A stretch of DNA of 24,000 bases. It comes from Burkholderiaceae bacterium (GTDB taxonomy: Bacteria > Pseudomonadota > Gammaproteobacteria > Burkholderiales > Burkholderiaceae_D). Of the stretch, positions 1 through 24,000 are shown piece by piece. Numbering within the stretch: the stretch's first letter is position 1; each line of letters begins with the position of its first letter. The notes under the pieces are model-generated. The model did no database searches and was not told the DNA's origin. It was given only the letters and a program-made list of their open reading frames with translations. The stretch lies in assembly GCA_041736255.1 (NCBI GenBank), contig JBGSTZ010000048.1, forward strand, positions 1 to 24,000, read 5' to 3'. The position numbers were made by a program, and so were the translations under genes.

Positions 1-72
1 ATCAATCAGGCGACCAATCAATTCCACCATCTCCGCAGAGACACCGTTGCGCACCAAAGTTGTTGGCTTCAT
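1..72 (-). CDS. 5' end of an unidentified protein (runs off the left edge)
   Basis: ATG at 70-72 (minus) is preceded by GGAG about 10 nt upstream and a perfect TATAAT (plus 105-110 as attata) in an AT-rich leader. The frame stays open to the window edge (MKPTTLVRNGVSAEMVELIGRLID...). Only 24 aa are visible, so no family can be assigned. Confidence 0.35.
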   Translation of the reverse strand, partial: MKPTTLVRNGVSAEMVELIGRLID

Positions 73-141
73 AGATGGTCACTCCATTTGTACAGAATGC
101 AGTCATTATAAATGGTATTTTAATAATTACTATATCCCTTA

Positions 142-357
142 GTGGTTCCGGCCTGCATACCGACAACCCACCGGAATCGCGCGCTATGCACGATTCCGGT
201 TAGGGCAATACCTATCCCAACCAAGGAAAGCAACGTCACCCGCAAAACCGGCCCGGTCAAAGGCGGCAGCACGGTGATCGCTTTTATGGAAGATCCAGAC
301 GGTTACAAAATTGAACGGGTCGAGCGCAAGGTAGATGCGGGCGGGAGCGGGTTGTGA
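142..357 (+). pseudogene. gloA: 3' remnant of glyoxalase I (lactoylglutathione lyase), N-terminal two-thirds missing
   Basis: The last ~40 aa ([41 protein letters not shown]) closely resemble the C-terminus of E. coli GloA ([41 protein letters not shown]). Upstream sequence loses similarity. A full ~135-aa gene would have to start beyond position 1, overlapping the divergent gene at 1-72. Confidence 0.5.
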
Positions 358-408
358 TAAATGAAAATGCAGGAACTGCTTTGAAATTACACTTCCAGGT
401 TGCACAAC

Positions 409-1908
409 CTAAATCTTATAGATTCCACATCCGACCACAAGGTCGTCAATTTTTTCAATATAAGTGGACTTGGATTCGATTACGGTGGTGACGGGATTTG
501 GCCACCGATAATCGACCCAACCATGGCCTGGATTCTTGGAAACTTGCACAAAGTTTTTAATGAAGTACTTCCCGTCAGCATCTTTTAAATCAATTACATT
601 CCGTCCTATTAATTTCGGATTTTCGCCATGCGCTTTTGTATTTCCCTGCTGATCAATTACATTGATATACAAATCGCGATTCTTGAACTGGGGATCAGGT
701 TTGCTAAACGCTGAAAACGCCTTTTCTTTGCCGTTGTCTTTTATATAGGCAATAGCCCGCTTCACCATGGCCACCGCTTCATTTTGATGTTGTTCAAGTT
801 TGAATGCGCTCACGGCTTGCCCCATTGTCACCGCTTGCTGGCGCATGCTTTCTGCTGCAGCCGAGGCCTCCTCCACCAGAGCCGAATTCTGCTGGGTCAT
901 TTCATCCATTTGAACCACGGCCCGATTGACTTCATCAATGCCAATGCTCTGTTCTTGACATGCCTGCGTGATTTCGCTCACTACTTGGACGGTGATTTTG
1001 ACCGACGCGACAATTTCATCCATGGTGTTACCCGCTTTGTCAACGAGTTGGCTACCCGCTTCGACCGCGTCAACTGAGCTTCCTATCAGTGTCTTGATTT
1101 CTTTGGCAGCTTGCGCAGAGCGCTGCGCAAGACTGCGAACCTCGGAAGCCACTACCGCGAATCCTCTGCCTTGTTCACCTGCACGCGCCGCTTCGACGGC
1201 TGCATTCAAGGCCAGAATGTTGGTCTGAAAAGCGATGCCGTCAATCACGCCGATAATGTCGACGATCTTACGTGAACTTTCCTTGATCGACGCCATTGTT
1301 CCAACGACCTGCCCCACTACCTTGCCGCCATTGGCAGCAGCATTTTGTACTGACGCAACCATCTGGTTTGCCTGAACCGCATTGTTCGCATTTTTTTGGA
1401 TTGCGGCGTGGAGTTGCTCCATTGCGCTTGCTGTTTCTTCTAATGCGCTCGCTTGAGATTCGGTGCGTGACGATAGCTCCGCGTTGCCTGCCGCAATTTC
1501 CGAGGAGGTAGAAACAATCGCGTCGCTTCCGGTACGCACGTCGCTCACAATTTTCAGCAAATTCGCATTCATGTCACGCAGCGCAATCACGAGTTCGCTG
1601 ATTTCATCCTTGCCAGTCACCTTTACTTGGGAAGAAAGATCGCCTGCAGCAACTCTCTTGGCAACGGAGACTGCAGCATGCAGTGGCTGCGTGATGCTGT
1701 GGATGAGCGTCCATGTAGCAATGCCGCCCAAAATTATCAGGGCTCCGCAGGTGGTGAGAAGAATCTCCATCATCTGATGGTTCAGCTTGCTTTGCCACGC
1801 AAGAAAGAAAGCAATAAAAATTATTGCGGTAAAACCAGTCATCAGGAGCCCTACTCCGACACCAATCCTGATACCGATATTTGTGTTGCGTAGTTTCAGG
1901 AAGTCCAT
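409..1908 (-). CDS. methyl-accepting chemotaxis protein: TM hairpin, HAMP, MCP signalling domain, C-terminal Cache-like domain
   Basis: 499-aa ORF. Two N-terminal hydrophobic helices are separated by only ~12 aa, followed by a HAMP-like segment. The conserved MCP hairpin tip is present ([21 protein letters not shown]). The C-terminal 122 aa (412-777) have a single-Cache-like signature (long helix, then ...[12 protein letters not shown]...SKSTYIEK...). Confidence 0.9.
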
Positions 1909-1971
1909 GATTAAGGCGCGCCATGTTGAATTTAAAATGAATCCTTAACGGCAATCATTGGCCGCAGGATC

Positions 1972-2006
1972 AAAAAAAAGCGGCGCACAAGGAATGTCAG
2001 CGCCGG
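1972..2006 (-). terminator. rho-independent terminator after the liv-like operon
   Basis: On the minus strand CGGCGC (2005-2000) pairs with GCGCCG (1986-1981), with an inner ACA/TGT extension, then C plus T8 (plus A8 at 1972-1979). It starts 11 nt after the stop of the hemerythrin-ATPase gene. Confidence 0.55.
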
Positions 2007-2016
2007 TTTCTGCTTC

Positions 2017-3345
2017 TCACATTCCGAGATATGCCGCGCGTACCTGTTCGTTACTAATGAGTTCCTGGCCGGTGCCGGTAAGGATGATGTTGCCGGTTTC
2101 CAGCACATAGCCACGGTCTGCAATAGCGAGGGCTGCGAAGGCGTTCTGCTCGACTAGAAAGATGGTCATGCCCTGCGCCTTGAGCGTCTTGACGACGTTA
2201 AACACCTCCTCCACCAGCAGCGGGGCCAGGCCCATGGACGGCTCGTCGAGCAGCAGCATTTTTGGGCGGCCCATTAGCGCCCGGCTGATTGCCAGCATCT
2301 GCTGCTGACCGCCGGACAGTGTGCCTGCAGGAAGTGTGCGTTTCTCCTTCAGGATCGGGAACATCGAGAAGACCATTTCAAGGTCGCCTTCGACCTGATT
2401 TTTGGGCTGGGTGTACGCGCCCAAACGCAAATTATCTTCGATCGACAGCGGCCCAAAAACCTGCCGGCCTTCCGGCGACTGGCAGATACCCCGCTTCATG
2501 CGCAAATCGGCGCGCAGTGTGCTGATGTCTTCGCCGTAAAACTGGATGCTGCCGGCACTCATCGGCTGCACACCAGACAGCGTGCGCAGGAAGGTCGTCT
2601 TGCCCGCACCATTGGCACCAACCAAGGCGACCGTTTCACCACGTCGCACTTCAAGGCTGATTCCATTTAGGGCCCTAATGCGACCATAGCAACTTTCCAT
2701 GCCGCTGACGCTGAGTACGACTTCTGCTTTGCCTGCTGCAGTAGCCGGCTGCAAACGGCCTGCCGATTGCGCGCCCAGACCGATGGATTCGGGCGCCAGA
2801 CTTACGATACGATGAAAAAGCTCGCGGAATTCGGCCTTGGCCTTTTCGCCAAAAAGCGGGTCTTCGTTGTCGAGGAAAGCGCCATCAATTTCAGCCCAGT
2901 CTGCTGCAGTCAACACTTCACGCGCAAGGGGAATGACATCCGTCTCTTCAGCGCGAATATGGTTTTTCAGACCTTGTGTATAGGTACGCAGGGACGCAGC
3001 AAAAGCTGGGTTACCGACTTTTCCACTGGCGGCGCTTGCCATTTGCTCGCGCAAATGGGCAAGGTTGTGCGGCCCATTGCGGTGCTCTGCCTGCAGACGA
3101 TCGAGGATGGAAGATGCATCCGCGCTGCGTGTACGCAGGATGCGAAACAGGAAGTCGTCTTCCTTGGGGTGGTGCGAACGGTCGATGAATTGTTCGACGT
3201 AATCAAAAATCGAGTTGAAAAATGGCTGTTCGATCTTGCCGCCGGCTTCGATTTCATCTGCCACCAGATCCATCGTGGTCAGGATGCGCCATAGATTGCG
3301 GTGTTCATCGCTGATGATGCGGAGTGCTTCCATGCTGTTCTCCAT
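2017..3345 (-). CDS. fusion protein: N-terminal hemerythrin-like HHE domain plus LivF-type branched-chain/HAAT ABC transporter ATPase
   Basis: Single 442-aa ORF. Residues ~1-190 carry H15, H58xxxE62, H88, H129xxxE133 spaced as in hemerythrin-like domains. Residues ~206-442 are a LivF-like ATPase (Walker A GANGAGKTT, signature LSGGQQQML, Walker B LLLDEPSMGL, C-terminal AYLG). There is no start codon at the junction. An alternative start is the internal ATG at 3333, which has GGAGA upstream. Confidence 0.85.
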   Translation of the reverse strand: MENSMEALRIISDEHRNLWRILTTMDLVADEIEAGGKIEQPFFNSIFDYVEQFIDRSHHPKEDDFLFRILRTRSADASSILDRLQAEHRNGPHNLAHLREQMASAASGKVGNPAFAASLRTYTQGLKNHIRAEETDVIPLAREVLTAADWAEIDGAFLDNEDPLFGEKAKAEFRELFHRIVSLAPESIGLGAQSAGRLQPATAAGKAEVVLSVSGMESCYGRIRALNGISLEVRRGETVALVGANGAGKTTFLRTLSGVQPMSAGSIQFYGEDISTLRADLRMKRGICQSPEGRQVFGPLSIEDNLRLGAYTQPKNQVEGDLEMVFSMFPILKEKRTLPAGTLSGGQQQMLAISRALMGRPKMLLLDEPSMGLAPLLVEEVFNVVKTLKAQGMTIFLVEQNAFAALAIADRGYVLETGNIILTGTGQELISNEQVRAAYLGM

Positions 3346-3349
3346 ATGA

Positions 3350-4111
3350 TTATGGTTGCGCGCCGAGATAGGCGGCGATCACATCGGGATTCTTGCGAAC
3401 TTCCTCGCCGGTGCCTTCGGCAAGCTTTTTGCCGTAGTCGAGAACGAGGATGCGGTCGGAGAGATTCATTACCATCTTCATGTCATGCTCAACCAGAACG
3501 ACAGTGACGCCGGAATCGGCGACCTTGCGCACCAATTCATCGACTTCGATAGTTTCCTTGGGATTCAGACCAGCAGCCGGTTCATCCAGAAAGATAAGGC
3601 GTGGTTTCGAGGCCAGCGCCCGGGCTATTTCCAGACGCTTAAGGGCACCGTACGGCATGCTGTCGGCACGAGCCTCGATATAATTTTCCAGGCCGACAAA
3701 ACGCATCAGTTCGGCGGCTTCGCCATGAAGTTCGCGGTCACGGCGCTTGATACTGGGGAAGCGCAGGGCCGCTTTGAGCGGATTGCGATCCAGACGCAGG
3801 TGCGCGCCGACCATCACGTTCTCGATCGCCATCATATTCATGCAGATCTGCAGATTCTGGAATGTGCGGGCGACGCCACGCTTGGCCAGTTCGTTCGGCG
3901 TTTTGCCGCCGATCGATTCTCCATCGAGTTTGATTTCGCCGCTGGATGGTGTGTATATCCCAGTGATCAAATTGAACAGCGTGGTCTTGCCTGCGCCATT
4001 GGGGCCAATCACCGCATAGACAATTCCGGCATCAATGCTGAAGCTGACGTTCTGCACCGCCTTGACTCCGCCAAAGTTGATGGAGAGCTGGTTGACATCA
4101 AGTAAGGCCAT
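3350..4111 (-). CDS. LivG-type ABC transporter ATP-binding protein (HAAT family)
   Basis: 253 aa with Walker A GPNGAGKTT, Walker B LIFLDEPAAGLN, VEHDM and C-terminal AAYLG. The stop is 4 nt before the next gene. Confidence 0.9.
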   Translation of the reverse strand: MALLDVNQLSINFGGVKAVQNVSFSIDAGIVYAVIGPNGAGKTTLFNLITGIYTPSSGEIKLDGESIGGKTPNELAKRGVARTFQNLQICMNMMAIENVMVGAHLRLDRNPLKAALRFPSIKRRDRELHGEAAELMRFVGLENYIEARADSMPYGALKRLEIARALASKPRLIFLDEPAAGLNPKETIEVDELVRKVADSGVTVVLVEHDMKMVMNLSDRILVLDYGKKLAEGTGEEVRKNPDVIAAYLGAQP

Positions 4112-4113
4112 GT

Positions 4114-5046
4114 TTATTCCCCTTTCCCAAATTTGGCAGCCAGCGTGGGTACCAGCCCCTTAGGCATGAAAATCATGCAGAGCATCAGGATGGCACCAAA
4201 AACGACCGTTTCCCAGCCCTCAAAAGTGACCAGAAACTGCGGCAGTGCGGTGAGAAGTACCGCGCCGACCAGCGAGCCATAGACTGAAGCCATGCCACCT
4301 ATGACGACCATGGTGACCAGTTCGATCGAGTGGAAAAAGTCAGCAATGTTAGGCGTCACGAAGCCAACGTAATGTGCGGTGACGCTACCCATCAGGCTGG
4401 CAAAAACTGCTGATATGACAAAGATCGCCATTTTGTAACGCACCACATCCACGCCGACGACCTGCGAAGCGACTTCGGAACCATGCAGGGCGCGCAAGGC
4501 GCGGCCGAACGGCGAATCGATCAAGTTAAGCGAAGCCCAGACACTGATGGATAGCAACAGAGCAACGACCCAGTACCAGTGCTTGTCACTGCTGAGTTCA
4601 AAGCCCAACAAGCCCATCGACGGTACCGGCATGCCGTCCGGGCCGCCGGTCCAGGCCGCCTCGGTGCGCAGCACGATATTGATGATGATGCCGATGCCAA
4701 GGGTGGCCATGGCCAGATAATGGCCCTTGAGTTTGAAGATCGGACGGGCAATCAAGGCCGCCAGCAGACCGGTGAAAGCAGCGCCCGCGCCCATGGCCAG
4801 CAGCGGATGCCAGCCGAAGTGGGTCGGTAACACGGCGGAGGCATAGGCGCCAATGCCCAGAAAGCCAGCGTGGCCCAAACTGATTTGCCCGGCGAAACCG
4901 ATCAGCAGGTTCAGGCCCAGCACGATTACCGCATTGATCGCCATACGAATAGCGATATCAAGGTAATAACTATTGGGCAAGATGAATGGAAGGATCAGCA
5001 GGATGCCGATGACGATATAAAGACCATAGTAGGTGTTCTTTTGCAT
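4114..5046 (-). CDS. LivM-type ABC transporter permease (HAAT family)
   Basis: 310-aa polytopic hydrophobic protein with the GQISLGHAGFLGIGAY motif typical of LivM-like permeases. It is tightly packed between the LivH-like and LivG-like genes. Confidence 0.9.
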   Translation of the reverse strand: MQKNTYYGLYIVIGILLILPFILPNSYYLDIAIRMAINAVIVLGLNLLIGFAGQISLGHAGFLGIGAYASAVLPTHFGWHPLLAMGAGAAFTGLLAALIARPIFKLKGHYLAMATLGIGIIINIVLRTEAAWTGGPDGMPVPSMGLLGFELSSDKHWYWVVALLLSISVWASLNLIDSPFGRALRALHGSEVASQVVGVDVVRYKMAIFVISAVFASLMGSVTAHYVGFVTPNIADFFHSIELVTMVVIGGMASVYGSLVGAVLLTALPQFLVTFEGWETVVFGAILMLCMIFMPKGLVPTLAAKFGKGE

Positions 5047-5048
5047 TT

Positions 5049-5924
5049 TTACACACGATCCGTCGATTTACCGCCAAACAGTCCACGCGGCATGAAAAAG
5101 AGAATGAAGAGAATGAGTACGAAAGGAATCGCATCTTTGTAGGCAGAGGAAATGTAACCAGCACCCATGGCCTCAAGAATACCGACCAGCAGGCCGCCAA
5201 TCACTGCGCCGAGCCCGTTGCCCAAGCCGCCCACGACAGCGGCGACAAAACCTTTCAAGCCGAGCATGATTCCAACGTCATAAGAGGTGAGCGTAATCGG
5301 CGTGACCAGAATGCCACCCAAGGCCCCAAGTCCCGCCGCCATGGCAAAACTCATGAATAGCACCCAACTTGTATTAATGCCCACTAATTCTGCTGCCAGC
5401 CGGTTGTAGGACGTGGCAAGCATCGCCTTTCCCTGCAGTGTGCGATTAAAGAAATACCACATGGCAATTACCGCCAGTGAAGTTCCACCCAGCACCCAGA
5501 GACTTTGTGGCATCAGTATCGCGCCCAATATTTGAATTGGGGCATCGCCGGAAAAGGCAGGCAGGCTATGGGTTCCTTTGCCCAGCCAGACTTGGACCAG
5601 ACCTCGAATCACGAGTGAAGCGCCGATGGTAATGATGATCAGTGTCACCGTTTCAGCGTTCTTCACGGGCTCAATCGCTATTTTTTCCATCAGTATGCCG
5701 ACGACGGCTGGTATCAGAATCGCCAGCAGCAGCGCTACCGGCATTGGCAGCCCGGCCTGGGTAAAAAACACCGCCAGCATGCCGCCGAGCATGATGAATT
5801 CACCTTGAGCAAAGTTAATCACGTTGCTGGAGTTATAAATTAGGGTGAAGCCCAAGGCGGACAGGGCATAGACGGCACCGACGGTGATGCCAGAGAAAAG
5901 GAATTGCAGGAACTGAGCAAACAT
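5049..5924 (-). CDS. LivH-type ABC transporter permease (HAAT family)
   Basis: Hydrophobic 291-aa protein (INFAQGEF..., typical LivH). I chose the ATG at 5922-5924, which has AAGGAGA 5 nt upstream, rather than the TTG at 5927 used in the ORF track. Confidence 0.9.
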   Translation of the reverse strand: MFAQFLQFLFSGITVGAVYALSALGFTLIYNSSNVINFAQGEFIMLGGMLAVFFTQAGLPMPVALLLAILIPAVVGILMEKIAIEPVKNAETVTLIIITIGASLVIRGLVQVWLGKGTHSLPAFSGDAPIQILGAILMPQSLWVLGGTSLAVIAMWYFFNRTLQGKAMLATSYNRLAAELVGINTSWVLFMSFAMAAGLGALGGILVTPITLTSYDVGIMLGLKGFVAAVVGGLGNGLGAVIGGLLVGILEAMGAGYISSAYKDAIPFVLILFILFFMPRGLFGGKSTDRV

Positions 5925-6031
5925 CAAATTCTCCTTCTTGTTGTGGCGAAAACCAGGTCGCTGATCGACTGCTTGGGCATTTTGTGTCTCCTGATAGTTT
6001 TAATAAAAAGCTTTGCGCTTATTTTACTTTC

Positions 6032-6056
6032 ATTCTGAAATACAGAATATATTCTG
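6032..6056. promoter_or_regulatory. candidate operator: ATTCTG-aaata-CAGAAT-at-ATTCTG (includes the perfect 14-bp palindrome CAGAATATATTCTG)
   Basis: Read directly from the sequence. It lies immediately downstream of the predicted -10 of the liv-like operon promoter, which would fit a repressor site. Confidence 0.45.
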
Positions 6057-6059
6057 CTA

Positions 6060-6088
6060 ATAGTAAATGATACAAAAAAACAGTGCAA
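6060..6088 (-). promoter_or_regulatory. sigma70-type promoter of the liv-like operon (TTGCAC-N17-TACTAT)
   Basis: On the minus strand TTGCAC (6088-6083), a 17-nt spacer, then TACTAT (6065-6060), about 135 nt upstream of the livH-like ATG. This is a sequence match only. Confidence 0.45.
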
Positions 6089-6114
6089 TCTATATTCATG
6101 TATCGGTTGCACTG
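6074..6114 (-). terminator. possible rho-independent terminator of the MBL/monooxygenase/DUF2783 operon
   Basis: On the minus strand CAGTGCAA (6114-6107) pairs with TTGCACTG (6088-6081), followed by T7 (plus A7 at 6074-6080). The 18-nt loop is large and the stem overlaps the predicted -35 of the next promoter. Confidence 0.4.
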
Positions 6115-6294
6115 TTTATCGTGATTAATTTAATTTGACCGTTACGGCAGACGTATAGAGGACAGTTCTCGTCCATTGATATGACCGATTGCGATCAAAT
6201 TTTGAGTTTTTTACAAATGAATCGGGATCTCATTTCGCCCTGTCACTTATTGCAATAAAAACGAGAGTGTCCATTGTGTTGCAGTCTGTGCAGA

Positions 6295-6519
6295 TTAAAT
6301 GTCTTCACGCGCTAGTTGCATCGCCGAACGCAGGATCGCGATATCGCCCACATGATTAGCCAGCAACAAAATTAGCTTCGCATTCAGCAGCGCGCTTTGC
6401 TCGTCGGAAAGATCGCGATGCGTCTCGATCAGCGCTTCATAAAAGTCGTCGCCAGGTGAGAATTCGCGGAAATAGCGCTTGCCCAGTTCGCTGAAATTAG
6501 GGGCCAGATTCAGTGTCAT
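6295..6519 (-). CDS. small DUF2783-like protein (74 aa), possible coupling/accessory subunit of the upstream monooxygenase
   Basis: The ATG at 6517-6519 gives MTLNLAPNFSELGKRYFREFSPGDDFYEALIETHRDLSDEQSALLNAKLILLLANHVGDIAILRSAMQLAREDI, which I recognise as the DUF2783 type. It starts 13 nt after the monooxygenase stop. The longer track ORF (to 6675) would overlap the monooxygenase 3' end. Confidence 0.8.
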   Translation of the reverse strand: MTLNLAPNFSELGKRYFREFSPGDDFYEALIETHRDLSDEQSALLNAKLILLLANHVGDIAILRSAMQLAREDI

Positions 6520-6532
6520 GATAATTTTCCTG

Positions 6533-8200
6533 TTAAAGGTTACAAGTGGCGCGAGACAGCGCCTGTTGTACGCGCGCCGTGTCGAAGGTGCGCCAGCGAG
6601 CAGCAACATGTTGATCGGGGCGAGCCAGGTAATAAGTTCCGCTTTGCGCATCGTAACGCCGGGAGATAATGCCATTGGCGTCGAGCATGACTTTCGCGTT
6701 CTCCAAGTGCCCTGGCTTGCTGGATATGATCAGCGGTTCGATAGGCAGCAACCCACGCGACAATGTGGCGAACTCTTCAAGGACAGAGTTCGGGATTGTC
6801 GCCGGATCATCGCAGAAATACAGGCCATGGAAATGGTTGCCAACATGGTCGATCAACCAGCCATCCTGCGTGCCGATCCTGACCGGACCATCGTCCATCG
6901 GCGCGCCCGGCACCATATCTCCGAGAAATTGATCCACATCCTTCGTATTCAGTCTTGATTCGATCAAAAAGGCCGGTACCGACAGACGGCCGGAATTGAC
7001 CAACTTTCTGGCGAATGTATGCTTTTCCGCTAATTTCAGCACCGCATTGCGGAATGTTTTGCTGGCTGTACTTTTGGGCGTAATGAAATCGGTTGAGCGA
7101 GTCGAATTCATCAGGTTCTCGTCGGCAGCAAAGCCTCGTTCCTCCGAATAGGTATCAAGCAGTTGGCCGGGCGCCTTGCCATCCATGACTAGCTTCAGTT
7201 TCCACACCAAGTTATCGGTATCCTGCACGCCGGAATTAGCGCCGCGCGCACCAAATGGTGATACCTGGTGCGCGGCGTCGCCGACAAATAAGCACTTGCC
7301 ATGCCTGAAACTTTTCATTCGGCGGCATTGAAAAGTGTACACGCTGACCCACTCCAGTTCGAAGTCACGCTCGTCACCCAGCATCGCCTTGATCCGCGGG
7401 ATCACATTTTCCGGTTTTTTTTCTTCGTCCGGATTAGCATCCCAACCGAGTTGAAAATCAATCCGCCAAACATTGTCGGCTTCGCGGTGCAGCAGCACCG
7501 ACTGGTTTGGATGGAACGGCGGATCGAACCAGAACCAACGCTCGGCCGGGAAATCGGCCTTCATCACTACGTCGGCGATCAGGAACCGATCCATGAAAAT
7601 CTTGCCTTCGGTTTCCAGTCCCAGCATATTGCGAATCGGACTGCGCGCGCCGTCTGCCACAATTAGCCAGTCGGCCTCGATCTGATACATGCCATCCGGC
7701 GTTTCGATCTGTAATTTGACGCCACCGCCATCCTCCTCCTGCACCGATACAACCTTATTCTTCCAGCGCATCATTACGCCTGCCGACACTGCTCGCTCCA
7801 CCAGGTATTGTTCCAAATAATACTGTTGCAGATTCACCATGCCCGGCCGCTTTTGATCGGCTTCCGGCTGTAAGTTGAAACTGAACACTTCATCGTTACG
7901 AAAAAAGGTGCGGCCGACATTCCAGCTAACGCCCTTTTCAATGATCGGGTTGCCGCAGCCAAGCCGATCCAGCACTTCAATTGCCCGCTTCGCGTAGCAC
8001 AGACCACGCGAGCCGACCGAGACCGTATCATCGTCATCCAGCAATAGCACTGGGATGTTCTGCAAGCGGCAATCAATCGCCGCCGCCAAGCCAGCCGGGC
8101 CCGCGCCGACAATCACTACCGGGTAGCGCCGCACTGCGTCGCTATTGATTTCTTCCGGCTTAGTGTAAGGAAATTTTGAATAGGTATAAGTTTTTTGCAT
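6533..8200 (-). CDS. FAD-dependent aromatic-ring monooxygenase (PheA/TfdB/MhpA class A flavoprotein hydroxylase with C-terminal thioredoxin-like domain)
   Basis: It has the GxGxxG dinucleotide fold (VVIVGAGPAGLAAA), a DG motif (LIVADGARSPIR) and GD...H...G (FVGDAAHQVSPFGARGANSGVQD), plus a ~170-aa C-terminal extension typical of the phenol-hydroxylase subgroup. I chose the ATG at 8200, which has GGAGA upstream. Confidence 0.9.
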   Translation of the reverse strand: MQKTYTYSKFPYTKPEEINSDAVRRYPVVIVGAGPAGLAAAIDCRLQNIPVLLLDDDDTVSVGSRGLCYAKRAIEVLDRLGCGNPIIEKGVSWNVGRTFFRNDEVFSFNLQPEADQKRPGMVNLQQYYLEQYLVERAVSAGVMMRWKNKVVSVQEEDGGGVKLQIETPDGMYQIEADWLIVADGARSPIRNMLGLETEGKIFMDRFLIADVVMKADFPAERWFWFDPPFHPNQSVLLHREADNVWRIDFQLGWDANPDEEKKPENVIPRIKAMLGDERDFELEWVSVYTFQCRRMKSFRHGKCLFVGDAAHQVSPFGARGANSGVQDTDNLVWKLKLVMDGKAPGQLLDTYSEERGFAADENLMNSTRSTDFITPKSTASKTFRNAVLKLAEKHTFARKLVNSGRLSVPAFLIESRLNTKDVDQFLGDMVPGAPMDDGPVRIGTQDGWLIDHVGNHFHGLYFCDDPATIPNSVLEEFATLSRGLLPIEPLIISSKPGHLENAKVMLDANGIISRRYDAQSGTYYLARPDQHVAARWRTFDTARVQQALSRATCNL

Positions 8201-8276
8201 GCCTGTCTCCTGGATGAACCGGTTCGCCGTCGTTTCAACCACAACGATGCATCCGATTTCTGCTATCTATGTTGTA

Positions 8277-8300
8277 GCGCCGGCAGCTCTTTGCCGGCGC
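8277..8300. other. GC-rich intercistronic stem-loop (9-bp stem GCGCCGGCA/TGCCGGCGC, 6-nt loop)
   Basis: Perfect inverted repeat read from the sequence, in the 189-nt gap between the MBL-fold gene and the monooxygenase gene. No U-tract follows it on the minus strand, so it is not a classical terminator. Confidence 0.4.
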
Positions 8301-8389
8301 ATCTTCTTGCTACGCCTTATTCCGTTTCATCATCAATTGTGAACACGCAGGCAAAGCCGACAAAGTGCATAGTTGATGGTGAAATGGCT

Positions 8390-9352
8390 TTAGCCTTCCA
8401 GCGTCTTCCACATTTCGACATCGCGTTCCGCCGTCCAGATACGCGGATCGGGATAACCGGTTGCCTCGTCGTAGGCGCGCGTCACGTCAAAAGGCATGCA
8501 GTGATCGAAAATCACCCAGTTGCCGTATTTCGGTTTTAGTAGCGCATAGGTTTCCTTGTAAATTGTATTCAGGTCTTTACCCTGTTGCGTGCCTTGGCGC
8601 ACCGCACCGAACAGATCCTGCACAAAGTCCCGCGTACCCTCCAGCCCGGCCTTAACCTGGGCTGCAGTCTTGAGGGAGGCGCCGCGTCCCGGCACCAGTT
8701 TTTCCGCCTGCAGCGCAACCAGGTTGTCCAAAGTGTGTGGCCAGTCCTGAAAGTAAGCGTCGCCGGCATACGGCGTGGCGTCGAATTCCACCAGGTCGCC
8801 GGAAAACAAGACCTTATCCTGTGGCAACCAGACCACCGTATCGCCCTTGGTATGGCCGCGTCCAAGCTGCATGATCTTCACTTCAAGCTTGCCGAGCCAA
8901 AGCGTCATCTCTTTCTGGAACACAATCGTCGGCCACGTCAGTCCTGGCACCGATTCGACCGCCTGAAACAGGCGTGGGAAACGGCCGATCTCACTATCCA
9001 TGTCAAAGGCGCCGCGCTCAAAAATCAGATCGTACGTATCCTTGCTGGCTATGATGTGCTCCAGACCATGCTGCTTATATCCGGTGGCACCGAGTACGCG
9101 CACCGCGTGGTAATGGCTCATCACAACATACTTAATTGGTTTGTCAGTGACCTTACGGATGCGGCGTACTACGTCCTGCGCCATAACCGGCGTGGCTTGG
9201 GTATCAATCACCATTACCGCCTCGTCGCCGATAATGATGCCGGTGTTCGGATCGCCCTCTGCTGTGTACGCATACGCATGCTCCGACAGCTGATCGAAAC
9301 TGACTTTTTTCTCTTCGAGGTCGGCTTGTGAGGCAAATTTTTTCTGGTTCAT
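8390..9352 (-). CDS. metallo-beta-lactamase-fold protein with a non-canonical metal motif
   Basis: 320 aa from the ATG at 9352 (AAGGAG upstream). The MBL-fold pattern is VMVIDTQ...SHYHAVRVLG...GHTKGDTVVW...LFSGDLV. The canonical HxHxDH motif reads HYHAVR here. Confidence 0.88.
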   Translation of the reverse strand: MNQKKFASQADLEEKKVSFDQLSEHAYAYTAEGDPNTGIIIGDEAVMVIDTQATPVMAQDVVRRIRKVTDKPIKYVVMSHYHAVRVLGATGYKQHGLEHIIASKDTYDLIFERGAFDMDSEIGRFPRLFQAVESVPGLTWPTIVFQKEMTLWLGKLEVKIMQLGRGHTKGDTVVWLPQDKVLFSGDLVEFDATPYAGDAYFQDWPHTLDNLVALQAEKLVPGRGASLKTAAQVKAGLEGTRDFVQDLFGAVRQGTQQGKDLNTIYKETYALLKPKYGNWVIFDHCMPFDVTRAYDEATGYPDPRIWTAERDVEMWKTLEG

Positions 9353-9444
9353 GTGAACTCCTTGTAATAATTCAAGTGGACAGACAGCAGGGTGCATGCC
9401 GCATTTTTTGACCGGACTTGGCACACCGGTCACGCTGGATTAAT

Positions 9445-9461
9445 ATTCGTCTATAACGAAT
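9445..9461. promoter_or_regulatory. candidate operator ATTCGT-ctata-ACGAAT in the divergent MBL/IclR promoter region (related half-site ACGAATA again at 9493-9499)
   Basis: 6-bp inverted repeat with a 5-nt spacer, read from the sequence. It straddles the predicted -10 of the MBL operon promoter. The 8-mer TAACGAAT recurs at 9454-9461 and 9491-9498. Confidence 0.45.
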
Positions 9462-9478
9462 TCATTTACTATCATCAA
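9450..9478 (-). promoter_or_regulatory. sigma70-type promoter for the MBL/monooxygenase/DUF2783 operon (TTGATG-N17-TATAGA)
   Basis: On the minus strand TTGATG (9478-9473), a 17-nt spacer, then TATAGA (9455-9450). This is a sequence match only. A weaker plus-strand candidate for the IclR gene is TTGTTG (9481-9486)-N17-TAATTT (9504-9509). Confidence 0.4.
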
Positions 9479-9583
9479 ATTTGTTGATATTAACGAATAA
9501 ATTTAATTTACAATTAGTGCCTGCCGTTGCCGTCTGCAGATGGCCGACAACAACGCAATCGAAATTTGATCAAGGAGAATTGC

Positions 9584-10378
9584 ATGTCGTTACCCATACC
9601 AAAGGCTAGCCGACGAATACAGGCGATCGAAGTTGGCAGTCAGTTACTGATGGCGCTGGTGAGGCATCGACAGCCGATGTCGCTGACCACGCTGGCGAAA
9701 GCTGCCAACATGACGCCATCCAAGGCGCATCCGTACCTGGCCAGCTTTGGCGCGGTCGGCCTCACCGAACAGGATCCGGTCAGCGGCAACTATGGACTGG
9801 GCCCATTTTCGTTCCAGATGGGATTGGTCTGTTTACAACAGCAAAATCCGATCAAGTTCGCAATCCCGGAAATCACTAGCCTGGCCGCCCGCATTGAGCA
9901 AACTGTCGTGCTGGCGGTCTGGGGCACGCATGGGCCGACCGTGGTTTATCTGGGCGACTCGAACCGTCCGCTCCATGTCAATCTGCGGCCCGGTTCGGTG
10001 ATGTCGATGCTGGGTACCGCCACTGGACAGGTGTTTTCGGCGTTCCTGCCAATTAAGCTGGTCGAAACAGCGCTGGCCAGTGAATTGAAGGATCAGGCGG
10101 TGCTGGCGCAAAATACTTCGAAAAGCGCGCTGCAGCAGCACGAAACAACGCTGGCCGAAGTGCGGCAGCGCGGCTTAGCGCGGGTCGAGGGATTCCCGAT
10201 CCCCGGTATCAGCGCATTCAGCGCGCCAGTGTTCGACAACAAGCAGTCGCTGGTGCTGGTGATTACCGCCACCGGATCATCCGGCAGCTTCGATTCGTCT
10301 TGGGATGGCCCGATCGCGCGTGAACTACAGGCTTGCGCGCAAACAGTTTCTTACCGCCTTGGTTACGCTGGGAAATAA
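9584..10378 (+). CDS. IclR-family transcriptional regulator
   Basis: 264 aa from the ATG at 9584 (AAGGAGA upstream). It has an N-terminal winged HTH (RIQAIEVGSQLLMAL...MSLTTLAKAANMTPSKAHPYLASF) and a C-terminal IclR effector-type domain. It is divergent from the catabolic operon, as is usual for IclR regulators. Confidence 0.9.
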   Translation: MSLPIPKASRRIQAIEVGSQLLMALVRHRQPMSLTTLAKAANMTPSKAHPYLASFGAVGLTEQDPVSGNYGLGPFSFQMGLVCLQQQNPIKFAIPEITSLAARIEQTVVLAVWGTHGPTVVYLGDSNRPLHVNLRPGSVMSMLGTATGQVFSAFLPIKLVETALASELKDQAVLAQNTSKSALQQHETTLAEVRQRGLARVEGFPIPGISAFSAPVFDNKQSLVLVITATGSSGSFDSSWDGPIARELQACAQTVSYRLGYAGK

Positions 10379-10382
10379 GCCG

Positions 10383-11420
10383 ATGTACGCGCCGACCCGG
10401 GAAGAACTGCATTTGCTGCTGGACATTATTGCCAGCCTGCACCACGGCGACAGCTCGCGGCGCGTCCGACAGGAGATGGCGCACGCCATTCTGCAACTGT
10501 TGCATGCCGATTACCTGGCGTCGTATGTCAAAAATACTACGACGGGGCGTTTCGAGGACTGCGTCGCACTAAACATCGAACCAGACAGGTTGGCGTTGTA
10601 TGAAGATTACTTCCAGTACCATGATCCGGTCACGCCGCTACTGCAGCAGCGGCGCCAGACAACGCTGGTATCGACAGTGATTGCGCAGCGCGAGCTGGAG
10701 AAAACCGAATTTTTCAACGACTTCCTGATTCGAGGCGGGTTGCACCACGGGATTGACCTCCACTTGCACGATGGCAGCCAGCATATTGGAGACTTACGCA
10801 TCTGGCGCGCGCGCCAGCAGCCACAATTCGGACCGCGCGAAGTGATGCTACTGGAAATGCTGAAACCGCATCTGGCCAATGCGCTGGCCCAGCTATCCAC
10901 GCTGCAACACGAACGCAGTAACAGTGACAATTGGGAGTCGCTATGGGCCAGCTATCCAGACCCCTGCTTCATCCTCGATTGCGATGGCAAGGAATTAAAG
11001 CGCAACCGCAGCGCTAGTGTGCTGTTAGAACAGCTAGGCGAACCACAACGCGTCACGCTGGCAGGCTTTCTGCAGGATGCAGAAAAAAATACACCTGTGG
11101 GGCAGTTCTGGTATGGCTATTTGGCCACAACAACACCCGTTCAGTGCATCACGCAAATGCAGGCAAGCACACTGATCCAGTTGGTACCGCAGCATCGCGC
11201 GCTGCCCGCAGAGCGCGACTTGCGCCAGGGTTTTGGGCTAACGCAACGCGAAGCACAAGTCTGCGCACTGATATTGCGTGGCTCATCGGATAAAGAAATT
11301 TCGCGCCAGTTATCGATCAGCTTTCCCACTGTGCGCACGCATCTCACCCATATTTTTTCCAAAGTAGGCACCACTAGTCGCGCCGGATTGATCCACCGCG
11401 TTAGTTCAAGTACACGTTGA
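10383..11420 (+). CDS. LuxR/FixJ-family transcriptional regulator with unassigned N-terminal sensory regions
   Basis: 345 aa. The C-terminal LuxR-type HTH is LTQREAQVCALILRGSSDKEISRQLSISFPTVRTHLTHIFSKVGTTSRAGL. The middle segment looks PAS-like (SYPDPCFILDCDGKELKRNRSA). There is no receiver domain. The ATG lies 4 nt after the IclR stop codon. Confidence 0.85.
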   Translation: MYAPTREELHLLLDIIASLHHGDSSRRVRQEMAHAILQLLHADYLASYVKNTTTGRFEDCVALNIEPDRLALYEDYFQYHDPVTPLLQQRRQTTLVSTVIAQRELEKTEFFNDFLIRGGLHHGIDLHLHDGSQHIGDLRIWRARQQPQFGPREVMLLEMLKPHLANALAQLSTLQHERSNSDNWESLWASYPDPCFILDCDGKELKRNRSASVLLEQLGEPQRVTLAGFLQDAEKNTPVGQFWYGYLATTTPVQCITQMQASTLIQLVPQHRALPAERDLRQGFGLTQREAQVCALILRGSSDKEISRQLSISFPTVRTHLTHIFSKVGTTSRAGLIHRVSSSTR

Positions 11421-11618
11421 AATGCGTGGATACAGCCAAGTAAGACTGAAAAGCTATTAAGTTTAACTTCACCAAAATCTTCCCGGGATCAGGAAAAAAT
11501 TACTTGCTGGATGGTGTATTCTCGCATTCCATCTGACTAGCGACATGCTTCGCATAGTCAATGTCATTTGACTACGCTGAGCCGCCCAAACCGTGTCGCC
11601 TGAAAGAATGTTATGGTA

Positions 11619-12764
11619 TCAGCGCTCGTCGAAACTCATCACCAAACGCTTACTCGTTGCGCGGGCTTGACAACTCAGTACAAAACCCTGCTCCATTTCT
11701 GAAGCCTCCAGGGTGAAGTTCTTGTCCATTGTGACGCTGCCTTCAAGAACTTTGGCCCGGCAGGTACAGCACACGCCCGACTTGCAGGAGAACGGCAAAT
11801 CGAGTCCGGCATTCAGGGCCGCATCGAGCACACGTTCGTCGGCGCCAATGCGCAACTCATGCTGCTTGCCATCGACCAGGATGGACAGCGAAACGTCTTT
11901 TGCCGCTTGATTCAAGTTCAGAGCAGCATCGGTGTCGGCCTGAACCTTGGCGGCGACTGCCGCACTGGTTGTGAATCTTTCGGTATAGACGCGATTTTGC
12001 GGCACACCGGCAGCGACGAGTGCCGCCTCGGTCGCTTCGATCATCGCTTCCGGGCCGCAAATAAACACTTCGTCCATGCTGGCCACGGGCAATAGCGCAG
12101 CGATAATTGCGCGGACCTTGTCGCCATCGATGCGCCCCTGCAGCAGATCGACTTCCTGCGCCTGACGCGACAGTATGTGAATCAAGGTCAGGCGATCCGT
12201 GTAGCGATCCTTCATGTCTTGCAGGGTTTCGTTGAACATCACGCTGGACATGTGGCGATTGCCATAGACCAGCGTGAATTTCGATTCCGGCTGCTCTTCC
12301 AGGGTGGTGGCCGCAATCGACAGAATCGGCGTGATCCCCGAGCCGGCGGCAAAACCCACCCGGTGAATCGCGCGCTGTTTGCGCACGACAAAACGACCAT
12401 CGGGCGGCATCACGCCGATCGTGTCGCCGACCTTGAGCGAGGTCGCGGCCCAGTTGGAAAAAAGTCCGCCCTCGACCGGGCGAATGCCGATTTCCAATTC
12501 GCCCAATGTGGTCAGACGGCTGCGCGGACTGCTAATCGAATAATTGCGGCGTACTTGTTCGCCACCCACGTTAGTGCGCAGGATCAGGAATTGTCCGCAC
12601 TGAAAGTTGAATAGCTCGCGTGATTCTGGCGGGATATCAAAGGTGATCGCCACCGAGCCGGCCGCTTCCGGGCTGACGCGTTTGACGGTGAGTTCGTGAA
12701 AATGAGGGACGGACTGAGAAACGGGCTGAATAACAGGCTGAGAAACTGACTGAGGGACGGACAT
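11619..12764 (-). CDS. paaE: phenylacetyl-CoA 1,2-epoxidase reductase subunit PaaE
   Basis: FNR-like flavin/NAD domains (RNYSISS, GSGITP) plus a C-terminal plant-type 2Fe-2S motif (CKSGVCCTCRAKVLEG...C). It is the last gene of paaABCDE. Confidence 0.92.
   Translation of the reverse strand: MSVPQSVSQPVIQPVSQSVPHFHELTVKRVSPEAAGSVAITFDIPPESRELFNFQCGQFLILRTNVGGEQVRRNYSISSPRSRLTTLGELEIGIRPVEGGLFSNWAATSLKVGDTIGVMPPDGRFVVRKQRAIHRVGFAAGSGITPILSIAATTLEEQPESKFTLVYGNRHMSSVMFNETLQDMKDRYTDRLTLIHILSRQAQEVDLLQGRIDGDKVRAIIAALLPVASMDEVFICGPEAMIEATEAALVAAGVPQNRVYTERFTTSAAVAAKVQADTDAALNLNQAAKDVSLSILVDGKQHELRIGADERVLDAALNAGLDLPFSCKSGVCCTCRAKVLEGSVTMDKNFTLEASEMEQGFVLSCQARATSKRLVMSFDER
12705..12761 (-). repeat. 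in-frame degenerate 12-nt tandem repeat (4 units plus a partial unit) at the 5' end of paaE
   Basis: Minus-strand codons after the ATG are TCCGTCCCT | CAGTCAGTTTCT | CAGCCTGTTATT | CAGCCCGTTTCT | CAGTCCGTCCCT, encoding SVP-QSVS-QPVI-QPVS-QSVP before the conserved HFHELTV start of PaaE. Confidence 0.7.
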
Positions 12765-12785
12765 AGTGTAATGCTCCGATAAAAA

Positions 12786-13295
12786 CTAATAAGGCTTGAA
12801 ATAATCGAACGGTTCCTTGCAATCCAGGCACTTGTAGAGCGCCTTGCAGGCCGTTGACCCAAAATAGGAGGATTCGACGGTATTGCTGGAGCCGCAATGG
12901 GGGCAAACCACCGCATCGGTTGCGCTCGACACCGGACGGCGCGCCATGAAGCGCACCACGCTGGTCGCCGCCGGAGTCTGATGCGGCGGAGCTATGCCGT
13001 AGGCGCGCAGCTTTTCCTTGCCAGCCTCGGTCATCCAGTCGGTGGTCCACGCCGGGGCAAGCTGGGTGACGACGCGCGCCGAGATTCCCTTCGCCTGAAG
13101 AGTGGATCGCACATCATCCTCAATCTGCCCCATGGCAGGGCAACCGCTGTAGGTAGGAGTGATAACCACCTCCAGCCCATCGTCGGTCTCGCGCACATCG
13201 CGCAGGATGCCCAGATCGCGCAAGGTAATCACCGGAATCTCCGGATCGGACAAGTCGTCGAGTGCCGCCCAGGCATCTTGCACGCGGGTACTCAT
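12786..13295 (-). CDS. paaD: phenylacetate degradation protein PaaD
   Basis: 169 aa from the ATG at 13295, just after the paaC stop. It has the PaaD pattern (DPEIPVITLRDLGILR..., ITPTYSGCPAM, C-terminal Cys cluster CPHCGS...CKALYKCLDC). Confidence 0.9.
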   Translation of the reverse strand: MSTRVQDAWAALDDLSDPEIPVITLRDLGILRDVRETDDGLEVVITPTYSGCPAMGQIEDDVRSTLQAKGISARVVTQLAPAWTTDWMTEAGKEKLRAYGIAPPHQTPAATSVVRFMARRPVSSATDAVVCPHCGSSNTVESSYFGSTACKALYKCLDCKEPFDYFKPY

Positions 13296-13299
13296 CGGC

Positions 13300-14082
13300 T
13301 TACCAGCAACCATTCGGGTGGGCGCGGGCGAGACTTTGCATCTCGGCAAGCACATAACCCAAATGCTCGGAATGCAGACCGTTTTTACCCTGCGGCACAT
13401 AGCCGTCGGTTTTGGAACGGATCAGTGTCGCTTCCAGTAACGCGTCGTCAACCATGTGATCCCAATCCGCTTTCAGATTTTGCAGATCGACGCCAACACC
13501 GGCAGCAATGGCACCTGACTCTGCCTGGCTGCTGATCCAGAATTCCTGGGTATACGGCATCAGGTGCTCCAGCGCTGCCTGCGCACGTGCATGAGAATCC
13601 TCAGTGCCATCGCCCAGCCGCACCAGCCAGTCGCGGGAATAACGCAGGTGATACCGCACTTCCTTCAAGGATTTGGCAGCGATGGCAGCCAGCTGTGCAT
13701 CCTTGGACGCTTGCAATTGCTCCCACAACAAGGCCATCAGGGCGCTGTAAAGGAAATTGCGCACGATGGTCGTGGCGTAATCGTGACCGGCTGCAGCATT
13801 GCCCGCCAGCGGACCGTGATGCGGCAGTTCAAGCACCGTGTAATTGCGAAAATCGCCGACATCGCGGAAATAGGCCAGCGTATCCTCGGTCGCCGCGCCG
13901 CCCTTGAGCTCGGCTGCGCGTTGATACAACATGCGCGCTTGCCCGATCAGGTCGAGGCTGACATTGGCCAAAGCGATATCCTCCTCCAGGATCGGCCCGT
14001 GCCCGCACCACTCGGCATTGCGTTGACCGAGAACTAGTGCGTTGTCGGCCAGGTGCAACAGGTAGTCAACATGGCTTGTCAT
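13300..14082 (-). CDS. paaC: phenylacetyl-CoA 1,2-epoxidase subunit PaaC
   Basis: 260 aa with a PaaC-like ferritin-fold sequence (LLHLADNALVLGQRNAEWCGHGPILEEDIALAN). The start overlaps the paaB stop (TAATG). Confidence 0.92.
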   Translation of the reverse strand: MTSHVDYLLHLADNALVLGQRNAEWCGHGPILEEDIALANVSLDLIGQARMLYQRAAELKGGAATEDTLAYFRDVGDFRNYTVLELPHHGPLAGNAAAGHDYATTIVRNFLYSALMALLWEQLQASKDAQLAAIAAKSLKEVRYHLRYSRDWLVRLGDGTEDSHARAQAALEHLMPYTQEFWISSQAESGAIAAGVGVDLQNLKADWDHMVDDALLEATLIRSKTDGYVPQGKNGLHSEHLGYVLAEMQSLARAHPNGCW

Positions 14083-14375
14083 TACATGTGCCCCACTTCG
14101 TCAGGAATCGTATAAAAAGTCGGATGACGATATATTTTGTCGGCCATCGGATCAAAAAACTCGGACTTATCGTCTGGTTTGCTGGCGGTGATCGATGCAG
14201 ATGGCAACACCCAAATGCTGACGCCTTCCTGGCGGCGCGTATACACATCGCGCGCCATTTGTAGCGCTTGTTGCGCATCGGCGGCGTGCAGGCTGCCGCA
14301 GTGCTTGTGCTCCAGGCCTTGCTTGCTGCGAATAAAAATTTCCCATAACGGCCATGTTTTCAATTCGGTGCTCAT
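14082..14375 (-). CDS. paaB: phenylacetyl-CoA 1,2-epoxidase subunit PaaB
   Basis: 97 aa from the ATG at 14375 (AAGGAGA upstream, ATGA overlap with the paaA stop). The conserved PaaB sequence is [24 protein letters not shown]...FFDP...IYRHPTFY. Confidence 0.92.
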
Positions 14376-15385
14376 GCTGTCTCCTTCATTGTGCGTTCTT
14401 GTTGTTTGCGGGCGTAGGCAAGCGCGGCGTCGCGCACCCACTGTCCATCGTTATGCGCTTTGACGCGGGTCGCCAGTCGCTCTTTGTTGCAAGGACCGCC
14501 ACCATTGACGGTGGCCCAGAATTCGTCCCAGTCGATCTGGCCGTAATCGTAATGCTGGCGCTCCTCGTTCCATTTCAGATCCGGATCAGGCAGCGTGATA
14601 CCCAGCACCTTGGCCTGCGGCACGGTGGCATCGACAAATTTTTGGCGCAGATCATCGTTGCTGATGCGCTTAATGCCCCAGCGCATGCCTTGCGCGCTGT
14701 TCGGGCTATCCGCGTCGGGCGGGCCAAACATGGCCAGGCACTTCCACCACCAGCGGTTGACCGCATCCTGCACCATCGCATGCTGTTCTTCGGTGCCCTG
14801 CATCATCACCAGCAACGCCTCGTAACCTTGGCGCTGGTGGAAAGATTCTTCCTTGCACACGCGCACCATGGCACGCGCATAAGGGCCGTAGGAACAACGG
14901 CAAAGCGGAATCTGATTCATGATTGCCGCGCCATCGACCAGCCAGCCAACCACGCCCATATCGGCCCAGGTCAGCGTCGGGTAATTGAAGATGGAGCTGT
15001 ATTTGGCGCGGCCGCTGTGCAAACCGTCCAGCATTTGCTCACGACTAGTGCCGAGTGTTTCGGCCGCCGAGTACAGATACAGGCCGTGGCCGCCTTCGTC
15101 TTGCACCTTGGCGATCAGAATGGCTTTACGTTTCAAACTCGGGGCGCGGGAAATCCAGTTTCCTTCAGGCAGCATGCCGACAATTTCGCTGTGCGCGTGC
15201 TGGCTGATCTGGCGCACCAGTGTCTTGCGATAGGCTTCCGGCATCCAGTCTTGCGGTTCGATCCTGCCATCGGCATCGATCTTGCTGTCAAAATGGGCCT
15301 GTAATTCCGGATTTTCTGTCGACGGCGCAGGCACTGCCGTTTTCAGGCCGGGGCTATCCTGGACATTAAAGGATTGTGTGTACAT
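14372..15385 (-). CDS. paaA: phenylacetyl-CoA 1,2-epoxidase catalytic subunit PaaA
   Basis: 337 aa with di-iron oxygenase motifs in a PaaA context ([11 protein letters not shown]...[12 protein letters not shown]...[11 protein letters not shown]). Confidence 0.95.
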
Positions 15386-15453
15386 GGTGATTTATCTCCT
15401 TGTTGGGGTAAAACAGGCTCTGAATCAGATTTCGCTGCCAAGCCTCGTTTGCA

Positions 15454-16236
15454 TTAAAGAAGCCAGGCTGGCGTGCGTTTTTCGAGGAAAGCCCCGATGC
15501 CATCCTTTGCTTCATCCGTTGCCCGCTGTCGGGCAATGCGCTGGGCCGTTTCTTCACTGACCACATCGCCGAGTGGCCGGCCGTTGACCGCAGCGATCAA
15601 ATCCTTTGCCGCTTTCTGGGCTTGTGGCGCCCCCGCAATCAGCGCCTCGACCAGCGCTGCAACACCGGCGTCCAGTCCATCGACTGTTGCGACTTCGTTG
15701 ACCAGGCCGATTGCCAGTGCCCGCTCGGCAGAAATCCGCTCTGCGCTCTGAAAGTAACGCAGCGCGTGACGCGGCCCGATAGCGCGCAAAACATACGGGC
15801 TGATCACCGCAGGAATAATTCCGAACTTCACCTCGGACGTGGCAAACACCGCATCGGCAGACGCGACTGCCATATCGCAAGCAGCCGCCAAGCCAGTACC
15901 CCCACCCAACGCTGCACCCTGTATCCGGGCGATGGTCGGCTTTGACATACCCGACAGCGTGCGCAACATCCGGGCAAAGCGGCGGGCATCCTCAAGATTT
16001 TCCACTTGGCCACAGTCAGATGCCCGCTGCATCCAGCTCAGGTCGGCCCCGGCCGAAAAATGGCGGCCCCGGCCGGCCAGCACCACCACGCGCACCGCGT
16101 GGTCGGCATCGAGCACGGTGCAGGCATCGCCCAGATCGGCTATCAGTTGTTCGTTGAAAGCATTGAATACTTCCGGGCGATTCATCCAGATCGTGGCAAC
16201 CTGGCCACACCGTTCTATTTCGAGAGTTTCATACAT
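15454..16236 (-). CDS. crotonase-family enoyl-CoA hydratase (PaaF-like, or an oxepin-CoA hydrolase partner of PaaN)
   Basis: 260 aa with crotonase-fold motifs (RPEVFNAFN, FSAGADL, GAALGGGTGLAAACD). It lies inside the paa operon. The exact step cannot be assigned from sequence alone. Confidence 0.88.
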   Translation of the reverse strand: MYETLEIERCGQVATIWMNRPEVFNAFNEQLIADLGDACTVLDADHAVRVVVLAGRGRHFSAGADLSWMQRASDCGQVENLEDARRFARMLRTLSGMSKPTIARIQGAALGGGTGLAAACDMAVASADAVFATSEVKFGIIPAVISPYVLRAIGPRHALRYFQSAERISAERALAIGLVNEVATVDGLDAGVAALVEALIAGAPQAQKAAKDLIAAVNGRPLGDVVSEETAQRIARQRATDEAKDGIGAFLEKRTPAWLL

Positions 16237-16391
16237 GCTGGTCAGCTCCGGCTTTTAAGTCGTGAATCGATACTGGCCGAACGATGTGGATCGGATCGAC
16301 ATTTCCATAGATTTTGGCGCATGCAATGTGTGACATCTTTAACTTCTCCTGACATGACCGCCCGAAAGCGGCCATGGATTCAGTCTCTGCG

Positions 16392-17537
16392 TTATTGAGC
16401 AATCGTCCATTCGCCATTCTTGACTTCAAGCATGCGGAATGCGGAAAGATCGAGACCCATATGGTCGGTAGCCGACATATTTACGCTACCACCAGTTCCT
16501 ACATATCCCTTGCTCGCTTCGATCGCATCGCGCACTTTGGCCTTGTCGGTACTGCCGGCACGCTTGATGGCGTCGACCGCAATCATCAGGCCGTCATAGG
16601 CATGGCCGCCAAAGGCAGATACATCCTGCTGGTAGCGATCCTTGTAAGCCTTGGCGTAGGCCATCACAACCGGCTTCTGCGGATCGCCGGCCGCCAGCTT
16701 GTCGGCCACCAACAAGGCCGCAGCAGGCAGACGAACGCCTTCAGCGGCGGAACCGGCGAGCTTGATGAACTCTTCGGAGGCGACGCCGTGGGCATGGTAT
16801 AGCGGCAGGGTGATACCCAGTTGTTTGTAGTTTTTAGTGGCAATAGCCGGACCCTGTCCCAGACCGAAGACAAACACCGCCTGTACACCGGGTGCGTTCT
16901 TGATCTTGGTTAGCTGCGGACTCATGTCGGTATCCTTGGGGCCGTAAGTTTCATTGGCTACTAGTGTGATGCCATACTTGGCAGCGACGCCCTCAGTTTC
17001 GTTCTTGCCTGACTGTCCGAAACCACTGGTTTCAGAGAACAGAGCGACTTTGCTGATGCCGCGTTTCTTCATGTCTTCGAACACTTTTTCCGCCGCCATA
17101 CGGTCGGTATGTGGCGTCTTGAATACCCATTTTTTGACCGGATCGATGATCACTACAGCGCCGGCCAGAGAGATGAAAGGAATATTGGCTTTTTCTGCTA
17201 GCGGCACCATCGACATGGTGGCGCCGGTGGTGGTGCCGCCGACCAGGATGTCAACCTTGTCGTTGTCGATCAAACGTTTGGCAAAGCTATTGGCCTTGCC
17301 AGCGTTGCTTCCGTCATCGTAATGAAACAATTCCAATTGACGACCGAGCACGCCCCCTTTTTTATTCAGCTCCTCGACATACAACTGTAAAGTTTTTAAT
17401 TCCGGGTCACCCAGGAAAGCGGCTGGACCGGTAACCGACAGCACCGACCCGATCTTAATCGGCTCAGCAGCAAAAGCACCGAATGCACCTAGTGTAAGAA
17501 CGGCACCAGCAACCAGTTTTTTCATCGTGAATTTCAT
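16392..17537 (-). CDS. LivK-type periplasmic substrate-binding protein (HAAT family), probably for an aromatic acid
   Basis: 381 aa with a signal peptide (MKFTMKKLVAGAVLTLGAFGAFAAEP), then a type I periplasmic binding fold sequence (IKIGSVLSVTGPAAFLG...). GGAGA lies upstream of the ATG. It is embedded between paaJ and the crotonase gene. Confidence 0.9.
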   Translation of the reverse strand: MKFTMKKLVAGAVLTLGAFGAFAAEPIKIGSVLSVTGPAAFLGDPELKTLQLYVEELNKKGGVLGRQLELFHYDDGSNAGKANSFAKRLIDNDKVDILVGGTTTGATMSMVPLAEKANIPFISLAGAVVIIDPVKKWVFKTPHTDRMAAEKVFEDMKKRGISKVALFSETSGFGQSGKNETEGVAAKYGITLVANETYGPKDTDMSPQLTKIKNAPGVQAVFVFGLGQGPAIATKNYKQLGITLPLYHAHGVASEEFIKLAGSAAEGVRLPAAALLVADKLAAGDPQKPVVMAYAKAYKDRYQQDVSAFGGHAYDGLMIAVDAIKRAGSTDKAKVRDAIEASKGYVGTGGSVNMSATDHMGLDLSAFRMLEVKNGEWTIAQ

Positions 17538-17583
17538 GGGTTTGTCTCCTCTGTGGTAAATTTTAGATACGCTTAAATACTAT

Positions 17584-18789
17584 TTAAATACGTTCAATAA
17601 TCAGGGCAATGCCCTGTCCAACACCAATACACATAGTGCAAAGCGCGTAACGGCCGCCACGGCGGGCGAGTTCATAACTGGCAGTCGTGACCAAACGGGC
17701 GCCGCTCATGCCGAGCGGGTGACCCATGGCAATGGCCCCGCCATTCGGATTAACGCGATCTTCATCGTCAGCTAGGTCCAGGCTACGCAGAACAGCCAGA
17801 CTCTGGGCAGCGAAAGCTTCATTGAGCTCAATGACATCCATCTGATCCAGCGTTAGACCGGCCTTGGCCAGCACCTTGCGTACCGCTGGGGATGGGCCAA
17901 ATCCCATAATGCGTGGCGGCACCCCAGCGGTGGCCATGGCGACGACGCGAGCACGCGGCGTCAATCCATGCTGGTGGGCAGCGGCTTCGGAGGCGATCAA
18001 CACTGCGCAGGCGCCGTCATTGACGCCGGATGCATTGCCGGCCGTGACGGACAATTCTGGTCCGTTCACGCCTTTCAGCTTGGCCAGCATTTCCAGCGTT
18101 GTTTCCGGACGCGGATGCTCGTCGGTATCGACGACGACCGGGTCGCCCTTCTTTTTCGGTATCAGCACTGGCACGATTTCATCGGCAAAGCGGCCGGCGG
18201 CATGGGCGGCAGCCCAGCGCTGTTGCGAGCGCAGCGCGAAAGCATCCTGATCGGCGCGTGAAATTTCGAACTCTTGCGCCACGTTATCCGCCGTTTGCGG
18301 CATCGTATGCGTTTCGTAGAGCTTCTGCATTAGTGGATTGGGGAAACGCCAGCCGATGGTCGTGTCGAAAATGGCGGCGCTGCGCGAGTAGGCGGACTCT
18401 GCCTTGCCCATCACGAAAGGGGCGCGCGACATGCTTTCGACGCCGCCAGCGATCATCAAATCGGTGTCGCCAGATTTGATCGAACGGGCAGCCAAGCCGA
18501 TCGCATCCATTGCCGATCCGCACAGGCGATTGATCGTAGTACCCGGCACTTCGACCGGCAAACCGGCTAGCAGGCCGCACATGCGGGCGACGTTACGATT
18601 GTCTTCGCCGGCCTGATTGGCGCAGCCGTAAATGATGTCATCCACTGCCGTCCAGTCGACCTGCGGATTGCGCTCCATTAACGCCTTGAGCGGAATCGCC
18701 CCGAGATCGTCGGCGCGTACGCTGGCCAAAGCGCCACCGTAACGGCCGATGGGAGTGCGAATCGCGTCGCAAATAAAAGCTTCAGTCAT
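17584..18789 (-). CDS. paaJ: 3-oxoadipyl-CoA / 3-oxo-5,6-dehydrosuberyl-CoA thiolase
   Basis: 401-aa thiolase with the active-site Cys context (INRLCGSAMDA), the C-terminal NPNGGAIAMGHPLGMSG motif and CIGVGQG. Confidence 0.92.
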   Translation of the reverse strand: MTEAFICDAIRTPIGRYGGALASVRADDLGAIPLKALMERNPQVDWTAVDDIIYGCANQAGEDNRNVARMCGLLAGLPVEVPGTTINRLCGSAMDAIGLAARSIKSGDTDLMIAGGVESMSRAPFVMGKAESAYSRSAAIFDTTIGWRFPNPLMQKLYETHTMPQTADNVAQEFEISRADQDAFALRSQQRWAAAHAAGRFADEIVPVLIPKKKGDPVVVDTDEHPRPETTLEMLAKLKGVNGPELSVTAGNASGVNDGACAVLIASEAAAHQHGLTPRARVVAMATAGVPPRIMGFGPSPAVRKVLAKAGLTLDQMDVIELNEAFAAQSLAVLRSLDLADDEDRVNPNGGAIAMGHPLGMSGARLVTTASYELARRGGRYALCTMCIGVGQGIALIIERI

Positions 18790-18799
18790 ATCTATTCTC

Positions 18800-20125
18800 T
18801 CAGTCTTGTTTGGGACGTTCGTCGATCACGCGGCGGGCCTTGCCGGTCAGGGTGCGAGGAATCGAGTCGTATGACATCACGGTAACCCGCGTAGAAATGC
18901 CGGCAATGGTCTTGATGTGGTGCTGAATTTCCTTGCTGATAGCCTGGATTTCCAACGGTGACAATTTGCCGGAAAACTCACGCTGCAGTTCGCAACGCAC
19001 TTCGACGTTGTCGAGGTGGCCGTCGCGGGAGAGCAGAATCTGATAGTTGCCGTCCAGGCGATGGTCACGCAGGACCTGCTCTTCAATTACGCTCGGGAAG
19101 ACGTTGACGCCACGCACGATCAGCATATCGTCGGTGCGGCCGGTAATCCGGTCCATGCGCCGGAAGCTGCGCGAGGTCGGTGCCAGCAAACGGGTCAGGT
19201 CGCGCGTGCGGTAGCGGATCACCGGCATGGCTTCCTTCGAGAGCGAGGTGAAAACCAGTTCGCCTTCCTCGCCATCGGCGACCACTTCGCCCGTATCCGG
19301 ATTGATGATTTCAGGATAGAAATGATCTTCCCAAATCACAGGACCATCTTTGGATTCGATGCATTCACAGGCGACGCCCGGCCCCATCACTTCAGTCAAA
19401 CCGTAGATGTCGATGGCGTCGAGGCCCAGCTTGCGCTCGATTTCGGCGCGCATGCCCTGGCCCCACGGCTCGGCACCGAAGATGCCGATTTTCAGGGAAA
19501 TGTCTTCTGGGCTGATGCCCTGGCGCTCGAATTCCTCAGCGATCACCAGAGAGTAGGACGGGGTCACCATGATGATCTCAGGCTGAAAATCCTGGATTAA
19601 TTGCACCTGTTTTTCCGTCTGGCCGCCGGACATCGGCACCACCATGCAGCCGGCGCGCTCGGCACCGTAGTGGGCGCCCATGCCGCCGGTAAACAAGCCG
19701 TAGCCGTAAGCGATGTGGCAGGTGTCGCCGGCGCGGCCGCCGGCTGCGCGGATCGAACGCGCCACCAGATTGGCCCAGGTATCGATATCTTTCAGCGTGT
19801 AACCGACGACGATAGGCTTACCGGTCGTGCCGGACGATGCATGCACGCGTGCCACTTTGTTGCGCGGCACTGCAAACAGGCCGAACGGGTAGTTGTCGCG
19901 CAGGTCGACCTTGGTTGTAAATGGAAACTTGGCAAGGTCAGCCAAGGTTTTCAGGTCGTCCGGATGGACGCCTTTTTCATCGAACGCCTTCTTGTAATGC
20001 GGTACGTTTTCGTAAGCGTGCTTCAGCGTCCACTGCATGCGCTCCAGTTGCAGGGCGGCGATTTCGTCGCGGCTGGCGGTTTCGATGTGCTCGAGGTCTC
20101 CGGGCATCGGCTTTTTGACGGGCAT
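18800..20125 (-). CDS. paaK: phenylacetate-CoA ligase PaaK
   Basis: 441 aa. The PaaK-type N-terminus (ETASRDEIAALQLERMQWTLKHAYENVPHYKKAFDEKGVHP) and AMP-binding motif (SSGTTGKP) are present. GGAGA lies upstream. Confidence 0.95.
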   Translation of the reverse strand: MPVKKPMPGDLEHIETASRDEIAALQLERMQWTLKHAYENVPHYKKAFDEKGVHPDDLKTLADLAKFPFTTKVDLRDNYPFGLFAVPRNKVARVHASSGTTGKPIVVGYTLKDIDTWANLVARSIRAAGGRAGDTCHIAYGYGLFTGGMGAHYGAERAGCMVVPMSGGQTEKQVQLIQDFQPEIIMVTPSYSLVIAEEFERQGISPEDISLKIGIFGAEPWGQGMRAEIERKLGLDAIDIYGLTEVMGPGVACECIESKDGPVIWEDHFYPEIINPDTGEVVADGEEGELVFTSLSKEAMPVIRYRTRDLTRLLAPTSRSFRRMDRITGRTDDMLIVRGVNVFPSVIEEQVLRDHRLDGNYQILLSRDGHLDNVEVRCELQREFSGKLSPLEIQAISKEIQHHIKTIAGISTRVTVMSYDSIPRTLTGKARRVIDERPKQD

Positions 20126-20149
20126 GATTGTCTCCTCTCGGTAGTTTAA

Positions 20150-20605
20150 TTATTGAGTTTGCTGCAAGCCGGCGATCACTTCGCCGCTGATGCGATAGCT
20201 CTTGCCCCGGAACAGGGCAATGGTTTTTCCGCCGTGGATGCGCACGGTGACGTCATACACACCCGTGCGACCGGACAACGACTGCTCGATGGCTTCGGCT
20301 TCCAGAATGTCGCCTTCCTTGGCCGGCGCCAGAAAGTCGATGTGACAGGCAGAGGCCACCGTATTTTGGTTGTAACTGTTGCAGGAATAAGCAAAGGCGG
20401 TATCGGCCAGGCTGAAGATCATGCCGCCGTGGCATATGCTGTGGCCATTGACCATATCCTGGCGCACCGGCATGGCCAGCTTGGCGTAACCTGGCTTTAC
20501 GCTAAGTATGCTGATGCCCAGCGCGTTGGCGGCACGATCGCGCGACCACATGGCCTTCGCCGTCGCTTCAGCCAGGACCAGCGGATCGGTATGTTGTTCA
20601 GTCAT
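20150..20605 (-). CDS. paaI: hydroxyphenylacetyl-CoA thioesterase PaaI (hotdog fold)
   Basis: 151 aa from the ATG at 20605. It is similar to E. coli PaaI (NGHSICHGGMIFSLADTAFAYSCN; TGVYDV...ALFRGKSYRI). The start overlaps the paaH stop by 8 nt. Confidence 0.9.
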   Translation of the reverse strand: MTEQHTDPLVLAEATAKAMWSRDRAANALGISILSVKPGYAKLAMPVRQDMVNGHSICHGGMIFSLADTAFAYSCNSYNQNTVASACHIDFLAPAKEGDILEAEAIEQSLSGRTGVYDVTVRIHGGKTIALFRGKSYRISGEVIAGLQQTQ

Positions 20606-22160
20606 GGATATTCTTTCCGGCAAAAATATTATGTTGGATAAGCGGCGAGACGCGGTAGCGATCTTCACCGTAGGCCTGGCCCAGATTGGCAAGGACCTCG
20701 CCTATTTTTGACAAACCGATCGCGTCGGCCCAGGCGAGTGGCCCGCAGGGATAATTGACGCCCATACGCATCGCGGCATCAGCACCTTTGGCATCGCACA
20801 CACCTTGATTAACGGCATCTGCCGCTTCATTGGCCAGCATGGCAACAGTGCGCATGACGACAAGCCCAGGCACATCGTTAAAGCGGGAAACCGCAATACC
20901 TGCGGCCTGCAGCAAGCCGATGGCCCGCGCCGCGCTGGGTGCGTCGCATTGCGCGGCAACGCTGACGGCCAAACGCGTAGCCTTGCTGTAATCCAGCGCC
21001 AGGTCGATCAACACGGTATTGGCGATGCCGGATTCAGCGGCCCGGCGCGTCGCCGTGCGGCCGTCGGTGACATACACTACTGCGCCACCGGCTTCGGCAA
21101 CACATTCATCTTTTGCTGCATCATCGTTGGCTGCGGAACGGGTGAAGCTGACGTTGTTGGCGCGCAACCGTTCGGCCAGTGCGTTGGCGCCAGCCGATTC
21201 ACCGTAAATAACAATAGCGTCCGGCACCGGCTGCGCAGCCTCGGTGCTCGGCGTTGGGCGTACAGCACCTTCGCGATAATCATAAAATCCGCGACCGGTT
21301 TTTTTACCGAGGAAGCCAGCGTCGACCAGTTCTTGCTGGATCAGTGAAGGCAGAAAACGCTGGTCGTTGAAGAACGCATTCCATACCGAACGGGTCACCG
21401 CAAAATTGACATCATGGCCGATCATGTCCATCAGCTCGAACGGCCCCATGCGGAAGCCGCCGGCCTCGCGGCAGCAGGCGTCGATGGTAGCTGGATCGGC
21501 CCCGCCTTCATTGAGCACGCGCATCGCTTCGGCGTAGTACGGACGCGCGACACGATTGACGATAAAGCCCGGCGTTGATTTGGCATGCACCGGCGTTTTG
21601 CCCCACGAGACTGCGGTGGCGAACAGCGTTTCCGCCACGGCACGGTCGGTGGCCAGACCGGAGACAATTTCCACCAGCGCCATCAAAGGTGCAGGATTGA
21701 AGAAATGCAGCCCGGCCAGACGTTCAGGATGCTTCAGGGCCGCACCAATTGCCGTCACGGAAATCGAGGATGTATTAGTGCCAAAAATGCAGTCGTCGCC
21801 GACCACAGCTTCGAGGTCGCTGTACAGCTTCTGCTTGGCGTCCAGATTTTCGAGAATCGCCTCGATAACCAGGCTGGCGTCGGCCAGGTCGGATAATTCT
21901 TGAACGGCGATAAGCCGCTCACCCGCTGCGGCTGCGGCTGCGGCGGTCATCCTGCCTTTTTCGGCCATTCTCGCGAATTGAGCACGAATATTGGCGACTG
22001 CACGTGCAGCAGCTTCAGGGCGGTTGTCCAGCAATTTCACCGGATGACCGGCTGCGGCTGCAACCTGGGCAATGCCAGCGCCCATGGCACCGGTGCCGAC
22101 CACTGCAACGACTGTGATAACTCCTACTGCTTGCTTTGAAAGAGGCTTACTCATATCCAC
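20598..22160 (-). CDS. paaH: 3-hydroxyadipyl-CoA dehydrogenase PaaH (long form)
   Basis: About 518-520 aa with an NAD-binding fold (VVAVVGTGAMGAGIAQVAA) and the 3-hydroxyacyl-CoA dehydrogenase core (HFFNPAPLM..VE). The start is either the GTG at 22160 or the ATG at 22154. Confidence 0.9.
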   Translation of the reverse strand: MDMSKPLSKQAVGVITVVAVVGTGAMGAGIAQVAAAAGHPVKLLDNRPEAAARAVANIRAQFARMAEKGRMTAAAAAAAGERLIAVQELSDLADASLVIEAILENLDAKQKLYSDLEAVVGDDCIFGTNTSSISVTAIGAALKHPERLAGLHFFNPAPLMALVEIVSGLATDRAVAETLFATAVSWGKTPVHAKSTPGFIVNRVARPYYAEAMRVLNEGGADPATIDACCREAGGFRMGPFELMDMIGHDVNFAVTRSVWNAFFNDQRFLPSLIQQELVDAGFLGKKTGRGFYDYREGAVRPTPSTEAAQPVPDAIVIYGESAGANALAERLRANNVSFTRSAANDDAAKDECVAEAGGAVVYVTDGRTATRRAAESGIANTVLIDLALDYSKATRLAVSVAAQCDAPSAARAIGLLQAAGIAVSRFNDVPGLVVMRTVAMLANEAADAVNQGVCDAKGADAAMRMGVNYPCGPLAWADAIGLSKIGEVLANLGQAYGEDRYRVSPLIQHNIFAGKNIHD

Positions 22161-22958
22161 TCATTCCCCGGTGAAATTCGGCGCGCGCTTGCCGATGAAG
22201 GCAGCAACACCCTCGGCGAAATCGGCACTCCAGCCCAATTCGCGCATAAAACCACCCTCCATCGAAAGCTGCTGCTCCAAGGTGTGACCGGGAGCTGCGT
22301 GCATTGCTTGACGGGTGCGCACTAGGGCTTTGGTGGGAGCAGTGGAAAGTTGCGCAGCCAGGGCGTCAACAGTCGCAACGAACTCCGCATCATCGACGGC
22401 GGCCCAGATCAGGCCCCAATCGGCGGCCTTTTCAGCAGGCAGTTTGTCGGCCAGCAGTGCCAGTCCCATCGCACGCGCCATTCCAACCCGTTGCGGCAAG
22501 AACCAGGTTGCGCCGGTGTCAGGAAGCAATCCGACCTTGGAAAATGCCTGCAAAAATGAAGCGGATTTGCTAGCAATAACCAGATCACATGCCAGCGCCA
22601 GACTGGCCCCGGCTCCGGCCGCCATGCCATTGACGGCAGCGATGGTCGGCACACGCAGGTTTTGCAAACGCAGGATCAGCGGCTTGTAGCTTTTTTCCAC
22701 CAACTCGCCCAAGTCCGGTGCTGCCTCACCCGGCACGATCTGCACTTGCTTGTCGGACAAATCCTGCCCGGCACAGAAACCGCGACCGGCGCCTGTCAGT
22801 ACCAAGACACGGATCGCCTTATCTTCTTGCACCATGTCAAGTGCCTCACGCAACTCGGCATGCATGGCTGCATTGAAGCTATTCATCTTGTCCGGACGAT
22901 TCAGCGTCAGGCGGGCAATATTGCCTTGCACTTCAAAGCGAATGTTTTCAAAAGTCAT
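22161..22958 (-). CDS. paaG: 1,2-epoxyphenylacetyl-CoA isomerase PaaG (crotonase family)
   Basis: 265 aa, closely resembling E. coli PaaG (LTLNRPDKMNSFNAAMHAELREAL...LTGAGRGFCAGQDLSD). Confidence 0.92.
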   Translation of the reverse strand: MTFENIRFEVQGNIARLTLNRPDKMNSFNAAMHAELREALDMVQEDKAIRVLVLTGAGRGFCAGQDLSDKQVQIVPGEAAPDLGELVEKSYKPLILRLQNLRVPTIAAVNGMAAGAGASLALACDLVIASKSASFLQAFSKVGLLPDTGATWFLPQRVGMARAMGLALLADKLPAEKAADWGLIWAAVDDAEFVATVDALAAQLSTAPTKALVRTRQAMHAAPGHTLEQQLSMEGGFMRELGWSADFAEGVAAFIGKRAPNFTGE

Positions 22959-22967
22959 GGCAGGGCC

Positions 22968-24000
22968 TTAAACGTGGTAACGACGCTGGATAACCCGGAA
23001 CCGGTTGGCGACGAAGGCCGAATCGGAGTAGGAGGCGTTGGCCGCCGGATTGCCGCCGGTACCGTGGTAGTCGGAGTAGGCGGAGGATTGATTCACGAAC
23101 ACGCCGCCGGTCAAATTGATCGACAGAGCCACTTTCGAGCGCCAGGTGGCTGCGGTCATCGCGTCGATGACTTCCGGCTTTGTGGAGTAGATGCCTGCGG
23201 TCAAAGCGCCGTGAGTGGCAATAACGCGTTCGGACAGCACAATCGCTGCTGTCGTGTCGGCCACCTTGACGATGAAGCTGATCGGGCCGAAACGCTCTTC
23301 CATGTAGGATTGTTCATCTGCAGCATCGCAAGCCAGCAGGATTGGTGTGCGGACTTCCGCTTGCGGAAATTCAGGATTGTCTAGTTTCTTCGAGGCTAGA
23401 ATTACCCGGCCCAGCGCACCGCTGTCGGCTTCGACAATCCGGTCCAGCGTGCCGGCGGATTGAACCGCACCGAGGACCGCGTGCGCGACTTCCGGCTTGG
23501 ACAAGAAGCTTTCCACGGCACGTGCCAGATCGGCACAGAAATCATCGTAGGATTTGTGACCTTCTTCCGTCTCGATGCCTTCTGCCGGCACGAACAGGGC
23601 TTGCGAAGTAGTGCACATCTGACCGGAGTACAGCGATAGCGTGAACGCCAGATTGCGCAACATTGGCTTGTAGGCATCGGTCGAATCGATGACGATGTTG
23701 TTCACACCTGCTAACTCGGCATACACCTGTGCCTGACGGCAATTATCAATCAGCCACTGACCGAAAAGATTGCCGCCTGTAAAATCGATCGACTTTACAG
23801 CAGGGTTGGTTACCAACTGTTGCGTAGTTTCGCGCTTGGCAGCGACACACAGCGTGACCAGATCGGGGTTAATGCCATTTTCGGCAAGAACGGCACGAAT
23901 AGTGCGCACGGTAATGGCAGCCGGCAAAATCGCGTTGCTATGCGGCTTGATGATGACGGCATTGCCAGTAGCCAATGCGGCAAACAGACCGGGATAGGTA
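22968..24000 (-). CDS. paaN: PaaN-type ring-opening aldehyde dehydrogenase (3' part; the gene continues beyond the right edge)
   Basis: The frame is open to position 24000 (...TYPGLFAALATGNAVIIKPH...). The 'M' at 23975 in the ORF track is an internal TTG. ALDH catalytic motifs are ELAGVN and GQMCTT. The C-terminus ends ...FRVIQRRYHV with no MaoC-type hydratase domain. Confidence 0.9.
   Translation of the reverse strand, partial: TYPGLFAALATGNAVIIKPHSNAILPAAITVRTIRAVLAENGINPDLVTLCVAAKRETTQQLVTNPAVKSIDFTGGNLFGQWLIDNCRQAQVYAELAGVNNIVIDSTDAYKPMLRNLAFTLSLYSGQMCTTSQALFVPAEGIETEEGHKSYDDFCADLARAVESFLSKPEVAHAVLGAVQSAGTLDRIVEADSGALGRVILASKKLDNPEFPQAEVRTPILLACDAADEQSYMEERFGPISFIVKVADTTAAIVLSERVIATHGALTAGIYSTKPEVIDAMTAATWRSKVALSINLTGGVFVNQSSAYSDYHGTGGNPAANASYSDSAFVANRFRVIQRRYHV

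Follow-up and report, generated by a model that had tools for sequence, protein, structure and literature searches.

The gene near the start of the analysed window (the whole stretch of DNA under study, 24 000 nt) on balance probably encodes a membrane-anchored, Tsr-like MCP of the 36-heptad type, the sole sensor of which is a cytoplasmic sCache_2 module. The module is joined by a seven-residue junction to the C-terminal helix end of the signalling bundle. In bacteria, Cache domains count as the principal sensors of the cell exterior; the layout found here is internal. The preliminary description of this DNA set the layout against the typically extracytoplasmic place of Cache domains. The layout is already on record: HAMP~MCPsignal~Cache_2 architectures are given in the S5 Data of Upadhyay 2016 (PMC4822843), sCACHE2 (Pf17200) is listed among the domains C-terminal to MCPsignal in Supp. 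Fig. 2 of Ortega & Krell 2020 (PMC7390727), and in Pfam architectures as in both papers sCache_2 after MCPsignal is counted as a "poorly characterized" class (PMC4822843, PMC7390727). The layout is known from databases and one survey, and the receptor is a further member of an unstudied class; experimental work on a Cache domain after MCPsignal was not found in a literature search. New here are the link to a family of secreted Cache proteins, the set of pocket residues with its Trp-to-Asn/Ser change, and the adjacency to LIV operons in three lineages. Coordinates are collected in Table 1.

Table 1. Features of the receptor gene and its upstream spacer (positions in the window; residues of the encoded protein)
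Feature	Residues	Positions	Strand	Basis
Whole receptor gene	499 codons + stop	409..1908	-	ORF list and translation
TM1	about 11-38	1795..1878	-	hydropathy; AF2 helix 11-38
Very short periplasmic loop, QSKLN	about 39-43	1780..1794	-	hydropathy; AF2
TM2, running into HAMP helix AS1	about 44-67	1708..1779	-	hydropathy; AF2
HAMP	68-113	1570..1707	-	Pfam PF00672, E 4.4e-11, 43.4 bits, cut-off 25
Tsr-like signalling/adaptation coiled-coil hairpin	102-367	808..1605	-	phmmer, Pfam, AF2
Junction, AFKLEQH	368-374	787..807	-	bundle end, point where the Tsr flexible tail begins
sCache_2 module	375-499	412..786	-	Pfam, phmmer, AF2, Foldseek
Predicted pocket	Y414, N416, H427, F449, I450, F453, Y467, W469, K480	469..669	-	mapping onto Adeh_3718 and PscD
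Terminator-like hairpin		1972..2005	-	CGGCGC, 13-nt loop, GCGCCG, then C + eight T

Membrane topology was derived from Kyte-Doolittle hydropathy and AF2 models. Two hydrophobic segments were found in the whole protein, at about residues 15-39 and 46-70, with maxima of 2.39 for TM1 (residues 19-37) and 1.95 for TM2 (residues 46-64, within an AF2 helix spanning 44-87). In the full-length AF2 model TM1 extends over residues 11-38, the loop over 39-43, and TM2 starts at 44; the loop thus amounts to ~5-8 residues by hydropathy and AF2. The helices had been described as joined by a short loop of ~12 residues; the loop is indeed short, but the length was overestimated, and the conclusion that a periplasmic ligand-binding domain is absent holds. 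Beyond residue 100 no hydrophobic segment was detected by Kyte-Doolittle analysis except in the buried region of the hairpin tip, and the maximum in the Cache part was 0.5. A third TM segment, which, as had been pointed out, would place the module in the periplasm, was absent by both hydropathy and AF2, and the module is therefore cytoplasmic. For annotation this means that an MCP without a periplasmic domain should not be equated with a sensorless one, and that a Pfam Cache match alone does not place a domain in the periplasm.

As first described, HAMP and the signalling domain are both present in full. Pfam MCPsignal (PF00015) was matched at residues 183-338 (E 4e-51, 173.6 bits, cut-off 34.6), and 276 residues of the receptor were aligned by phmmer with residues 248-523 of E. 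coli Tsr with zero gaps (E 9e-84), which makes the receptor testable in E. coli signalling assays. The AF2 hairpin consists of helices 102-242 and 244-367 with its tip at residue 243; the 16-letter tip motif is the same as in Tsr, and heptad insertions or deletions are absent from the alignment, the bundle being equal in length to that of Tsr. Tsr was reportedly placed in class 36H by Alexander and Zhulin in 2007. Of the five residues methylated in Tsr (Q297, E304, Q311, E493 and E502), three have a glutamate or glutamine counterpart here: E158, Q165 and E347 match E304, Q311 and E493, and S151 and R356 stand at Q297 and E502, respectively. A chemotaxis system is present in the genome (95% complete), since a profile search of the whole genome gave 19 MCPsignal matches and nine CheW-domain matches, including CheA-sized frames.

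The likeness to Tsr includes the bundle end, AV(S/A)xF(K/R)(L/I), and the junction was aligned by phmmer with AVAVFRIQQQ of Tsr. The junction is non-helical in the full-length AF2 model (pLDDT about 72) and helical in the AF2 model of the isolated domain; the 14-letter junction segment is polar in character (hydropathy, AF2), and F369 and L371 are invariant in the homolog alignment. In Tsr the periplasmic sensor is a four-helix bundle and the flexible tail closes with NWETF, whereas in the receptor a loop of about five residues replaces the sensor and the Cache module replaces the tail; the xWxxF pentapeptide was absent from the receptor, as judged from the translation and the Tsr alignment.

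The C-terminal module had been located at positions 412-777 (residues 378-499) and assigned sCache_2 character; both statements were confirmed, with the first AF2 helix starting at residue 375. Pfam sCache_2 (PF17200) was matched at residues 375-497 of the full protein (69.3 bits, E 5e-19, cut-off 25) and in the last 127 residues by themselves (71.2 bits, E 1e-19). When the module was searched against the PDB by using phmmer, only sCache_2 LBDs (4k08, 5g4y, 4exo and 3ub6) were matched, and sCache_2 LBDs likewise made up the whole of the best 11 Foldseek matches of its AF2 model (E 6e-11 to 5e-9, TM 0.68-0.77). The model (pLDDT 92.4, element order H-H-E-E-H-E-E-E) shows two helices followed by a five-stranded PAS-like core; it has no C-terminal helix, and the protein terminates at GIYKI, just past the last strand (translation, AF2). 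Assignment of the module to PAS was rejected: the Pfam scan of the receptor gave no PAS-clan family match at E <= 1, and likeness to PYP and other PAS structures in Foldseek was weak (TM about 0.45, range 0.41-0.52). The same scan gave no match to the CZB domain (PF13682).

Of the matched structures, 4EXO and 3UB6 are V. parahaemolyticus VP0183 with pyruvate and H. pylori TlpB with urea. The module is related to these periplasmic LBDs and to those of Adeh_3718 and PscD by PF17200 membership, 19-26% identity and TM values of 0.68-0.77, and shares with them the helix-helix-beta-core order, the carboxylate-contacting Tyr/His/Tyr/Trp/Lys and a hydrophobic wall. The LBDs lie in the periplasm between TM1 and TM2, and their signal passes to TM2 by way of a C-terminal helix; the module, in contrast, is cytoplasmic, trails the signalling domain with no flanking TM helix, is tethered solely by its N-terminal helix, and carries Asn in place of the first stacking Trp. 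Solved complexes comprise Adeh_3718 with acetate (4K08) and PscD with C2/C3 carboxylates (5G4Y/5G4Z; PMC3831638, PMC5062169). The location between two TM helices, in which a long first helix runs on from TM1 and TM2 forms the exit, is typical of sCache_2 and not obligatory: 1783 of 2243 members showed the typical extracytoplasmic placement in a survey (PMC4822843 Table S9), and 174 of the 2243 proteins were without any TM segment (PMC4822843).

Receptors with a C-terminal Cache module are widespread in the sampled order; of 400 genomes sampled, at least 27 carry the architecture, and they span 10 family codes. Full-length homologs were 48-84% identical with equal domain order in the alignment, and most homologs were 500-540 aa long and lacked a periplasmic domain within their TM hairpin. 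Receptors of 717-1277 aa and an apparent LivF-receptor fusion in one genome (G312) were rejected as over-extended frames in GC-rich DNA, the real genes encoding about 520 aa.

The relatives of the module outside receptors are secreted Cache proteins, either single or tandem (unnamed 'cache domain-containing proteins' of 150-170 aa, or multi-module arrays), which, unlike the receptor, have Sec-type signal peptides and no signalling domain. An N-terminal hydrophobic leader was present in 137 of 153 non-receptor relatives, and at least six of the remaining 16 look truncated or like receptor fragments. The module matches the mature part of the secreted proteins, with up to 55-57% identity across its full length and the common motifs RDLY, HG, KD-DGK, GxGW-DY-W-NP, K-xY and GCG-YK; these sister proteins would permit one fold to be compared outside and inside the cell. 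In a tree, fused modules fell into at least four supported clades mixed with secreted singles. A single clade of fused modules was not rejected by the AU test (p = 0.276), and repeated independent fusions of module and receptor were accordingly not taken as established.

The ligand pocket was predicted from the phmmer alignment of the module to solved sCache_2 LBDs, by using the acetate site of Adeh_3718 (Y94, W96, H107, L129, F130, F133, Y147, W149, K160; PMC3831638) and, as the second reference, the propionate site of PscD (PMC5062169). Y414, H427 and K480 align with the PscD carboxylate triad Y90, H103 and K156, and Y467 and W469 with Y143 and W145. Over 70 fused modules, Y414 and K480 were conserved in 70/70 and Y467 in 68/70, and this near-invariance argues for selection on ligand binding; H427 and W469 were each kept in 55/70, about a fifth of the modules carrying substitutes. 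Where the C2/C3-carboxylate site has its first stacking Trp, the receptor has N416 and the fused modules have N, S, V or A, so the specificity may differ from acetate/propionate. The secreted relatives mostly carry Phe or Tyr at position 416, versus Asn, Ser or Val in fused modules. Cys494 is invariant in the fused modules (70/70) and variable in the secreted relatives; we know of no role for it in ligand binding. Judged from the aligned residues, our best guess for the ligand is a small cytoplasmic carboxylate.

In the proposed mechanism the module would bind a small cytoplasmic metabolite bearing a carboxylate group. Because it is joined where the flexible tail of Tsr starts, the module lies close beneath the membrane, beside HAMP. 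As the protein stops after the last strand, the sole covalent signal path runs back through the first helix of the module into the C-terminal bundle helix; lateral contact between module and HAMP could provide an additional route. By either route, helix packing would be changed and CheA thereby controlled, adaptation would proceed through the retained methylation sites, and the receptor would respond to a metabolite inside the cell, in metabolism- or uptake-dependent taxis, and not to a chemical outside it. Against the proposal count the disagreement of the two AF2 models on the helicity of the junction, which bears on the coupling route, the loss of the first stacking Trp, the substitutes for H427 and W469, and S151 and R356 at two of the Tsr sites.

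H. pylori TlpD, which senses through a C-terminal CZB domain, provides a precedent (preprint 10.64898/2026.01.16.699579), and structural detail on control by a sensor after the signalling domain is known solely for the TlpD zinc site. The receptor resembles TlpD and the C-terminal-LBD class (PMC7390727) in having a cytoplasmic sensor behind the MA domain, at the end of the bundle that is near the membrane and away from the tip. TlpD, however, is soluble and binds zinc in a helical CZB domain, whereas the receptor is membrane-anchored, with HAMP and a PAS-like Cache fold; TlpD is an analogue in layout only. With Aer the receptor has in common a TM hairpin that serves as a mere membrane anchor and a cytoplasmic PAS-superfamily sensor adjoining HAMP, and the MA domains are related (structure 31cj matched by phmmer, E 3e-50). 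Aer offers a model for lateral sensor-to-HAMP signalling. Its PAS domain is N-terminal and binds FAD, in contrast to the C-terminal sensor of the Cache family described here, in which a cofactor motif is not evident. Were its ligand identified, the receptor would serve as a further defined example of metabolism-dependent taxis and would show signal entry into the bundle from the C-terminal helix.

A more specific ligand could be proposed from the genomic neighbourhood. The receptor gene had been placed immediately downstream of an importer operon, and in the window it does lie directly behind livHMGF on the same strand, as do its two close orthologs in their genomes; genes for an FAD-monooxygenase, a DUF2783 protein and an MBL protein are found upstream. 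A 60%-identical homolog from Herbaspirillum directly follows a LIV-type ABC operon with a PaaZ-like Aldedh+MaoC gene, and a 38%-identical homolog from a bacterium of another family also follows livKHMGF. These three independent LIV adjacencies among about 20 loci lie above the base rate of ~0.2-1%, because the 3.6-Mb genome studied here holds just about eight LIV systems, although the statistic is rough because the lineages are related. The module might accordingly sense an aromatic acid (phenylacetate, hydroxyphenylacetate), a CoA-ester or an intermediate from the LIV importer and a paa/monooxygenase pathway, in transport- or metabolism-dependent taxis, and with Asn or Ser instead of the stacking Trp the pocket could be larger. 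We regard this as possible, though rather unlikely. Most homologs have unrelated neighbours: LIV genes were absent within 7 kb at 19 of the 25 homolog loci examined, and other neighbours include thiolase, acyl-CoA ligase and SDR genes in Rhodoferax and a cytochrome c gene in a sediment MAG. The third LIV-linked locus carries a carboxylesterase and a TetR regulator, with paa genes absent. The remaining pocket residues are of the C2/C3-carboxylate type, and the hydrophobic wall (F449, I450 and F453 here) is the one that keeps out larger acids in PscD (PMC5062169). The sequence also shows a terminator-like hairpin with a T8 tract that separates the two genes; it follows the livF stop codon (2017-2019) and precedes the start of the receptor gene. 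Its function is uncertain because the MFE fold of the spacer favours a different pairing; a terminator scanner gave no call there, since the loop is longer than 8 nt.

Unlikely, too, is a transport-coupled receptor in which a formerly secreted Cache module on the tail reports the substrate of the LIV importer or its first metabolite, or docks to the hemerythrin-LivF ATPase. Uptake flux, not external concentration, would then guide the cells, and the Trp-to-Asn/Ser change and the invariant Cys494 would mark a new specificity.

That the module is a structural or docking element in place of the Tsr-type tail, and not a ligand sensor, appears distinctly improbable. It could stabilise dimers or arrays, recruit CheR/CheB or another partner, or dock to the hemerythrin-LivF ATPase. 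Its position is exactly that of the Tsr linker and pentapeptide tail, with xWxxF absent, the restriction of an invariant Cys494 to fused modules would suit such a role, and sCache_2 domains are known to dimerise. The invariant residues Y414, Y467 and K480 are, however, carboxylate contacts in the solved homologs and persist in the secreted relatives, where there is no receptor tail to replace, and no conserved neighbourhood partner was found at the homolog loci examined.

An artefact, be it a sequencing or assembly error that fused a separate module gene to the receptor or an overlooked TM segment that puts the module in the periplasm, has a negligible probability even though the nearest non-receptor relatives are secreted with signal peptides, since about 50 protein clusters of independently assembled DNA and 30 loci in 27 other genomes all have a continuous MCP-Cache frame, residues 100-499 contain no hydrophobic TM segment, and the polar junction has F369 and L371 invariant.

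The base composition of the gene had been read as a hint either of domain acquisition or of a K/N/I/Y-rich composition. The contrast itself is real (42.1% GC in the Cache part, 54.3% in the signalling part), but acquisition was rejected as its cause. The drop in the module occurs mostly at codon positions 1 and 2, that is, it reflects amino-acid composition. The argument from GC fails because the whole gene and not the module alone is GC3-poor (0.524; the window's other 19 genes range from 0.61 to 0.74), and the Cache part is not below the signalling (MA) part in GC3 in either of the closest orthologs, L001 and L002.

Domains of the receptor were assigned by using Pfam, which placed HAMP at residues 68-113 (E 4e-11) and MCPsignal at residues 183-338 (E 4e-51) and matched sCache_2 with E 5e-19 on the full receptor (69.3 bits; cut-off 25) and E 1e-19 when the last 127 residues were searched alone; a weaker dCache_2 match overlaps the sCache_2 match. 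Hydropathy analysis gave two membrane segments only (residues ~15-39 and ~46-70) and no hydrophobic stretch in the last 130 residues (maximum 0.5). Together with the full-length AlphaFold2 model (pLDDT 81), these analyses confirm the layout in the preliminary description, namely two TM helices, HAMP, MCPsignal and then Cache. The periplasmic loop is short, as had been noted, and shorter in the model than the ~12 residues claimed. The module is located in the cytoplasm, as proposed, because the receptor carries no TM segment after HAMP.

Receptor features and the genes upstream of it
Feature	Position	Strand	Source
receptor ORF (499 residues)	409..1908	minus	
TM1	residues 11-38		AlphaFold2 full-length model
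loop	residues 39-43		AlphaFold2 full-length model
TM2 running into HAMP	residues 44-87		AlphaFold2 full-length model
descending bundle helix	residues 102-242		AlphaFold2 full-length model
hairpin tip	residue 243		AlphaFold2 full-length model
ascending bundle helix	residues 244-367		AlphaFold2 full-length model
non-helical junction	residues 368-374		AlphaFold2 full-length model
Cache module	residues 375-497		AlphaFold2 full-length model
livH, livM, livG	upstream of receptor	same as receptor	
hemerythrin-livF fusion	upstream of receptor	same as receptor	
FAD monooxygenase	upstream of receptor	same as receptor	
MBL-fold gene	upstream of receptor	same as receptor	
paaD, paaE	upstream of receptor, further off	same as receptor	

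The C-terminal module is a true member of the sCache_2 family. When residues 363-499 were searched against all PDB sequences by using phmmer, sCache_2 ligand-binding domains were the only matches: Adeh_3718 4K08 (2e-9), PscD 5G4Y, VP0183 4EXO/2QHK and TlpB 3UB6. The module modelled in isolation (pLDDT 92.4) gave these same domains as the top eleven Foldseek matches (TM-scores 0.68-0.77), against only ~0.45 for PYP and other PAS domains, and the Pfam scan yielded no PAS-clan match to the receptor. The earlier reading of a Cache-like module behind the signalling domain is thus borne out by Pfam, phmmer and Foldseek; a non-Cache fold, a third TM segment and a separate gene, named there as alternatives, are all contradicted by the evidence.

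The module carries a conserved pocket. Adeh_3718 binds acetate through Y94, H107, Y147 and K160, with the ligand stacked between W96 and W149 and facing L129, F130 and F133 (PMC3831638); the PscD equivalents are Y90, H103, Y143, K156, W92, W145 and F126 (PMC5062169). Mapping through a gapless stretch of the phmmer alignment gave Y414, H427, Y467, K480, N416, W469, F449, I450 and F453 as the receptor counterparts. Among 70 receptor-fused modules, Y414 and K480 are kept in all, Y467 in 68, and H427 and W469 in 55 each. From these residues we infer that the ligand bears a carboxylate. Position 416 (window 661-663) is a ligand-stacking Trp in the solved C2/C3 binders PscD and Adeh_3718, whereas the receptor has Asn; judged by homology, the ligand probably differs from the one bound by the acetate and propionate sensors. 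Receptor-fused modules have Asn, Ser, Val or Ala at this position and secreted relatives (Cache proteins without a signalling domain) mostly Phe or Tyr, a systematic difference between inside and outside. Cys494 (window 427-429), a residue of the last strand (GCGIYK), is present in all 70 receptor-fused modules; its position is occupied by Cys, Ser, Val or Ala in secreted relatives and by Ser or Thr in solved periplasmic domains.

The signalling bundle was compared with that of E. coli Tsr, a receptor of the 36-heptad class. Tsr 248-523 aligns with receptor residues 102-377 with zero gaps (E 9e-84); the bundle therefore has Tsr length. The Tsr methylation sites E304, Q311 and E493 correspond to E158, Q165 and E347, whereas Q297 and E502, also methylation sites in Tsr, are replaced by S151 and R356. 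At the bundle end AVSAFKLEQ is aligned with Tsr AVAVFRIQQ, so the Cache module starts where the flexible linker of Tsr to its NWETF pentapeptide starts; Tsr ends in this pentapeptide, whereas the receptor lacks it. The window's genome (95 % complete) contains 19 MCPsignal and nine CheW-domain matches, and this is its sole receptor with the Cache module studied here.

The module is attached through its N-terminal side only, to the bundle end nearest the membrane. Binding of a cytoplasmic carboxylate-type metabolite would be signalled along helix alpha-1 and across the 7-residue junction to the ascending bundle helix, by lateral HAMP contact as in Aer, or by both; the change in the bundle would modulate CheA, and adaptation would proceed through the retained candidate methylation sites. 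The junction is non-helical in the full-length model and helical in that of the isolated module, and because the models disagree, rigid and loose coupling are both possible. In H. pylori TlpD, a sensor at the corresponding bundle end can control the distant tip (preprint 10.64898/2026.01.16.699579).

When the 127-residue module was searched exhaustively by using HMMER, it matched 5548 clusters at E <= 0.001, in which the family takes three forms: single-module proteins of 150-170 aa, tandem arrays of 2 to at least 16 modules, and receptor C-termini. The closest non-receptor relatives (~153 aa) are from genomes of the same family and are 51-55 % identical among the genome matches listed; the best non-receptor identity in the exhaustive protein search was 57 %. 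Classic signal peptides were found in all ten of the closest non-receptor relatives read, and among 153 relatives with one module or several in tandem, 137 start with a hydrophobic leader; of the 16 that do not, at least six are either receptor fragments or apparently truncated at the N-terminus. The receptor module and the mature secreted protein can be aligned over their whole lengths, and the fusion therefore attached the receptor's final helix at the site otherwise taken by the signal peptide. Phylogenetic trees resolve the fused modules into at least four supported clades, which share a polytomy with secreted singles; the AU test did not reject a single origin (p = 0.276). The window's own genome (contig C43, locus L007, 1492-2394, minus strand) also encodes a 300-aa secreted protein with a signal peptide and two tandem sCache_2 modules, both 37-38 % identical to that of the receptor. 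Many of the long arrays (P0121, P0179, P0122 and others) have four or eight modules, and the arrays also include a 2099-aa protein with 16 matched modules and a 4876-aa protein with 46 matched stretches; nearly all carry an N-terminal leader.

The preliminary description had taken the base composition as a hint either that the module was acquired or simply that it is rich in K, N, I and Y. Its GC figures hold (module 42.1 %, signalling-hairpin part 54.3 %), and its topology and fold are supported; the GC argument for acquisition is rejected. Most of the gap lies in GC1 and GC2, and GC3 is low across the whole gene (0.524, versus 0.61-0.74 in the window's 19 other genes). The two closest orthologs (loci L001 and L002) are likewise GC3-poor over the whole gene relative to their loci, with modules not below the signalling part, and the composition of more distant homologs agrees with that of their hosts; it is therefore the whole gene, within a small clade, that carries the signal. 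The gene looks either compositionally foreign, perhaps having reached this site fairly recently, or weakly codon-adapted.

The receptor also follows livF in both close orthologs, the downstream sides of which differ, in a 60 %-identical Herbaspirillum homolog (LIV operon with a PaaZ-like gene) and in a 38 %-identical homolog from another family (carboxylesterase and TetR regulator nearby). At one further locus a LIV operon lies 2.2 kb away on the opposite strand, and of the 25 loci examined, 19 lack LIV genes in the surrounding 7 kb. As the window's genome holds only ~8 LIV systems, three separate adjacencies exceed a base rate of roughly 0.2-1 %; given related lineages and a small sample, the association counts as a lead, not as a result. 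The Herbaspirillum and 38 %-identical homologs (loci L003, 1067-6950, and L028, reverse-complemented, ~3156-7841) stand at the 3' end of LIV-type ABC importer operons, and the operon with the PaaZ-like gene also has a livM-livG fusion. A terminator-like hairpin at 1972-2005 (minus strand; CGGCGC, 13-nt loop, GCGCCG, then T8; six GC pairs) lies 12 nt past the livF stop codon, ~64 nt ahead of the receptor start codon; the terminator scanner gave no call, and another pairing is preferred in the MFE fold.

The receptor is an additional member of a layout already catalogued. Upadhyay et al. 2016 (PMC4822843) listed 'HAMP~MCPsignal~Cache_2' and sCache_2 after MCPsignal (S5 Data; e.g., Q21VZ4, A1TQ23, A4G167) and counted 174 of 2243 sCache_2 proteins without a TM segment. 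Literature searches for cytoplasmic, intracellular or C-terminal Cache domains yielded no experimental study. A word-indexed protein search gave ~50 clusters of 480-530 aa with this domain order (Oxalobacteraceae, Herbaspirillum, Noviherbaspirillum, Telluria, Rhodoferax ferrireducens T118) and longer variants of ~640 and 785 aa with an added periplasmic 4HB or dCache sensor. When 400 genomes sampled across the order were searched with the last 200 residues, the signalling tail and Cache module were colinear in one frame at 30 or more loci in at least 27 genomes (10 family codes among the matches listed); the products of most of these loci are ~500-540 aa long, have a TM hairpin and lack a periplasmic domain. 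Ortega & Krell 2020 (PMC7390727, Supp. Fig. 2) placed sCACHE2 (Pf17200) fourth among domains after MCPsignal, behind CZB, PilZ and hemerythrin, and also listed several families of solute-binding proteins of periplasmic type (SBP_bac_5, SBP_bac_3, phosphonate-binding and others); the cytoplasmic tails of receptors may therefore quite generally re-use binding modules of the outside type.
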